A stretch of DNA of 53,499 bases, taken from contig VBBR01000036.1 in the NCBI GenBank assembly GCA_005881615.1, positions 4,847-58,345 on the forward strand, read 5' to 3'. Source of the DNA: Candidatus Bathyarchaeota archaeon. GTDB lineage: Archaea; Thermoproteota; Bathyarchaeia; 40CM-2-53-6. Every line of letters starts with the position of its first letter. Positions within the stretch are counted from its first letter, which is position 1. Position numbers and translations under genes: made by a program. The notes below the pieces were generated by a model that saw only the letters and a program-made list of their open reading frames with translations, did not search any database and was not told the DNA's origin. This document shows positions 1 through 53,499 of this stretch, piece after piece.

Positions 1-70
1 TGGTGTTAGGCGGGTTACTCTATTGCAGAGGCGGTTGTGGACTGCGGACCCTCATCGTCGGTATCAAGGG

Positions 71-1075
71 CTAGATGAAGAAGACGAAGGTCACGAAGCA
101 TATCATCATGAGCAGTATTGCATGCTTCAGCCCGTCTTTGAGGTAGCCTGTCGCCATCTTTCCACCGACTAGTCCTGCGAAGAGAGCTTCGATCATTGCC
201 ATGTACAGGAATACCGTTGTTATCTTGTCTAAGGGGAGACTGATGAAGTTGAACCCTACCCCCCCAATGCCTCCCCCGCCACCACCGAAGTTCGTGTTGG
301 CCAGTTGTTTGAAGAAGCTCGAGATGAGTAGGTAGACGGTGACAAGGAAGACTGCGAAACTGATGTACATGACTCCGATGAAAGGTCTTAGAGTGGCACG
401 CCTCTTTCTCTCCAAGTACTGGATCTCTTGCACGTGCTTGGCGACGGATTCCATGCTCTCCTGGATGTCTCCTCCGGACTTGTTGGCCTCTGCGATAAGC
501 ATCGAACTTCGCCGAGAGAGAGTTGTACCGGTCGCATCAGCAAAGTATTGCAGGGCCCTTTCTAACGGGACCCTGAAGCTGATCTTTGCAATTAGCTTCT
601 TGAGTTCCTTCGTCAAGGGACCGTAATCACGTTCCGAGGAGATTTCGATAGACCTGGTCAGGGTCATGCCACTTCTACCTGCGTCAGCAATGTCTCGGAT
701 GAGGTGTGGAATGTTGTTATCGATAGAGTCTCGTCGCTTGGACTCTGCAAGATAGACTAGGGCCGGAGGTATGAGCGCGACGATTCCTCCCAGTAGGAGG
801 AAACGGTCGATGCTGAACTTGCCAACTAAGCCAGCAATCGGAACGCTTGGCGTAGGCCCGAAGAGAGCGATCTCAACTATTCCCCAGAAGAAGATTCCAG
901 CGAAGATTATTCCGCTGAAGACCCAAACTAGTTTACGGGTGATCTTGCTAAAGATCCCCCCCAGTCCGCCTCCGCCGCCCGAATCGTCTTTGATTTTTTT
1001 AACTTTCTTGGCGGGGACTGCGGCGTCTGAGCCCTGTGGGGCCGGTGCCGGTGCTGGTTCGTTTGGTTGTGACAT
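71..1075 (-). CDS. Type IV pilus/archaellum membrane platform protein (TadC/ArlJ, T2SS-F family)
   Basis: Multi-TM; IDNNIPHLIRDIADAGRSGMTL and EANKSGGDIQESME match the T2SS-F pattern; in an operon with the secretion ATPase. Confidence 0.9.
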   Translation of the reverse strand: MSQPNEPAPAPAPQGSDAAVPAKKVKKIKDDSGGGGGLGGIFSKITRKLVWVFSGIIFAGIFFWGIVEIALFGPTPSVPIAGLVGKFSIDRFLLLGGIVALIPPALVYLAESKRRDSIDNNIPHLIRDIADAGRSGMTLTRSIEISSERDYGPLTKELKKLIAKISFRVPLERALQYFADATGTTLSRRSSMLIAEANKSGGDIQESMESVAKHVQEIQYLERKRRATLRPFIGVMYISFAVFLVTVYLLISSFFKQLANTNFGGGGGGIGGVGFNFISLPLDKITTVFLYMAMIEALFAGLVGGKMATGYLKDGLKHAILLMMICFVTFVFFI

Positions 1076-1087
1076 TTTCTTGTTTCC

Positions 1088-2596
1088 CTAACCTTTCGGC
1101 TGCATAGTATCCAGGATGAAGAGGAACATTACGCCGCATATTGGTATGAGGATGAAGGCTAAGAGGTACATGAAAGAGAACACATCTATCCCTCCCAGAT
1201 TACCTCCTATAGAGGCCATGATCGAGAGCATGACGACGAGCATTAGGGGGAAGGCGATGAGCATGAGCACGTATGTCTCAGCAATGATTCCCAGGGTATC
1301 GAGGAATGCTTGGACTGAGAGAGCTCGTTTCTGGAACAAGTGGTCTGTTATTCCTTGGAAGAACTTCTTCATGTCACCACCGGTCCTGATGACCCCTGCG
1401 AAGCCTCGCAGAAGGTCTTGGTAATTTGCTGAGGGTGAGCGCTCTACCTCAGCGTTCATAGCGTTGATGACATCGTAGCCGAGAAGGTCGATTCTTCCGA
1501 TCACATTCGCAATCTCGTCGGAGAGCATGAACTTAGGATCCTTCTCAGAAGTGGATCTCAGTATCCGCTCGGGCGTGACCCCCGCGGATGCGAGAACTGT
1601 CATGTAGCTTGCAGTGAACGGCAGGAAATTGTCTAACCGTTGCCTCCGGGACCCGACTTTCATGGATGGGAGTATGTAGAAGAATCCAAGAATTGCGGCG
1701 CCAGTCACTACCGCGAGCCCAATCGAGAGTAGAACGCTCAGGAGAACGGATGTTATCGAGAATGTGAGACCGAATGCGCTTCCGAGGCCTAGATTGAGGA
1801 TGAGGAACCATACGAAGAAGGATAATCCTCCTCCCACCAAGGCGAAGAAGACCATGCTGCTAACATAGGCCTTGTACCCAATCTTCATTCCAGCTAGAGA
1901 GAGAACCTGTTTGAGACCGCTAAAGATCGGTAGTAGTCTGCCTATTTTTCTGCCAAGTAGACCGTAGGTGAAGTAGGAGAAGCCTTGCTTCTCTTCTGGG
2001 GGAAGCGCAATTCCTCCCTTCTTGCCCTTTTCACCCTGTTCCATGAAGCGACGCATTCTAGTTCGATAGTCTCCCATGTGGAGTACGGCTTTCTCGTAGA
2101 CGAAACTGCTGTAGATCGCACCTAGGGGTGAGAGGAGGACGATTTCGATAATTACCCACGGTGGGGTAGTTGCGGTTAACGGGAAGAACATGCTGGAGAC
2201 GATTGAGATTGGAATTGATAATGGGATGCTGATCAACCACTTGTGCTTCTTCAGCACGGGGATGTTGAAGTTGTACAGTATGGCGAAGAAGGACCCGGCT
2301 ATCAGCAGATAGGTGATTGGGACGAGCTGCTGAACGGCACCGGTGTTAGGGTCCGTGTACCAGGTGCATCCGCAGATCGCGCCCATTCCTCTGAAAAGCA
2401 GCGTGACGAACGAGAGTACGACTGTTGCTCCGGCCCATGACTTGCTTGTCTCGAAGAGATTCTTCTTTGCCGTGTAGAGGCCTAGGGACACTAAGCCGAT
2501 GAATCCAAGTAGTACCACGAGAATATCGTTAGAGTTCGTGGTCAGGATCTGGCCTAGCGGTCCCAGGAATGGGAGGATGGGATCAATTAGACTCAT
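1088..2596 (-). CDS. Second TadC/TadB-like T2SS-F platform protein with an extra N-terminal multi-TM region
   Basis: RLDNFLPFTASYMTVLASAGVTP, LLGYDVINAM, VIRTGGDMKKFF; start overlaps the ATPase stop (TAATG). Confidence 0.9.
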   Translation of the reverse strand: MSLIDPILPFLGPLGQILTTNSNDILVVLLGFIGLVSLGLYTAKKNLFETSKSWAGATVVLSFVTLLFRGMGAICGCTWYTDPNTGAVQQLVPITYLLIAGSFFAILYNFNIPVLKKHKWLISIPLSIPISIVSSMFFPLTATTPPWVIIEIVLLSPLGAIYSSFVYEKAVLHMGDYRTRMRRFMEQGEKGKKGGIALPPEEKQGFSYFTYGLLGRKIGRLLPIFSGLKQVLSLAGMKIGYKAYVSSMVFFALVGGGLSFFVWFLILNLGLGSAFGLTFSITSVLLSVLLSIGLAVVTGAAILGFFYILPSMKVGSRRQRLDNFLPFTASYMTVLASAGVTPERILRSTSEKDPKFMLSDEIANVIGRIDLLGYDVINAMNAEVERSPSANYQDLLRGFAGVIRTGGDMKKFFQGITDHLFQKRALSVQAFLDTLGIIAETYVLMLIAFPLMLVVMLSIMASIGGNLGGIDVFSFMYLLAFILIPICGVMFLFILDTMQPKG

Positions 2597-4200
2597 TATG
2601 GGGTGGCTCCTGAAGGTGATTGGACCATCTTCTCGCGCTTGACCCGATCCAAGAGCTGTTGCGGATTGACGTAGTAGGTGCGTATGACTTCAACGACATC
2701 TTTGAAATCGCGGATGTTGTTCCGGACCATCCATTCGAGGACGAGGCGTCTGTTGTTGAGCTCCTCCATCACTTCCTCATGCTTGTAACCGTGACGTTTC
2801 ATGATGTTCTCAAGAACATAGCTTCGTCCATAGAACACGTACGTGTCCGTTTTTGGATTCCACTTGAAGACATCGTTGGTTAACACATCTTTCGTGGTGG
2901 GATCCAGTCCGACGACCTCTGCAATGTTGACCATGCGTCGGACGCTCTTGTCGCCCACCTGGACTCTGGTCTGGACCCCGATGACATCGATAGTCGGGAT
3001 TAGGGGTCGGGGTATGTTCATGGGTTCGCTTTCGAGACGATGGATTGCGGCTTCGGCTGAATCGGCGTGTAGCGTTGCGAGGCCTCCGTGACCAGTGGCA
3101 ATTGCTTGCATCAGGGTGTAGGCTTCATTGCCTCTGACCTCTCCGACGATGATGTACTCAGGGCGCTGCCTCATAGCGTTCTTGAGCAAGTCGAAGAGTG
3201 TGATCTCGGAGACTTCGCCTGTTACGCCGAATCCTGTTCTGACGACGGATGATAGCCAGTTTTCGTGGGGTAATTGGATTTCAGATGTATCCTCGATTGA
3301 GACGATCTTTGCGTTGGGCTTGATGAACATTGCAAGAGTGTTGATGCAGGTTGTCTTTCCTGAGGCTGTACCGCCCACGACGATGACCGAGGCTTGTTTC
3401 TCGATGATGTACCAGTACCATGCCGCCATCTCCGCAGACATTGTATTGTAGATTATCAGGTCCGAGCAGGTGAGAGGTCTCTCTCTGAACTTTCGTATCG
3501 TGAAGGTTGATCCGCGTCTGGTGACCTCTTTCTCGTAGGTCATCTGGACTCGGCTACCGTCTGGTAGCGTGGCGTCCAGGACCGGTTGGGCAATGGATAT
3601 GGCCCGGCCGGTCATGTAGCTGAGTTTGAGGATGAACTTGTCAAGCTCTTCCGAAGTGTTGAAGATAACGTTGGTCGGTATCGATTCATGTTTTCGATGC
3701 CATATGTAAATGGGTATTCCCATGCCGTTGCAGGAAATATCCTCGATCCAGGGATCCCGCATCAACGGGTCTATCTTGTCGAAGTGCACAAAGTCCCGGA
3801 TAATGTAGTACATCAAACGGTCTAGAGCGTCAGGCGTGATCTTGATCTTGTAGTTCTTGATGATCTTCTCGACAAGTTTCCTAATGTAAGCTGCAGCGTT
3901 CTCGTTGCCGCCTAGCCTCTTAACGTCAACGTCCAGTTCTTCGACGAGGAGCTCGCCGATCTCCCTGAGCTTCTTCTTCTCATCATCGCTCAGCTGCACC
4001 TCCACTATCTGGTACTTGATCGCGCCATCTTCTTTAACGATCCGGACCTTTGCATAGGGCGCGTTTACATCGTATTGTTCCAGAACGGGTGTGTCTGATG
4101 CTTTCTTCATCAGATCTATGGTCATCTTTTCGTATTCCATCAGCATGCCGACAATGTTGTCTATCTTGTCGGTTTTCTCGGGCTTTGCGGTTTTTGACAT
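2596..4200 (-). CDS. Type IV pilus assembly ATPase (ArlI/PilB/AapE family)
   Basis: Walker A GGTASGKTT, Asp box VSIEDTSE, RQRPEYIIVGEVRG, His box TGHGGLATLHA. Confidence 0.95.
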   Translation of the reverse strand: MSKTAKPEKTDKIDNIVGMLMEYEKMTIDLMKKASDTPVLEQYDVNAPYAKVRIVKEDGAIKYQIVEVQLSDDEKKKLREIGELLVEELDVDVKRLGGNENAAAYIRKLVEKIIKNYKIKITPDALDRLMYYIIRDFVHFDKIDPLMRDPWIEDISCNGMGIPIYIWHRKHESIPTNVIFNTSEELDKFILKLSYMTGRAISIAQPVLDATLPDGSRVQMTYEKEVTRRGSTFTIRKFRERPLTCSDLIIYNTMSAEMAAWYWYIIEKQASVIVVGGTASGKTTCINTLAMFIKPNAKIVSIEDTSEIQLPHENWLSSVVRTGFGVTGEVSEITLFDLLKNAMRQRPEYIIVGEVRGNEAYTLMQAIATGHGGLATLHADSAEAAIHRLESEPMNIPRPLIPTIDVIGVQTRVQVGDKSVRRMVNIAEVVGLDPTTKDVLTNDVFKWNPKTDTYVFYGRSYVLENIMKRHGYKHEEVMEELNNRRLVLEWMVRNNIRDFKDVVEVIRTYYVNPQQLLDRVKREKMVQSPSGATP

Positions 4201-4205
4201 GATTA

Positions 4206-4994
4206 TCAGATCACTCTGCCGAATGTCTCGGCCATGACTCCTCTGTCTGTGATTGAGAACGGCAGGAGCATTGGGCGCAGCTGTGCTCTCCTCATCTTGT
4301 AAAACCGAAGCTTTCCCTCTAAGTGCTCAGACTCAAGCTCGAATTCAACAACGACATCAGACATGTGCGATAAAGTCGCGACAACATGTGGATCGTGGAT
4401 GTCCGACAAGATGGGCATGAAGACGAGGCCGTTTCGCTGATGAATCTGGCTGCCTAGAATCTCCAAGAGCTCACGTACAGATGCGGCGTCATGATTGACC
4501 AGCAGGTCCGAGAGTGAATCTATCATTACTATGTCTCCTTCATCCAGTTGTGACAGTATCTCCCTCCGGAGTGTCACAAAGAGGTCGGAGCCAAGACTTC
4601 TCGAACCGGGACTCATTGCCCCGGGCCCGAGCAAACCCGCGCCCATTGATCCTGGCCCGTGACCCCCTTGTTGGAGGGACTGCACTCTTGGACTGTATGC
4701 GTCAATAAAGGTCCACTGTCTCCCTTGTTCCATTTCGCTGGTATCCCATTCGTAGACCATCATTTCTTCTCTGATGTATGCGGGGTCTCTGACGATTGTG
4801 AAATAGAAAATTCGATGCCCCTCTGTGCCCAAGAGATAAGCGATCTGCTGGCAGAAGAGACGAACAGGACCTTCCTGGTTGCTGATCAGGAGTACAGTGC
4901 TACCGGCCGGTATTCCACCGCCCAGTTTCTCGTCTAGGCCACCCATTCCTACCCGGATTCGGCGGATTCTCTCCGGGGGTCTAGCTCTAATCAA
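4206..4994 (-). CDS. KaiC/RAD55-family (ArlH-like) protein with degenerate Walker A
   Basis: GLDEKLGGGIPAGSTVLL, VMIDSLSDL and KMR motifs; P-loop reads SNQEGPVR instead of GxxGxGKT. Confidence 0.8.
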   Translation of the reverse strand: MIRARPPERIRRIRVGMGGLDEKLGGGIPAGSTVLLISNQEGPVRLFCQQIAYLLGTEGHRIFYFTIVRDPAYIREEMMVYEWDTSEMEQGRQWTFIDAYSPRVQSLQQGGHGPGSMGAGLLGPGAMSPGSRSLGSDLFVTLRREILSQLDEGDIVMIDSLSDLLVNHDAASVRELLEILGSQIHQRNGLVFMPILSDIHDPHVVATLSHMSDVVVEFELESEHLEGKLRFYKMRRAQLRPMLLPFSITDRGVMAETFGRVI

Positions 4995-6024
4995 CCTGTT
5001 TCGCCTTGAAGATTGCGCGCCTCAATCGCTTGGTGACCTCAGGCTCTGACTTGATCTCGATCCCGTTTTCGTTGATGATGAAGGGATGTTGATATTGAGA
5101 GTGAGAGGTGCCGCGCATTTTGGGAATCTCGATTTTTCGAGAGCGCACCTTCATGGAGAACGAGTCCTCCTCGAGCGAGTTTCCTTCGAGAGCGTTCTGT
5201 TCAAGTGTCGTTTCGCCGCTAACACTCTCTTCGAGGTTGTGGTGAAGCCTGATCATTCCGTCGACCACGTATTCCTCGACAGACTTGCGTCCTTGGTTGG
5301 TCGTCTCAGCTTGTCCGCTGACGAGCAATGTGGTGCAGCCGAAAGATTTGAGAATCATGGTAAGTCGCTGTATGAGACTTCTGAGATCCACTTGGGTAAG
5401 TTCCAGACTCATCGCGTCTAGTGAATCTATCACCACTCTGCGAGCGTTTACGGTTTGTATGGCGTTCTGGATCTCGTATAGTAATGATTCCAGGGTGAAA
5501 GGTCGCGGTACGACATACCGTTCACCGCTGCTAAGCCCGAGCCGGCTGGAAATCGCGTCTAAGACTATTATGTTGCCGTTGTCCTCGTATGTCTGTATGT
5601 TCCAGCCGAAGCTGTTGTACATGTTTTCTCGGAGCTGCTGAGGAGTTTCTTCTAGCACGACGTAGATCCCGTTTTCGTTGTACTTTGATATCCCGTTGTA
5701 GAGAAACTGTGTTGAGAAGATTGTCTTGCCTGCACCTGCAGGACCGCCTAAGAGGTAGACCCTGTCGCGGATGAGCCCGCCGCCAACGATCTGGTCGAAA
5801 CCGGGAATTCCTGACGGTATTCTCTGGAGCTGTTGGAGTTGAGGGCGCGCTGGTTGCTGTTCTTGTGGTGGGGGAGTTGGAGCGTATCCTGAGTTGTCGT
5901 ATCCCTGGTTCTCATAGGAACCGGACTCGTAACCAGTGTAGCCTTGTGAGGGGTCGTATTGCGAGGGGTCCTGGTATGAGTAAGGGTCGTTGTTTGCTGG
6001 CTGTCCCTGGTCATCATAACTCAT
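4987..6024 (-). CDS. KaiC/RAD55-family ATPase with a Tyr/Gln/Asp-rich disordered N-terminus
   Basis: SGIPGFDQIVGGG, GPAGAGKT, YVVLEE, VVIDSL, EEYVVDG, KMRGTSH. Confidence 0.92.
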   Translation of the reverse strand: MSYDDQGQPANNDPYSYQDPSQYDPSQGYTGYESGSYENQGYDNSGYAPTPPPQEQQPARPQLQQLQRIPSGIPGFDQIVGGGLIRDRVYLLGGPAGAGKTIFSTQFLYNGISKYNENGIYVVLEETPQQLRENMYNSFGWNIQTYEDNGNIIVLDAISSRLGLSSGERYVVPRPFTLESLLYEIQNAIQTVNARRVVIDSLDAMSLELTQVDLRSLIQRLTMILKSFGCTTLLVSGQAETTNQGRKSVEEYVVDGMIRLHHNLEESVSGETTLEQNALEGNSLEEDSFSMKVRSRKIEIPKMRGTSHSQYQHPFIINENGIEIKSEPEVTKRLRRAIFKAKQVD

Positions 6025-6043
6025 TAGCCATCCCAGGTCTCAC

Positions 6044-7162
6044 TCAACATGTGCCCGGATAACCAGCAGTGCTCTTGAAGTCCATGAATGGGATTGTCTC
6101 TCCTTGAGGCTGGTTCTGGTAGATGTAGTAGAATCCGATGAAGGTTAGCCAATTGTCCTGAGTGTTTCCCAAGTTAATGCCACCCGTCCCGCTTTGGCTT
6201 GTGCCGCCAAAATAGACTGGTGTCTTGGCGGCTGCTCCGTTCGCAGGGGCCGGAGGCAGATAGTATGGGTTGCCGACAGGAACGGGATTCTGGTTGTATG
6301 GGGTGATAGAAGCCGGATTGATGCTTGTTGGCGAGACTATCCAGGTTCGGACGAATTGTCCGAAACCGTTGGCGCTGTACGGCTGCATCTCCATCATAGT
6401 GCTGGCTTCCAATGTTACTCCACTGTTGGTTGCTGTGTTCGCGACCTCCACCCAATACACCATAGTGGTTGAAGTGGGAACACAGAAGGCTGATTGGGAT
6501 TGAGTTTGGGAGCCTTGGGTGAAGTTGAAGGACTTGAAGTCGAAATAGATTGACAGGGGTCCGATGTTGGTGACGAATTGTCCCCCTGGATTGTTACTAT
6601 TTACATTCACTGGCCAAGGGTAGAAGAAGCTGAACAAGCGACCTCTTGTGGTGCTTAGTATAACCTTGTATCCGCTTCCGTCGTTCAACGTCAATCCGTT
6701 GACATGGATGAGTTGGTAGATCACGCCTGCCGCTACATTTCCGTTTGTAAAGTAACAGAGGCCATTGCCTGCGCAGTTTTGGGTGCCCGATCCCGTATCA
6801 ACTATGCATGAGCCTTGGCTGTTGGGATCGCTGCTGGTACAGTGGGTACCCCCAGTCGGAGAAATATTAGTAATGTAGATTCTTGCGATGCTGACTGTGG
6901 TGCCGCCTAGATTGTTGACTGGGATGTTGAAGCTTGTGCTGGTGAAGTTCTGCGCCCCGGGATTTGTAGGGACTAGGTTTTCAGAAATGGCGAGTTGATC
7001 GTTCTGGTTCATCGAGCGAAGTGTCGTATTGTAGTTGTCGTATTGGATGAAGCCCCACAGCATCAGGTTAAATCCCATAAGTATGAGAATGACGAAGAAT
7101 AGTCCCCCGAATACGGTGCTCATGCCCTTCTTTGCACGGACGAATCGTCTGTAGATCGTCAT
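6044..7162 (-). CDS. Large minor pilin/adhesin with class III signal peptide
   Basis: RAKKG|MSTVFGGLFF followed by a hydrophobic helix; NNLGGT core motif; rich in Asn/Thr/Ser with Cys pairs. Confidence 0.8.
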   Translation of the reverse strand: MTIYRRFVRAKKGMSTVFGGLFFVILILMGFNLMLWGFIQYDNYNTTLRSMNQNDQLAISENLVPTNPGAQNFTSTSFNIPVNNLGGTTVSIARIYITNISPTGGTHCTSSDPNSQGSCIVDTGSGTQNCAGNGLCYFTNGNVAAGVIYQLIHVNGLTLNDGSGYKVILSTTRGRLFSFFYPWPVNVNSNNPGGQFVTNIGPLSIYFDFKSFNFTQGSQTQSQSAFCVPTSTTMVYWVEVANTATNSGVTLEASTMMEMQPYSANGFGQFVRTWIVSPTSINPASITPYNQNPVPVGNPYYLPPAPANGAAAKTPVYFGGTSQSGTGGINLGNTQDNWLTFIGFYYIYQNQPQGETIPFMDFKSTAGYPGTC

Positions 7163-7166
7163 GTGT

Positions 7167-7637
7167 CTATGACACCCAAGTTGTCGCTACGACGGTACCT
7201 CTAGATGTCGCAACGGTTACTTTCTGAATGTCTCCATGTGCCGGAGCTGAACCTGTAATAGTATTCACCATCGAGAAGCCATAGACTTGTGTGACGTTGA
7301 TGACCCGAGAGACGCCGGTCTGTGACCCGTTAAGATATAGGCTGACGACAGTGAATGGTATTGTTCCTACATTGCGAACGTATATGTTGATGAGGCTCGA
7401 TCCGAAGTAGACGTTTTCTACTGATACTCTTTCCTGGTTGGCTATGCTGCGGCTGGAGAACCAGTACCCTGCGCCTCCCTGGTAGGCTCCGAAGCTGGAA
7501 ATCGCCCACACGAAAAGGAGAGAACTTAGACTAACAACTATGACAAGCATGGTCAGATTGGCCATGATCGTACTGATGCCCCGCCTTGACCTGCGGTTCT
7601 TCTCAATACGATTCTTCGCCCATTTTGCTAGATTCAT
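7167..7637 (-). CDS. Archaeal type IV pilin
   Basis: SRRG|ISTIMANLTML class III signal; QERVSVENV and IYVRNVG pilin motifs. Confidence 0.88.
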   Translation of the reverse strand: MNLAKWAKNRIEKNRRSRRGISTIMANLTMLVIVVSLSSLLFVWAISSFGAYQGGAGYWFSSRSIANQERVSVENVYFGSSLINIYVRNVGTIPFTVVSLYLNGSQTGVSRVINVTQVYGFSMVNTITGSAPAHGDIQKVTVATSRGTVVATTWVS

Positions 7638-8392
7638 TCTTTCTTCTCTCCAGTGCTACCTATCGATACGTGTTCGACCGAGACTTGGAAGTTCAAGCCT
7701 GACATCTCAAAGGGTTCTAGAGATAAAGCCCCACTGTTTCTTTCGCCCTTGCACATTGGTACCAGGCTAGAGTTCGAGTCCGAAGGAATTCCAATCCCTG
7801 CTGGATGGACATTCTAGTCCAACTTATGACATCGACGAATGCAATTGTGTGATCGAGGATCTGTCGATTCAACTTTTGTTTGCGATCGTCGATTAGCGGA
7901 AGAACTGGTTTAATTGAACCCAATTGTCGCGGAATGTTCAACTCTGAGAACTGGTAGAATCTCAGATTCTTGTCGAGTGCGTCAATTGTCAAGGAGAACA
8001 CTTCCCATATTTCTCAAACATCTATTATCAAATGTTGTAGGTTTGTGATGCCTAAGTGCGCAGCCTTCATCGGAATGATCTCCTAAGTGATACGTTCCCG
8101 GAAGGTGAGTAGGTATTCTGCACCGGTAGTATGGCTCTCCAAGGATGACAGCCCCTCTGCACAAGTAGCAACGCTCAAAGAAACGACGACACAGCCATAC
8201 GGTCAACATTGGCCGTCATTCTCACGGAATCGTCTTTTTCCGGGAGCTTACGGTTGCTTTCGGCTCTCGACATGGCCCACTTAGTCGTGGCCATTTTCCA
8301 AGCCTTCCGAAGCTTCTGGTTTTACCGATATGGATCGGTTTTCAAAAAACGGGGAAGTTCAAACCGGGCATCAAGACCCACCAAGCGTAGGC

Positions 8393-8893
8393 TCACCTTG
8401 TTACCGAGAAAGTGAACTGGTTGTTTCGCGTGGTAATCATCAGTATTGTGTACGAGTAGCCAGACGTGAATGTGTAAGCTGAGCCTGACAAGGTGCAGCC
8501 GCTGCAACTGCTTCCTATAGGGAAGTTAATCGCAACGCTCTTGTTGGGGGCTATCGTTGGTCCCGCGCCGGTGGCGTAACTGTATTGATACGAGTTGCCG
8601 TTCGAGTCTTTCACATAGTACGTTTGGATTGTTGCGTTCGCCGTTCCTAGGTTATTGATGTACGCTGTCATATTAGTGCCGTTTGAGAATGCTCCAGAAT
8701 TCGTAACGTAGTTCAAGTTCTCTTGGCCCGTAGTGGGATGTACTAGTAAGGTGCCGAGTAGTCCTGTCGACCAGGCGTAGACCATGACGGATGCAACGAC
8801 GACGATGACGACCATGAGTAGTGCTGCAAGAATCGTGTCAATGCCTTTCTTGTTGTTGAGACATTTACGAATTGATTTCATTTCTTGGCTCAC
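8393..8893 (-). CDS. Archaeal type IV pilin (major pilin candidate; ATG at 8881 is an alternative start)
   Basis: KKG|IDTILAALLMVVIVVVASVMVYAW; QENL, YINNLG. Confidence 0.92.
   Translation of the reverse strand: MSQEMKSIRKCLNNKKGIDTILAALLMVVIVVVASVMVYAWSTGLLGTLLVHPTTGQENLNYVTNSGAFSNGTNMTAYINNLGTANATIQTYYVKDSNGNSYQYSYATGAGPTIAPNKSVAINFPIGSSCSGCTLSGSAYTFTSGYSYTILMITTRNNQFTFSVTR
8736..8821. repeat. 86-bp exact direct repeat, copy 1 (pilin N-terminal helix coding region)
   Basis: GGATGTACTAGTAAGG...ACCATGAGTAG identical to 9253-9338. Confidence 0.95.
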
Positions 8894-8897
8894 CTGT

Positions 8898-9398
8898 TTA
8901 CCGGGTCACCGAGAACGAGAATTGGGTGTTCCGTGAAGTCACCATGGTGATAGTGTAAGAGTAGCCTGAGGTGAATGTGAAGGCGTTTCCGGTCAGAGTG
9001 CAGGAAGATCCACAGCTCGTGTTGATGAGGACGATGATTCCCCTCACTTGGTTCGGAGCGATCACTGGAGGTGCATTGGGTGCTGCCCACGATATCCGTG
9101 AATACTGGTTTCCGCTGGAGTCTTTGACAAAGTAGCTGGTGAGAGTAACGTTTACTGTGCCGAGTTCTCGAATGTTCATTGTAACGTTCTGGCTGTTGAA
9201 GAAAGTGCAAGGGCTACATGCCTCAAGGGCCAAATTCTCTTGGCCTGTGGTAGGATGTACTAGTAAGGTGCCGAGTAGTCCTGTCGACCAGGCGTAGACC
9301 ATGACGGATGCAACGACGACGATGACGACCATGAGTAGAGATGCGAGTATAGTGTTGATGCCTTTCTTGTTCCCTGTTATTTTTTCCAATTTTTTCAC
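8898..9398 (-). CDS. Archaeal type IV pilin, paralog of 8393-8893
   Basis: KKG|INTILASLLMVVIVVVASVMVYAW; similar C-terminus FTSGYSYTI...FSVTR. Confidence 0.92.
   Translation of the reverse strand: MKKLEKITGNKKGINTILASLLMVVIVVVASVMVYAWSTGLLGTLLVHPTTGQENLALEACSPCTFFNSQNVTMNIRELGTVNVTLTSYFVKDSSGNQYSRISWAAPNAPPVIAPNQVRGIIVLINTSCGSSCTLTGNAFTFTSGYSYTITMVTSRNTQFSFSVTR
9253..9338. repeat. 86-bp exact direct repeat, copy 2
   Basis: Identical to 8736-8821. Confidence 0.95.
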
Positions 9399-9531
9399 TC
9401 CTTGTAGTTTCCCTGTGGGCTCGTCCCAACCCTTTTCCCAGATTGAACCGAAGCCGGGGCTACGCGAGAAGGCGCGCTTGATTGGCTCGCTGGTACCGTG
9501 GTTCTGTAATGGAGGTTTCTAGGGGCGTTGT

Positions 9532-9786
9532 TCATGCGTGATCTCTTCCTGCTATACTGAGCCTGGTGTCTGTGTGGTCTACCCAGAAGACCCAGGACTT
9601 TGTCGTCTTCTGACCGCTGATGACGCCCTCCACTACGAGCTCGAGGAGCAGTGCCTTGGTGCTTTCCCAGTTTTTGAGCCCTGACTTGATCCGGACGTTT
9701 TCCACGTCCATTGGTATTGGTGCGCCAGAGAGAACGTGCAGTATTCGGTCGCGTAAGGTATCCTTCGATCTGTTCAATCGACTCAT
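9532..9786 (-). CDS. Small winged-helix DNA-binding protein
   Basis: From the ATG at 9786: LRDRILHVL...WESTKALLLELVVEGVISGQKTTKSWVFW has the helix-helix-wing pattern. Confidence 0.7.
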   Translation of the reverse strand: MSRLNRSKDTLRDRILHVLSGAPIPMDVENVRIKSGLKNWESTKALLLELVVEGVISGQKTTKSWVFWVDHTDTRLSIAGRDHA

Positions 9787-10004
9787 TTTGCTCTCTAGCT
9801 CTGGGGTCGTGGTGTGGATATCGCCCACAAGCCACTGACTACACCCAAGGCCGCATCGAACATAGGCATCATGTAACTTCGAAAATTGTCGAATAGTTAC
9901 ATGGACACTCGCGTGTATCAATCCCGAGAGAGAACCGGATATCCCCGGCAGTAATCGGGGAAAAACCCGTAGGGATGGTAGTTGTGTATCTTGCTATACC
10001 GTGA

Positions 10005-10886
10005 CTAGCGAGCTTTAGCTTTGACTACTTCCTTCTGTTGTGGTTGTGATGGCCAGAGCTGGTCGAACATTTTCTCGTGCGCTTTCACCAGCAACGGATC
10101 ATTTGTCCATGTAGCTACATCTTGTCCTGTCGCTACGTTTGTATCGTCAGGGATGTCTTCTGTGAAGATAATCTCTGCAGAGTCGGCGGTGAGGAATTTT
10201 ACCATCGGGCCGGCTGAGTTTCTGACTTCTATGACTTCTCCTAGTTCTCTTGCTACACTCTGGTTAGTCTGGTTTATCGGTGCTGCGACTCTGACCTTGG
10301 CTCCTCGTTCAGCGGCTTTCTCGAGAACTTCTGAGTGAGCTTTGTAGATTCTCACTAGCCCGTTCGCTGTGGTTGTGAAGAAAACGTTGACCTTGGCTTC
10401 GCCGATCATGTCTTGGACGCGCTTGTAGACCTTGTCTCTGCCTCTAACGCTCCAGAGATCGTATCTCTCGTATGGTTTCTCCGTATAGACGTATCTTGAG
10501 GATTCGAACGCCATAGCCAGGTTTTCGACGACCTGGACGCATTCCGTTGTCTCTTTGTTGAGTTTCTCGACTAGCGGTATGAGTACGTCGTTTAGCGAGA
10601 CGGCCATGTACCTTTCTGGTTTGCCTGGTACGATCCGCAACAATCCCTTACTTTCTAGTCCGCGGATGGCGCCGTAGGTTTTTGGCCTCGGAACTTTGCC
10701 GAGGAAGCTGATCTCGCTGGCGTTTCTGGGCCCCATCTTTGTCAGTACGACGTAGATCCGGGCTTCGTACTCTGTCAGTCCTAATTTCATTAGGGACTGT
10801 ACGCTGAATTCGTCTGCGGCCAACACTTTCACTCCTAGGCTTCTGTCGTTGTCGTTTGCGACGGGATTTAAAATAGACGATGTCAT
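10005..10886 (-). CDS. TrmB family transcriptional regulator
   Basis: LGLTEYEARIY, VPRPKTYGAIRGLESKGL, GKPERY; PLD-like effector domain; ATG overlaps the peptidase stop (TAATG). Confidence 0.92.
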   Translation of the reverse strand: MTSSILNPVANDNDRSLGVKVLAADEFSVQSLMKLGLTEYEARIYVVLTKMGPRNASEISFLGKVPRPKTYGAIRGLESKGLLRIVPGKPERYMAVSLNDVLIPLVEKLNKETTECVQVVENLAMAFESSRYVYTEKPYERYDLWSVRGRDKVYKRVQDMIGEAKVNVFFTTTANGLVRIYKAHSEVLEKAAERGAKVRVAAPINQTNQSVARELGEVIEVRNSAGPMVKFLTADSAEIIFTEDIPDDTNVATGQDVATWTNDPLLVKAHEKMFDQLWPSQPQQKEVVKAKAR

Positions 10887-11698
10887 TATGAAACCCCCAC
10901 GGCTCTGAAAAAGAGCCACATCAGCAAATCACCAATCACAACGGTCACGACCAGGCTCGCAGTCATGAATACTAGATGAGGAAGACCAGGGGTAACCCAG
11001 ACACCATCCGAGAATAGCCCCTGATCCTTGTATCCCTGAAGCCCTGCCACAAGTTTGTCTCGTTCCTCATCTACAGAAGAAACGAGATGCAGGTGTCTCA
11101 CAGGCCGAGAATCAACAACAGCCACCTGTTCCGCCGGGTACAGATGTGTGCTGGATTGCAGCACATTGAAACTGGTCTTGTACGAAGTCAGAAGAACCAA
11201 AGCTTTTCTCAAAATCGATTCTTTCTCGAACCCTTGAAAGAGACCCTTGCCCGCGGAAGACCTCGACAGTACGTTCTTTCCCAATAGAATGAACATCATA
11301 CTGATAGAGAGCAGGAACGAGTTGACAAGAATCGCGATTGGAAACGGATAGAAAACCAGCGGACCTTGCCAAAGCGGAGAGAGAAAAGCCGGAGCAACTG
11401 GAAGAGCGAGAGCGATACACATCAAGGCTTTGCTGTCAGCTCCACCCATCGCTCCGAACTGGAAGAGAAGGAACGCGACCACAATGGTCGCTGCGGCAGA
11501 GACGAGGAGAATCACGGCCGTATCCGGGGAAAAAACGATTCGCCCTATGAACAAGACGGCTGCTATGGGAGCGTAGATTATCCAGAATCTATTGGAGACC
11601 TCTCGAGTCTTCAGATCGCTGAGTGACGCCACTATGAGCACTCCCAAGCTGATAATGAGAGCTGCCAGATCGATGCTCGACGGCGTAGCGGTACTCAT
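10886..11698 (-). CDS. A24 prepilin/prearchaellin peptidase (PibD/ArlK-like)
   Basis: ASLSDLKTREV, GGADSKAL (GxGD aspartyl motif), C-terminal VWVTPGLP. Confidence 0.92.
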   Translation of the reverse strand: MSTATPSSIDLAALIISLGVLIVASLSDLKTREVSNRFWIIYAPIAAVLFIGRIVFSPDTAVILLVSAAATIVVAFLLFQFGAMGGADSKALMCIALALPVAPAFLSPLWQGPLVFYPFPIAILVNSFLLSISMMFILLGKNVLSRSSAGKGLFQGFEKESILRKALVLLTSYKTSFNVLQSSTHLYPAEQVAVVDSRPVRHLHLVSSVDEERDKLVAGLQGYKDQGLFSDGVWVTPGLPHLVFMTASLVVTVVIGDLLMWLFFRAVGVS

Positions 11699-11756
11699 CG
11701 ACTTTCAGTTTTCCCGCTTTACATTGGAATCGGGCATATCAGTTCTGAAACCAACA

Positions 11757-12971
11757 CTAGTGATGGTCGGTACTACTCAGCATGGTTCCGCTAACCTTCG
11801 CAAGGTGGGTTGGCTTCGAGGCATCGACTCCAGGGATTACCGTAGGCGTCGGGTTCCCAATCAACGCTTCAGCTGCCTCGCCTTTTGAACGGTCGAACCT
11901 CAACCGCCCACACCGTGAGATGTTTATCGCAGCAACCACATCACGGTCGACCCAAATCTCACACTTCCAGCACCGAAGAGCTCTTCTTGGTCTGCCGTCC
12001 GATTGGAGTCTCTCCCCGTATTTCGGACAGATGCTACTGGTCCCAAATGTCTCACGTCTCGACAAACGTACAACGGGTAAACCTATCCAAGCCGCTTTAT
12101 ACTCGATCTGAGATTGAGCCTTGCCAAATGACCATCCGTTCATCCTCCCTCGGAAGCTCTTCCCCTGCCAGTTTCCCTTTCGGTAGAGTCGTCGTATCCC
12201 GCGGATGCTCTCTAATACAACTGCCTTCTTTTCTTCGAACGCTCGGTGCACAATCGATTTCGTGGCATTGTGAAGGAGATTAAGGGCACGGTTTTGTCGG
12301 CGCTTACCATATTTCATCGCAAGCCTCTGCCCGATCCGGCGATCGTTTCTCTTGAAGGACGATACTATGCTCACGGTTGTGTTGGCTATTTCAACGGCCA
12401 TAGACAGATCGTATTGGATAACTGTCTCTTCGTCTCCGCAAGTCAAGTTGCGCAGGTTTCGGTCAACACCTACCGTGCCTGTGCACTCAAGCGTCACAAC
12501 CTCCTTTGAGATACAGAGACTCAGTGTGGTAGCAGTAAGTGTGAAGGAGCGCACACGCAGGGTTTTGTCGGATAGTACTAAGGCGGTATGCTTCGTCAGA
12601 GGAATTGTTTCGTATGCCTTTCGGCCTATCGGTATTTGCAAGTGACCATTCTGAATCTTGAAGTTGTAGCACGAGATCAGCAGGGGCTTAACTGCGTATG
12701 GACTCTTTGTAGCGAAACCTCTCCTCAGAGATTTCTTTCTTGAGGCCAAGATACCTGCGGCTCGGGATATTGCACAGAGCTTGTAGCAGGATGGAGAAGG
12801 GTAGCCCTTGAGCTCTCTGTATGAGAGGAGGCACAGACTCTTGAGGGACGAGACATTCTGCGAAAGCCCGATCACTATGCATCGATTTACCATTCTTCTG
12901 AATAAGTCGAGAAGTTCCAGAACCTCGGTCGACGGAGAATAGTTCTGCTTTACTGACTTTTTTGCAAGCAC
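11757..12971 (-). CDS. tnpB: TnpB RNA-guided endonuclease (IS200/IS605-type), no adjacent transposase
   Basis: RuvC-I VGVDRN, RuvC-II VLESI, QIEYKAAW, Zn finger CPKY/CWKC, RuvC-III DRDVVAAINI. Confidence 0.92.
   Translation of the reverse strand: MLAKKSVKQNYSPSTEVLELLDLFRRMVNRCIVIGLSQNVSSLKSLCLLSYRELKGYPSPSCYKLCAISRAAGILASRKKSLRRGFATKSPYAVKPLLISCYNFKIQNGHLQIPIGRKAYETIPLTKHTALVLSDKTLRVRSFTLTATTLSLCISKEVVTLECTGTVGVDRNLRNLTCGDEETVIQYDLSMAVEIANTTVSIVSSFKRNDRRIGQRLAMKYGKRRQNRALNLLHNATKSIVHRAFEEKKAVVLESIRGIRRLYRKGNWQGKSFRGRMNGWSFGKAQSQIEYKAAWIGLPVVRLSRRETFGTSSICPKYGERLQSDGRPRRALRCWKCEIWVDRDVVAAINISRCGRLRFDRSKGEAAEALIGNPTPTVIPGVDASKPTHLAKVSGTMLSSTDHH
11784..11909 (-). ncRNA. Putative omega-RNA scaffold / right end of the tnpB element
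   Basis: Overlaps the tnpB 3' end, as TnpB omega-RNAs do; homology to the 351-bp repeats stops at GGTTCC (11784); subterminal hairpin. Confidence 0.65.
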
Positions 12972-13114
12972 AGGGCACCGATTCTGGAACGCGCCCAGTT
13001 AGGTCGAAGAGAGACCCGAAAATGAATCAGCACAGGCCTCCCTAACTTCATAAGGTGTTCGGCCGAAAGCTTAAAACTGAACAGCCCAGACCTCAAACTC
13101 GGCTGTTCCAAAAA

Positions 13115-13348
13115 ATGCCTATGGCTTTCGTTCTGATAAAGGCCGAGATCGGATCCGAAGACCAAGTCGTCAAGGAACTAAAGTCGGTTCCACAGGTCAA
13201 AGAGGCTTACATGGTCTACGGAGTATACGACATCGTCGCAAAGGTCTCTGCTGACACCATGGACAAGCTGAAAGAGATCATCACCTGGAAAGTACGCCAT
13301 CTCAATAAGGTAAAATCCACTCTCACTATGATAGTGATCGAGAACTAG
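13115..13348 (+). CDS. Lrp/AsnC ligand-binding (RAM) domain protein
   Basis: MAFVLIKAEIG...VYGVYDIVAKV...VKSTLTMIV. Confidence 0.9.
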   Translation: MPMAFVLIKAEIGSEDQVVKELKSVPQVKEAYMVYGVYDIVAKVSADTMDKLKEIITWKVRHLNKVKSTLTMIVIEN

Positions 13349-13384
13349 TACAGCCCTCAAGTCCTATTCTTAGACTCCACTTTC

Positions 13385-14761
13385 ATGGAATCTCGCCCAG
13401 TGCTAACTGAGTTTCACATCGGAATCGACGACACCGATTCAAGACTCGGAGGATGCACTACATACACTGCGACTGTTCTCTTCCAAGAATTAGTATCGAA
13501 GGGATTCAAACCCCTCGATTTCCCCTGGCTGGTCAGGCTTAACCCTAACACTCCTTGGAAAACGCGAGGAAACGGAGCCATCTCACTACACTTCGTTCTC
13601 GAAGAAGAACAACTGCAAGAGGTCAAGAAAATAGCTGTTGCAGTTGTCGAACGGACTACCGACCTCAACCAGCGGTCAACAGACCCAGCTGTTGTATTCC
13701 TCAAAGGTCTGGTACCAAGTCCATTGGGTGAATTTTCTATGCGAGCACTGCACGATATTCTATCCGTCAAAGAAGCTCGACACATCGCCAATGCAGTAGG
13801 CGCGGAAACCCACTTGCTCAAAGGGTCCCGGGGACTCGTCGGAGCATTAGCAAGTGTTGGAGCCGAATTCGGCCAAGATCACACTTTTGAGATCATAGCG
13901 TATCGAACGCATGAAAATCGTGGGAGTGTAAGAAGGGTGAACCAAGATTCTGTTCGACAGATGGACGCGATGTATCGGGGATCGACTTTCAACAATATTG
14001 ACCCTGAAACAGGGCGAGTGCTCATTTGCCCCCACGGCCCGGACCCTGTGCTATTTGGAATCCGGGGCGAGGACCCTGCCAATCTCGTAAACGCGTGCGC
14101 GCTAGTTGGCGTTGAAGAACAGGTTGAAAGGATCATGGTCTTCAAGACCAACCAGGGCACAGACGCCCATCTCAATTGTCGTAGGACCATTCGGGTCCTC
14201 CGACCCTATCAGTCTACTGTGATTGCCGGAACGATAAGCGATACCCCTCGGATTATTCGAGGAGGCCACACAATTTTCGAAACAAGCGACGAGACAGGAT
14301 CGATCGACTGCGCAGCCTATAGCAAGACCGGAACTATGCGCGAAACCGCTACCCACCTAATCCCTGGAGACATGGTCATTGTTTCAGGTGGAATTCGCCT
14401 TCGGCGGATCGGAGAATTGACTCTGAATGTTGAAAAGCTGGAAGTAACAGGATTGGCTAATGCAATCCGGTGGGAAAACCCTCTTTGTTCAGACTGCGGA
14501 ACACGCTGCGAATCCATGGGTAATGGTCAGGGCTTCCGATGTAGAAAATGCAACCTCCATTTCCGAAAAGCGTCTAAGAGCCCAAAGTCGGAACCTCGGG
14601 CGATCATGCGTGGAATATATCTCCCACCACCTAGAGCGCATCGTCACTTGACGAAGCCCGCCTCAAGGTACGGGTTCCGCACACCAAAACCTTCCAATGC
14701 TAGTCGTGCTATAATTGACTCAACATTAGGGTCGTTGGTTTCTGTTCCTGTTGTTTCGTAA
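13385..14761 (+). CDS. tiaS: tRNA(Ile2) agmatinylcytidine synthetase
   Basis: IGIDDTDS, GGCTTY, LVRLNPNTPWKTRGNGA, PHGPDPVLFGIRG, TNQGTDAH, OB fold, Zn ribbon, RHLTKP. Confidence 0.95.
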   Translation: MESRPVLTEFHIGIDDTDSRLGGCTTYTATVLFQELVSKGFKPLDFPWLVRLNPNTPWKTRGNGAISLHFVLEEEQLQEVKKIAVAVVERTTDLNQRSTDPAVVFLKGLVPSPLGEFSMRALHDILSVKEARHIANAVGAETHLLKGSRGLVGALASVGAEFGQDHTFEIIAYRTHENRGSVRRVNQDSVRQMDAMYRGSTFNNIDPETGRVLICPHGPDPVLFGIRGEDPANLVNACALVGVEEQVERIMVFKTNQGTDAHLNCRRTIRVLRPYQSTVIAGTISDTPRIIRGGHTIFETSDETGSIDCAAYSKTGTMRETATHLIPGDMVIVSGGIRLRRIGELTLNVEKLEVTGLANAIRWENPLCSDCGTRCESMGNGQGFRCRKCNLHFRKASKSPKSEPRAIMRGIYLPPPRAHRHLTKPASRYGFRTPKPSNASRAIIDSTLGSLVSVPVVS

Positions 14762-14868
14762 TCCAAGGGCATCCATAGGATTTTCGCCATCTCAAGTCTG
14801 CCATGCGGAGCTCAAAGTTGGTTTGCCAGACTGTTGCGGCCTAGTTCTGGTGAACTTTACTGCGCAGA

Positions 14869-16119
14869 TTACCAACAGGGAGGACAGATTCTGTTTTCTA
14901 GGCGTGACTGCATTGGCAGTCCAAGCCCTACGGAAAAGTAGAGGTATCCATCCACAAAGTTGGCGTGTGACGAGACGAAGATGAAGTAGATGTAGTTCCA
15001 CGGGAGTGGGAACGATGAAGCAGGCGGAGTCCAGCCCATCGTAATCTGGGCCATATCTCCAACCGGAATTATGATCGGAAGCTTTGTGCAGTTCAAGGAC
15101 TGTGTTGTTCCACACTGGACCTGGTGTCCAGAAGCAAGCTGCCACGTTAGGTTGCCGGCCAATGGGATATTGGTCATGTAGGCTGAGACAAACTTCACTG
15201 GTATCGATCCTGTGTTCAAGACGTCCACCTCGACGTTGCCGATGCAGACGCCTTGGCTCCCGCCCGAGATTATGTTGTATCCGGTGCCGCACCAGCCGTT
15301 GGTGCCGTATTTTGCAACGCCGTTCACGGTATTCGAGGCAACTACGACAACACCGTTTTGGTCAAGGTCAAGACTCCCTACCGTATTGCCGATTATCGAA
15401 CCCTGATCGGCGCTTTCAACCTCCAGCCTCCCGGAAACATGATTCCCTACGAAAAAGGTCTGATGACCAACCTCGTTCTCCACCTGTCCAGTTACGGTCG
15501 AGTTAGTCATGGTGAACGTGCCCCCACTACCACCACCGTACATTGCAGAGCAGCAACCGTCATGGGGTATTGACAAATTGCCGGAGGTGTTGAGTGAACT
15601 CCCTGAAATATTGGTGGCTTGTACGTTGTACAAGCCCGTCCATCCGTAGACGTTAGCGTTCCTCAGGGTTATGCTTTGTGAGTAATTGCCGATCAAATCC
15701 CCGTTAATGGTGGCTCTTACCACGGTCAAGTTGGCACCAGTCATCACAAACACGTTGTGAACTGATGCGGTAATCACGCAGACGCCATTGATCGGGACAA
15801 TGACGTCCCCAGAGTATGGTGACGTAATGGACCCGTTGCATGTCGTGAATGGACTCGAAGGGGAACATCCTATGGGCGACCCCGTGCACGAATCCACGGT
15901 CTCGGGTATCCTTTGGACAAATGTTGCGAATTGGCCTCGTACCGTATTGAATTTTTCTGAGTATGCGGCGCCTGCATTATCTTGGCCAGTTTGGGATGTG
16001 AAGGTGGGCACTACCCAGACGTAGATGATTGTGGACATGATTATTACGATGACAACCATCAATACTTCTGCGACGATCGGCGCCATTCCCTTTCGTGAGC
16101 GACGGAACGAGGAGAGCAC
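14869..16119 (-). CDS. Minor pilin with inserted right-handed beta-helix domain (adhesin candidate)
   Basis: RSRKG|MAPIVAEVLMV signal; repeated GNxV/SNTV turns; pilin-core VDVLNTGSIPV near the C-terminus; Cys-rich. Confidence 0.75.
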   Translation of the reverse strand: MLSSFRRSRKGMAPIVAEVLMVVIVIIMSTIIYVWVVPTFTSQTGQDNAGAAYSEKFNTVRGQFATFVQRIPETVDSCTGSPIGCSPSSPFTTCNGSITSPYSGDVIVPINGVCVITASVHNVFVMTGANLTVVRATINGDLIGNYSQSITLRNANVYGWTGLYNVQATNISGSSLNTSGNLSIPHDGCCSAMYGGGSGGTFTMTNSTVTGQVENEVGHQTFFVGNHVSGRLEVESADQGSIIGNTVGSLDLDQNGVVVVASNTVNGVAKYGTNGWCGTGYNIISGGSQGVCIGNVEVDVLNTGSIPVKFVSAYMTNIPLAGNLTWQLASGHQVQCGTTQSLNCTKLPIIIPVGDMAQITMGWTPPASSFPLPWNYIYFIFVSSHANFVDGYLYFSVGLGLPMQSRLENRICPPCW

Positions 16120-16511
16120 GGCTACTCACTAGTCGTTACGTCACTTCGTAGCAAAAGGAGCGTGTTACACGTGCTAGGGTCTCTTCAGGACAGCCCTAGT
16201 TTCTCGCTCTTGCTTTTCTCCGGAGGCTCTTGAGGGGAACGAAGGAACCCTCACCTGAAGAGCAATGATCATTTTCACGGGCTCCAAGGTAAGGCTATGA
16301 CAGGAGCACCTCTGGTTTCGCTTGGGGGATTTTTCCATTTTCAATCCACGTCCCAAGACATCTCTTCTCGCCGAACACGCTTCCCGTAATTTGGGAGGCT
16401 AGGGCGCGGATGAAGTGACAACTCGAAGCCAAACCTGAACAGGGTCGCAAAGATGGCTTTGTTCGAGGGCATGGAAAAGAAGAAAAGCACGTCATCTGAA
16501 GCTCCGGGCGT

Positions 16512-16638
16512 AGCGGGGTGGGGTAGCCAGGTTTAACCCGCAGGGCTCATAACCCTGAGATTGATCGATGCGAGTTCGATCCTCAAGCGGTGGTTCGAAG
16601 GGCCCGTGTGGGACCCGAAAATCCACCCCCCGCTACCA
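16512..16638 (+). tRNA. Initiator tRNA-Met(CAU) with introns at 47/48 (16562-16587) and 59/60 (16600-16621)
   Basis: A1:U72 pair, GGG/CCC anticodon stem, CTCATAA loop, encoded CCA; both inserts fold as BHB motifs and removing them restores AGATC and TTCGAAT. Confidence 0.93.
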
Positions 16639-16671
16639 AGGTTAGCGACTTACTGGTTTCACTCGGAAGTG

Positions 16672-17322
16672 TCAGGGTTCATTAACGCTGTCCACATGAA
16701 GAACCGGCGTGAGGCGGATCTGATTGGTGCCATCAATCACTATGTGCGGACGATCTACAATTATGCTTGTTGTCATCTGACCACTTATTCTGGCGTCCGG
16801 GGTTAGTGGGACTTTCAGCATTTCACTCGGGACGCCGACTGTTTTGACGCTGACCAACCCTGACCAGTCTTTGACCGCCGCTACCGCATTGGAGACATGC
16901 AGCCGGATCATCGTAATGTTTTCCGCGGGAATCTCGGCGGAAGCGATCAGAGCCAAGACATTGGTGGGTTTGAGCAAGTCTATTGTGGTAGTAGTCCAGT
17001 GTGGGATTGGCACCCAACTATCGTTCGGGTCCCCGCTCTTGTGCAGCGAAGCAGAGTCGATTGTGACGTTAAGGCTGACTATGTTGGCGGCGGGTTTCCC
17101 GGATGATTGGATGACGCGCGGAGTCGCGGACGAGAACGCAACTTGAGTAGCTATCGGCTGATTGCTTAGTATATCCGATTGTATACCGGAAAAGTAGATT
17201 GAAAGAGTACCGTCTTTAGCCAGAAATGGAGCGGGTACCACTTGGAAAGCGGCTATCGTTGACCCGGCTATGAGCAGGCCGAAAAGGCCGTAGATAACCA
17301 TCCTTCTGGTTGCTAGGTCCAC
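16672..17322 (-). CDS. DUF4382-like membrane-anchored surface protein
   Basis: N-terminal TM; LNVTIDSASLH, TIDLL, ITMIRLHV, VPSEMLKV. Confidence 0.75.
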   Translation of the reverse strand: MDLATRRMVIYGLFGLLIAGSTIAAFQVVPAPFLAKDGTLSIYFSGIQSDILSNQPIATQVAFSSATPRVIQSSGKPAANIVSLNVTIDSASLHKSGDPNDSWVPIPHWTTTTIDLLKPTNVLALIASAEIPAENITMIRLHVSNAVAAVKDWSGLVSVKTVGVPSEMLKVPLTPDARISGQMTTSIIVDRPHIVIDGTNQIRLTPVLHVDSVNEP

Positions 17323-17401
17323 AGTCTATTCCTCCTACGTTAATGTCACTCTGTCAATTAACTCAACGATTTTGAACACCTGTTCTAGATTTTGACGGGT
17401 T

Positions 17402-17854
17402 CTAGGGTCGCTGCCTCCATGTCTTGATGGCTTCAAACCAGAAGATTGCTGAGCCCAGCCCGCCGAAGAGGAGGCCGAAGAACGCGAAGAAATCTACAGT
17501 TACTAGATTTAGTACATAGTAGACGGTTAGGACTGTGAAGAAGACAGCGTAGAGGGAGAATCTGGGCACGAAAAACTGCCCGGGGAGCTTCATGAACTGC
17601 TTTAGAACGTCCACTTTCACCTCTTTGATCAGCTTGTACCCTCCGGGGTCCCTGGAGACGAGGCCGAGGTCTCGGAGCTTGTCCAGATGGTACAACGCGA
17701 GGGTTGGGCTTGAGAAACTCAAGGCCCTCTGAGCCTCACGAACACCGACCGTCTGATTCGACGCGTTCATCACGAACCAGTACACCCTCAATGTATTGCC
17801 TTTGAGCTCGCTCGCAATCCTGTCAGCGCTGACCTCTGTCGAGCCCGAAGACAT
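17402..17854 (-). CDS. Membrane-anchored wHTH transcriptional regulator
   Basis: LKGNTLRVYW..GVREAQRALSFSSPTLALYHLDKLRDLGLV plus two C-terminal TM helices. Confidence 0.8.
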   Translation of the reverse strand: MSSGSTEVSADRIASELKGNTLRVYWFVMNASNQTVGVREAQRALSFSSPTLALYHLDKLRDLGLVSRDPGGYKLIKEVKVDVLKQFMKLPGQFFVPRFSLYAVFFTVLTVYYVLNLVTVDFFAFFGLLFGGLGSAIFWFEAIKTWRQRP

Positions 17855-18148
17855 AGAATGCCGCTCCGTTTCTCGGTAGGGACCTGGTGTGGTAGTTAAG
17901 GGTAGGCCAGCCCAACGCATCAGGACGCTTCGTCGAAATATTCTGCTGCCTCCGTAAGCGTCCCATATGGTAAGATGCATCCGTAATGACATTCATGGCT
18001 GGCGCGCTCTCGAGTCGCGGAAAAATACTAAAGGCCCGCGCTTCTCTAGGCTGCTTAATCATCGACGTTGTATATGATAGAGGGCCAGCGATTATCTTCA
18101 TTTCTCGGCGGACTGTTACCGTTGCGCGGAAAAATAGAAGGAAGTTTT

Positions 18149-18697
18149 CTAGGGCAGGTCGAAGCTGAACGTCAATGCGTTCGGGGACATCGCTTCAAAG
18201 CGGACGGTGCTAGGAATCGTGCTCTGAATCATGGACGACACATATTCCTTCGTGAAGATCGAGAAGTTGAGGTTGACATCATGGTGGACTGTGTAGAAAT
18301 GTGTCTTCCCATCATAATGATGCTTACATGCGTCAAAGTGGCTCGACCAGACCTCCATGTACTCAAGGACAGTTCGAGGACTAATCTGTTGAAATAGAAA
18401 TAGAATCTCTTCTCGCCCAGTGGTCTCGCCGAGCTTCCTGGCGATTTCGGCGATCTTGTCCTTTGGCATTGACTGAAACACCTCTCTGAGAAGGTCTTTG
18501 TTGACAGGGAGGAGCTTCAGTCTACCCGCAAATTGTCCCCAGCTCGCGTAGCGGGTGAATATCTGCGTTACGAGGGTATTGAGAGCGACACCGGTCTTCC
18601 GGGCTTCACTTTCAAGAATCAGCCGGAGATTGCTAGGGACCCTGAACGACACTGTTTCAGTCTTGGTCCTTGGTCTGGAAGACCGAGTATGACTCAC
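18149..18697 (-). CDS. Ribbon-helix-helix domain protein
   Basis: TVSFRVPSNLRLILESEARKTGVALNTLVTQIF. Confidence 0.75.
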   Translation of the reverse strand: MSHTRSSRPRTKTETVSFRVPSNLRLILESEARKTGVALNTLVTQIFTRYASWGQFAGRLKLLPVNKDLLREVFQSMPKDKIAEIARKLGETTGREEILFLFQQISPRTVLEYMEVWSSHFDACKHHYDGKTHFYTVHHDVNLNFSIFTKEYVSSMIQSTIPSTVRFEAMSPNALTFSFDLP

Positions 18698-19094
18698 AGG
18701 ATCTGCTCCCGGCTAAGAGAGTGCAAGTTTGCAGCAAGTCTCATTCTCTCTTCCACGGAATAAAGCCTTTCTCTCAAGAAAAAGGTAAAATCATTCTTTG
18801 GACGGTTATGGATACCCTTTGATATACCGACGACCTCTAGCTTTGTTCAATCTGATTATAGCCTCCAGAGAAGCTACGGAGAACAGGGATATCTACGCTC
18901 GCGTCTTGCGAGAGCGTAATCGCAGTGTCGATGAAGAGAAATTCTCGTTATTCCGCACAGCTGAGGCTCGCCGCGCGTACATGGCCGGCTCGTGATGAGC
19001 CCGTGTAAATCTTAGAACACTTCTTCTGTGCCATGCTAAGGTTCTCGAGAACAAAAAGAAAAAGGGAAGAGGAGGCGCGTAGTGCGCACCTGTT

Positions 19095-20924
19095 CTAGCT
19101 TGTCTGTATGGTGAAGATGTATGTTGTTGGGCTTCCCGAGACTGTATGCGTAATGCTGTTTACGTCGGTGAACATCGCATTGATGGTTGCTTGTACATTT
19201 TGTCCAGAGGCGCCGCTGTACGTGCAGGTCAGGCTGAATGTTGCGTCCATGCCTGCTGGCAGGGAACCTTGCAAGGCCAGGGAGTTGCCGCCGGTGCATG
19301 CGATGGAGTTAGCTGTTCCGGAGACTGTGAGCGAGCCGCTAAGTGTCACAGGAGCTCCATAGTTGTGTATTTTGAACGTGTATACAACCGTCCCGCTGCC
19401 GAGCGTAGGATCATCGTTGGTTGGCGTGTTGGTGAAATCGAATGCCGTTATTTTCGGGATGCTCAAGACGAGCAGAGTCTCGTTGGCGTCGCCGCAGCCG
19501 GTTGAGACGGTGTTACCGTTCCGCGGGCCTGATGGGTTGTAGGTTGCAGTCCAGGCATAGTAGCCTGTAGCCGACGGAGTGAAGGGCCCGGAAGTGGCCA
19601 TCTGTGGAGATGCGCCTGGACCAATACTCACAGTATTGGGGCTGAACGGCGTGACGAGACTGCTGGAAGTGCAGGATGCAGACGTTGGAGGCGAGCTGAA
19701 TGGACCGTAGACGTTGAAGGTCACAGTGCCACTGACAGTCGAAGCTGTAGTCAACGTCACTGTTGCAGTGTCAGTCGCGGAACCACCGAAGGGTATGGGT
19801 GAGGGTGAAACGTTTGTCGATATCGTTGCTGTTGGGCAAGTTGCGAGGGCACCTTCAGCGTAATCCATCAGAGTAGCTGTGAGTGAAGGGGAGGTCCTAG
19901 TGTCGAAGATGAACCTGTTGATGCAGGGTGCGTTTTGGCCGAGCAGTCCGGTGAGGTCTATTCCTACTTCGAAGAACTCCGCTGTGGCCAGTGTGTTCGG
20001 AGCTGAAGTCTTGTCCTGGGTAGACCATGGTGTTGAGATGGGGCCGGTGTTCGACCTAGCGCAGACATTGGCCGTGACTGGAGCGACTGTACAATCAGCA
20101 CCGCCTGTAGCGGTAATGTTCATCAATCCAAGTGGATTAGCTTTGCTAACGCCGACCCATTCGAATAGGTTGAGTGTGGTAACAGATCCGCCCGTGGAGA
20201 ACTCGCCCACAGCGAGAATGTCACCTACTACGTGTACGCCAGTAAAGCTTACAGCTCCTTTGCTGCTGGAACACGACACCGTCGGGTCTTGTAGCAGCCA
20301 GAGGCCTAAATCGCCGGCGCCATTGTTCGCAAAGCGTTCGAATCCTCCGTAGACCAGCAAGTGGCCGGTCCTACTACCAGACTGTGGTACTATCGCGAAG
20401 CTGTAGGCATGCAAGATGTCATCCTTAGGAGTAATATTGTTCGACGGGGTACACGCCCAGTTGGCGCTAATGTCAAGAGTGTCTTTGCTTCCTGTCGTGT
20501 AGGTTGTGGTGTCGCTGACAGAGTGTGGTCCATCATTTACCCAGTGAGCGTCTAATCCTCCTAGCGGCAGAGGATTTGTTGTGCCAGTAGAGGAGAAGAG
20601 CCCTGTTCCGCCAGGGCCGTTGCCCCAGTCCGTCGGAAGGGCCGTGGTTGCATCTTTGACAATGTTTCCGTCCAGCTCGAAGACTCCCGCGTTACCCACA
20701 TCAGATAGCGCGAACGCCCTCGTGAAGAGTGGTACCGCGATCGCCAGTGTCATCAGCGTTACTATGATGGCAGCTTGTATGTACCGTTTCGAAACCAGCC
20801 ATTTTGTTGTTTGCGAAATATCTCCAATTGTTGACAAAGATTTTCTGTTCGAGGTAGAACCAGAGGCGTTAAAGAATGCGAGCAATTGAGTGCATGAAAG
20901 ATCCCATTTCTGAACACAACGCAA
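19095..20924 (-). CDS. Large secreted Thr/Ser/Gly-rich surface protein with Ig-like domains (true start probably downstream)
   Basis: Signal peptide ending AFA; FELDGN domain; DTATV...YYAWTATY Ig-like segment; many Cys pairs. Confidence 0.8.
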   Translation of the reverse strand: MRCVQKWDLSCTQLLAFFNASGSTSNRKSLSTIGDISQTTKWLVSKRYIQAAIIVTLMTLAIAVPLFTRAFALSDVGNAGVFELDGNIVKDATTALPTDWGNGPGGTGLFSSTGTTNPLPLGGLDAHWVNDGPHSVSDTTTYTTGSKDTLDISANWACTPSNNITPKDDILHAYSFAIVPQSGSRTGHLLVYGGFERFANNGAGDLGLWLLQDPTVSCSSSKGAVSFTGVHVVGDILAVGEFSTGGSVTTLNLFEWVGVSKANPLGLMNITATGGADCTVAPVTANVCARSNTGPISTPWSTQDKTSAPNTLATAEFFEVGIDLTGLLGQNAPCINRFIFDTRTSPSLTATLMDYAEGALATCPTATISTNVSPSPIPFGGSATDTATVTLTTASTVSGTVTFNVYGPFSSPPTSASCTSSSLVTPFSPNTVSIGPGASPQMATSGPFTPSATGYYAWTATYNPSGPRNGNTVSTGCGDANETLLVLSIPKITAFDFTNTPTNDDPTLGSGTVVYTFKIHNYGAPVTLSGSLTVSGTANSIACTGGNSLALQGSLPAGMDATFSLTCTYSGASGQNVQATINAMFTDVNSITHTVSGSPTTYIFTIQTS

Positions 20925-21377
20925 GCAATTGCATTTTTCCCAATCTATCTACGGCAACATAGTTGCAGATTCAGAAAGATTGAGCCTCCAGCGGATGTAT
21001 GGGAAGATGTTCGGATTACGCTAGAGAGCCTATAACTTGCGCATCCTTTCCTCTCATTTGTTTTGGGTGCATCTCGCAGCTGGCCTCTTCGGCACCCGGG
21101 ACCAGGCGTGCCTAGAGGATACCTCTTTCGCAAAGACCGGATAGCGTTCCCTTGGAACGCATTTTTGAACCATCAGCAAGCAAGTGCAAGAAAACGGAGT
21201 CGCTGAGTGAAAACGTATACAACATTCTAGTTCCATTCAGGGGGTTTGCCAACTGTAATCACGAGGGGCCCGCGACTGCCGGCCGCTTTGTTTCGCAGGA
21301 CTGAAGTCGATTCTCTTGGTTTCAGATAAACCGCGGAGCTTAAAGCGCGAGATCACTTCTGCAAATGTTGAGCGTAG

Positions 21378-22406
21378 TTGAAGGCCGTGCGGTTTCACGA
21401 GTTCGGCGGGCTTGAGAAGTTGCGATTCGAAGAAGCCCCCGAACCGCATATCAGCCCGACAGAAGCTCTAGTAAGAGTTAGAGCCTGTGCACTGAACCAT
21501 CTGGACATTTGGGCAAGAGGGGGGACAAGGAGCGAGAGGATTCCCCTGCCTCATATATCGGGCTCAGACATCTCTGGAGAGATTGCCGAGCTCGGCAATC
21601 TTGTCAGCGGACATTCTAAGGGCGAGAAGGTCTTGATTGTCCCAGGAATCAGCTGTGGGATCTGTGATTACTGCAGCAACGGCTGGGACAGCCTATGCGA
21701 TTCATACAAGATTGTCGGTTACGAGACCCAGGGTGGCTATGCTGAGTTTGTTGCTGTTCCTGGAGCGAATGTTCTTCCTATTCCTGACAAGTTCAGTTTC
21801 GAGCAGGCTGCCGCTGTCCCCCTTGTCTTCTTGACTGCTTGGCATATGCTTGTGACCCGAGCACACTTGACGCCTGGAGAGACGGTTCTCGTGTGGGCAG
21901 TAGGAAGTGGAGTTGGAAGTGCCGCAGTGCAAGTTGCTAAACTCTTAGGCGCGAAAGTGATTGCTACCGTTGGGAGTGACGTGAAGAAGGAGAAGGCTCA
22001 GAAGCTTGGAGCAGATTTCGTTCTCAACCATCATATTCAGGACATACCCAGCGAAGTCAAACGCCTAACTAATGGACGAAAGGTCAATGTTGTTTTCGAC
22101 CATATCGGAGAGGCAACATGGGAGAAGAGTATGAAGTCCATGGCTCCCGCAGGACGGTTAGTCAACTGTGGGGTCACCAGCGGCGGGAAGGCTGAGATCG
22201 ACATCCGATACGTTTTCGTCAAGCAGTTTTCCCTCATGGGATCCTTTATGGGGGGACGAGGAGAGCTCCTCAAAGTCCTCAGCTTCTTCGAAGATGGAAA
22301 ACTCAAGCCGGTGCTCGACTCAATCTTTCCGCTCATGGAAGCCGCGAAGGCTCAGGAACGAATGGAAAAGAGCCAACACTTCGGGAAGATAGTCCTCAAG
22401 GTGTAA
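21378..22406 (+). CDS. Zn-binding alcohol dehydrogenase/quinone oxidoreductase (MDR family)
   Basis: ALNHLD, PHISGSD, CGICDYC..C, GSGVGSAAVQ, HFGKIVL. Confidence 0.92.
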   Translation: MKAVRFHEFGGLEKLRFEEAPEPHISPTEALVRVRACALNHLDIWARGGTRSERIPLPHISGSDISGEIAELGNLVSGHSKGEKVLIVPGISCGICDYCSNGWDSLCDSYKIVGYETQGGYAEFVAVPGANVLPIPDKFSFEQAAAVPLVFLTAWHMLVTRAHLTPGETVLVWAVGSGVGSAAVQVAKLLGAKVIATVGSDVKKEKAQKLGADFVLNHHIQDIPSEVKRLTNGRKVNVVFDHIGEATWEKSMKSMAPAGRLVNCGVTSGGKAEIDIRYVFVKQFSLMGSFMGGRGELLKVLSFFEDGKLKPVLDSIFPLMEAAKAQERMEKSQHFGKIVLKV

Positions 22407-22455
22407 TGGGATTCAACAGCTACGCCCTAGTCCGTGCAAAATCCGTTCATAACGG

Positions 22456-22806
22456 GGTTCTGTTAACTTATCGTTGGATAGGTTAACTTGCTCTCATCGA
22501 CTCCAGGGATTACCGTCGTCGTCGGGTTCCATTTCATCGCTTCAACTGGGAGCCCTTCCGCCTCAAGCCCACTCAGGGTCTTTCTTGGCCTGGAACGGTC
22601 GAACCTCAACCGCCCCCAGAACAGGCACTAAGCCTATCATCTATTGTAAGCCTCTCTCACACCCGTAAGCCTCCTTCCAGGTCAATAGACCATTCACAGG
22701 CCTCTTACACAGGCGCTCATACACGACGACGCACCACCATACTCCCTCTGCAAAATAATAGTTTGAGGCCCGTGAAAGTACGATCCAGCGAAGAGTTAAC
22801 AGAGCT
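22456..22806 (-). mobile_element. 351-bp MITE-like element, copy 1; IS6-like TIRs; tnpB-derived omega-RNA-like right half
   Basis: Ends GGTTCTGTTAACTT and GAGTTAACAGAGCT; 8-bp TSD CATAACGG (22448-55, 22807-14); 6 substitutions versus copy 2. Confidence 0.92.
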
Positions 22807-22862
22807 CATAACGGTAAAGTGCAATGCGGCCCGGGTGTTAGAGACCGAGAAAGGCTGACACC

Positions 22863-23255
22863 ATGAAGACAAACCCATTGACCGATGTTTCCGCGGAAAA
22901 ATCCATCGCACGTGAGCTGGCAAAGCGCCGAGCCTTCATTGTCCTGTTTATCGTGTCGATCGAGATTGTTGGAGCCTTCATAGGCTTAGAAGGCGACATG
23001 CTCGCTCATGCGCTAGACGATTACGCGATTCTAGCAATATCGGTCGTAGCACTCGTAGTGATTGGGGCCATGTGGAAGAAGCAGTCGCTTGCTGGTCTAA
23101 GGAAGCAGCACAACATTTTGCTCGCCCTCCTTATCGTCGCATTAGTATTCCAGATCTACGCATTTGTCGCAGAGGCCAACGATCCTACTGATCTTGGGAA
23201 TGAGTATCCTTCCTTGACCATTCTGGTCTTAATGGTAATCAACAAGTTCATCTGA
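22863..23255 (+). CDS. Small 4-TM membrane protein, unknown function
   Basis: 130 aa, four hydrophobic helices, HALDD motif. Confidence 0.75.
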   Translation: MKTNPLTDVSAEKSIARELAKRRAFIVLFIVSIEIVGAFIGLEGDMLAHALDDYAILAISVVALVVIGAMWKKQSLAGLRKQHNILLALLIVALVFQIYAFVAEANDPTDLGNEYPSLTILVLMVINKFI

Positions 23256-23324
23256 CGGGCGACGCGAATCGTATGATGAACGAGGAATCGTCTGATAGGT
23301 CGATAGTGTTGATCTGGTTGCGGC

Positions 23325-23495
23325 CTACTCTGGTACTGAGGTTGTAATGAGTTTTCCATCGACGACTTTGACGAATAGGTAGCGGTTGTCTCTGAGAATG
23401 ACGGTCACTTCATTCTCCCCCTCTTCAATCTCCAAGATTTCTTGTCCTCTGATCCCGTCATATTTTGCCAAAGTGAGATTCGCCTGCTTCATCAT
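23325..23495 (-). CDS. Small hypothetical protein (56 aa, below the ORF-track cutoff)
   Basis: Read manually: MMKQANLTLAKYDGIRGQEILEIEEGENEVTVILRDNRYLFVKVVDGKLITTSVPE; co-oriented with the upstream gene. Confidence 0.55.
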   Translation of the reverse strand: MMKQANLTLAKYDGIRGQEILEIEEGENEVTVILRDNRYLFVKVVDGKLITTSVPE

Positions 23496-23554
23496 TCCGA
23501 TGATCTGGCCACATAAAGATGACGGCTGTCATTTTGCGGTGAAATCGGAAAAAC

Positions 23555-24112
23555 TCAGGCGATCTGAATTTTCAGAGGAAGCGATTTCCCAGAAGCTTCT
23601 CCTCGCTCTGTGAAAACGTGCTTGCCCCACTTGGCGCTAACGTTGGCTCCTAGAGTGTGATTGCCCTTCCCAAGTGAGCTTGCTGGGAGCTCGAAGCTCC
23701 GCGTCACGTTGAACATCATCTCTCTCGCTTCCTCCTCAGTTTTCGGATAGAGAATCGTCTCGAATTCTGTTGCCACAGTCATCCAGACTCGATGAGGAAG
23801 CTCGGGGTTTCGCGTCCAGAAGAAAACTGCCCTCCGAACGAATTTCTCTTCTTTCAACGGCTTAGGAAGCAAGCGAAGCCTAGACTTGCGGAGTTCAGCC
23901 TTGAAGGCCATCCGCAGCCCACCGTCATGCTGGTCGTAGGCAGCTTCCCAGAATTTCTGATGAAAGTTTCGGCGGACGACGCCGTCAAGCCGGAAACCCA
24001 CAGTGAAGGCAAGATTATCGTCAACCTTAGCGTTAGACGGCGAGCACTTGACTGTAACATTCTCGATACGCGCCCAGCTACCGGCGTCCTGCTTCACAAC
24101 AGATTTCTGCAA
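23555..24112 (-). CDS. Hypothetical protein
   Basis: 185-aa ORF with protein-like composition, divergent from the peptidase. Confidence 0.7.
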   Translation of the reverse strand: MQKSVVKQDAGSWARIENVTVKCSPSNAKVDDNLAFTVGFRLDGVVRRNFHQKFWEAAYDQHDGGLRMAFKAELRKSRLRLLPKPLKEEKFVRRAVFFWTRNPELPHRVWMTVATEFETILYPKTEEEAREMMFNVTRSFELPASSLGKGNHTLGANVSAKWGKHVFTERGEASGKSLPLKIQIA

Positions 24113-24233
24113 TTTTTTCTCACTAGGCCCGAGGATGGCGGTCTTGCGCTTCCACGCTGAAAAACCTTGGCATCAGCACTCGACTCTCTGAAGCGATTAT
24201 AAGAACAGCCCGTAACGGACATCTGAGATAGCC

Positions 24234-26081
24234 ATGTCATCAAACCGTCCGAGATATGGTTTCGATCGATACTCTAGCGTACGCATAGCCTATGGACCAA
24301 GCTTCGCGCCTGATGGTCAGCATATCTCGTTCATCAGTGACATTACCGGAGTCCCGCAAGCCTGGATTCTAGACCTTGCAACAAGTCGAATAGACCAGTT
24401 GACACTGTTCAACGAGCGCGTTTCTTCGGCCGTCTTTTCGCCGACCGGCCAAAACCTAGGACTCTCGATGGACCCTGGAGGCGGCGAGAAGCACCAAGTA
24501 TGGACTTTGGACATGGAGAATCTCGCGGCGAAGAAATTGACCGTTGGAGACGATTGGATCCGCGTCATCGGCTCCTTCTCTCCTAGCGGTGAGTCGGTGT
24601 GCTATGCGTCAAACGAGAGAGATGAGAAATTCTTCGACATCTACACAAGCGTTCTTGTGAGCGGAGAGAAGAATCTCGTCTACCAGAACGACGCTACGAA
24701 CTATCCCTTGGACTGGGTAGACAAAGATCGAATTCTCTTCACAAAGGCAAACACCAACCTAGACAATGATCTCTATCTGCTCTGGCCTGAAACGGGGGAG
24801 ATAGCTCACCTCACAAAGCACTCCGGTGAAGCGAGCTTTGACTATGCTGGCCATGCCAAAGACATGAGCACGTTGTATGTTCTGACAAGCAAAGATCGGG
24901 AATTCCTCCAGCCCGCTACTATCGATGTTGGAACCGGACACTTGGATTATCTGATCGAAGAGGACTGGGACGCGATAGGTGGGAGTGTCTCCCATGATAC
25001 TCGCTTGCTAGCGTACTTCCGGAACGTCGACGGGGCTAGCAGATTGCATATTTACGACCTGGAGAAGAAACAGGATTCTGTGGTTGATGGTCTTCCTCTA
25101 GGGGCTTTTGAGTCGCCTGTAGTTTCGGGCCGCAACCTAATGGATTGGAGCCCTGATTCCAAACGTCTCGTGTTCAGCTTCCAGGGCCCGAAGCACAACC
25201 TGAACCTCTGGCTCTACGATGTTGAAGACAATTTGGTTAGGCAAGTCACGTTTGCCCCGACCGGGGCCATTCCAACTTCAAATCTCGTCGAGCCCGAAGG
25301 TTTGAGATTTCCCAGTTTCGACGACCTCGTCATTCCTGTGTGGGCCTACCGGCCGGCTAGTCGTCGAGAATCGCTGCCAACGGTTGTCTTTGTCCACGGG
25401 GGCCCGGAAAGCCAAGAGACTGCCCGGTTCAACGTCATCATCCAATACCTGGTCAACCGCGGCTTCCTGGTCCTGGCCCCGAACGTGCGTGGTAGCACAG
25501 GCTATGGCAAGAAAGGCGTCCATCTGGATGATGTCGATAAGCGCCTCGACTCTGTTCGGGACCTAGAATATCTAGTAAAGTGGGCGGTTGGAAAAGGCCT
25601 CGCAAAGCAAGACAGAGTAGGAATCGTAGGCGGCAGCTACGGCGGCTTCATGGTTCTGTCGGCAATAACAGAATACCCGGACATATGGGCAGCTGGAGTT
25701 GATCTCGTAGGCATCGCGAATTTTGAGACGTTTCTGGAAAACACGGCGCGCTGGAGACGACACTTGAGAGAGGCAGAATACGGTAGCCTCGAAAACGACA
25801 GGGAACTTTTCAAACGGATCTCACCAATCCACAAGGTGGACAAGATCCAGGCGCCCCTGCTGGTAATCCATGGGGCCAACGATCCCAGAGTCCCAGTAGG
25901 GGAAGCGGAGCAGATAGTGGAGAGATTGAAAGAACTTGGAAGACACGTCGAATTTTTGAGATTCGAGGACGAGGGACATGGGATCGCGAAGATCCCGAAC
26001 AGGATCAAAGCCTACACTGCGATCGGCGACTTTCTAGAACGGACCTTGCTTGCTGCAGACAAACCGTCGCCGAATATGTAG
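24234..26081 (+). CDS. S9 family peptidase (acylaminoacyl peptidase, beta-propeller plus alpha/beta hydrolase)
   Basis: HGGPESQ, NVRGSTGYG, GGSYGG, HGANDPRVP, DEGHG. Confidence 0.95.
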   Translation: MSSNRPRYGFDRYSSVRIAYGPSFAPDGQHISFISDITGVPQAWILDLATSRIDQLTLFNERVSSAVFSPTGQNLGLSMDPGGGEKHQVWTLDMENLAAKKLTVGDDWIRVIGSFSPSGESVCYASNERDEKFFDIYTSVLVSGEKNLVYQNDATNYPLDWVDKDRILFTKANTNLDNDLYLLWPETGEIAHLTKHSGEASFDYAGHAKDMSTLYVLTSKDREFLQPATIDVGTGHLDYLIEEDWDAIGGSVSHDTRLLAYFRNVDGASRLHIYDLEKKQDSVVDGLPLGAFESPVVSGRNLMDWSPDSKRLVFSFQGPKHNLNLWLYDVEDNLVRQVTFAPTGAIPTSNLVEPEGLRFPSFDDLVIPVWAYRPASRRESLPTVVFVHGGPESQETARFNVIIQYLVNRGFLVLAPNVRGSTGYGKKGVHLDDVDKRLDSVRDLEYLVKWAVGKGLAKQDRVGIVGGSYGGFMVLSAITEYPDIWAAGVDLVGIANFETFLENTARWRRHLREAEYGSLENDRELFKRISPIHKVDKIQAPLLVIHGANDPRVPVGEAEQIVERLKELGRHVEFLRFEDEGHGIAKIPNRIKAYTAIGDFLERTLLAADKPSPNM

Positions 26082-26194
26082 ATCCTCTCTGTCCAATCGT
26101 TCTTACCCAAACTAGAATGGGAAAGAGCGGGATAGAGACTCCCGTAGCTCTTCGATTTCCAAGCAAAAATGCTTTGGAAGCTGTTTTTCCGGGT

Positions 26195-27859
26195 TTAGGT
26201 GCCGGTTATGGGTTCGATGTGTACGGCGCTGCAGCCGCATCCGTCGGCGTGCTTTCCGCGTCGTAGTTGTCCGCGGTAGAGTCGTGATTCGAGTTTCTCG
26301 CCATTCTTCTTCTCCCACTCTTCCACGCTGATACCGTACTTTTTCTGTATGCGGTCACGGTACCATTCGGGGATGACGTTGAAGCTGCAGAACGGAATGA
26401 TCCTCATGTCTGGTGTGAGGTAGTGTATGTCGCATCGCTGTAGTCGCTCTTCGTCCTGGTTGTACTTGTCTTGGAAGTGCATCATGCCGAGGAACATGCT
26501 TCGGACGTGGAACTGTCCCACTGAGCTGTAGTCGTGTTTCAGCAATGCCCCTACGAGCAGCTTGCTGAGGTTGAGTCCTGCTGGTTGCTTGTCTTTCTCG
26601 ATGAAGCTGTTCAGCTTGGTAATGAATTTTGCAGCGACCAAGTATTTGTTTGTGCCCGAGTTCAGCTCGTCTGTCTTCTCGTCAAGGTACTCGAATAGTC
26701 CTTTGAGATCGACGAAGGAGGTGATTGGGACCATCTTCCTGGTGTCTTTGTCCTCGAACACGTATGTTCCAGCGCCGCACGCGAAGTGTATCGACAGCTC
26801 GTACTGGGGTCGCTTCGTGAATGCTTCCACGAAGTGGGTTACTGGTGAGCAGCTTGGGACTGGGAACCACGCGTCTCGTGGAATCTCTCCGTTGGTCTGC
26901 TCTTCGATCCTCTCGATGCAGTCTGGAATGGTAATTCGGTACTTTTCCCTCTCTTGCTTTTTCATTCGTCCCGTTAGAGACACTGGCTGGTAGCTGATTG
27001 CTCGGACGATGTCGATGTTTCTCTGGGCGAAGCGGAGTATGCCGCCTAGCTCGTGATCATTGATCGACTTGATGACTGTCGGGACGAGCACTACTCCGAG
27101 GTTTGCCTTTCGGCAACTCTCGATTGTATAGGGTGCTTCCCAGTGGTTCTTCGGGTTGGTCTTCGGACTGACTCCGTCGAAGCTCATGTAGAGGTTGCTG
27201 AGCCCGTTATCGCGTAGGATATGGGCTAGGTTGGGGTTGAGTGCGAGGTTGATTCCGTTCGTATTGAGCTGGATGTGGTCTACGCCCTCTTCTTTGATGA
27301 TCTTGACGATCTCTGGAAGCTCGGGTCGTAGGGTCGGTTCTCCTCCAGTTATCTGGAGCGAGTTTCCTGGGACCGGCCTCTCAGCTTTGAGAGCTCGGAC
27401 CATTTCCTTGACCTGGTCGAGGCTTGGCTCGTATACGTACGCTCCTTCGAGGCCCTTTTTGACATAGAAGAAACAGTACCAGCAGGTCAAGTCGCAACGG
27501 TTAGTAACGATGATATTCGCAAGACCGGTATGGCTGAGGTGATTAGAGCACAAGCCGCAGTTCGCGGGGCATGCGCAACTCTCAATCGGGACGTTCGGTG
27601 CATGGGTTCCTTTGCCGTCAGACCAGTAGGTCGCGAATTTCTGATACATGTCGTACGAGCCGAAGTAGAGCTCTTCTGTCTCACCGTGTTCTGGGCAGGT
27701 CTTAGTCATGAAGACCTTGCCTTCCCGCTCGAAGACGGTGCTTGGCAGAATGCGGTTGCACTCTGGGCAGATGCTTTGCGTTCGGCGAATGAATTGTCCT
27801 ATTTGCTTCTGCGGCGACTGTAGTTCCGCTGGTAGTTCGATTTCTAATAGTGCCATCAT
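26195..27859 (-). CDS. tes: Tetraether lipid synthase (Tes/GDGT-MAS, radical SAM)
   Basis: N-terminal CPEC...CPEH, CPANCGLCSNH, TNRCDLTCWYC, GGEPT, C-terminal IIPFC. Confidence 0.88.
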   Translation of the reverse strand: MMALLEIELPAELQSPQKQIGQFIRRTQSICPECNRILPSTVFEREGKVFMTKTCPEHGETEELYFGSYDMYQKFATYWSDGKGTHAPNVPIESCACPANCGLCSNHLSHTGLANIIVTNRCDLTCWYCFFYVKKGLEGAYVYEPSLDQVKEMVRALKAERPVPGNSLQITGGEPTLRPELPEIVKIIKEEGVDHIQLNTNGINLALNPNLAHILRDNGLSNLYMSFDGVSPKTNPKNHWEAPYTIESCRKANLGVVLVPTVIKSINDHELGGILRFAQRNIDIVRAISYQPVSLTGRMKKQEREKYRITIPDCIERIEEQTNGEIPRDAWFPVPSCSPVTHFVEAFTKRPQYELSIHFACGAGTYVFEDKDTRKMVPITSFVDLKGLFEYLDEKTDELNSGTNKYLVAAKFITKLNSFIEKDKQPAGLNLSKLLVGALLKHDYSSVGQFHVRSMFLGMMHFQDKYNQDEERLQRCDIHYLTPDMRIIPFCSFNVIPEWYRDRIQKKYGISVEEWEKKNGEKLESRLYRGQLRRGKHADGCGCSAVHIEPITGT

Positions 27860-27957
27860 ATACCACTCTGAGTAGTAAATACGCGTAGCGGCACCAGTAT
27901 TAATGCTTTTGACACCAGTCACAAGATGAAATAGGGTACAACCCTGAGGGGTGTTTC

Positions 27958-28359
27958 ATGCCTGTTCCGGGCTCTCTCAAGCGCCAACCAGTAAACAAGA
28001 GCGAGATCGCTCAGCTTCTGGAACACCAATTCAATCTCCCAGCAATGGAAACGCTTGCCTATCTTCAGATGCTCGAACGAGACAGCGTTGGAGTAGATGA
28101 GCTCGCTGAAACTCTCGCCCTCTCAAAAGAGGAGACAAGCGACCTTCTTCAAGCAATGATTAGCAGAGGTCTCATCATACGGGCACCAAGATCAAAAGAT
28201 GCCTTCAGCGCACTTCATCCAAGGATGACAATGACCAACATCTTCAAGATCTACGAGAAGGACCTTGTTCAGTCTCTCAGGGACCGTAGAGCTACAGTTG
28301 ACAGAGTGGTCAACCTCTTGACACCTATCTATGAGGAAAAGAAACCGGATTTGAACTAG
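27958..28359 (+). CDS. TrmB-like HTH protein
   Basis: FNLPAMETLAYLQML...LAETLAL...MISRGLI...FSALHP. Confidence 0.75.
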   Translation: MPVPGSLKRQPVNKSEIAQLLEHQFNLPAMETLAYLQMLERDSVGVDELAETLALSKEETSDLLQAMISRGLIIRAPRSKDAFSALHPRMTMTNIFKIYEKDLVQSLRDRRATVDRVVNLLTPIYEEKKPDLN

Positions 28360-28979
28360 GCTTCTTCAGAGGCTTGAGGGGGAAGCGGATTAGGACTGTA
28401 CCGTTTTTTGTCCTTGTTCTCCTGTAGAATATCCGCAAACGGCTCGCCCTCTTCTTCAGACTCAGCCTTTTCGTCAGCTTCCTGAGACTGGGTGCTCTCC
28501 TCAGCTGAAGAATCCTCTGCGGCTAGGTTCGTTTCGTCCATGGATTCCGTTGGAGATGGGTTCGCTTCGACCGGCACAGTAGGAGGAACGTCCGGAGCCG
28601 GGTGTGCCAGTGTCTCTGCTAAAGGGGTCTCGGGAACGACCGCGATTGCAGTGGACTCCTCGGCAGAGGCCTCAAGCGACGGCTCCTCCGGCTCGTCAGA
28701 CGGAGCCGTGACGTGTTCTCTTTCCCGAGGGATTATCGCTCGGGGGTCCTTGACACCATAGAACCGGTCTGTGAAGTAAGAATAGACATCTATCGTCTGA
28801 GCAGCGGGATGAGCAGGAAAATCGTCTTTGAGCTGGCAGAGAGCGCAGAGGACCGTTGCGTGTCCAGTCTGCTTGTCAATCGTTACCCTAACAGCTTCTT
28901 CGCCGCATCGTGGGCATGTGAAGACGGTTGGTAGTTTCTTCTTGACGATTCTAACTACTCGGCGTCTTCTTCTCCCCAA
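28356..28979 (-). CDS. elf1: Transcription elongation factor Elf1 with long acidic tail
   Basis: MGRRRRR..KLPTVFTCPRCG..CALC..IDVYSYFTD. Confidence 0.88.
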   Translation of the reverse strand: MGRRRRRVVRIVKKKLPTVFTCPRCGEEAVRVTIDKQTGHATVLCALCQLKDDFPAHPAAQTIDVYSYFTDRFYGVKDPRAIIPREREHVTAPSDEPEEPSLEASAEESTAIAVVPETPLAETLAHPAPDVPPTVPVEANPSPTESMDETNLAAEDSSAEESTQSQEADEKAESEEEGEPFADILQENKDKKRYSPNPLPPQASEEA

Positions 28980-29196
28980 CCCAAACGACTCTTGTCATCC
29001 AAGAGGGATGGAGTCAATATTTACCTTTTGTCGGTGGTTCTTCCCTCGAAAAACTAGCTACAAGCATGGGTCAATGGGAACATCAGTTGCATAGGCGAAA
29101 ACCCTACTAGTGCCCCTTGAAACGGCGGATCCACTTCGTTCTCGGACAAAGGGATACGGAACGGTTAATCCGCTAAGAATCCCACTGGAATTCTCA

Positions 29197-29460
29197 TGAG
29201 AAACGGAGACCTAGCGAGTATCGGAAAAATACTGGCGCTTGCTGGTTTTTTCTCGGTGATGTTCGGGGTTTTCTCTATTCGCTGCTGATTCGGGAGGCCT
29301 GTGTGGCGACATACTCCGACCAAGCAATGGGCCAGGTTGCACAACTAACTACAGTCCCCTAGTTCTGCCCACAATCATCGGAGGAGCGTTGATAGCGGCA
29401 GGCGCTTGGCTATTCTTCGTGTTCAAGCCACAGAGCATGATGCCATCGAGTCCAATCTAA
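29197..29460 (+). pseudogene. Frameshifted small 2-TM membrane protein
   Basis: MRNGDLASIGKILALAGFFSVMFGVF continues in another frame as LFAADSGGLCGD...LVLPTIIGGALIAAGAWLFFVFK; shift near 29270. Confidence 0.45.
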
Positions 29461-29578
29461 CTACCGGCGGAGTGAACCGCGACACCAGCCTCCTCGAATT
29501 GGAATTTGCATCGGACGGAAGCTATTTGCTGTCAACACGGGAAAGGATACCCTAGAACGGGCACTCAAGGCGGCCTGT

Positions 29579-29775
29579 GAAACTATGGAAATACGCTCTG
29601 AAAATGCCCTCTTTCTGAGAAAGGTTCCAAATCGCGTTCCCGATCAGTATCTGAATCAACTATTCAGAAAGAATTTCTGAAACCTCTTTCGAAACTTGGT
29701 TGTTGAAACGACCTCTCTGAACCACTATTTGAAACGGGTCCCGGAATCCCTTCCTGGAAACCGTAACCGTAAATT
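29579..29775 (+). repeat. Phased array of GAAAC-like motifs, 12-14-bp spacing
   Basis: GAA starts at 29653, 29667, 29679, 29691, 29705, 29719, 29731, 29744, 29757; inverted repeat TTCAGAAA-GAA-TTTCTGAA at 29663-29681. Confidence 0.65.
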
Positions 29776-29836
29776 TTCCGGGCCCCCGGACCCCTACTCA
29801 ATTCTCGCCCGCGACAGCGAGGGAACGAAAGTATAG

Positions 29837-30187
29837 GGTTCTGTTAACTTATCGTTGGATAGGTTAACTTGCTCTCATCGACTCTAGGGATTACCGTCGT
29901 CGTCGGGTTCCATTTCACCGCTTCAACTGGGAGCCCTTCCGCCTCAAGCCCACTCAGGGTCTTTCTTGGCCTGGAACGGTCGAACCTCAACCGCCCCCAG
30001 AACAGGCACTAGGCCTATCATCTATTGTAAGCCTCTCTCACACCCGTAAGCCTCCTTCCAGGTCAATAGACCATTCACAGGCCTCTTGCACAGGCGCTCA
30101 TACACGACGACGCACCACCATACTCCCTCCGCAAAATAATAGTTTGAGGCCCGTGAAAGTACGATCCAGCGAAGAGTTAACAGAGCC
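29837..30187 (-). mobile_element. 351-bp MITE-like element, copy 2
   Basis: Ends GGTTCTGTTAACTT and GAGTTAACAGAGCC; 8-bp TSD AAGTATAG (29829-36, 30188-95). Confidence 0.92.
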
Positions 30188-30240
30188 AAGTATAGCAAGC
30201 GCTTATTACACGCGATTTTCCGCCAGTTCAACCGGTAACT

Positions 30241-30627
30241 ATGCCCGGTAAAGTAGTACATTTCGAGCTACCGGCCGACAACGTCGAACGCGCAAAGACC
30301 TTCTATGTGAAAGCCTTTGGATGGGAGATCAACCAGTACCCAGGAATGCAATACCACATGGTAGGCACCACACCATCAAACCAGCAGGGAATGCCCACAG
30401 AGCCCGGCGCCATCAACGGCGGAATGACCAAACGCCAAGACCCAAACAAGAACATCGTCATCACCATCGACGTCCCCGACATCGAAGCCTCACTCAAGAG
30501 CATCGAGAAACTAGGCGGCAAGACAGTCAAGAAGAAAGAAGCAGTCGCAGACATGGGCTTCACAGCCTACTTCAAGGACACCGAAGGAAACATCGTCGGA
30601 CTCTGGCAGAGCTCTCGTCGAATGTAG
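30241..30627 (+). CDS. VOC/glyoxalase family protein
   Basis: VVHFELPADNVERAKTFY..FGW; GAINGG; YFKDTEGN. Confidence 0.92.
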   Translation: MPGKVVHFELPADNVERAKTFYVKAFGWEINQYPGMQYHMVGTTPSNQQGMPTEPGAINGGMTKRQDPNKNIVITIDVPDIEASLKSIEKLGGKTVKKKEAVADMGFTAYFKDTEGNIVGLWQSSRRM

Positions 30628-30816
30628 AAACGAGATCCAGTATGTCGGCCCCCATTCTTTTTTTCGTCCAAGTTCAGCGAGCCAACGCTACTCCGCCCTT
30701 CCTATCGTTGAGCTAGCGCGAGGATTAACAGGTCCGACAGCTGGGAAGTGCGAGGCCTGAAATAACCGTTTAAAACCATTCTCGACAACTTCTAGAAGGG
30801 ATCGATTGATACCGCG

Positions 30817-31521
30817 TTGAAAGCGCAGCCAGCCGAGAGACACAAGCACATCCGCGCTAGAGGCTACATCGGAAGCTCGGCACTTGGAATATCGGACGGG
30901 CTTGTCACCAACCTCGCATTTCTGAGCGGATTTGCCGGAGCTACCGACAAACTACCGCTGATTCGTTTCGCCGGAATAGCCTCCATGCTCGCCGGGGCCA
31001 TCTCCATGTTTTTTGGAGGTTTCCTGGCCGAACGTTCTGAATACGAACTTTACGAGGCTGACGCCAAACGGGAAGCAGGCGAGATAGAACAGGAGCCTGA
31101 AGAGGAGAAGAGCGAGCTGAAAAATTTCTACGTCGCAAAGGGTCTCAGTCAGGACGAAGCGGGAAAAGTGGTTGAGAAAATAGCTTCTGACAAAGAGAAA
31201 TTCTTGGAAGACATATTGATCCACGAGCTACACGAGCACAGGACAAGGCTGGAAAACCCGTTCAAGATGGGCGGAGTGATAGGCCTCTCATTCCTAGTCG
31301 GTGCCCTGATACCCTTGGTTCCTTTCCTTCTTCTCGATTCGAGAGATAGCTCGATCCTTGCCGCAGCACTGATCTCCCCGTTGTTTCTATTTGCGGTCGG
31401 AGTGTGGAAGGGTCGGATTGTCGGCAGAAAATTATGGAAGAGCGGTCTGGAAACATTGTTCATAGGAGTTATTGCATCGGGGATCGTATACCTGATCGGA
31501 ACCGGTCTTGGTTTCGTCTAA
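30817..31521 (+). CDS. VIT1/CCC1 family Fe/Mn transporter
   Basis: LGISDGLVTN, AGAISM, Glu-rich metal-binding segment, SFLVGALIPLVP. Confidence 0.92.
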   Translation: MKAQPAERHKHIRARGYIGSSALGISDGLVTNLAFLSGFAGATDKLPLIRFAGIASMLAGAISMFFGGFLAERSEYELYEADAKREAGEIEQEPEEEKSELKNFYVAKGLSQDEAGKVVEKIASDKEKFLEDILIHELHEHRTRLENPFKMGGVIGLSFLVGALIPLVPFLLLDSRDSSILAAALISPLFLFAVGVWKGRIVGRKLWKSGLETLFIGVIASGIVYLIGTGLGFV

Positions 31522-31568
31522 ATGAGACCAAACAACGCCGACAAAGACGTTTCTGATGGTAAAGGAGG

Positions 31569-32855
31569 TTACCGGTGTTGTGGAATCTCTCGCTGTCCAT
31601 TCATGTAACTTTGCAGAACATGAGGTAACTCGATCGTTCCGTCACGTGTCTGGTTGTTTTCCATTATCGCCACAATGGCGCGCTCAGTGGCAACTAGAGT
31701 GCTGTTCAAGGTATGTGCGTATTTGGTGGGAAGGCTGGGCTTTTCCCTGAAACGAACCTTTGACCTGACAGCCTGGTAAGAGGTACAGTTACTGCACGAC
31801 ACTATCTCCCGATACTTTCCTTGTCCAGGCAACCACGCCTCAAGATCGTATTTTTTCGCGGCGACAGTCCCAAGGTCCCCTGTGCACACATTGACGACCC
31901 TGTGCGGGATCTTGAGATTTTGGAAGAACTCCTCAACGTTCCGCAACAACTCCTCATGAAGTTTCCAAGAATCCTCTGGTGTTGAGAAAATGAACATCTC
32001 GACTTTTTCGAACTGGTGGACTCGGAATATGCCCTTGGTGTCCCTCCCATGCGCTCCGGCCTCTTTTCGAAAGCATGGACTGATAGCGGCGTAGCGCAAT
32101 GGCAACGTCGATTGATCGATAATATCGTCATTATGAAGTGCCAGAAGAGCATGTTCAGCTGTCGGTATCAAGTATAGATCTTCCCCCTCGATCTTGTAGA
32201 TCACGTCCTCGAAATCGGTGAGGGGAACCGCTCCAGCTATGATGTCGCGTCGGAGGAAGTATGGAGGCTGGTAGAGCTCAAACCCTTTCTTCTTAACGAA
32301 ATCTAGTCCGTACTGGATGAGTGCGTGGTTCAGCCGGACGAGATCTTGTCTCAGATAATAGAACCGTGCCCCAGCAACACGGCTGGCTTTCTCAACATCG
32401 ATGAGCCCATGTTTGAGTCCCAGATCGATGTGGTCGAGAGTCTTGAAATCAAACTTTGGAATAGTGCCCCATTTTCTCAATTCTACATTGTCGTCTTCGT
32501 CTTTTCCAAAGGGCACGCTATCGTGGATGATGTTGGGAAGGTTCAAGAGAATATTATCGATCTTCTCTCTTTCCGCATCGATTCCTGCTTCGAGACTTTT
32601 GACCTTCTCCGGGACTGCCTCGGCTTCTCTCATTAGTTCCGTGGCATCGTGTTTCTTTTTTCTCGCCTCCGCGATTGCCGCGGTGACCTCGTTCCGTCTC
32701 TTCCTCAGCTGATCGGCCTCCGCCTGAGCCTGCCGCCATTCAGCGTCCAGCTTCAGCAACAAGTCCACCTGGCCCACCTTCTCGGTCAAGCCTCTCTTTC
32801 GCAGGCTCTCTTTCACCACCTCCGGGCTCTCTCTCACGAGCTTGATGTCCAGCAA
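31569..32855 (-). CDS. serS: Seryl-tRNA synthetase
   Basis: MLDIKLVRE, LIPTAEH, FRKEAG, FRVHQFEKVE, EIVSCSNC, HTLNST. Confidence 0.97.
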   Translation of the reverse strand: MLDIKLVRESPEVVKESLRKRGLTEKVGQVDLLLKLDAEWRQAQAEADQLRKRRNEVTAAIAEARKKKHDATELMREAEAVPEKVKSLEAGIDAEREKIDNILLNLPNIIHDSVPFGKDEDDNVELRKWGTIPKFDFKTLDHIDLGLKHGLIDVEKASRVAGARFYYLRQDLVRLNHALIQYGLDFVKKKGFELYQPPYFLRRDIIAGAVPLTDFEDVIYKIEGEDLYLIPTAEHALLALHNDDIIDQSTLPLRYAAISPCFRKEAGAHGRDTKGIFRVHQFEKVEMFIFSTPEDSWKLHEELLRNVEEFFQNLKIPHRVVNVCTGDLGTVAAKKYDLEAWLPGQGKYREIVSCSNCTSYQAVRSKVRFREKPSLPTKYAHTLNSTLVATERAIVAIMENNQTRDGTIELPHVLQSYMNGQREIPQHR

Positions 32856-32957
32856 AACAGGTTCGCGTCAAGAATCATCCAGTCGGTAAAAAACCAATGT
32901 TCCCCTTCGACGTGCCAAGACTTTTCAAGGCCCAAGACCCTCTCGGAGACTCCAGTC

Positions 32958-33833
32958 TTGGAGTTACACCAGCACGACGTAGTCTATTTCGGAGTAGTCA
33001 ACCTCATCGATAACGGCAACGTCATGGGCACGATCGACGTCTGGAAATGCAGATCATGCCCACAGACATTCTGCGAAGACAAACGTTTCGGCATGATCGA
33101 CCTTGCCCCAGAAGTTGGACTCCCAAAAATAGAACCTGGCTCAAAATGGGCCGCCCTAATCTGCACGAGAAACACCGGCTCGAACTGGACCCTTATCCAG
33201 ACAAGACCTGGCGCAATAGTCCAGCACTCTTGCACGCCTGACACAAAACTCGAACTCACCGTTGGACCCGATTATTCGATAGAAGCCGGTCCCGCCTCTG
33301 GCATAGGCCAGCACAGAATCATCCTGGTGGAAAACTTCGTCAACGCACCAGTCGACGTGATAACGGGGAAGAAGCATCTTGGAACAACCAACGCCAACCA
33401 AGCACTCGGAAAACCATTCTCTTTCACACCTCCATTGTCCGCAGCTGTGATCTCGCCATCTAGATACAATGTTCTCAACCTAACAAGCGTATTGTTCATG
33501 ATCTCAGCAGTCTGGCTTGGGTTGATCGCTTCGCTCAACCTCCGCACCCCTGCAATTTCTGGCCTCTTCGCAATCCTCGCCCTGGCAACCGTTGTGGCAG
33601 GGGTCTTTCTCCGTAAGCCCAAACTCTGGCCCGCTACCTTGGGTTTAGCCACAGTTGCAATCGCGTTCGTTACTCAACTATCAATCCAGTTTGGCAGCGG
33701 GCTCACCGCGAGCGCGACAGCGCTGGACATCTTTCTGGCCACGTCCGTTATCACCGGCTGGTTGTCGTGGTCACGCGTTAGGGGTCTGAGAGCAAAACAG
33801 TGGCACCCGCTAGACATGCCAGCATACGGCTGA
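32958..33833 (+). CDS. Hypothetical protein with Cys-containing N-domain and C-terminal TM bundle
   Basis: Probable TTG start at 32958 (the longer ORF overlaps serS antisense); CRSC motif; 4 TM helices. Confidence 0.7.
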   Translation: MELHQHDVVYFGVVNLIDNGNVMGTIDVWKCRSCPQTFCEDKRFGMIDLAPEVGLPKIEPGSKWAALICTRNTGSNWTLIQTRPGAIVQHSCTPDTKLELTVGPDYSIEAGPASGIGQHRIILVENFVNAPVDVITGKKHLGTTNANQALGKPFSFTPPLSAAVISPSRYNVLNLTSVLFMISAVWLGLIASLNLRTPAISGLFAILALATVVAGVFLRKPKLWPATLGLATVAIAFVTQLSIQFGSGLTASATALDIFLATSVITGWLSWSRVRGLRAKQWHPLDMPAYG

Positions 33834-33839
33834 TCACAA

Positions 33840-34178
33840 ATGAACGCTCAGAATCCGTTCCGGAAAGCCGAGGAAGCCCAGCTACAATATGAAATCGACG
33901 TGTTCATCGACGAGATGGGCGACGCGAGCGGCGTCGGCGGCGGAGTCGCCAACTTCCTAACAGGCTACGCGATATACAAAGGCGAAAAATTCCCCTTCGA
34001 AGCCGTCGCCTACGGACGCATAGGCGGACAAAACGTCAGCCCCATCCTTCAACCAGAAGCCATCAAGAGACTCGAAGAGCTCGGGGTGGACCTCGAACTT
34101 TTCACGGCACGATTACAGAGAAAAATGGTTGAAGGAGAGATGACATTGAACATTCCCGAGGGAACGTCTTCACCATAA
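33840..34178 (+). CDS. Hypothetical protein
   Basis: 112-aa ORF a few bp downstream of the previous gene. Confidence 0.7.
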   Translation: MNAQNPFRKAEEAQLQYEIDVFIDEMGDASGVGGGVANFLTGYAIYKGEKFPFEAVAYGRIGGQNVSPILQPEAIKRLEELGVDLELFTARLQRKMVEGEMTLNIPEGTSSP

Positions 34179-34235
34179 TAGACACCTATAGGTATGTCAG
34201 ACCCACCATCTGGCGAGCCTGTTTGATGGAACGCA

Positions 34236-34397
34236 CTAGGAATTGATCGTTACTAGCTTCTCGCCGAAATAGTACGCCTTCAGATTACAGAACTCGCACC
34301 AAGCGCCAACCCTATTGTCAGTCTGGTCCGAGAAGTAAACGTTCAACCGCGCACGCCCACAGCGTGGACATTCATTGCTCACAACCTTCTCCAACAC
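34236..34397 (-). CDS. Small Zn-ribbon protein
   Basis: CPRCG...WCEFC. Confidence 0.6.
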   Translation of the reverse strand: MLEKVVSNECPRCGRARLNVYFSDQTDNRVGAWCEFCNLKAYYFGEKLVTINS

Positions 34398-34654
34398 TAT
34401 TACCGTGAGTCTACAGCCCCCGGCATGTATTATCCAGGAGATGACGCCAAAAGTGAAACTGGGAAGCATCCCGATGGCTTTTCGGTCTTGACCCTCGTCA
34501 AGCGCTAAGCTCAGCAAAACCCAGGGTTATCGAGAGGAAGATTCGGCGGAAACCCGTGTTCCCTATTTAAAGCGGGTGTTACCAGAGTGTTCCGGGATTG
34601 GTTACAACCGGCGGATTACTCCTTCACGCAATCTTCTTCCTGACGGTTGGACGA

Positions 34655-34792
34655 ATGAGCCAGTGCATCGTAATCTGTCCCTCCTGCGAGCGAGAAATAT
34701 TAAGCGATAACCAGGTCCGGAGAACCCCAAGAGGGAGGGTCATCTGTGAACAGTGCGCCCTAGACACCTACCTGGACGTTCCGTTAGCGTGA
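34655..34792 (+). CDS. Small Zn-finger protein
   Basis: CPSCE...ICEQC; TATTTAAA upstream near 34564. Confidence 0.55.
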   Translation: MSQCIVICPSCEREILSDNQVRRTPRGRVICEQCALDTYLDVPLA

Positions 34793-34808
34793 GGAGAAGA
34801 ACGAAACC

Positions 34809-35390
34809 ATGCACCCTGTTATCTTCAAGAACCTTGGCAGGCAAGTGGGCAGCAGTCTTGCAGGGCTGATGGCAGTTTTTCGAGTCAGACATCAGACTCC
34901 AAAAACAATGCCGATGCTCGCGGTACGAAAACCAAGAAAGGCATCGCCAGCCCGTCGTCGAAGAAGTTCAACTCGTCCCAGTAGAAGACGGAACAATATC
35001 GGTTTAACTCGAACGCCTCGAAAGGCAAAGATGAAAACGCCTCGCGCAGCACCCGAACCAATCAAGACCCCCGACACTCCCGCGGCACAGGTGGCGCCTT
35101 TCAATACTTGTCCGTCTTGCGGACTGCAGGCTCCGGAATCATTACTGGCGGAGCACTTTATGGGCAGCCCCTCTCACAAGAGTGGCCCTCCGAAAATTGT
35201 CGAGGCTGACCCCGTTGAGGTTGAGGCGGGCGAGGAAACCAAGGAGGACGATTCAAGGCAGTCGTTGAGAAACCTGTTGCAGATGCTAGTTCCCCCAAGA
35301 GCGTTTGGCCGTCGTCATGCTCACAGATCGATGGGCCCAATCTCCTCGATTGTCAAAGACTTGGGCCTGCCGCACAGGCGCCTTCCATAA
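34809..35390 (+). CDS. Basic protein with a C2H2-like Zn finger
   Basis: Arg-rich N-half; CPSCG..LAEHFMGSPSH. Confidence 0.55.
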   Translation: MHPVIFKNLGRQVGSSLAGLMAVFRVRHQTPKTMPMLAVRKPRKASPARRRRSSTRPSRRRNNIGLTRTPRKAKMKTPRAAPEPIKTPDTPAAQVAPFNTCPSCGLQAPESLLAEHFMGSPSHKSGPPKIVEADPVEVEAGEETKEDDSRQSLRNLLQMLVPPRAFGRRHAHRSMGPISSIVKDLGLPHRRLP

Positions 35391-35821
35391 CCACAACACC
35401 CCTATCCTTCTTGGAGGAGGTATGACCCAGAATAAGCCCCCAATGGCGAATCCGGGATCATGGATCCAAACCTGCCTGAGAATCGTTGGAGACTGGCTCT
35501 AGACCTACCGTCTTTTCGCCATCACGTCCAAGGCCATACTGACTCCTGAATCGCAAGATTCCCCCATTATAGTTGTGACAGAAGATTCTCCCTAGAAAAA
35601 GAAGGTGGGGATAAGAGCACAGCATCTTCCATGCTGGAAACATGGATAATCGCTGATCGATCTAAGCCCAGATTGTGCTTTTGATCCTTGTCTCGCCCAT
35701 TATCAGTGCCAGACAGGAAATGTTCCAGGAAAAATAAGGGGTCTTAGCGACCGAGTCTCGCGCCGCATGGGTGCTTTCTCCGCTTCTTTCAGGCTGGACG
35801 AATTCTTGAAGCGCGGATTTC

Positions 35822-37066
35822 CTAGTGTGGAATCTCGAGAGGTACCAGAGTTGGCTCCGGCTTTGGAAAAGCAGTCTGATGCCTCAGATAGGCGGATGGA
35901 TCCCGTAGCCGTTTCTTCTCACACAGTTTCTCGAGGAACTTTATCCCTTTACCAACCGGATCGAGCGGTTTCATGTCCAGGTATCCGGATTCCACCGCGC
36001 CCCTCAGTATCTCGTCTCCCCTCGGGCTTCTCGTGATGACCGTGCTCCAGCCAGGAGAGGATCCTATCGCACCGACCGCAATGTCAGCTAGTTCAGCCGA
36101 GTAGTCAACGCAGACATTACATTCTTCACGCGCGGCACCGGCAAGGGCTTCAACTGGCTCGTCGATGGCGAGCTTGTCGCCCGTGTAGACGAGAAGCCTG
36201 TTTCTCTTGATGTTCACCTTGGTAACGTTGCTGAGGTCTATTCCCCTCTTGCCCTGGACATAGTCGACCATCATCTTCTGATAATCAAAGACTTTAGAAC
36301 AGAAGAGGCCGATCGTAAAAACGAGATTTCTCGCGAGCTTTGGCGCGGCTATCCAGTGAGTGCCCATCCGCCAGCTTCCCTGAAGCTCACAAGGGAGGCC
36401 GACGAGAGCGATGCGTTCTTCCTGGAAGTTGACGACCGACCGGTTAGGAATGGCTACCTCAGCGAGCCCTCCCACTTGCCCTCCTGGCGTGTATCTAGAT
36501 CCGGCGTGGTTCAACAAGTCCTCTTTTGTCCGCGCGATCTGAGGCTCGGGCCGCCAAGGCTTGTCCGAGGTTAGGCCAGAGTTGACAGCGTAATCGATGA
36601 TCTTCCGGTCCAACGCGTATAACAAGAGAGAGGTCACCGCACCACCATCCTGGGCTCGCTTGACTACGTCGGGATCTTTCGACTTGACCGAGTACGCTCC
36701 GACGTGGATTCCGAGAATTGCCTCCTCGGCTGTTCTCGCTCTTCCGAATACCTGTTGCTCTATCTCCGCGACAGGCAGTTCAATCCTAGGGCAGCTGTAG
36801 TAGCAGACTTGGCAGGCAGCACACGTGCCCCGCATGACCGGTTCCTCCTTTTCGCTGTGAAAGAGAATATCGATCGGACAAGACGCGATGCAGGCTCCGC
36901 AGTACATGCAGAGGTTCTTGTTCACAACCTCCTGGATGAGATTGCCGAAGATCTTGAGCTTTATCGGCCGCGCTTTCCAGCCTTCACCCTCAACAGTAGA
37001 CTTTAGCGGCACAATCTGAGGAGCGGCTACCGGTGTTGCTGGTTTCGGCGCGGTCTGACCTGACAA
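35822..37066 (-). CDS. fpoF: F420H2 dehydrogenase subunit F / FrhB-family F420-binding subunit
   Basis: CMYCGACIASCP, CAACQVCYYSCP, AQDGGAVT, VGLPCE, IGLFC, CNVCVDYSAELADI, GWSTVITR. Confidence 0.8.
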   Translation of the reverse strand: MSGQTAPKPATPVAAPQIVPLKSTVEGEGWKARPIKLKIFGNLIQEVVNKNLCMYCGACIASCPIDILFHSEKEEPVMRGTCAACQVCYYSCPRIELPVAEIEQQVFGRARTAEEAILGIHVGAYSVKSKDPDVVKRAQDGGAVTSLLLYALDRKIIDYAVNSGLTSDKPWRPEPQIARTKEDLLNHAGSRYTPGGQVGGLAEVAIPNRSVVNFQEERIALVGLPCELQGSWRMGTHWIAAPKLARNLVFTIGLFCSKVFDYQKMMVDYVQGKRGIDLSNVTKVNIKRNRLLVYTGDKLAIDEPVEALAGAAREECNVCVDYSAELADIAVGAIGSSPGWSTVITRSPRGDEILRGAVESGYLDMKPLDPVGKGIKFLEKLCEKKRLRDPSAYLRHQTAFPKPEPTLVPLEIPH

Positions 37067-37069
37067 TGT

Positions 37070-37387
37070 CTATTCCTCCTTCTGGGGCACCTGGGACGCG
37101 CCCCCAATAGTGTCAACGCTGAAAACATACTTGTCGTCCTTCTTTACCGGAGGCTTGGAAAGTCTCTCCGGACTCCACACAAGCCGATCACGCGTATACT
37201 CCGCAATATCATACTCCACCGTCTCCTCCAATGCATATTCTGGACAATAGTCTGTGCAGTTGTGGGCTATCACATTTCCCGCCACGTAGGACTCATCTTC
37301 CTCAACCGAAAGATTCACAACAGGCTGATCAAGAACTTCGACTGACGATATTTTCTCGACCGGCGCGTAGACATAATCTCTGTCCAT
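37070..37387 (-). CDS. nuoI: Intein C-terminal part (43 aa, ending AHN) plus NuoI C-extein (CTDYCPEYAL...)
   Basis: VVNLSVEEDESYVAGNVIAHN|C is intein blocks F/G; the rest completes the second 4Fe-4S motif. Confidence 0.85.
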   Translation of the reverse strand: MDRDYVYAPVEKISSVEVLDQPVVNLSVEEDESYVAGNVIAHNCTDYCPEYALEETVEYDIAEYTRDRLVWSPERLSKPPVKKDDKYVFSVDTIGGASQVPQKEE

Positions 37388-38322
37388 TTCAAAGCGAGAG
37401 AAACAAAACGGCCTCGAACTGTCACCACATAGTTTGGTTTCCGATTAGCGTGGTTGGCAAGTGCAACCTGGCCAACGATTCGTGCCCGGAAGAGGAGTTG
37501 TTGCAGTTGAAAGGCGAGAGTCTTGGAAATCGTTGTGTACTCGAAGAACGTTAAACGATTGCCCCTAGTTGGCATGCGAAGATATCCGTCGCCTCTCCAT
37601 GTTCCTCGTATGAGCTCTCGCTGCTTCTCGGTCGGCGCAAACATGACCCAATCTGGAAGTTTCTTGTTTTCAGAGCCCCGGCCAAAGGTCTCGAAGAATT
37701 GAAGGGCAACTACGGAGTGTAAGAGGACATGGGTCGAATTGTGTATTGTTGACCTCCTCGTTACATGGCCAAAATGTTTTTCCAGGAGTCGGGCCGAGTC
37801 GGCAATGTATTCTTTCTCGTGTTCGCCAAAGGCGAAGCCAACAGTTCTCCTTACAACGTAGCCTTCTGCGAGGTAGTAACCGATTAGCCTGAACAAATCA
37901 GGCTCCGTTATCAGGCTCAGCTTGCTTCTGAGACGTTTTCCTGTGCTGGGCTGACCAACCTCGATCTCCTGTTCATAAACGCCGGTGTCCCGGACCTCCT
38001 TTGCGATAGGGATTGTAAGGTAGTCGCCCCGTTTGAGTTCGAGGGGTGTCTTCCAGACGGGGGGACATGGTTTCTTTTCGAGTCTTAGCTTCTTGACGAT
38101 GTCGCTGGAAGAGACTAGGAGGGGATGATCTTGCGTGACCTTAAGCGGGAAAGGCGCTCCCAACGGCTTGATGCTGTAGAGTCTTCCTGAGTAGTTTCGG
38201 GTAAAGACCTTGCGCACTCGCCGGTAGTGCCCAGTATGCGTTAAGACCCGGTCTCCGGGCTGTATTTGGCCTATGGGTGAGACAGACGGGTTCGTCGTGA
38301 CAAGTGTATCGGGAGTTACACA
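37259..38322 (-). mobile_element. Intein with homing endonuclease, inserted in nuoI
   Basis: Cys1 codon at 38322, His-Asn ending at 37259, +1 residue Cys. Confidence 0.9.
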
Positions 38323-38607
38323 GAAGTGGCAGAAACAACAGCGTCCGTAGAAGTATTGCGGATACCATCGTTGGCCCCGTGGTACGATTGTGATACATTT
38401 CTCGGGGCATATCCACGCGCAAATCCCGCAACCAGTGCATCGATCGAGGTGGAGTAGATGGCGTCCTCTGTATCCTTTCTCAACTGCGTATCGTTGTTGT
38501 GGAAATCTCAGCGTGTAGGGTCTGTGGAAGAGATGTCGGATGCCTGTTAGATACGCGATCGAGATATCGACAGCGGCCTTGGCCTTGCCGATGATCGGGG
38601 CCATCAC
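37315..38607 (-). CDS. nuoI: NuoI/FpoI N-extein plus intein N-part with LAGLIDADG endonuclease (frame breaks near 37400)
   Basis: YRGRH, CTGCGICAWICP, GRCCFCHF|CVTPDTLV; TQDHP block B; LIGYYLAEG and LIRGTWRGDG. Confidence 0.88.
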   Translation of the reverse strand: MMAPIIGKAKAAVDISIAYLTGIRHLFHRPYTLRFPQQRYAVEKGYRGRHLLHLDRCTGCGICAWICPEKCITIVPRGQRWYPQYFYGRCCFCHFCVTPDTLVTTNPSVSPIGQIQPGDRVLTHTGHYRRVRKVFTRNYSGRLYSIKPLGAPFPLKVTQDHPLLVSSSDIVKKLRLEKKPCPPVWKTPLELKRGDYLTIPIAKEVRDTGVYEQEIEVGQPSTGKRLRSKLSLITEPDLFRLIGYYLAEGYVVRRTVGFAFGEHEKEYIADSARLLEKHFGHVTRRSTIHNSTHVLLHSVVALQFFETFGRGSENKKLPDWVMFAPTEKQRELIRGTWRGDGYLRMPTRGNRLTFFEYTTISKTLAFQLQQLLFRARIVGQVALANHANRKPNYVVTVRGRFVSLALKWTEIMSTRRSRKYRQSKFLISLL

Positions 38608-38610
38608 TTT

Positions 38611-39756
38611 CTACCTGTCCGCCTCGACCGGCCAGTAATCGATGCTCCACCAGGCCGTGGGCATGTCCGCCAAGCGGTTTCCAATCAGAACTGCCGGTAT
38701 AGCCGCCATGTTTCGATATGATCCCGTAATGTACCTTGCACGGTAAGGCTTGTCCCCTCCCTCTCCGATCAGATAGAAGCTACATTCGCCCCGGGCCGAC
38801 TCGACCCTGCCATACGCGACTCCACGAGGAAGAACTATTGGAGCTTTTCTCCGGATCGGTCCCGTAGGAATCTTCTTGACAATCTGGCGGATTATCTTGC
38901 AACTCTCTCGCATCTCGTCCATATGCACCATCGCCCGGCTGAAGGAATCCCCATCGGGCCTGGTTGAGACTTCGAAAGATAGTTCCGGGTAGGCTGCGTA
39001 TGGTTCGTCCTTGCGAAGATCAGCATCAACACCGGACCCTCGAAGCGTCGGTCCCGTGCATCCCAGTTCGATCGCCTTCTCCTTCGACAGTACCCCGATT
39101 CCCTTGGCTCGGGATGTGAACAGCGGGTTGTTGAAGAATATCCGGTCGTACTCCTTGAGACGTTTCTCGAAATACTCTGTTCTCTTGACAGCCTCCTCGG
39201 CGAATCCAGGAGGAAGGTCGCGCCTGACCCCGCCTGGAACAAGATAGGAGTAGGTGATTCTGGCCCCTGTCAGCTTCTCTGCGAGGTCGATGAACAGCTC
39301 TCTATCTCCAAGGGGCCACATAAACATAGTAGTGTGGCCGAGAAATACGCCGTAAATGGAGAGCCAATAGAGATGGCTCATTATCCGGTTCATCTCGTTC
39401 AGGAGAGTTCTGAGGTACTGTCCTCTCAGCGGGACCTCGACTCCCTGAATCTCCTCGATGGATCTCACCCACGCATGGTTGAGGTTGGAAGCGTCGATGA
39501 TAGAAGGTCTCTCGATGACAGGTATGCTCTTGATGATATTTCTGAGCTCGATAATCTTCTCGATACCCCTGTGGACATAACCCGGGTCCGGTGCAACATT
39601 GACAATAATGTCTCCGTCCACCTCTACGATCAACCGCATGTGTCCGGAGCCAGAATGCTGGGGACCAACGCTCAAGGTGAGCGTCTGAGCGCCAGAGTCA
39701 GAGGTCTCAGTGGACTCAACGGTTGTTAGGGGAACAGGTTTCGATGGTGCTGACAT
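38611..39756 (-). CDS. nuoD: NADH/F420H2:quinone oxidoreductase subunit D
   Basis: GPQHSGSGHMRL, GYVHRGIEK, RIMSHL, TGPTLRGSG, VESARGE; no NiFe CxxC motifs. Confidence 0.93.
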   Translation of the reverse strand: MSAPSKPVPLTTVESTETSDSGAQTLTLSVGPQHSGSGHMRLIVEVDGDIIVNVAPDPGYVHRGIEKIIELRNIIKSIPVIERPSIIDASNLNHAWVRSIEEIQGVEVPLRGQYLRTLLNEMNRIMSHLYWLSIYGVFLGHTTMFMWPLGDRELFIDLAEKLTGARITYSYLVPGGVRRDLPPGFAEEAVKRTEYFEKRLKEYDRIFFNNPLFTSRAKGIGVLSKEKAIELGCTGPTLRGSGVDADLRKDEPYAAYPELSFEVSTRPDGDSFSRAMVHMDEMRESCKIIRQIVKKIPTGPIRRKAPIVLPRGVAYGRVESARGECSFYLIGEGGDKPYRARYITGSYRNMAAIPAVLIGNRLADMPTAWWSIDYWPVEADR

Positions 39757-39763
39757 CGGGAGC

Positions 39764-40246
39764 TCAGTCCGTAGGGAATCGTATGTCCTTCCGGAGTGGA
39801 GGCGGCCCGTCCCAGTTATCGGTCAGAAACAGCTTTTCCAATCTCGGGTGGCCATCAAACTGTATTCCGAACATCTCAAAGCTTTCTCGCTCATAGTTCT
39901 CTACACCCGACCAGACTGAAACTAGAGATCCTACTTTGGGGGCGTTTCTGGGAACTGACTCTTTCAGGTCAAGAACGAGATTCCGCATCTCCTTGGTACG
40001 GATCGATGAAATATGGTAGACTATTTCGAACCTGTTCTCTCGATTGTAGTCGACAGCCGAAACTCCATTCGGATGATCAAAGCTCAACTTGTCCCGCAAA
40101 TATACCGCGACTTCCTTGATCTTTTCGGGCGCAACAGTCACCTCAAGCCTCCCGCGGCGGATGATGTTTGTTTCCTTGATGTCGGTAGGAAAGGCTTCTT
40201 TCAGTTTCTGGACGAGATCATCTTCTCTTTCGTGAGAGAGACTCAT
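39764..40246 (-). CDS. nuoC: Complex I subunit C
   Basis: SAVDY, ERESFEMFGIQFDGHP, PLRKD. Confidence 0.93.
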   Translation of the reverse strand: MSLSHEREDDLVQKLKEAFPTDIKETNIIRRGRLEVTVAPEKIKEVAVYLRDKLSFDHPNGVSAVDYNRENRFEIVYHISSIRTKEMRNLVLDLKESVPRNAPKVGSLVSVWSGVENYERESFEMFGIQFDGHPRLEKLFLTDNWDGPPPLRKDIRFPTD

Positions 40247-40794
40247 CCCTGCTCATACACCTTTGACCTTCGAATCTTCTCTTGAAGCATGATGATTGCC
40301 TGCTCCAAAGCCTCCGGTCTTGGAGGGCAACCGGGAACGTAGACGTCGACTGGAACGAACTCGTGCGCGCCGTTCACTATGCTGTAGGAATCATGGAATA
40401 GGCCGCCAGACATGGCACAGTCTCCCATTGCGATAACATATCTGGGCAACGCCATCTGGTCGTAAATCATCCGGAGCCGCTTCGCCATCTTCTTCGTGAT
40501 TGTCCCTTCGATCACAATTAGGTCTGACTGTCGGAGAGAACCTATCGGTAGAACTCCGAATCTTTCAAGGTCATGTCGTGCGCCGCTGGCCGCGCCGAAC
40601 TCGGCACTACAGCAGGCCGTTGTGATATTGACTGGCCAGAGAGAATACATCCGGGCCCAATTGACTACATTTCGGATCGGCCCTGTGTCCACAACTTTCT
40701 TGACAAGGTCGCTCAGTTTGCCAACCCAAATGCTAAGCCCTTCTGCGAGCGTCGCCACCGGGTCTTCTTCTTGTGCCGTTCTCTGAGCGGACAA
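40243..40794 (-). CDS. nuoB: Complex I subunit B
   Basis: TACCSAE, DLERFG, MGDCAMSGG, VDVYVPGCPPRPE. Confidence 0.95.
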   Translation of the reverse strand: MSAQRTAQEEDPVATLAEGLSIWVGKLSDLVKKVVDTGPIRNVVNWARMYSLWPVNITTACCSAEFGAASGARHDLERFGVLPIGSLRQSDLIVIEGTITKKMAKRLRMIYDQMALPRYVIAMGDCAMSGGLFHDSYSIVNGAHEFVPVDVYVPGCPPRPEALEQAIIMLQEKIRRSKVYEQG

Positions 40795-40982
40795 TTTTCT
40801 TCCAACTGCCAGTTTCTAGCCTGTTTTACCTATTTATCCGCATCTTCACGACTGTAATGCGGTTTTCGTTAGTTCCCGGCGATTCCTCGTGACAAAGCCC
40901 TCGGGCTTAGATAAGGTGGCATCGGTTCGGGTCTTTAACCGAGTGTTTTGTCTAAACCTGTTTTTCTGGGTCTCTTGAATCT

Positions 40983-41381
40983 TCATTTTTCAGGTTTCTT
41001 TTTCCGATATGCCGCGGGGTTGAACAATCCCTCTTTTTCATGGGTTGGTGGCTTGAAGCTCTCGGAGATAAGCAGCTGGAACCCTTCTAGTGCGTTGTCG
41101 ATAACTCCTTTCAGCTCGTCCCCCGCGGAAATGTCATGGGTTACGGCCCCTCTCTGGTTGACGATTTTCGACTGTCTCAATATCTTAGCCATGTCTGCCT
41201 CGGCGAAGCCACAGAGCTTCATGAGACTGATCAAGTAGAAGGAGGTTTTTCCGTCGAGCGATTCTTTGGAAGCACCGATTAGCTTGGCTAGTTCTGCCCG
41301 GTAGATGTTTCCTCGTTTCGATATTGCAGCCTCGACGAGGTCCTCTAGAATCGGCACTGGGACCCGGACGAGGATAGCCAT
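40983..41381 (-). CDS. Hypothetical protein
   Basis: 132-aa ATG ORF with TA-rich upstream sequence. Confidence 0.65.
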   Translation of the reverse strand: MAILVRVPVPILEDLVEAAISKRGNIYRAELAKLIGASKESLDGKTSFYLISLMKLCGFAEADMAKILRQSKIVNQRGAVTHDISAGDELKGVIDNALEGFQLLISESFKPPTHEKEGLFNPAAYRKKKPEK

Positions 41382-41575
41382 GTACGACGCCTTTCGGATG
41401 AAATCTATGTATCCGGGAAAGATAAGTTAGGGGGTTGAAAAGAAGTCTGGTACGTTCCACCATGCCTGCTTTGATTCTTGATCCTGAGCTAGTCGAAGTG
41501 TGTGTGTTGAGGAGTGAAGTTAATAGCCTCAACTAGCGCTTTCTATCTTGAGCTGCAGAGTTCGGGGGTTAGAGA

Positions 41576-41962
41576 ATGGCTAAACTGGAAACAACGTGCT
41601 TGCTCGAAAGCTTTCGAAGGTTCATGATAACCAGCACGTGTCGTTCTTTCATTCCAAATGAATATGGCACGGATTTTTCGGTCTTCCCGGAACGGGCCCG
41701 TGAGCTAGGAACGATGTACGTTGAGGCTGAGGACAAGGTGACTCTAGGCCGCGTGAACGATATCAGCTTCGTCCGAGTAAGCTATGTTCTCGGGATCATC
41801 TACAACTCCAAAAGCGGGCACACGCAACTAAAATGGAGACACACGAGAGATGACCAGGGAAGACTGAGCGGCGAGGCAAGCACCAACACGATGGTGAACC
41901 TGTACGAAGCCGGTGCGCTCGACAAAACCTTCATCAGAACCATAGCTGCCCAAATACGCTGA
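41576..41962 (+). CDS. Hypothetical protein
   Basis: 128-aa ATG ORF; TTAATA upstream. Confidence 0.7.
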   Translation: MAKLETTCLLESFRRFMITSTCRSFIPNEYGTDFSVFPERARELGTMYVEAEDKVTLGRVNDISFVRVSYVLGIIYNSKSGHTQLKWRHTRDDQGRLSGEASTNTMVNLYEAGALDKTFIRTIAAQIR

Positions 41963-42139
41963 AAACCACACTCCACCGATCTCTCCACCTCGTTTCTTGC
42001 GTCTAGAGTAGAGCGCGGCTCCCGATCCTTGAGCCTGCTCTAAGCGACGTTGCCCATAACGCCGAGCTAGCGCGGGACCGAGTGTTGGCATAGTTACAAT
42101 ACCCTTTATCTCGACCGCGCAAGCCGAAAAATCGAAAGG

Positions 42140-42952
42140 GTGCCTGTGCTGCCGAAGTCGTTCGAAACTGGGATCGATGCGGTGGACAAGGTCCTCCCGA
42201 AGGGCATACCTCGAAACAGCCTCACAATTCTAGCAGGAGACCTAGGAACAGGAAAATCCGTCTTGATGGAGCAACTCCTCTACAGCATGCTGAAAATAGA
42301 GAAAGAGCCTTGCATCTACATGAACTTCGAAGGACCCCCAATAGCGTTACAACAAGACATGGAATCCTTCGGCTGGAACATTGACCGATACCTTGATTCC
42401 GGGCAGCTCAGGTTTCTGGACTGTTTCTCCTTCAGAATGGAACCAACGGAGACTCCGAAATATTCTCACTTCGTCAAGGATCCGAAGGATCTTCACTCTG
42501 TTACGAGCGCGCTTTTCACGATGATGGAAGAGATGAAGATGATGGGAAGAGGAGCCGTCTTCGTCGATTCTTTGACTGAAATGTTTACTCTGGTTCAAGA
42601 AGAGAGACCGCTTGTCTTCCACATGCTTGATGGAGTCAAGTCGTGGAGGGCTAAGGGTCCCAAGGAACGCCTTGTGCCCTTCTTTTGCTCGCACCATACA
42701 CCGCTACGAGCCTACGCCGATCTCGACGATCTACTGTTCTATGTGGTGGATGGAATAGTCGATGTAAGATTCAACCCCGGGTTCGCGGACAGGGGGCTAC
42801 TAGTCAAACAGTTCCGGGTACGGAAGATGAAAGGCGCACCCCATGAAACCTACTGGGTTACATTCCAAGTTACTTCGGACGGAATTGTGGAGGTTCCGCT
42901 CCCAGTGCCTGTACTCACATCGGACAAGCCCCGTACAGGCAAAAAGAAGTAG
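42140..42952 (+). CDS. KaiC/RAD55-family ATPase
   Basis: TGIDAVDKVLPKGIP, GDLGTGKS, VFVDSL, VVDG, VRKMKGAPH. Confidence 0.9.
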   Translation: MPVLPKSFETGIDAVDKVLPKGIPRNSLTILAGDLGTGKSVLMEQLLYSMLKIEKEPCIYMNFEGPPIALQQDMESFGWNIDRYLDSGQLRFLDCFSFRMEPTETPKYSHFVKDPKDLHSVTSALFTMMEEMKMMGRGAVFVDSLTEMFTLVQEERPLVFHMLDGVKSWRAKGPKERLVPFFCSHHTPLRAYADLDDLLFYVVDGIVDVRFNPGFADRGLLVKQFRVRKMKGAPHETYWVTFQVTSDGIVEVPLPVPVLTSDKPRTGKKK

Positions 42953-42986
42953 CCCCGGAGAAGCCCTAGGGCTAGAAGGGCTAACA

Positions 42987-43442
42987 GTGCCCACTGCCCA
43001 TCAGCCACCAGTTCATCACGATAACTACCATTCGGTCCCTACTAGCCATGCTTCTCAGCCTAGCGGCGGCCCGAGGATCAAGGTGCCATACTCCAAGAAC
43101 CCGGTTTATGTCGCGGAAGGCTACAGCCCACCTGTAGTCGCTGGCCGCAATTTCGAGTACGAGACGACGCCCCAGAACGCTGCCTACTGGCAGGCACTCA
43201 CCCTTACATATCGACAGTACATGAAGAAAGAAGCTGATACTAGGGGTATTGACCTCCGTCTTCTCCTCGACGAGCGAAGATCAGGAGCTTTCCACTGCGT
43301 CGGATGCGGCAAGCCCATGATCATGCGTGAACTTTTCTCGAACGGTGACAGGGTTTACCAGTGCTGGAATGGAGACTGCGTGAAGAGAATCATACGATAC
43401 CAGTATCAGGCCCAAACTGGGCGCATCATAGAAGTCACCTAG
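42987..43442 (+). CDS. Hypothetical Zn-ribbon protein
   Basis: HCVGCGKPM...QCWNGDC; GTG start chosen to avoid overlap with the upstream gene. Confidence 0.65.
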   Translation: MPTAHQPPVHHDNYHSVPTSHASQPSGGPRIKVPYSKNPVYVAEGYSPPVVAGRNFEYETTPQNAAYWQALTLTYRQYMKKEADTRGIDLRLLLDERRSGAFHCVGCGKPMIMRELFSNGDRVYQCWNGDCVKRIIRYQYQAQTGRIIEVT

Positions 43443-43538
43443 GGATTGAATCCCTTAGGGTTCTCGCCGAAGAGACCCTCACAGAGATCGCCTAGCTAGG
43501 AAGCCTCGAACCCTCGAGGGCCTGAGGCTAAGGGTCGC

Positions 43539-43952
43539 TTATCGCATACGGGAAACGTGGTGCGGCTCGATCTTCAGCAGCACCCTCTTCTCGCCTGGCC
43601 TTCTATTCGGATACTTTTCCGCACCAGTGTACTTCATCGCCATCTTGTCGATGTGATCTTCAGCTACGCGTCCAGTTACCTCTTCGATGACACGACCCTT
43701 AATCATCACGAGCTTGTACGGATTTCCTTGTTCTGTTATAGCAAGAGCAACCTGTGGATTCTTCTTCACGTTTCGGTGCTTGACGCGACCCACTGCCGTG
43801 TTGATGAGCACGTATTGACCGTCAGTATCGACCCATGTCGGGGTGACTTGGGGGGAGCCATCTGGGTTCACGGTTGCGAGGAAGATGAAGTTCTTGCCTT
43901 CCAGGATTTTCCTTGCGTCATCATCCAGTTTCGTCATTCTTGACATGATCAA
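43539..43952 (-). CDS. PPOX-class F420-dependent oxidoreductase
   Basis: LATVNPDGSPQVTPTW, KHRNVKKNPQV, HIDKMAMKY. Confidence 0.9.
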   Translation of the reverse strand: MIMSRMTKLDDDARKILEGKNFIFLATVNPDGSPQVTPTWVDTDGQYVLINTAVGRVKHRNVKKNPQVALAITEQGNPYKLVMIKGRVIEEVTGRVAEDHIDKMAMKYTGAEKYPNRRPGEKRVLLKIEPHHVSRMR

Positions 43953-44116
43953 TCCTCGTGGCTGAGTACGTCCCTTTATTGGTTTCTTCGATCGCCCGGT
44001 GGTTCTTCGTCGAACACTTCGGTTCGCTGAAGCAGTTCAATCGCCCGGCTATGTAGAGACAGCTCGATACCTTCGGCTCTCATTCGAAGTTACGTGACAC
44101 TTTAGTCCCGTGTTGG

Positions 44117-46285
44117 TTGTCGTTCGACAGGTTCTGTTTCGCGGGGAGCAGCCAGGTGCCAAAAGCCAAAACGACTAGGTACGCTGTCCTATTCGTTCTC
44201 TCCGCCTTCAGCACACTCGCATTGGGAGGCCTGCCATTGGTTCACGCGCCTACCACTGGTACACAGTACGCGCTCACACCGTTGCCGTTCATATCACAAG
44301 AAGGGTACACGATTACTTTGATTCTAAGTGTTTCTGGAGCTCTTCCCGGAACACAATACCAGTTCAACTTCTATGTTCGAGATCCCTCAACGAAAATATG
44401 GGGTTCCATCGCTGAAAGCTACACAACATCTCTAGGTGAGACTCAGTTCGGCATTATCCTAACATACCCGAGTGCCGCGTTCGTTGGTCGCGGAACAAGC
44501 TCTCTCGTAGGACAGTACGTCGGCTGGGTTAACCAGGCCCAGCCAGCGGTCGCTAGCAATCCCGTCGCCGTGACACCAAGCGGCTTCTATTTCATTCTCA
44601 CCGACAAGACAGAATATCAAAGAACTGAGACAGTCGGAATTAGAGCGAGTGGATACAATTCCTCCGAGACCACAACTATCATCATTAGAACCCAGACAAG
44701 CTCAACCGTGGTGCTCAATGCTACAGCTTTAGCTTCATCTACGGGCCTGGTCACGGGCTCCTGGAAGATTCCTAGAAATGCTGTCCTGGACAACTACGTG
44801 ATCACGATTACGGGCAAGAGTACTGCAAAGAACCCGGCCGATGCTCAAGGTTTCACCGTAAGAGCTGCGACAATGTCGGTTTCGGCGTTGAGCGCGAGCA
44901 AAGCCTCGTATGAGAGAACAGAGACAATGCAATTCTCGTTTTCAGCGCGCTACCCTGACGGTCAATATGCTAATAGTGGAACAGCGTTAGTACTTCTGAC
45001 AGGGGCTGGCGGAAACAGTGTCTCACTTACAACTATCTATGACAGCGTCACTCAGACATTTAACGCAACTTACAAGACTTTTCCCGGCAACCAGACAGGC
45101 ACCTGGACTGCGACGCTTGCGGTCAACGGATTTGATGACGGATTCGGAAACACGGGCCCAGGTACAGCCGTAACCACATCGCCCCAGCTCCAACCTGCCA
45201 CTTTGACGGTCACGATTACTTCCAAGTCTTACTTTGCGATAAGCGAACAGATCAAGTTCAATGCCACAATCCAATAACCTGATCTAACCGAGCTAATCGA
45301 TCAATCTGGCCAAGCAGCCGCCTTCCTCCTATTCTCAGGGGGTGGACACAATGATACGATCACACAGCTAGTCTACGACTCAACCCTCAACCTCTGGGTT
45401 GGAACATACACTCCAGGTACAGAACCTGGAGGACTATGGTCGCTAACCGTGGCCGGGGCTGACCCGGCATCTCCAGCAAATTCCGGAAAGACCACGAAGA
45501 CCATCCAATTACAAGACCGGATACCAGTATCTACTTTCACCTTTACAGGCGGTCCTATTCTCACCTCTTCACCTGTTAGCTTCGACGGAACTACAAGCTA
45601 CGATCCTGACGGAACGATAGTTGGTTACGCGTGGGACTTCGCGGACGGGTCAACCGGATCGGGAGCCACTCCGACTCATAGCTATTCCCTTGCTGGCACG
45701 TACTCGGTGAAGCTCAACGTCACCGACAACAGCGGCTCCACACAAGTTTCTACCCAGACAGTGACCATCACCGACAGACCTCCGACGATCACATTAACAC
45801 AATCCGTGACGACCGCCTCACCTGGACAGGCGGTAGTCCTTACCATTTCAGCTTCTGACCCTGATGGCACTATTGCGACCACGACCGTGAACTGGGGAGA
45901 TGGAACCACCGACACAATTTCTGGCCCTCCAACCACGGACAGTCACACTTATTCATTGGGAAGCGGAACGCCTTCGGCCACCTATACGATCTCCGTGACG
46001 GTGCACGACAACAGCGGATCCACAAGATCTGCGACATCCAACCCGATTGTTGTTCAACAGATCCAGTCGAGTAGTAACGTCTCTTTTCCATTGTATTATT
46101 TCGGAATCCTTGCAGCTCTAATCGCGGCGCTGTTGATCGGCACTTTTCTGGCCTTCAGGAGACATAAGGTAACGCACGCTAGGTTGAAGATTGATCTTGA
46201 GGCCGTCAAGGCGGAAGCAGGCAGGATCGAGAATCAGGAATTCTTCCAGTCGGTGAAAGACCAGTTGAAGAAGGATAAAGAATGA
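44117..46285 (+). pseudogene. PKD-domain surface protein with C-terminal TM anchor, interrupted by in-frame TAA at 45275-45277
   Basis: Both ORFs share one frame and the gap is open; IQ*PD parallels ARYPD earlier in the protein; PKD motifs YAWDFADG and VNWGDG. Confidence 0.8.
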
Positions 46286-47067
46286 CCAAGGTAATCGCTG
46301 TTCACTCTTTCAAAGGAGGAACAGGAAAAACAACTCTAACCGCAAACTTAGCAGCAATACTCGCCAAGAACCGGAGAGTAGGGGTCATGGATCTGGACTT
46401 GTCCGGACCCGGTTTACACGTGCTCTTTGGCGTGAAAAAGAGCGAGATCAAGGCGACGCTCACAGATATCTTTCTTGGAGATGCAACTCCAGCAGATGTC
46501 GTGATAGATCTGACACAGAGGTTCAACCTCAAGAAAGGAGGACTGTTCTTCTGTCCCGCAAGCAACAAGGTGGAGGACATGCTTCGCCTGCTAAAGTCTG
46601 GTCTGGAAGTCGAAGTATTTCAGGACACAATTCAGAAGGTTGGCGAGCAAAACAAGCTTGACTATATTATAGTCGACACTCATCCAGGGGTCGAGAACGA
46701 TACCGTTCTTGCGATGGGCTGCTGCGACGCTCTGGTGCTTGTTTCTAGGGTCGACCAACAAGACCTCTTTGGAACTGCAGTCATGGTCCTCTTGGCAGAA
46801 ACGTTCGAGAAGCCCACTTTCCTCACCCTCAACATGATCCCGCCAGGTGTCCGGATCAAGGATGCTGTAAAAGTCGGTCAGGAACTGTCCCAGCTGTTCA
46901 GATCACATTTCCTGCAAGCATTCGAGTTCCAGCTCGATGTCATCAACAACCTCAGCAGATCCGTTTTTGTCGTAGACAACCCCGACTCTGCCTTTGCCAA
47001 GAAGGTAACTGAAGCTGTAGATACCTTGGAGAGAGAATTGTCCGGAGCGACAAAGATTGCAAACTAG
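46282..47067 (+). CDS. MinD/ParA family ATPase
   Basis: Deviant Walker A SFKGGTGKTT, MDLD, IIVDTHPG. Confidence 0.9.
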   Translation: MTKVIAVHSFKGGTGKTTLTANLAAILAKNRRVGVMDLDLSGPGLHVLFGVKKSEIKATLTDIFLGDATPADVVIDLTQRFNLKKGGLFFCPASNKVEDMLRLLKSGLEVEVFQDTIQKVGEQNKLDYIIVDTHPGVENDTVLAMGCCDALVLVSRVDQQDLFGTAVMVLLAETFEKPTFLTLNMIPPGVRIKDAVKVGQELSQLFRSHFLQAFEFQLDVINNLSRSVFVVDNPDSAFAKKVTEAVDTLERELSGATKIAN

Positions 47068-47878
47068 CCCCAAGAAATCTACTGGTTACGACCTCCGACG
47101 ACTCGTAGGATCGGTGAATCAGCTCCGTTTCAACGACAACAGGGGAGAAGTGTCCTTCTTTGGGCAAAAAATGATCATTCTGAGGAGAGATGTTATCCGG
47201 ATTATGCGGGAAGCTCTCGAAAGACTGGTCGGAGATCAGTCAGCGCCCTTCCTCTCCTACTTGGCTAGTGGCATAGGCGTGCACGAGGGGAGCATTTTCA
47301 GAGAAAGCATTGGGGCCACGGGCGAGCAGAGCAGGCAGAGTTTGGAAAACCTGGTTCATTCGGCGCTGGAAGACACGAACCTTGGGCTGGGCAAGATCCA
47401 GATCAACGGACTCGATTTCGACAAGAGCAGCGCAAACATAGTTGTAGCCAATTGCTTTGAAGCCACGGAGAGCGGGCCCTCGGAAGAACCTAACTGCATA
47501 TTCACGAGCGGTTTCCTGGCTGGAATATTCGCCGAAGTGCTCGACAAGACAGTTCAAGCAAAAGAGGTCCGCTGTATGTCGCAAGGCGCAACGGAGTGCG
47601 AGTTCCAGATCACCCTTGTCGAAACAGGTGATGGACAAGAAGCGGAAAAGCCAAAAGTGGACCTGAACGAAGTTGATGGTGCGCCGCTGAAGGGAGAGGT
47701 AAAACCGGGCACTGGTGGAGGTTCAACAAGCGCGAAATCGGCGATAGGAACGTCAGAAGGTTCGACAGAAGATCAAACCGAAAAGTCCGACAGCAAGGAC
47801 ATTGATGCTGGAGTCGAGAAAGCGGCCAGAATCGCCAAACACAAACAACACTTCTGGAACAAGTTCAAGAAAGAATAG
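47057..47878 (+). CDS. V4R domain protein
   Basis: NCFEA, CIFTSGFLAG, EVRCMSQGATECEF. Confidence 0.88.
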   Translation: MQTSPKKSTGYDLRRLVGSVNQLRFNDNRGEVSFFGQKMIILRRDVIRIMREALERLVGDQSAPFLSYLASGIGVHEGSIFRESIGATGEQSRQSLENLVHSALEDTNLGLGKIQINGLDFDKSSANIVVANCFEATESGPSEEPNCIFTSGFLAGIFAEVLDKTVQAKEVRCMSQGATECEFQITLVETGDGQEAEKPKVDLNEVDGAPLKGEVKPGTGGGSTSAKSAIGTSEGSTEDQTEKSDSKDIDAGVEKAARIAKHKQHFWNKFKKE

Positions 47879-47934
47879 ATAAGTCCGGGCAGATAGATCG
47901 GCAGAAAGTCTCTTGTTTCTACGGTAGCTTCAGG

Positions 47935-48047
47935 CGCCGGGAGTGGGATTCGAACCCACGAGGGCGTGACGCCCAACGGCTGTCGTGTCCTGGCCCTTAC
48001 CTCTTGAGATCTCGAGGCCGTCGCTTTAACCACTCAGCCATCCCGGC
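47935..48047 (-). tRNA. tRNA-Ser(CGA) with 29-nt insert in the anticodon loop (about 47982-48010)
   Basis: GCCGGGA acceptor stem, long variable arm GGGCGTCACGCCC, TTCGAAT loop, G73, ACGGC/GCCGT stem. Confidence 0.9.
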
Positions 48048-48299
48048 GTGAAGCCGGCATTAGGATACCGGTCTTAATCCACTTTCGAACCCAAGGCAGA
48101 CATAGCGAGATTCCTGGCAAGCGCCAGCTGAGAGCGGTTCAATCGGGTCGCGGGATGAGGGCGCCTGGTCAATGTCAAGAATCTACTGATGGCCCAGATG
48201 GCTTGCTAAAGAATCACCGGTCTGGTGGAGTTGAAGAAAGCTAACAAGTTGGATGCGAGACGTGGACTCACCCTCGGGATATCGCCGATTCGATACTTT

Positions 48300-48725
48300 C
48301 TATTTCTTTCCGGTAATTGCTACGCGAGGATTCTCACTAAGCTGAGTGTTGCTAGGTGTTGAGAAGATCGGATCGTTTCGTTGTACCCGCTTTGGATATA
48401 GATGGTCCACGACTACTCGATCTCTGAGCAGGACCATTCTATCTCTGAGGGAGTCTTGATAGTTGAAATCCGCTCTCATTTGGTACTCTTGACAGAGCAA
48501 AGTCATCGTCCTGTAGACGAGAACGCGAGCGCTTGCTCCGAGAGAATCTGTCAGGACCGCGACGACATCGTCAAAGCGAGAAGATATTTCTGACTGTTCA
48601 ATTCCTTTCTTTGCAAGTAGATCGTAGATTACATCGCGAACTGTCGGTCCCATGCCGTCGAGAGCGTTCCGAAAACAGTCGTTCACGGTTTCATGGAACA
48701 GAGTCGAGATCTGGGTGCGCATCAA
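48300..48725 (-). CDS. Small helical protein (DUF3227-like)
   Basis: FHETVNDCF..MGPTVRDVIYDLL..FDDVVAVLTDSLGASARVL; family call from recall only. Confidence 0.6.
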   Translation of the reverse strand: MMRTQISTLFHETVNDCFRNALDGMGPTVRDVIYDLLAKKGIEQSEISSRFDDVVAVLTDSLGASARVLVYRTMTLLCQEYQMRADFNYQDSLRDRMVLLRDRVVVDHLYPKRVQRNDPIFSTPSNTQLSENPRVAITGKK

Positions 48726-49012
48726 CTGGTGGCCTAGAACAGAGTATCTCGGAAGGGAACCGGATACACATGTTGTAACAGCGAATTACACTCTCCGGGA
48801 CTGGAGGAAGAGCTGGAATGGACATGAAGTGTTGATTATTCCTAGCCGATAAGAATGGAAAGGGGCGACCATAGTTCGAGGGTACACTCGGTTCGTTCAG
48901 CTGGATCAAGAGCCTGCTCCCGAACGATCGGGATGAAAGAATGGCCAAACGTACAATTCGCGTTCAACGGTTTTATATGCCGTTAACAGGGGCTCATGAG
49001 GAAGGATTTACC

Positions 49013-49396
49013 TTGGCGGAAGGAAACGTTCGGAAGCTCATCGAGGACGCTAGTTTTCCAAACCAGTGGCCTACAAAGGAGACTCATATTCAACACAAGG
49101 TCCTCTACAAGAACGGAGTGAGCAAAGAGTACGGAGTCCACGGGAGCAACGTCGGTGTGGACTTTGACATTTGCATCGCCGACGGTATCTGCATAACCGT
49201 CTGCCCTGTAAACGTGTTCGACCGGATGGAACTACCCGGAGAACAGGAGAAAATGGACAAGGGCGTCACCAATGACAGTGGAAAGGCACCTTTGGCGAAC
49301 TGGAAAGCTGACCCGGCCCGCGAACAGGACTGTATCTTCTGTCGAGCCTGCGAAATCCAGTGCCCAGTCCAAGCGATCAAGATAACCGAACCCTAG
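49013..49396 (+). CDS. zfx: Zinc-containing dicluster ferredoxin (Zfx type)
   Basis: HxxH..VHG..VGVDFDICIADGICITVCPVNVF; KADP; CIFCRACEIQCP; TTG start assumed. Confidence 0.85.
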   Translation: MAEGNVRKLIEDASFPNQWPTKETHIQHKVLYKNGVSKEYGVHGSNVGVDFDICIADGICITVCPVNVFDRMELPGEQEKMDKGVTNDSGKAPLANWKADPAREQDCIFCRACEIQCPVQAIKITEP

Positions 49397-49723
49397 GAAA
49401 TTCTACTGGAAACGAACAACAGGCAGATCGGACGTCTCTCAGAGCCAGTTTACTTTCAACGTCCTGTCCAGACTGTCCGCTCATGCGTCGTGAGAGCGTT
49501 GACACATATCCCCTTTTTTTCCTGGAAGATTTCATGGGTGGTGGCAGTGATTCCGGGCGAGTCCAGCATGTCAGGGCGTGGTTCTAGCTTTGATGCTAGG
49601 GCGAAACTTGCCTTTTTTTTTCCATTTCCCGAACAATTCTCGGTGAACGATCGGACAGCATCCCAGATTCGAGATCAGGGCTGATAACTGGCGATTTTTC
49701 ACTCCGAGAACTTAGCTAAGAGA

Positions 49724-50131
49724 TCAGGAGTTGATGCGGATCGCTAAGCCGACTGGCTTAGCTTTGCCACGGCTGAATCGTTCGGTAAACCTGATCATTC
49801 TGTACATCATTCCATATTTCCTCTGTAGAAGGGAGAATACGTGTTTAGAGGATTCCGAATTGACCTTTCGAGCTTCCCCTCCGACCCATGCCCCCTTGAC
49901 ATTTCCGCGTATGTTACAAGTAGCGATTCGAACGCGGGGATTGTTGCGTATCCGTTTCACTTTTCCAGCGTCGGAATCAGTACGAAAGAATAGTTCTCCG
50001 TTCTCCTCGACAAACCAGACGGGGGTTCGGACAGGGTCACCTGTCTTCCGGTAAGTTTCGATGCAGATGTATTTCTCGCCGGTGAACTGGGACAACTTGT
50101 CGCCTGCCGCACTCACTGGAGATTGCTCCAC
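49724..50131 (-). CDS. PPOX-class F420-dependent oxidoreductase
   Basis: KYICIETYRKTGDPVRTPVW, GKVKRIRNNPRV, LQRKYG. Confidence 0.9.
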   Translation of the reverse strand: MEQSPVSAAGDKLSQFTGEKYICIETYRKTGDPVRTPVWFVEENGELFFRTDSDAGKVKRIRNNPRVRIATCNIRGNVKGAWVGGEARKVNSESSKHVFSLLQRKYGMMYRMIRFTERFSRGKAKPVGLAIRINS

Positions 50132-50144
50132 GGTCGATGCCGCC

Positions 50145-51230
50145 TTAGGGGACGCCGATGGTGTTTCCTACGCCAACGAGGATAATGCTCTCGCCTGGCT
50201 TGGACTTCGATCTGATCTCGTTCTGGACCCTGTTAACGGCTGCATTAACTCCGGTCTTGACTAGAGGGGTGATGGAGGATATGGCCTCTTTTGAGGACAT
50301 TTTGACCACTACCGCCAAGAGAGGGATCTGGTTCTTCGAGGCGCTAGCCTCTATATGATATCGCTCTGTTCCAGGCCCGCCGATAGCAGCGCCAATTCCC
50401 TCTGCAACATCTCCGCTAGGTTCGCCTTCGAACTTCAATGCCGCATCGACCGTAACCACGAGACTTATCGGTCTCGATTCCTGGATCAACTTCTCGACTG
50501 CAAGACCGGGTTTTCCAACGTTTCCTCCGGGTCCCTTTGCTCTGACAACCCAAACCCTTCGACCTTCAAAATCAACATCGTAGACCATTGTGTCCTTGAC
50601 TAGCTCGTTTCCTTGTCGTCCAGCTGTGATCTGGCTTACAACCAAGGGTCCGACACCGTCGCCTATCGGTTCGGCTTTTGCGAAAGCGTCGATTGCTGCA
50701 CCGTAGGCTTCGGCCTCTTCCATGATCATGGGTAGGGCCATTTGGAGCTGTGCGAGCGCCATTATTCCTCCGGTTTTCTTGGCAAGGAGGTAGAAGTGGC
50801 GGACTAGGCGGAACATGCCGTCTAAGCCAATTGAGATCTCGAGTTGGTTGCTGAGAGTGTTCACGTCAGATTCGGTGGCGTTAGGGGCAATCGCCTTGAC
50901 TTCCATTTTCAAATGGTCATCGTACGTATCTAGAACATGTTCTAGTTTTCCGACTATTCCGGAGGGATCGAGGCTTACAGGGGTAATGGTGAAGGAGTTG
51001 TTGAGTCTGTCGATTTTGGTCTCGACGGTCTTCTTGTCCATCTGGAATCGGGATATCGAGTCGACGAATTTTTGGCGGGCGGCTGTTTTGCTTCTTTCCA
51101 GCTTGCCGAGGCTGCGCTTGACGCTGACCAGCTGCCATTGCACTTGGAGGCGTTGCCCGTAGAAGAAGATGAGGAAGAAAGAGGCGAAGTATACGAGGTT
51201 TACTATCTGGCCGAGATCGATAAGAGCCAT
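50145..51230 (-). CDS. DUF1512 family protein
   Basis: PIGDGVGP, KGPGGNVGKPG, VDAALKFEGE, GVGNTIG. Confidence 0.85.
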   Translation of the reverse strand: MALIDLGQIVNLVYFASFFLIFFYGQRLQVQWQLVSVKRSLGKLERSKTAARQKFVDSISRFQMDKKTVETKIDRLNNSFTITPVSLDPSGIVGKLEHVLDTYDDHLKMEVKAIAPNATESDVNTLSNQLEISIGLDGMFRLVRHFYLLAKKTGGIMALAQLQMALPMIMEEAEAYGAAIDAFAKAEPIGDGVGPLVVSQITAGRQGNELVKDTMVYDVDFEGRRVWVVRAKGPGGNVGKPGLAVEKLIQESRPISLVVTVDAALKFEGEPSGDVAEGIGAAIGGPGTERYHIEASASKNQIPLLAVVVKMSSKEAISSITPLVKTGVNAAVNRVQNEIRSKSKPGESIILVGVGNTIGVP

Positions 51231-51239
51231 GTTACTGTT

Positions 51240-52214
51240 CTACCTTTCCCTTGAAGCGGACACTGCTATAGGAGATTCCTTCAATCTCAGTAAAGCTTTT
51301 CGTTTTGCGTTGAGCCTTATGAAGTCCACTTCAACCTCTTCTTTGATAGCAAGCTTCGAGAGTGCCATCAGAACGTCCTTCATCTGTTTGACCGCGTGGG
51401 ACCCGACCTGTATTATCACGTCGCCCACCCGCATTCCTGCATCGTAAGCTGGTCCTCGCGTGTCCACTTCGACCACCAAGACTCCCGAGTCGGCTGGGAG
51501 GTCGTATCTTCGCGCGATCGCCTGGTTCATGTTGGCTCCTGATATTCCAAGCCATGGGCGGACGACTCTTCCTTTTTCGAGGATTTGCTGGACCACCCAT
51601 TTTATCGTGTTGACGGGGATAGCGAAGCCTACTCCTTGGGCGAATGGAATCATCGCTGTGTTCATTCCAATCATGTTTCCGCCTATGTCAGCGAGGGGTC
51701 CGCCGCTATTTCCGGGATTGATAGCTGTGTCCGTCTGGATGAGCCCTTCGAAGATGAAGTCCGTGCCGGGCAGAGGCCGTCCGAGGGCGCTTACCACTCC
51801 CATGGAGACTGTTGGTCCTCCTTGGAGCCCAAGCGTGTTGCCGATGGCGAGAGCTATTTGTCCAACCTTCAGTTTCTCCGAGTCGCCTAGGCTGGCGGCA
51901 GGGAGATTGGCGGCGTCTACTTTGATTACGGCGATGTCTGTGGAAGCATCTGAGCCTACGACTTCGCCGAGGAAGGTTCTGCCGTCTTTCAGGTGAACCT
52001 GGACTCTTGTCGCTCCATCGATTACGTGATTGTTGGTAATGACGTATCCGTTGCGGTCGATTATTAGTCCGGAGCCTTTTCCTTCGATTGGCACGAGGCC
52101 GTAGCGGAAGTCTCGGGTAACTCGGACACTGTCTATGCTGACAACGCTCTCGGTTAGCCGCTCAACTGCTTCGGTAATCTGGTTCTCAAGCGCAGATAGG
52201 ATTGTTGCTGTCAT
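51240..52214 (-). CDS. HtrA/DegP serine protease with PDZ domain
   Basis: GSGLII, TNNHV, DIAVIK, QTDTAINPGNSGGPL, PWLGI. Confidence 0.93.
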   Translation of the reverse strand: MTATILSALENQITEAVERLTESVVSIDSVRVTRDFRYGLVPIEGKGSGLIIDRNGYVITNNHVIDGATRVQVHLKDGRTFLGEVVGSDASTDIAVIKVDAANLPAASLGDSEKLKVGQIALAIGNTLGLQGGPTVSMGVVSALGRPLPGTDFIFEGLIQTDTAINPGNSGGPLADIGGNMIGMNTAMIPFAQGVGFAIPVNTIKWVVQQILEKGRVVRPWLGISGANMNQAIARRYDLPADSGVLVVEVDTRGPAYDAGMRVGDVIIQVGSHAVKQMKDVLMALSKLAIKEEVEVDFIRLNAKRKALLRLKESPIAVSASRER

Positions 52215-52216
52215 GT

Positions 52217-52606
52217 TTAGAGCCCCCAACTTGTCTTTCCCACTGGCGTGATTCTGAGGTATAGCTTCTCGTCTTTCTCTTTGGTCTCAACAAGCCCGGT
52301 GACCTCGAGGCCACGAGGGATTAGCCGGTTGGCTGATTCTAAATCATCGACAAGGAGGGTGATCTTTTCCGCGTCTAGATCTTGGAATCTTGGACTGTAT
52401 TTCAGGTTCCAACCACTCAAGTATAGGTAGCGTCCGTCGAACTCGTAAATTACGGGAACGATGTGGGGTTGGGAGTCCTCACAGACGAACGCGATTCTTG
52501 CCAAGCTTCTCTCCATCAGGTATCGGAATTCTCTCTCGGTGAAACCTCTGACACCGTCTTTATGTCGCATATCTCCGTTAGATTGTTTGTTGCTGATCAT
52601 TTTCAT
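52217..52606 (-). CDS. Pyridoxamine 5'-phosphate oxidase-like (PPOX) protein, possibly divergent
   Basis: FTEREFRYL..LARIA..PHIVPV..LLVDD..PRGLEVTG..SWGL. Confidence 0.7.
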   Translation of the reverse strand: MKMISNKQSNGDMRHKDGVRGFTEREFRYLMERSLARIAFVCEDSQPHIVPVIYEFDGRYLYLSGWNLKYSPRFQDLDAEKITLLVDDLESANRLIPRGLEVTGLVETKEKDEKLYLRITPVGKTSWGL

Positions 52607-53011
52607 TCACCTATTCGTGAAATAGTTGTCCAGCGTATCTTTGTTGGTAGTCATCAGTCGATGAAGCCGAGTCCAACGGCGAGATGTGGGCTCTGGCTCG
52701 AAAGAGCCGACTGGGCCGATGCTGGGTAGAAGGTTGCCATGACCAAGCGTAAAACCCTGACCTGCAAACGGTCTAGCTGGCCCGGTGAATGCCAGGCGAG
52801 AGCCGTGAGGTTCGCGGCCGTCGCGTCTGCATGTGAAGCAATGGTACAGGAACCCCTGACTGAAGGTAATCCTGAAAGTCGATGCCGATGAGTCAAGCCC
52901 CAGATCAAATCGAAGACTTGACAGAACCTGTCGCATCATGTCTGAACTAGCTACTGGTCAGTCACGCTTATATACTTGGTAGTCCGGGGAAACTAAGTGG
53001 GTATTAGTTAG

Positions 53012-53425
53012 TTGAGTAAGTCAACCCAGGTTAACCAGGACATCACGAAAGAGCAGACCGAGGAATGTAAGTTGCTACATTCTGCCTGGAACGATCTGAC
53101 TAAGGTCTGGACCCTTCCGGTGATCCACGCTCTAGGGCTCAAGGAGCCGGCAAGATTCAACGAGCTCAAGAGGAGAATACAGGGGATTAGCGCCACGAGC
53201 CTCGCTGAGAGGCTGAATGAGCTTGACCAGAGAAAGATCATCGAGCGCAAAGTCTACCCTGAGACTCCGCCTAGAGTGGAATACTCCCTCACCAAGAAGG
53301 GGATGGAACTACGTGCTCTCCTAGGCGACCTCGCTGAATGGGTGAAAAAATGGGACAAAGAGGACATTCCGGGCGCGGAAAAGATTCGGGAAGAGAAACT
53401 CCGCCCGATCGCACGCGTCAAGTAA
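53012..53425 (+). CDS. HxlR family wHTH regulator
   Basis: WTLPVIHAL, RFNELKRRIQGIS, YPETPPRVEYSLTKKG. Confidence 0.92.
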   Translation: MSKSTQVNQDITKEQTEECKLLHSAWNDLTKVWTLPVIHALGLKEPARFNELKRRIQGISATSLAERLNELDQRKIIERKVYPETPPRVEYSLTKKGMELRALLGDLAEWVKKWDKEDIPGAEKIREEKLRPIARVK

Positions 53426-53499
53426 TTTGAACTCTATCAGTCAATGACGATTACCCAGTCAAACATGAGTGTGATCCCAAAGTCCAAGGTCCTGCCTTG

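Follow-up and report, generated by a model that had tools for sequence, protein, structure and literature searches.

The question raised by this locus is whether a repeat that carries the 3' end of a tnpB gene can be a transposon moved by an unrelated DDE transposase, with its right end serving TnpB as a guide-RNA scaffold in trans. The stretch of DNA analyzed here (the window) is 53,499 nucleotides long and comes from a Candidatus Bathyarchaeota archaeon. In this window, the original prediction recognized two 351-bp copies that differ by six transitions, have 14-bp imperfect terminal inverted repeats (TIRs), and are each flanked by their own 8-bp TSD. All three points were borne out. The alignment of the two copies gave six differences, all of which are transitions, and CATAACGG and AAGTATAG are found as perfect duplications on both flanks of copies 1 and 2, respectively. 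The TIRs (GGTTCTGTTAACTT vs GGCTCTGTTAACTC) are paired at 12/14 positions and the repeat continues to ~20/24, which lengthens it to about 24 bp. This element, referred to here as MITE-A, is found in a soil archaeon; it encodes no transposase, and its only coding content is a 52-codon tnpB remnant. The genome contains three full and two partial copies of it. The coordinates of the features are collected in Table 1.

Table 1 Features of the window (RE, right end; LE, left end)
Feature	Position	Strand	Remark
Old tnpB-only element, same family	11784..13038	-	Decayed termini (RE GGTTCCGCTAACC..., LE GGCCTGTGCTGA...)
ORF of the old tnpB element, 404 aa	11757-12971	-	
MITE-A copy 1, 351 bp	22456..22806	-	Plus strand shows RE first; sense (minus) taken from tnpB
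Copy 1 RE-side 8-bp TSD CATAACGG	22448..22455	.	Minus-strand reading would open the predicted guide (8 nt)
Copy 1 RE terminal inverted repeat GGTTCTGTTAACTTATCGTTGGAT	22456..22479	-	Inner part folds into the terminal hairpin as its 3' arm
tnpB 3'-end-derived block, omega-RNA scaffold-like	22480..22625	-	Helices H1, H2, and terminal hairpin
Copy 1 LE terminal inverted repeat	22783..22806	-	Last base mutated in copy 1
Copy 1 LE-side 8-bp TSD CATAACGG	22807..22814	.	
TAM-like motif, copy 1	22815..22817	-	Plus TAA, element sense TTA; directly 5' of LE-side TSD
MITE-A copy 2, 351 bp	29837..30187	-	6 transitions away from copy 1
Copy 2 RE-side 8-bp TSD AAGTATAG	29829..29836	.	
Copy 2 LE-side 8-bp TSD AAGTATAG	30188..30195	.	
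TAM-like motif, copy 2	30196..30198	-	Plus CAA, element sense TTG
Third MITE, 358 bp, same superfamily	52571..52928	+	Omega-like RE block
Third MITE TSD TGTCGCAT	52563-52570 and 52929-52936		TTA at 52560-52562

The two window repeats are copies of a MITE. Tabulation of copies, TSDs, and empty alleles in this genome and its relatives, as suggested with the original prediction, showed that the TIRs and TSDs recur and revealed two orthologous empty sites, in the congeneric genomes G018 and G012, each of which holds a single copy of CATAAYRG where copy 1 has its duplicated 8-mer. A genome-wide scan for a perfect 8-bp TSD combined with a TIR match of at least 12/14 returned only this TIR family, besides one likely chance pair. 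When the TSD match was set at 7/8 or better, 11 TIR pairs were found in the genome, with sizes of 147–393 bp and 1275–1281 bp, and 24 once relatives were included; TIRs and 8-bp TSDs were present at every well-preserved copy. In four soil metagenomes, both MITE junctions are bridged by contigs, the depth of the MITE is 5–15 times that of its flanks, and other flanks also abut position 22455/22456.

Transposons with GGYTCTGTYAAS termini, TIRs of ~24 bp, and TSDs of 8 bp form a superfamily in Bathyarchaeia, of which the window repeats are members. The MITE originally described is one of several families, and its TIRs are shared by tnpB-only elements. MITEs of the superfamily are 147–411 bp long and retain the right-end 160–230 nt, which correspond to the tnpB 3' end. 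The tnpB-only class (1.25–1.33 kb) has no other gene between the TIRs, has its stop codon within the right TIR, and keeps the RuvC D-E-D residues intact. Three such elements (C43, C178, and C47) contain intact ORFs of 400–405 aa with VGVDRN, VLE, CxxC..CxxC, and DRDxxAA motifs. The encoded protein matched the TnpB profile TIGR01766 above its cut-off and NF040570 below it (E=4e-25, 88.9 bits vs a 100-bit cut-off), and ISDra2 TnpB was matched among PDB structures at E=4e-7. In the window, the old tnpB element has lost by mutation the TAA stop that normally lies in the TIR, and its frame therefore reads through. Since these TIRs also bound tnpB-only elements that are intact, TnpB itself appears to be cargo of the DDE family.

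The autonomous elements of the superfamily are 2.4–4.5 kb long and encode a 375–400-aa IS6-like DDE transposase, with SWIM and zinc-ribbon domains at its N-terminus, together with variable passenger genes. This transposase was found in 60 of the 301 Bathyarchaeia genomes sampled. It scored 48.8–64.3 bits on PF13610, over the 27-bit cut-off, while its best match was NF033587 (IS6), at 116.9 bits, just under the 125-bit cut-off. Of 24 autonomous-element pairs flanked by a perfect 8-bp TSD, ~21 were usable, and 7 of these usable pairs had GGTTCTGTYAAS termini. The TIR of one autonomous element (L091) equals that of the window MITE across the first 14 nt, and the TIRs of the TnpB elements match it at 22/23 positions. 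No tnpB was found within the autonomous DDE elements, which carry other passenger genes instead; indeed, tnpB and the DDE gene were never found within one element, and the two kinds of element co-occur in three of the five DDE-rich genomes checked.

The predicted homology of the MITE right end to the tnpB 3' end, with an in-frame remnant, was recovered as well. Positions 22495–22548 match 11822–11875 at 87%, the first 22 nt being identical, and MITE positions 138–163 match window positions 11887–11912 at 96%; the open minus-strand frame reads WGRLRFDRS...NPTTTVIPGVDESKLTYPTIS, with a stop that falls within the TIR. When 51 right ends were compared on a fold drawn from these same sequences, 88.8% of the cells could pair, vs 27–42% with the partners slid. 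On the same fold, 15 pairs were changed on both sides, vs 3–8 in the slid controls, and the independent compensatory events among them are few because most changes separate a few subfamilies. None of 500 shuffles reached the observed pairing values. The H2 variants are GCUCUC/GAGAGC, CGGGGC/GCCCCG, CGGAGC/GCUCCG, and GCCUCC/GGAGGC, and the window tnpB has CGAGGC/GCCUCG; in the window MITE, H2 and the terminal hairpin have one mismatch each. The terminal hairpin is partly made of the TIR and ends 6 nt from the end of the element.

A one-sided motif was found at the insertion sites. W-T-R stands directly 5' of the left-end TSD in 23/23 oriented insertions (binomial p=2e-28), with TTR in 19/23, and on the mirror side in 3/23. 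This is the position required of a TAM if a guide made up of the TSD and the right flank is to cut the empty site. The tnpB element L185, which has an internal stop, shows AGG in place of W-T-R. It is possible, although we think it rather unlikely, that the motif reflects only which targets the IS6-like transposase prefers, with a polarity due to unequal ends and no relation to a TnpB TAM. Indeed, W-T-R was found beside the TSD on one side in 10 of ~21 autonomous elements without tnpB, where about 1 in 8 would be expected; as roughly half of these elements show it, it must be at least partly a target preference. In these elements it lies within a longer common context, ATAAAnnTTG, and in two cases (L083 and L166) it adjoins the left-type TIR. 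However, the motif is stricter in the scaffold carriers (23/23 vs 10/21, Fisher p=4.6e-5) and falls exactly at the TAM position for a guide that begins with the TSD. It should be noted that in IS605 elements the TAM is described as the target motif of the transposase (10.1101/2023.03.14.532601), so both readings may hold at once.

The tnpB-derived block could also be inert, with no RNA made or used, in a MITE that is real and moved by a DDE transposase. Such an element could have arisen by internal deletion of a tnpB-only element that kept both ends, the right one incidentally with the tnpB 3' end. The 52-codon frame, which is still open, suggests a recent derivation, and transposase binding may account for the conserved subterminal sequence. 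Moreover, an Rfam search of the block gave no family at E<=10, and none of the sequencing runs listed as holding the MITE sequence is recorded as RNA. Among 46 right ends with the H2 subtype of the MITE (AGAGC), none was attached to an ORF of more than 180 aa, and a full-length tnpB of this subtype was not found. Nevertheless, we consider this explanation unlikely, as the helices are compensated across subfamilies and the hairpin is unique to the right end, the left TIR having no counterpart. The scaffold is also more conserved than the remaining non-coding MITE: in 10 copies of a second family, MITE-B, mean identity was 0.902 in scaffold columns and 0.814 elsewhere (p=1.2e-5). In addition, the block is retained by at least three MITE families whose left halves are unrelated, and W-T-R was present on the left-end side in 16/16 MITE-size insertions. 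The resemblance to an omega-RNA scaffold put forward originally is thus supported by higher conservation and by a covariation-backed fold, and the right-end block appears to behave like such a scaffold.

As to what moves these elements, a DDE partner with the same TIRs had been predicted, and partners with a Y1 or serine TnpA that insert without duplication would have spoken against it. The partners found carry the IS6-like DDE gene and perfect 8-bp TSDs instead. Elements of this kind with near-identical TIRs occur in the same genus and family, so the prediction stands for related Bathyarchaeia but not for the assembly of this genome (89% complete, 193 contigs), in which no DDE gene of the six Pfam DDE families tested was found; the MITE copies may therefore now be immobile here. 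Across the genus, the IS6-like DDE gene is intact in only 2/22 genomes, and one of these two (G003) had no MITE match. The lack of recognizable DDE genes in this genome and in most element-rich congeners, as well as the lack of any other gene between the TIRs, would fit tnpB-only elements that are autonomous, with TnpB or a host factor making TIR-dependent insertions with 8-bp TSDs. This is very improbable, given the DDE elements just described, the fact that MITEs without tnpB have moved, and the dispensability of TnpB for IS605 transposition as stated in PMC13565253. An ordinary IS200/IS605-type PATE moved by a Y1 TnpA, which would likewise retain the 3' end of tnpB in the way described for omega-RNA PATEs (10.1101/2023.03.14.532601), is hardly conceivable: it is contradicted by the empty sites and by the TIRs and 8-bp TSDs, neither of which IS200/IS605 elements have according to the available text of PMC13565253, and the genome gave no match to PF01797, the Y1 transposase family. 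There is good support for the tnpB-only elements and the MITEs being moved in trans by the DDE transposase.

Taken together, the observations are probably best explained by a DDE-moved MITE family that carries an omega-RNA-like block, with TnpB acting in trans. From the sequences at hand, we infer that TnpB may use the MITE RNA in trans. The right-end block would be transcribed as an omega-RNA, with a guide made up of the TSD and the right flank. The empty allele, which consists of W-T-R, the TSD, and the flank, would then present a TAM and a target that TnpB would cut, after which the insertion would be regained or spread through recombination with an occupied copy. Immunity is proposed for the occupied allele because ...GAACC stands in place of the TAM. 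The MITEs would thus rely on the DDE transposase to move and on trans-supplied TnpB for retention or homing. IS26-type transposition is replicative; if the same is true of the present elements, repair would have no excision to act on, which counts against the proposal. Since the putative guide-RNA scaffold sits in elements with the ends and 8-bp footprints of an IS6-like cut-and-paste family, it seems that an unrelated transposase carries and spreads a module of an RNA-guided nuclease.

More tentatively, an IS6-like archaeal DDE lineage might have taken over TnpB and its guide RNA as cargo and rebuilt the IS605 logic around the TSD, with the TAM beside it and the TSD itself as the guide seed; the MITEs would be free-standing guide-RNA cassettes that gain a new guide at each insertion and depend on TnpB in trans. 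We regard this scenario as doubtful. If true, it would amount to a distributed gene drive, with dozens of unrelated insertions protected or spread by a single nuclease, and the strict one-sided motif might mean that TAM recognition helps to choose or fix insertion sites.

Compared with IS6/IS26, for which the consensus end is given as GGTTCTGTTGCAAA (Harmer and Hall 2019, PMC6807381), the IS6-like ends with 8-bp TSDs of the original prediction hold: the TIR begins with GG, has G at position 7, and agrees with the consensus in all of its first 9 nt (GGTTCTGTT). The partner transposase resembles that family in its PF13610 and NF033587 matches but differs from its members, as described there, in its added N-terminal zinc-binding domains and size, and in TIRs of more than 20 bp. 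The autonomous elements, with their length and passenger ORFs, also depart from the compact single-gene 0.7–0.9-kb format. Those authors themselves question the placement of archaeal members in the IS6/IS26 family.

The omega-RNA PATEs (Meers et al. 2023, 10.1101/2023.03.14.532601) are likewise described as protein-less and non-autonomous, with the omega-RNA end kept, and they would need TnpB in trans and have a flank-derived guide per copy, as the window MITE would in our reading. In the available text, PATEs have subterminal hairpins without TIRs or TSDs and are moved by a Y1 TnpA, whereas the present elements are bounded by TIRs and 8-bp TSDs and have a partner of the IS6-like DDE type; a guide seed equal to the TSD is predicted here, unlike in PATEs. 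Among the DDE-associated TnpB branches, the IS630-linked one, whose ends are symmetrical (Altae-Tran et al. 2023, PMC10691335; PMC13565253), has a prokaryotic TnpB in a TIR-bounded DDE-family transposon, as in the present case. In the DDE-TnpB families named in the accessible text (IS630, ISL2, and IS1031), the DDE gene lies beside tnpB, and the supplement of PMC10691335 may list the present clade. In contrast to those branches, the present family is IS6-like, has 8-bp TSDs, keeps tnpB and the DDE gene in separate elements, and has MITE derivatives. Fanzor TIR elements (10.1101/2023.08.09.552727) are described as non-autonomous and nuclease-only, with TIRs, TSDs, and a partner elsewhere, as here, and in both cases the TIR contributes to a stem-loop adjoining the guide. 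Fanzors, as reported in that source, occur in eukaryotes or viruses and have TSDs that are short and fixed (TTAN), whereas the present elements are archaeal, with a variable 8-mer TSD, a candidate partner, and MITE derivatives. Judged against these accounts, the related known kinds are omega-RNA PATEs, DDE-linked TnpB, and Fanzor TIR elements, and the present family is a variant of these.

Two 351-bp repeats in the window, hereafter MITE-A, differ at 6 positions, all of them transitions, and each has a perfect 8-bp target-site duplication (TSD) of its own, CATAACGG and AAGTATAG. Their ends are inverted repeats (TIRs) that pair at 12 of 14 positions, or at about 20 of 24 on extension. These observations confirm the two copies, TSDs and inverted-repeat ends of the original prediction. 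That prediction also held that part of the element derives from the 3' end of tnpB and has kept its frame, and this was borne out: the 3' end of the window tnpB is 87% identical to MITE positions 40-93 and 96% identical to positions 138-163, and the minus-strand frame is still open (WGRLRFDRS...NPTTTVIPGVDESKLTYPTIS), with its stop inside the TIR. The repeats are MITEs that arrived by insertion; indeed, the empty allele, a MITE-free locus with CATAAYRG in single copy, is present in two congeneric genomes (G018 and G012). In four soil metagenomes, contigs bridged both MITE junctions, MITE depth was 5-15x flank depth, and several alternative flanks adjoined position 22455/22456. No contig joining across the MITE was found in the four mapped runs, which is uninformative either way.

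Features of the window (positions in nucleotides of the window)
Feature	Position	Strand	Length	Remark
MITE-A copy 1	22456-22806	minus-strand sense	351 bp	48 bp upstream of ORF 22863-23255
MITE-A copy 2	29837-30187	minus-strand sense	351 bp	
Third MITE	52571-52928		358 bp	TSD TGTCGCAT
tnpB ORF	11757-12971	minus	404 aa	
tnpB element	~11784-13038			both termini decayed
Direct repeat, unit 1	8714-8854		141 nt	92% identity to unit 2
Direct repeat, unit 2	9231-9371		141 nt	
Adjacent ORF 1	8393-8893	minus	166 aa	
Adjacent ORF 2	8898-9398	minus	166 aa	
tRNA match	47935-48047		113 nt	71-position model

The window also encodes an F420-hydrogenase beta subunit, TiaS, and an archaeal pilin, which together indicate an archaeal host. 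The 141-nt direct repeat lies in the two adjacent ORFs, which are a tandem gene duplication. The tRNA is probably an intron-containing archaeal tRNA, since its match is longer than the model.

The survey of genomic copies proposed with the original prediction returned 35 BLASTN matches from MITE-A, a second MITE family (MITE-B), and tnpB right ends. Among them were three full and two partial MITE-A copies, two loci limited to MITE positions 1-162, 13 loci over positions 1 to ~110 (mostly tnpB right ends), and 13 over positions 31-162 only, about 12 of which are MITE-B. The latter family is 388-411 bp long; its TIRs are GGTTCTGTCAAGTCTTCGG / GGCACTGTCAACTCTTCGG, and its copies have 8-bp TSDs of their own. 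A regex search counted 41 right ends in the genome, with a loose pattern that includes chance matches. Three tnpB-only elements (C43, C178, and C47; 1275-1281 bp) have the same ~24-bp TIRs and perfect 8-bp TSDs. Their sole gene encodes an intact 400-405-aa TnpB with a zinc finger and the RuvC D-E-D residues, and GTTAAC of the right TIR supplies its TAA stop codon. The window tnpB is an old member of this TIR family whose right-TIR stop is mutated (GTTAAC to GTTAGC), so that the ORF reads through to its present length; its match in the related genome G007 may be an orthologous, vertically inherited copy. The third MITE in the window belongs to the same superfamily and has its own scaffold variant, a degenerate left TIR (ATCTCCGTTAGA...), and TTA directly 5' of its left-end TSD. 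When the whole genome was scanned for TIR pairs of any kind flanked by a perfect 8-bp TSD, this family alone was returned, barring one likely chance pair.

One full MITE-A copy (G000 C152:9037-9387) lacks a TSD; its left flank reads GGTTCTGG, as does that of another right end (C149:640), which suggests either inter-copy recombination or insertion into another terminus. In a Nitrososphaera MAG record (L052, 4905-6186), a TnpB at 51% identity lies between GGCCTTGTTAACTT / GGCTCTGTTAACTT and is flanked by a 7-8-bp duplication (TAAAACC). Elements bounded by TIRs with tnpB as their only gene are therefore not confined to Bathyarchaeia.

An IS6-like DDE partner had been predicted as well, and this stood: autonomous elements with matching TIRs and TSDs were found in related genomes. 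They were not found in this assembly (89% complete), in which neither an IS6-type DDE nor an IS200/IS605 transposase (Y1 TnpA) was detected. Among 22 genomes of the genus, PF13610, PF01609, and PF00665 each matched in two, and PF12762, PF01610, and PF00872 in none. The PF13610 ORFs (383 and 401 aa) contain SWIM, zinc-ribbon, and DDE_Tnp_IS240 domains, and their best NCBIfam match is IS6, at 116.9 bits, which narrowly misses the 125-bit cut-off. With one of these ORFs as a query, matches were detected, often in several copies, in 60 of the 301 genomes that were sampled from the class. Short flanks at the DDE loci of G007 and G003 contained one terminus only, and wider flanks contained both TIRs and the TSDs. 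The autonomous elements of related genomes are 2.4-4.5 kb long, with perfect 8-bp TSDs, variable passenger ORFs, and TIRs of the same kind: GGTTCTGTCAAGTCTCCGG in L072, GGTTCTGTCAAGTCTTCGG in L079 and L083, and GGTTCTGTTAACTTG... in L091 and L167. The first 14 nt of the L091 TIR are those of the window MITE, and the TIR of tnpB-only elements from a sister genus (GGYKCTGTTAACTTGTCGGCTCA) agrees with that of L091 at 22 of 23 positions. A single TIR/TSD system is common to the MITEs, the tnpB-only elements, and the IS6-like DDE elements. The terminal consensus of IS6/IS26 is given as GGTTCTGTTGCAAA, with 8-bp TSDs (PMC6807381). No tnpB lay with a DDE within one TIR pair in seven autonomous elements, nor adjacent to a DDE by position in five DDE-rich genomes, in three of which tnpB-only and DDE elements co-occur. 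We infer that the DDE mobilizes the MITEs in trans.

Six of the autonomous elements (L072, L079, L083, L086, L091, and L093; 2.7-3.2 kb), with variable passenger ORFs beside the DDE, behave as cargo-carrying insertion sequences. A recurring passenger of ~295 aa presumably resembles a proteasome or HslV-type subunit, judging from an impression of its sequence. Others (L165, L090, and L171-L172) are often inserted beside or into one another's ends, so that their flanks read ...GAACC or GGTTCTG, and several of their TSDs are palindromic (TTACGTAA, TGTTAACA). Such a pattern may mean that the family targets its own termini, or else that boundaries were placed wrongly.

A candidate TnpB target motif (TAM) was found beside the left-end TSD. 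The comparison covered 23 insertions whose two TSD copies agree at 7 or more of 8 positions (16 MITE-size and 7 tnpB-size); each was oriented by its scaffold, and no two share a TSD. Counting back from the left-end TSD, all 23 read T at -2 and a purine (A or G) at -1; at -3, 19 have T and the other 4 have A (WTR). At the mirror position past the right-end TSD, 3 of the 23 show the motif (binomial p=2e-28). The motif is one-sided, so an unoccupied locus has the order WTR, TSD, right flank. Three further elements have ATG, TTG, and AGG, the AGG element being a tnpB whose frame is interrupted by a stop. WTR next to the TSD, on a single side and inside ATAAAnnTTG, is also seen in about 10 of 21 autonomous elements that do not carry tnpB, which indicates that transposase preference accounts for at least part of the motif; scaffold-bearing elements keep to it more strictly than these do (Fisher p=4.6e-5). 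In its extended form, ATAA(A/G)nnTTG, the target context is similar to a promoter-like, A/T-rich box, and insertion into promoter regions is possible.

A compensated fold in the right-end block, which derives from the tnpB 3' end, is supported by covariation. From an alignment of 51 right ends, non-redundant and read in the sense of tnpB, RNAalifold returned a terminal hairpin and a long-range helix with compensatory pairing. A four-helix structure, drawn from the same alignment that was used to score pairing, has 88.8% of cells paired, compared with 27-42% when partners were slid by 1-3 columns. Pairs changed on both sides number 15 against 3-8 in the slid controls, most of these changes setting a few subfamilies apart, and 0 of 500 shuffles reached the observed values. 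Variants of the long-range helix are GCUCUC/GAGAGC, CGGGGC/GCCCCG, CGGAGC/GCUCCG, and GCCUCC/GGAGGC, with CGAGGC/GCCUCG in the window tnpB. The terminal hairpin, present at the right end only, co-varies with TIR subtype; its 3' arm is formed by TIR positions ~7-18, leaving AGAACC ahead of the flank. In 10 MITE-B copies, the family to which this test was confined, scaffold columns were more conserved than the remainder (identity 0.902 vs 0.814, p=1.2e-5). Single-sequence folding gave z = -1.72 and showed helix H1 and the terminal hairpin only. Rfam had no match to the MITE at E<=10 and, at the gathering threshold, only two tRNAs in the window. Among 46 right ends that share the helix subtype of the MITE, there is none with a long ORF joined to it, and none of the sequencing runs listed as containing the sequence is recorded as RNA. 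The block is predicted to be transcribed as an omega-RNA with a flank-derived guide.

A right-end transcript would carry the TSD and right flank as its guide, and the occupied allele would present ...GAACC in place of the TAM. TnpB would cleave empty alleles, resulting in homing or retention, and MITE RNAs would be loaded on TnpB supplied by other elements. IS26 transposes by copy-in. If the DDE does likewise, the gain would be spread among genome copies, not post-excision repair.

In the accepted view, TnpB re-cuts the scarless donor joint that IS605 or IS607 excision leaves. A 2026 review argues that the rarity of OMEGA modules among DDE transposons follows from this role (PMC13565253). The present lineage is abundant and natural, places candidate TAM, left end, right end, and predicted guide around the 8-bp TSD of a DDE family, and adds putative guide cassettes that are non-coding, along with an identified candidate for the transposase. 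It makes testable RNA-guided homing for TSD-forming transposons, how a TAM comes to match a second, unrelated transposase, and the use of one nuclease by several guide-only elements. Its compact archaeal TnpBs, with WTR as a short candidate TAM, are of practical value, and the system should be of clear interest to the field.

With no DDE in this assembly, TnpB was considered as its own transposase, a reading that was dropped when IS6-like autonomous elements proved to have TIRs that match. An identity as protein-less IS200/IS605 derivatives (PATEs) was rejected in view of the TIRs and TSDs and of the search for a Y1 transposase, which found none in this assembly. In the literature searched, we found no link of TnpB to IS6-like elements or Bathyarchaeia, no omega-RNA-bearing MITEs, and no TAM adjoining a TSD; the supplements of PMC10691335 may list the clade. 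Several components are already known: omega-RNA PATEs that require TnpB in trans in IS605 (10.1101/2023.03.14.532601); DDE-linked TnpB branches with symmetrical ends in IS630 (PMC10691335), and further such families in ISL2 and IS1031 (PMC13565253); and Fanzors in non-autonomous elements with TIRs and TSDs, where the TIR enters the guide-proximal stem (10.1101/2023.08.09.552727). In IS605, the TAM is the target motif of the transposase (10.1101/2023.03.14.532601); the predicted geometry of TAM, end, and guide is the same in the present elements, here rebuilt around a TSD.

Follow-up and report, generated by a model that had tools for sequence, protein, structure and literature searches.

An oriented YTTR motif adjoins the target duplications of archaeal TnpB and omegaRNA elements with IS6-type ends

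Two MITEs in the 53,499-nucleotide stretch of Candidatus Bathyarchaeota DNA analysed here (the window) carry a YTTR tetranucleotide, TTTA and CTTG, that abuts the left-end target duplication on the tnpB strand and lies directly 5' of the would-be guide. This arrangement had been put forward in an original prediction on the basis of two reconstructed empty alleles (CTTTA| and GCTTG|, minus strand), which are correct, the flanks and 8-bp duplications being read from the sequence itself. The motif is tied to the orientation of the omegaRNA. It is probably the TAM of TnpB, with a guide made up of the duplication and the downstream flank, so that only the empty allele would be cleavable.

The 351-bp element is a MITE in that it is short and non-coding, has inverted ends and a target duplication, and occurs in several copies (98-99% identity; two on contig C4, further ones on C152 and C140, and a partial copy on C156). 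The positions of both window copies and of a diverged tnpB copy are given in Table 1.

Table 1. Positions of the tnpB copy and of the two MITE copies with their surroundings in the window
Feature	Positions	Strand	Remarks
tnpB ORF	11757..12971	-	404 aa; RuvC D/E/D positions kept; one zinc-finger Cys replaced by Tyr (CPKY)
Old tnpB element	11784..13038	-	Degenerate tips, right GGTTCCGCTAAC and left GGCCTGTGCTGA; without duplication; TGAA at the place of the TAM
MITE copy 1	22456..22806	-	351 bp; without TnpB ORF; right end at 22456 (GGTTCTGTTAAC on the plus strand), left end at 22806
Copy 1, omegaRNA-like scaffold	22456..22620	-	Ends at the right-end tip ...ACAGAACC; matches the tnpB-element 3' end and downstream region
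Copy 1, right-end 8-bp target duplication	22448..22455		CATAACGG; first 8 nt of the predicted guide (minus strand)
Copy 1, predicted guide	22436..22455	-	Duplication and 12 nt of flank, a length assumed from other TnpB systems
Copy 1, left-end 8-bp target duplication	22807..22814		CATAACGG
Copy 1, TAM-like motif	22815..22818	-	TTTA; CTTTA with 22819; TAAAG on the plus strand
MITE copy 2	29837..30187	-	351 bp; 98-99% identity to copy 1
Copy 2, right-end 8-bp target duplication	29829..29836		AAGTATAG; start of the predicted guide
Copy 2, left-end 8-bp target duplication	30188..30195		AAGTATAG
Copy 2, TAM-like motif	30196..30199	-	CTTG; GCTTG with 30200; CAAGC on the plus strand

In a logo of the bases outside the left-end duplication over all genomic copies, the check proposed along with the original prediction, NTTR is enriched at positions -12 to -9 (tnpB strand), being found at 26 of the 32 left ends of the whole genome against a background of 2.5% (genome-wide frequency 0.025), and YTTR occurs at 22/32 (genome-wide 0.0125). 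T occupies -11 and -10 at 30 of the 32 left ends, and the commonest word at this place is CTTA (10/32). When right ends are read likewise, one of 29 bears NTTR (Fisher p 2e-10). The bias extends to the first base of the duplication (TTA|C, TTG|T). All 13 pairs of ends with an intact duplication in the window's own genome (11 perfect, two with one mismatch) have NTTR. The six left ends without it show degenerate tips or a motif displaced by one base; these six and the window's diverged tnpB copy, a further miss outside the 32 left ends counted, all have degenerate tips or lack a duplication. The motif is also present at two loci of other Bathyarchaeota MAGs (L008 and L010), and in four genomes of the genus it accompanies six of eight clean duplication-flanked pairs. 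Exceptions in the genus despite perfect duplications are L031 (TATA) and L032 (CGTG), both one substitution away from TTTA or CTTG, and the odd-tipped L044 (TTCT). In metagenome contigs, seven distinct junctions at MITE left ends were seen, two of which are without the motif: one reads ATCG (L154, without duplication) and the other AGCA (right end off the contig).

The genome contains three MITE families (147-393 bp) and tnpB-only elements of 1.28 kb (1275-1281 bp, single gene), all bounded by terminal inverted repeats of the form GGYWCTGT... (tips GGTTCTGTTAAC, GGCTCTGTTAAC, GGCACTGTCAAC, GGTTCTGTCAAG). The two tips of the TnpB elements are unlike each other (GGC.. vs GGT..). For IS26, a conserved TGT at positions 6-8 of the TIR is described, and for its family inverted repeats of 15-20 bp with GG tips, a cTGTt motif and 8-bp repeats (PMC8477213, PMC7986276). 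The elements match these IS6/IS26 features in their GG tips, the CTGT core (positions 5-8) and the 8-bp direct repeats; the 'caaa' motif of the family is kept in part (CAA). An autonomous element of 2.7 kb with near-identical ends is found in the same genus (G003:C14, L055 3546-6237); it encodes a PF13610 transposase (61.9 bits, cut-off 27) and is flanked by perfect 23-nt TIRs, resembling the right end of family B, and by the duplication CCCGGAAT. In view of the IS6/IS26-type ends, the 8-bp duplications and this autonomous relative, the tnpB-only elements and the three MITE families are classified as non-autonomous IS6-type elements, whose cargo, as judged from the DNA, is TnpB and/or its omegaRNA scaffold. 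Membership in IS200/IS605 is excluded by the GGYWCTGT... TIRs and 8-bp duplications, and PF01797 (Y1 TnpA) is found in 0/22 genomes of the genus. A Y1-type insertion 3' of TTAC is excluded as well, the first base of the 8-mer being duplicated, as is a duplication made by TnpB cutting, since the duplication begins at the TAM-proximal base.

TnpB matches PF07282 with 52.8 bits (cut-off 26.3) and TIGR01766 above its cut-off, and reaches 89 bits against NF040570, below the cut-off of 100; by structure it matches ISDra2 TnpB (E 4e-7), with D169, E252 and D340/342 aligned. Four tnpB copies are intact, among them those of C43, C47 and C178, and the protein looks active by these signatures. The omegaRNA scaffold is kept in all three MITE families. 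Its conserved region overlaps the 3' end of tnpB, reaches the right end of the element and closes in ACAGAACC, which is invariant at the 3' end of the consensus; 13 of 30 pairs show compensatory changes across the 25 unique sequences compared, and the MITE region matches no Rfam family. Because the right end stops at the invariant ...ACAGAACC, the 8-bp duplication would form the beginning of a guide transcribed past the tip. In the empty allele, YTTR is followed by duplication and flank, i.e. by a full match to such a guide beside the motif, and the filled allele offers either YTTR and 8 nt followed by GGYWCTG or a full match after AACC. This geometry, which had been proposed as a basis of self/non-self discrimination, recurs in every intact copy.

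With the element anatomy, duplications, empty sites, oriented motif, conserved RNA structure and IS6-like partner established, guide transcription, TAM identity, cleavage and homing may be inferred as follows: An IS6-like DDE transposase acting in trans would recognise the GGYWCTGT... inverted ends and make the 8-bp duplication, a step deduced from the near-identical ends of the autonomous element in this genus. Transcription of the omegaRNA would proceed out of the right end, and its guide would comprise the 8-bp duplication and the next ~8-12 nt of flank. The TAM, needed directly 5' of the target, would be supplied by the YTTR beside the left-end duplication, and the element-free allele, consisting of YTTR, a single 8-mer and the flank, would present a perfect target. 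This allele may then be cut and repaired from the filled copy, carrying the element to further copies of the chromosome or to other cells, as homing or retention. Two features would protect the filled allele: the match at the left junction ends after 8 nt, and the full match at the right junction is preceded by AACC. Insertions without YTTR at the right place and in the right orientation would not be driven and hence would rarely be seen. Known IS6 elements are described to move by replicative cointegration, with no excision (PMC7986276); in this mode, the classical role of TnpB in restoring the element after excision would not apply, leaving the spread to empty copies.

Alternatively, YTTR could be the target preference of the mobilising IS6-like transposase and unrelated to TnpB, its agreement with a T-rich TAM being coincidental or irrelevant. 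This explanation is considered unlikely in view of 54 TnpB-less autonomous IS6-like elements with perfect duplications (8 bp in 51/54, 9 bp in 3/54) and 82 unique flanks, which served as controls; they stem from other genera and have transposases 50-63% identical, and therefore do not represent the exact enzyme. It does draw on the controls in one respect: NTTR is found at 19 of the 82 unique flanks, approximately nine times background (22/54 elements, one side), as part of an ATATAAAY-NTTG motif. A transposase preference for NTTG could thus give part of the signal, which, together with the assignment of the ends to IS6 instead of IS200/IS605, amends an otherwise supported first interpretation. 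The first-base bias of the duplication also extends past a 4-nt TAM, and the enzyme that moves the TnpB elements could prefer the motif more strongly and with orientation, given that the two tips differ. However, the controls have the motif on either side (5' of the transposase in nine cases and 3' of it in 13, with no element having both), whereas the TnpB elements have it on the left only (26 vs 1). The frequencies differ (81% of ends vs 23% of flanks, Fisher p 2e-8), as does the TTA:TTG ratio (14:12 vs 3:16, p 0.013); CTTA, the commonest word in the TnpB elements, does not occur in the controls (0), and the TATA-like context surrounds 18 of the 19 control motifs, compared with a TATA-like hexamer at two of the 32 left ends of TnpB elements. 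TTR is missing from both flanks of the one autonomous element found in this genus. These differences in frequency, TTA:TTG ratio and context mean that the TnpB elements do not represent filtered cases of the usual transposase targets.

The lack of the TATA-like context seen around autonomous elements suggests a different target choice, and this is one of three observations in line with a further alternative, in which TnpB, alone or with its RNA, contributes to target capture: bound at the TAM, it would separate the initial base pairs and place the transposase for strand transfer exactly at TAM+0 and at TAM+8. Insertion itself would then depend mechanistically on the motif, which would not reflect filtering afterwards. 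The other two observations are the fixed distance between motif and left tip and the near-universal presence of the motif in duplication-intact copies (13/13 in the own genome). No known TnpB or IS6 system operates in this way, however, L031 and L032 are exceptions with perfect duplications, and selection after insertion accounts for the same data, which makes this scenario quite improbable. If true, it would amount to a minimal precursor, arisen in nature, of transposition directed by a nuclease, and the MITEs would be 'guide-only' parasites borrowing both transposase and nuclease in trans. A chance coincidence of two T-rich tetranucleotides beside two insertions, which the original prediction allowed for at n=2 and to which the window copies alone gave a probability of ~1e-3 to 1e-4, has practically no likelihood left, being refuted by NTTR at 24 of the 30 left ends that are counted without the two discovery copies (binomial p ~1e-33).

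The preferred reading, a TnpB TAM in elements mobilised in trans, presupposes a transposase encoded elsewhere: the TnpB elements, with their single gene, contain no DDE transposase, and conversely no TnpB was found within the autonomous IS6-like elements (0/54 by tblastn; 0 among 34 cargo ORFs scanned with Pfam). The archaeal IS6-like transposase is longer (about 400 aa) than that of IS6/IS26 and contains a SWIM zinc finger; its best NCBIfam match is NF033587 IS6 (116.9 bits, under the cut-off of 125). The window's own genome, which is 89% complete, yielded no IS6-like transposase and no match to PF01797, PF12762 or PF01609, and neither PF01797 nor PF01610 was detected across 22 genomes of the genus. 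A set of further profiles (PF00665, PF00239, PF00872, PF13358, PF13610, PF01548) found nothing in G000, G017, G018 and G033 and had matches in G007 alone, where the IS6-like gene has no clear inverted ends. As the searched genomes are incomplete, non-detection of the transposase does not amount to absence. ISL3 and IS1595 are families with 8-bp duplications; as sources of the transposase they are unsupported by the Pfam searches in the own genome and the genus. Self-BLAST of the own genome revealed no other multicopy IS, its long repeats being ordinary paralogous genes, and no longer element sharing tips and duplication was found in this genome or five relatives. At 12 other MAG loci with tnpB relatives, 76 neighbouring ORFs reach 170 aa or more, and the 31 nearest, which were scanned, are all housekeeping genes save one IS110 transposase adjoining a truncated tnpB.

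The elements share several properties with the TnpB/omegaRNA systems of IS200/IS605 (OMEGA; ISDra2, PATE derivatives): (i) a TnpB with RuvC D/E/D and zinc ribbon; (ii) a scaffold that overlaps the tnpB 3' end and runs to the right end, with a guide that would come from the flank; (iii) a left-end-side motif as the presumable TAM, with the element-free allele as sole predicted target; (iv) short non-coding derivatives. They differ in having inverted repeats and 8-bp duplications and no subterminal hairpins, IS200/IS605 and IS607 being described with neither TIRs nor duplications (PMC13565253), and in a predicted TAM that does not touch the left end, as the duplication, which would provide the guide's initial 8 nt, lies between them. 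With IS6/IS26 they have in common GG tips, the CTGT core and 8-bp repeats; MITEs are known in that family, and the autonomous relatives encode a DDE_Tnp_IS240 / IS6-like transposase. Unlike IS6/IS26, they carry an RNA-guided nuclease or guide scaffold as predicted cargo, have no transposase of their own and show oriented YTTR at their sites; the part of the IS6 family review drawn on here records one passenger-carrying member and leaves TnpB unmentioned (PMC7986276). TnpB homologues between inverted terminal repeats occur also in DDE-associated TnpBs and in eukaryotic Fanzor TIR transposons. Six DDE branches of TnpB are reported, and solo TnpBs sharing the ends of DDE elements are thought to be mobilised in trans (Altae-Tran et al. 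2023 PNAS, PMC10691335); an IS6 profile is among the profiles used in the supplement of that study (PMC10691335), and the DDE partners named in the relevant portion of a review are ISL2, IS630 and IS1031, not IS6 (PMC13565253). Duplication and TAM are described as linked in Fanzor systems (PMC13565253). There, a fixed 5' duplication (TA, TTAA) lies within the TAM and the 3' duplication in the scaffold, whereas the duplication here is variable and would serve as guide sequence, with the TAM outside it. A link between IS6 and TnpB was not found in print, the transposon-end tables of the PNAS 2023 study lying outside the comparison, and the literature on TnpB with target duplications, TIRs, archaea, TAM/DDE or IS1341 repeats describes no such element.

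The transposons that TnpB is considered to benefit are those with scarless excision (IS200/IS605, IS607), and how TnpB might serve a DDE transposon with variable duplications is raised as an open point (PMC13565253). The present elements would represent one natural solution: since the duplication would supply the initial 8 nt of the guide, with the TAM just outside, the empty allele would stay uniquely targetable. They join TnpB to ends of the IS6/IS26 kind, with a guide-RNA scaffold as the conserved cargo of the MITEs, and a YTTR TAM is predicted for this compact archaeal TnpB. The genome acts as a natural TAM library of dozens of independent insertions, with the TnpB-less relatives as a built-in control.

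Within the genus, two other genomes (G018:C6 and G012:C76) are empty at the locus of copy 1, with a single 8-mer (CATAATAG) and no element; these sister sites, at 84-92% identity, read CTTCC and CTTCA, i.e. not a TAM. No usable empty site was obtained for copy 2, whose left flank gives weak partial matches in 2/21 other genomes of the genus. Among the public runs listed with this sequence, 20 are DNA runs of soil metagenomes and none is RNA. In contigs of four runs, no joint skipping the MITE of copy 1, as expected of an empty allele in the same population, was found (window 21900-23300), and contigs of these runs bridge both filled-allele junctions. At copy 1, a 9-bp duplication and an element shorter by one base also fit, the motif still abutting the duplication.

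Two non-coding elements of 351 bp each, 98-99% identical, lie in the window (MITE copies 1 and 2, see the table). On the minus strand, the bases preceding the left-end duplication read CTTTA at copy 1 and GCTTG at copy 2: the YTTR that the original prediction placed directly 5' of the would-be guide is present at both sites. Copy 1 can also be read with a 9-bp duplication if the element is taken as one base shorter, and the motif adjoins the duplication in either case. Copy 1 is a real insertion, because two same-genus genomes contain an element-free locus (G018, contig C6; G012, contig C76) that is colinear on both sides and has one CATAATAG. A 141-nt direct repeat in the window (8714-8854 and 9231-9371; 92% identical, 517 nt apart) bears no relation to the MITEs.

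The motif recurs throughout the window's own genome. BLAST with eight left-end seeds yielded 32 left ends of TnpB elements, which carry tnpB and/or the omegaRNA scaffold and are read on the tnpB strand; five MITE right ends and one hit without a tip were excluded. Positions -12 to -9, directly outside the target duplication and here termed the TAM place, read NTTR in 26/32 and YTTR in 22/32 left ends (T at -11 and at -10 in 30/32 each, R at -9 in 27/32, Y at -12 in 26/32), against an NTTR background of 2.5% of positions. Chance agreement of two copies, which the original prediction had allowed for, thus does not explain the motif; with both discovery copies left out, NTTR is found in 24/30 (p ~1e-33). 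The six NTTR misses (contigs C34, C52, C93, C126, C131 and C137) show tip degeneration, lack a duplication or have the motif one base out of place; a seventh, outside the 32, is the diverged window tnpB copy, with TGAA at the TAM place. At right ends, the same reading gives NTTR in 1/29, and no information was found at positions past the duplication in these 29.

In other MAGs, two loci with perfect duplications have CTTG (L008) and ATTG (L010) at the TAM place. Among clean duplication-flanked pairs from four same-genus genomes, TTR is present in 6/8 (L026, L030, L034, L036, L043, L045); the other two, L031 (TATA) and L032 (CGTG), are each one substitution off the motif, and a ninth pair with odd tips (L044) has TTCT. 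A metagenome scan with the MITE left-end 21-mer returned 14 loci with seven distinct left-end flanks, five of them with TTR; the flank ATCG (L154) is without a duplication (3/8 matching), and for AGCA the right end lies beyond the contig.

The genome is 89% complete (2.23 Mb in 193 contigs) and contains 27 TnpB matches, four of them intact, and ~30 right ends of the tnpB-element type. Five types occur: tnpB-only elements (1275-1281 bp), a MITE family of 388-393 bp, the window MITE (351 bp), a single small MITE (147 bp; perfect duplication GGCATCCA, ATTA at the TAM place) and truncated pieces. On the tnpB strand, every type opens GG(C/T)(T/A)CTGT and finishes ...ACAGAACC; among left/right pairs, 11 of the 8-bp duplications are perfect and two have one mismatch.

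Coordinates of TnpB elements and autonomous IS6-like elements (L, fetched locus)
Feature	Location	Strand	Details
MITE copy 1	window 22456-22806	-	CATAACGG on both flanks
MITE copy 2	window 29837-30187	-	AAGTATAG as flanking duplication
tnpB ORF, 404 aa	window 11757-12971	-	Pfam PF07282, TIGR01766 and ISDra2 TnpB structure matches
Old tnpB element	window 11784-13038		tips GGTTCCGC, GGCCTGTG; no duplication
147-bp MITE	own genome (G000), C87:20768-20914		~117 nt omegaRNA 3' part + 30 nt left end
Autonomous element, 2692 bp	same-genus genome G003, contig C14, L055 3546-6237		perfect 23-nt inverted repeats GGTTCTGTCAAGTCTCCGGTGTT
Autonomous IS6-like examples	L134 312-4724; L068 959-3791; L124 2275-6198		2.0-5.6 kb, 8-bp duplications

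By its profile and structure matches, the 404-aa ORF is a TnpB: it scores 52.8 bits against PF07282 (cut-off 26.3), exceeds the TIGR01766 cut-off, matches ISDra2 TnpB with an E of 4e-7 and keeps the RuvC D/E/D positions; its NF040570 score (82.5-89 bits) is below the cut-off of 100. In its zinc-finger codons (window 12000-12060), CPKY replaces the CPRC of relatives, and therefore one zinc ligand is gone; together with the degenerate ends, this suggests that the copy may be decaying. The ~165 nt adjacent to the MITE's right end (minus strand) match the 3' end of this ORF and the region downstream of it. When 25 unique omegaRNA sequences, drawn from this genome and further Bathyarchaeota MAGs, were aligned and folded with RNAalifold, the consensus upstream of the right-end tip comprised 30 pairs, 13 of which have compensatory double changes, including a long-range stem (GCUCU/AGAGC, CGGGG/CCCCG, CCUCC/GGAGG) and a terminal hairpin. 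Judged by this covariation, the region preceding the tip is a conserved structured RNA, and the MITEs thus retain the guide-RNA scaffold and hardly anything else. In an Asgard MAG (L016 6502-7026), an IS110-type transposase immediately follows a tnpB relative truncated past residue 129 and is probably an insertion into the tnpB element.

The inverted repeats and 8-bp duplications rule out IS200/IS605 and IS607 identity, as these kinds have neither (PMC13565253, PMC4810608); Y1 transposase (PF01797) turned up in none of 22 same-genus genomes. The tips match those of the IS6/IS26 family, the hallmarks of which are a GG tip, a conserved cTGTt core and 8-bp direct repeats; in the IS26 repeat, the TGT (positions 6-8) is required for transposase binding (PMC8477213, PMC7986276). 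The inverted repeat of the autonomous G003 element, which has the perfect duplication CCCGGAAT, is near-identical to the right end of one end type of the TnpB elements (family B), and GGCTCTGTTAAC/GGTTCTGTTAAC tips on autonomous elements (e.g. L134) match the other (family A). The 402-aa G003 product combines a SWIM finger with a DDE_Tnp_IS240 domain (61.9 bits, cut-off 27); its top NCBIfam match is IS6 (116.9 bits vs a cut-off of 125), and of 401 sampled genomes of the class, 88 contain homologues. No IS6-like transposase was found in the window's own genome (89% complete). We infer that the TnpB elements are moved in trans by an IS6-like transposase.

TnpB-less autonomous elements served as controls: 90 loci fetched around IS6-like transposases contained 59 duplication-flanked elements, of which 54 were kept once re-fetched duplicates and one composite had been removed. 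Tblastn found TnpB in none of the 54, and their duplications are 8 bp (51/54) or 9 bp (3/54) long. As a caveat, the controls represent other genera, and their transposases share 50-63% identity with the G003 enzyme; the sole same-genus autonomous copy, that of G003, has flanks GTTT and ACTG, without TTR. NTTR occurs at -12 to -9 on one side of 22/54 controls (nine on the transposase 5' side, 13 on the 3' side) and on both sides in none. With 19 flanks adjoining the end of another IS and a single identical flank left out, NTTR is present at 19/82 control flanks, 18/19 within a longer ATATAAAY-NTTG motif, compared to 26/32 left ends of TnpB elements (Fisher p 2e-8). The TTA:TTG ratio is 14:12 in TnpB elements and 3:16 in controls (p 0.013), CTTA accounts for 10/32 and 0, and a TATA-like hexamer at -26 to -12 for 2/32 and 35/82 (background 0.5%). 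Since frequency, orientation, TTA:TTG and TATA-like context all differ, the sites of the TnpB elements do not represent a filtered selection of the targets usually used by the family; with 26 left ends and one right end, against 9 and 13 in the controls, the motif tracks guide-RNA orientation. The ATATAAAY-NTTG motif lies ~12 nt to one side of autonomous IS6-like elements (L056-L145, genomes of the class Bathyarchaeia); its ATATAAAY block resembles an archaeal TATA box, and these elements may therefore target promoters.

The TnpB elements most probably exploit their sites in the following manner: The transposase, acting in trans, would insert the element and create the 8-bp duplication. The omegaRNA would be transcribed through the right end, its guide comprising the duplication and the next flank. 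The element-free allele (YTTR, 8-mer, flank) would then present TAM and full match, whereas the filled allele would offer TAM plus 8 nt of match at the left junction and a full match preceded by AACC at the right one, a geometry that agrees with the original prediction. Because the filled allele never joins TAM to full match, TnpB would cut empty alleles only, and the insertion would spread when the cut allele recombines with a filled copy. Since known IS6 elements copy without excision (PMC7986276), the element would gain by spreading to chromosome copies or cells that lack it and not through post-excision repair. Drive would not act on insertions without a properly placed YTTR, which would account for the oriented, near-universal motif. 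Direct participation of TAM-bound TnpB in target capture would account for the same data, and we regard it as quite improbable. For cutting of the empty allele, guide transcription, TnpB cleavage and YTTR as TAM are presumed from the sequence patterns.

TnpB is found in DDE transposons with inverted repeats in six branches, solo copies of which are presumably moved in trans (PMC10691335), and ISL2, IS630 and IS1031 are listed as DDE partners in a 2026 review (PMC13565253). A literature search found no published TnpB-IS6 link, and TnpB is not mentioned in the accessible text of the IS6 family review (PMC7986276); IS6-type ends could characterise one of the six branches. In Fanzor systems, the duplication is fixed and forms part of the TAM (PMC13565253), whereas here it is variable, the putative TAM lies outside and the duplication would act as guide seed. 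In combination, this seed role of a variable duplication, the putative external TAM and MITEs with the guide scaffold as conserved cargo appear to be new.

Passenger genes vary among IS6-like elements (L092, L093, L101, L115, L127, L134 and others), many ORFs having no Pfam match; the controls contain another 73 ORFs of ≥180 aa, and the 34 scanned are restriction-modification, methylase, ParB-like, DprA, NYN, proteasome-like or unknown genes. The accessible text of the family review describes one passenger-carrying member only (PMC7986276). Different IS6-like elements also stand head-to-tail with exactly one common 8-bp duplication between them (L088 1958-9883; L096, L098, L099, L118), for example with CTATTTCT three times around two elements, and 19/102 control flanks adjoin another IS end at 8 bp. 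An IS6-like subgroup with GGTAACG tips uses TTACGTAA repeatedly.

Solo left-end stubs of 12-63 nt, followed by unrelated DNA, occur in the window's own genome (C85:6916, C94:22813, C129:736, C148:13941, C193:49318) and have CTTA or TTTG at the expected spacing; the C85 stub reflects a later internal deletion, because metagenome contig L148 has a full MITE left end there. Some MITEs have the flanks of two different insertion sites (L156 and L154 from metagenomes; C152:9037-9387 and C188:4346-4737); in one case the C152 site supplies the right-end flank and the C140 site the left-end flank. Such mixed flanks point to rearrangements among copies or to intramolecular replicative events. In the imperfect duplications at C56:24546-24935 and L006, six identical inner nt are bracketed by C..G in the left-end copy and by T..A in the right-end copy; transitions or a 6-bp duplication may underlie this mismatch.

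Follow-up and report, generated by a model that had tools for sequence, protein, structure and literature searches.

Inteins are biased toward proteins of the replisome, as the 2016 survey reports (PMC4760082), and the earlier note on the DNA analysed here set against that same bias, described there as one toward replication, repair and nucleotide metabolism, an intein that it saw in a respiratory iron-sulfur subunit. The description of such a host as unusual has its limit, since iron-sulfur hosts as such are already known in SufB, MoaA and PorB; the host table of 2016 lists MoaA and one case of a PorB intein (PMC4760082). In the Pyrococcus abyssi MoaA intein, which resides in an oxygen-sensitive host, a cysteine at position −3 of the N-extein (Cys-3) forms a disulfide with Cys1 of the intein (PMC3922620, PMC10663303). 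The mycobacterial SufB intein, whose junction has His-5, Gly-1 and Cys+1 (PMC8891592), is oxidation-sensitive in vitro (PMC6195587). Two inteins in one gene, of which one is sometimes endonuclease-free, are described for haloarchaeal MCM-a/MCM-d, Thermococcus mcm and Mycobacterium smegmatis dnaB; interference between neighbouring MCM inteins is described as well, and co-homing of mini-inteins is named as an open question (PMC10643990).

The class 1 endonuclease inteins TliVMA and PhoVMA (7qsu, 7qss and 7qst), PI-SceI and PI-PfuI have a Hint domain split by a LAGLIDADG endonuclease, Cys1, a TxxH motif, a terminal His-Asn and Cys+1. All of these are shared by an intein in nuoI of the window, the whole stretch of 53,499 nt of archaeal DNA that was analysed, at 12–18% identity and in a respiratory iron-sulfur subunit instead of an ATPase or a replication protein. 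The NuoI intein is known in kind and, within the literature searched, new in host and site. Supplement file 2 of the 2016 survey holds no COG1143, NADH, 4Fe-4S, NifU or hydrogenlyase entry (PMC4760082), and no paper on a NuoI intein was found in the literature searched, with most subscription journals and InBase lying outside that search; to this extent the earlier view of an unusual host is borne out. The survey of NuoI homologs proposed along with it yielded both occupied and empty alleles of the insertion site, which is not catalogued in the same literature. The locus is probably explained by a selfish, homing class 1 LAGLIDADG intein seated at a cluster cysteine of NuoI, together with an assembly mis-join that broke the copy in the window.

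The nuoI locus and its intein

The genes concerned form a row on the minus strand, in the order nuoB, nuoC, nuoD, nuoI and an FrhB/FpoF-like gene. The features of the row and of the intein, whose insertion site in NuoI is here called site b, are:

35822..37066, minus strand: FrhB/FpoF-like F420-binding subunit (PF04422 and PF04432)
37070..37258, minus strand: 3′ part of nuoI, the C-extein (sequence and empty alleles)
37070..37387, minus strand: 105-aa ORF from an internal ATG, covering the C-extein and the 43 intein residues before it, found on one contig only
37256-37258, minus strand: Cys+1 codon, third ligand of the second cluster motif (Cys+5 is the fourth)
37259..38322, minus strand: intein at NuoI site b, 1064 nt here against 1119 nt in relatives
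37259-37264, minus strand: His-Asn, C-terminus of the intein
37315..37317, minus strand: stop codon of the shifted frame (ORF reading)
37402..37403, minus strand: 55-nt gap where the endonuclease domain ends, with 18 codons and 1 base missing (alignment with relatives)
37403..37530, minus strand: patch of another strain type, matching L021 and not the otherwise closest L024
37585..37878, minus strand: LAGLIDADG endonuclease core (Pfam, fold match and conservation)
37585-37605, minus strand: block E, GTWRGDG, in the endonuclease core
37648-37665, minus strand: KKLP, in the endonuclease core
37861-37878, minus strand: block C, YYLAEG, in the endonuclease core
38125..38136, minus strand: block B TxxH (TQDH) of the splicing domain
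38320-38322, minus strand: Cys1 of the intein (sequence)
38323..38340, minus strand: CCFCHF, end of the N-extein, with the first two ligands of the second cluster motif
38323..38607, minus strand: 5′ part of nuoI, the N-extein, about 94 aa, with a Fer4 match; GTG start at 38607 or ATG at 38604
38329-38331, minus strand: Cys-3 codon of the N-extein, second Cys of the second cluster motif
38404-38439, minus strand: first CxxCxxCxxxCP motif of nuoI, within the N-extein
38611..39756, minus strand: nuoD, 49 kDa subunit family (PF00346, E 1.9e-80)
39764..40246, minus strand: nuoC, 30 kDa subunit family (PF00329, E 1.8e-33)
40243..40794, minus strand: nuoB, 20 kDa subunit family (PF01058, E 2.3e-28)

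The host gene was identified through an empty allele, L016, which matches the NuoI-type structures 6u8y_N (E 6.8e-19) and E. coli NuoI 7awt_I (E 5.1e-18). Its best NCBIfam families are of the NuoI type, with scores under the cut-off (TIGR01971, 93.9 against 113.05; FpoI, 71.4 against 180), and the NuoI candidate has both CxxCxxCxxxCP motifs. In NuoI-type subunits, two patterns of four cysteines hold the clusters N6a and N6b (PMC9783039). No second, intact nuoI was found in the source genome, which is 89% complete, and the gene is thus single-copy there. The first three cysteines of the second motif serve N6b and the fourth serves N6a, so that both clusters would need a ligand from the C-extein.

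The FrhB/FpoF-like gene is likely the electron-input module, its FrhB and FpoF NCBIfam matches all being under the curated cut-offs. Complex I-like genes occur in two places in this genome: nuoBCDI with the FrhB/FpoF-like gene in the window (40794-35822), and nuoA, H, J, K, M, L and N-like genes on contig C191, where the membrane-arm genes were recognised by similarity to nuoI neighbours in named loci. A KaiC-like ATPase (PF06745) lies just upstream of the operon on the opposite strand (42140-42952). Intein-bearing nuoI genes are mis-annotated, with source names including SufB, DNA helicase and hypothetical protein, so that complex I can go unnoticed in the genomes concerned.

The intein ends proposed in the earlier note, 37259 and 38322 on the minus strand, proved exact, and its assignment of the +1 nucleophile to the third cysteine of a CxxCxxCxxxCP motif was confirmed, the motif being the second of NuoI. 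The junctions read CCFCHF|CVTPDT at the N end and HN|CTDYCP at the C end. Empty alleles of the same genus (L016–L020) read CCFCHFCTDYCP with nothing inserted, and this continuity across the site fixes both junctions and places Cys+1 in the motif. Relative to the empty alleles the insertion is precise and in frame, with 1119 nt (373 aa) in 11/11 complete relatives, and CCFCHF is identical in 43/43 alleles of the family, whether the intein is present or absent.

By its motifs, the site-b element has the usual form of a class 1 intein. Pfam matches on the 5′ ORF are Fer4 (E 1.2e-5) and LAGLIDADG_3 (PF14528, E 7.9e-10), both above cut-off, and Hint_2 (E 3.9e-6), marginally below it; on the 3′ frame there is a weak Intein_splicing match below cut-off (E 0.0065). 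Conservation was read from 99 complete site-b inteins, many of them near-copies (best 120 of 234 hits, plus L002). In this set Cys1 and TxxH are invariant (99/99), the acidic catalytic residues of the two LAGLIDADG motifs are kept in block C (Glu, 93/99) and block E (Asp, 97/99), and the last two residues are HN in 69, SN in 27 and KN in 3. Lengths range from 369 to 374 aa, and no endonuclease-free site-b intein occurs among the 99. In block F of the Bathyarchaeia group, Asn stands where Asp is the usual residue (PMC10663303). In the site-b inteins of Nitrososphaerales (P0080-P0123, L152-L171) Ser or Lys often replaces the penultimate His. A structure model of the L002 precursor is confident in the intein part and matches endonuclease-bearing intein structures (best 7qsu, E 5.5e-23), which points to the Hint fold; as the exteins have pLDDT <50, the model is uninformative on cluster loading and on the distance from Cys-3 to Cys1. 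Further inteins were seen elsewhere in the same genome (G000 C5, C16, C50 and C69). Their apparent hosts are an EF-2-like GTPase, pieces of a Hel308/Ski2-like helicase, with more than one insertion site, and an unnamed ORF truncated where its contig stops.

The frame break in the window copy

The identification of an intein in NuoI holds for its site, ends and splicing motifs. The contiguous precursor that was taken for granted with it does not hold for the window copy, in which the break had been missed. The intein here has 1064 nt, which is not divisible by 3, and the 55-nt gap shifts the frame into the stop at 37315. The C-terminal splice junction and the N-terminal part therefore sit in different frames, and the copy as assembled cannot yield a contiguous precursor. 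The 105-aa ORF is a by-product of the gap.

Sites that differ between L021 and L024 reveal the patch of another strain type. The window agrees with L024 at 34/34 such sites in 36900-37402 and at 17/19 in 37531-38322, and with L021 at 10/10 in the intervening 37403-37530. The 55 nt and an open frame are present in all five metagenome contigs retrieved by a 25-base motif beside the gap, two of which are 98–99% identical to the window. Among the four runs examined of 20 listed, contigs of X1 and X3 carry the 55 nt, a related strain in X2 shows the longer form, and no contig of X5 crosses the place. The segment is likewise found in 6/6 cluster members read, whole in five and partial in one whose contig starts inside it, and each of the two fragment proteins is found on one contig only, equal in length to the contig of the window. 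A patch about one read long beside a gap is what a scaffold mis-join by an assembler would leave. Since the gap borders a read-sized patch of a foreign strain and was seen on no other contig, it is likely an assembly mis-join and not a real deletion.

Two biological readings of the break have to be set against the mis-join. Imprecise recombination or re-homing between strains could have brought in a short foreign tract and deleted the 55 nt, thereby breaking nuoI. The adjoining 115–150 nt are of the other strain type at 10/10 sites, as gene conversion would give; the locus is demonstrably recombinogenic, the frame of G279 is also broken, and no short repeat that would yield the joint was found at the gap, so the joint is unexplained by a simple repeat. 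Nevertheless, a real deletion is unlikely. The read-long patch is also expected of a mis-join, the remaining gene and operon are without decay, and the gap is absent from the five metagenome contigs, from the contigs crossing the place in the four runs and from the six cluster members. Furthermore, a true loss would likely be costly, because nuoI is the sole copy in a genome with membrane-arm genes on C191. Alternatively, the break could mark a nascent split intein, in which the 105-aa ORF would be made separately and trans-splice with the N-part. This is very improbable, even though an in-frame ATG lies 15 nt past the gap, the 43-aa C-fragment has the size typical of natural split inteins, and the missing residues belong to the endonuclease domain, at its end, and to none of the splicing blocks. 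The ATG is preceded by no ribosome-binding-like sequence, lies 70 nt inside the upstream frame and encodes what is an ordinary internal Met in intact relatives, and no split relative was found. A programmed frameshift and a natural split intein were both considered and rejected, since relatives have an unbroken frame and the gap amounts to a simple loss of 55 nt. The window copy warns against taking a broken frame in a single assembly as evidence of a pseudogene or of a split intein. The break in G279 (L112, G279:C16) consists of one extra base within the endonuclease of its NuoI intein.

Distribution of the intein within the family

Site b could be read in 43 genomes of the family, being occupied in 17 and empty in 26. 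Occupied and empty alleles number 13 and 9 in genus g1, 2 and 0 in g2, 2 and 9 in g3, 0 and 1 in g4, and 0 and 7 in g5. Twelve of the occupied alleles are complete and in frame, three are cut by contig ends, and two are out of frame (that of the window genome, G000, and that of G279). Within 301 genomes of the class, full-length matches to the NuoI intein come from this family only, among the matches listed. On a tree of the flanking DNA, built from 37/43 genomes after six with short flanks were dropped, the intein state needs 8 changes, 7 of which are forced by strong branches. Shuffled labels need 11 changes on average, and 19–26 of 500 shuffles were as low as the observed 8; the label is somewhat clustered on the host tree, and vertical descent with losses accounts for part of the distribution.

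Synonymous differences in the intein and in nuoD disagree in both directions. The pair G019/G021 differs by 0.13 in the intein against 0.54 in nuoD, and the pair G018/G017 by 0.53 against 0.14; the pair G004/G010 was left out on account of a misaligned nuoD row (68% protein identity). The occupied G020 and the empty G011 differ at 8/750 bases of nuoD and at 12/150 directly 5′ of the site, as would be expected of a co-conversion tract. Median pairwise dN/dS, from the 28/105 pairs with dS of 0.1–1.5, is 0.128 for the endonuclease, 0.127 and 0.116 for the splicing halves and 0.26 for the linker, and the endonuclease is under purifying selection. From these sequence comparisons the intein is most likely a homing element that is still moving, lateral transfer being shown by the disagreement between intein and nuoD. 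With 17 of 43 alleles occupied, 8 changes of state and the endonuclease kept, it does not have the character of a domesticated regulatory intein.

The predicted endonuclease would cut empty nuoI alleles, and repair would copy the intein in. The choice of site is understandable, because the +1 residue of an intein has to be Cys, Ser or Thr and to occupy a position that is conserved and hard to lose, and an invariant cluster ligand gives both. The 529-aa precursor would then be spliced by the class 1 route, which is expected to pass from the Cys1 thioester through transfer to Cys+1 to Asn cyclisation, into a normal NuoI of 156 aa. The spliced protein would then bind both clusters and be built into a complex I-like enzyme whose input is of the F420 type. 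Splicing likely must come before cluster assembly, as the earlier note had argued, because Cys+1 is itself a cluster ligand, and metal bound early on Cys+1 could stall splicing.

Paired sites and cluster cysteines in related inteins

Nitrososphaerales/Thaumarchaeota loci carry a site-b intein that is about 40% identical to that of the window, and the paired sites in these related archaea are the most interesting part of the comparison. A second site, a, lies in the same motif 18 nt (six residues) upstream of b, in the arrangement DYGR|a|CVFCGL|b|CVDACP, and its Cys+1 is the first cysteine of the motif. Long matches were found in 24 of 201 Nitrososphaerales genomes, 12 with b only, 7 with a only and 5 with both; one further b is partial, at a contig end. 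The a-only inteins are all full length (7/7), and 4/5 of the paired a inteins are mini-inteins of 172–182 aa. A protein search from the a intein, in which 96/108 hits were classified (5 of the 12 others being non-NuoI), placed a mini-a beside b in 29/33 cases and a full-length a beside b in 11/63. The mini-a form has 2–3 origins on the tree and four mini-a inteins stand alone, so that the association is a lead and not a test; a Fisher test on the mini-inteins (p 1.5e-11) was rejected as evidence because of these 2–3 origins. A mini-a beside b fits co-homing with the site-b intein, and repair begun by b would likely copy a too, because only 18 nt separate the sites. In the NuoI pair, set beside those of MCM and dnaB, both sites fall within a single cofactor motif, 18 nt apart, and it is mainly the paired alleles that have lost an endonuclease. 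Two-intein NuoI precursors with the CVFCGL bridge are L149-L151, L159, L172, L033, P0079-P0104, P0124-P0154 and P0218, and their upstream intein is often a mini-intein of 162–182 aa. Besides inteins, P0218, P0219 and P0247 have an extra segment of about 110–130 aa between the cluster motifs of NuoI.

In a quick tree of 74 rows chosen from the hits, the site-b inteins from the two archaeal groups come together in a single clade (support 97), which is sister to SufB inteins (92), with the site-a inteins outside that pair (95). Since SufB inteins and not those of site a are sister to site b, a and b are not recent tandem copies. The SufB inteins, inserted at HYxEG|C (best E 6.3e-64, 37% identity), resemble the NuoI intein in Cys+1 and in the iron-sulfur role of the host; SufB, however, builds clusters whereas NuoI carries them, and these SufB junctions are without Cys-3. 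PorB inteins (WCPG|C...N|CGD) occur in the same archaeal groups and in an energy-metabolism host like NuoI, yet they form a separate clade and are about 33–37% identical to the NuoI intein. Hosts of the wider relatives are IscU, PorB, zinc ferredoxin, thioredoxin reductase, ribosomal S19 and many proteins without a name. In 176 junctions mapped from 147 representatives, Cys+1 is present in 138 and Cys-3 in 15.

The precursor would contain Cys-3, Cys1 and Cys+1 as free thiols, and their oxidation or metal binding could slow splicing, a sensitivity which the earlier note had raised. On one rival reading the intein is a gate, worked by redox state or metals to the benefit of the host. Under oxidising conditions Cys-3 would pair with Cys1, or Cys1 with Cys+1, and NuoI would be kept as an inactive precursor until conditions are reducing enough for its oxygen-sensitive clusters to be built. 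The Cys-x-x-|Cys1 spacing is the same as that of the native MoaA trap (PMC3922620, PMC10663303), although a disulfide is shown in MoaA, the likeness in NuoI is one of spacing, and the host families differ. The nearest non-NuoI relatives, the SufB inteins, have a HYxEG|C junction that fits that of the mycobacterial SufB intein, itself oxidation-sensitive in vitro (PMC8891592, PMC6195587), and the insertion sites of remoter relatives include CPG|C in PorB and CAT|C in thioredoxin reductase. The runs that hold the window DNA are soil metagenomes, where oxygen is presumably variable. Nevertheless, a gate of benefit to the host is improbable. The flanking cysteines are cluster ligands that are unchanged in the 26 empty alleles, and their conservation for this reason says nothing on the intein. 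No intein-internal cysteine except Cys1 is conserved (at most 4/59), the element is unfixed and turns over among close kin, and its endonuclease is retained. A second intein has colonised the same motif at site a without a Cys-3 (DYGR|C), Cys-3 is rare among the related junctions, and redox inhibition is not universal across class 1 inteins (PMC6195587).

Comparison across genomes gives no sign of a regulatory role: the element is patchy, mobile and endonuclease-keeping, the same cysteines stand in empty alleles, and site a is without Cys-3. For a homing element of this kind, thiol sensitivity would be a side effect and not the reason for its persistence. Inhibition of splicing by oxidants in vitro is quite possible, if somewhat short of an even chance, because the spacing of Cys-3 and Cys1 equals that of the MoaA trap. 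That the site-b, SufB and site-a inteins group together, all in iron-sulfur proteins, is a counterpoint to a purely site-blind parasite. A bolder reading, which we hold to be doubtful, makes the second 4Fe-4S motif of NuoI a two-site hotspot of a lineage favouring iron-sulfur cysteines, with mini-a riding on b and complex I maturation gated by one or two thiol-sensitive splicing steps. The CxxCxx bridge would then provide the nucleophile of one intein and the Cys-3 trap of the other.

These observations add to the hosts of inteins a complex I-type respiratory enzyme, in which a core subunit is interrupted at a metal ligand. The question of parasite or sensor is cleanly testable on natural alleles, since empty, a, b and double alleles all exist and the Cys-3/Cys1 spacing is present at b and absent at a. 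The paired sites likewise make it testable whether an endonuclease-free intein homes by way of its neighbour.

Several further hosts of related inteins were seen along the way. The beta subunit of 2-oxoacid:ferredoxin oxidoreductase has an intein at a thioredoxin-like CPG|C junction, WCPG|C...N|CGD (L145:1782-3869, L179-L181, P0246), and about a dozen ORFs of 688–696 aa are similar to this intein-bearing form. The IscU/NifU scaffold carries one at GNPV|C...HN|CGD, likely at a cluster-binding cysteine (L123-L125, P0237, P0291, P0321); IscU has no entry in supplement file 2 of the 2016 survey (PMC4760082). In thioredoxin reductase an intein lies between the active-site cysteines, YCAT|C...HN|CD (P0266, P0307, P0326, P0350). 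Related inteins also occur in a zinc-containing ferredoxin and in ribosomal protein S19, as named by NCBIfam (P0241, P0248), and in an apparent archaeal SAM synthetase, GHMP kinase and XPD-like helicase (L126, L147 and L146).
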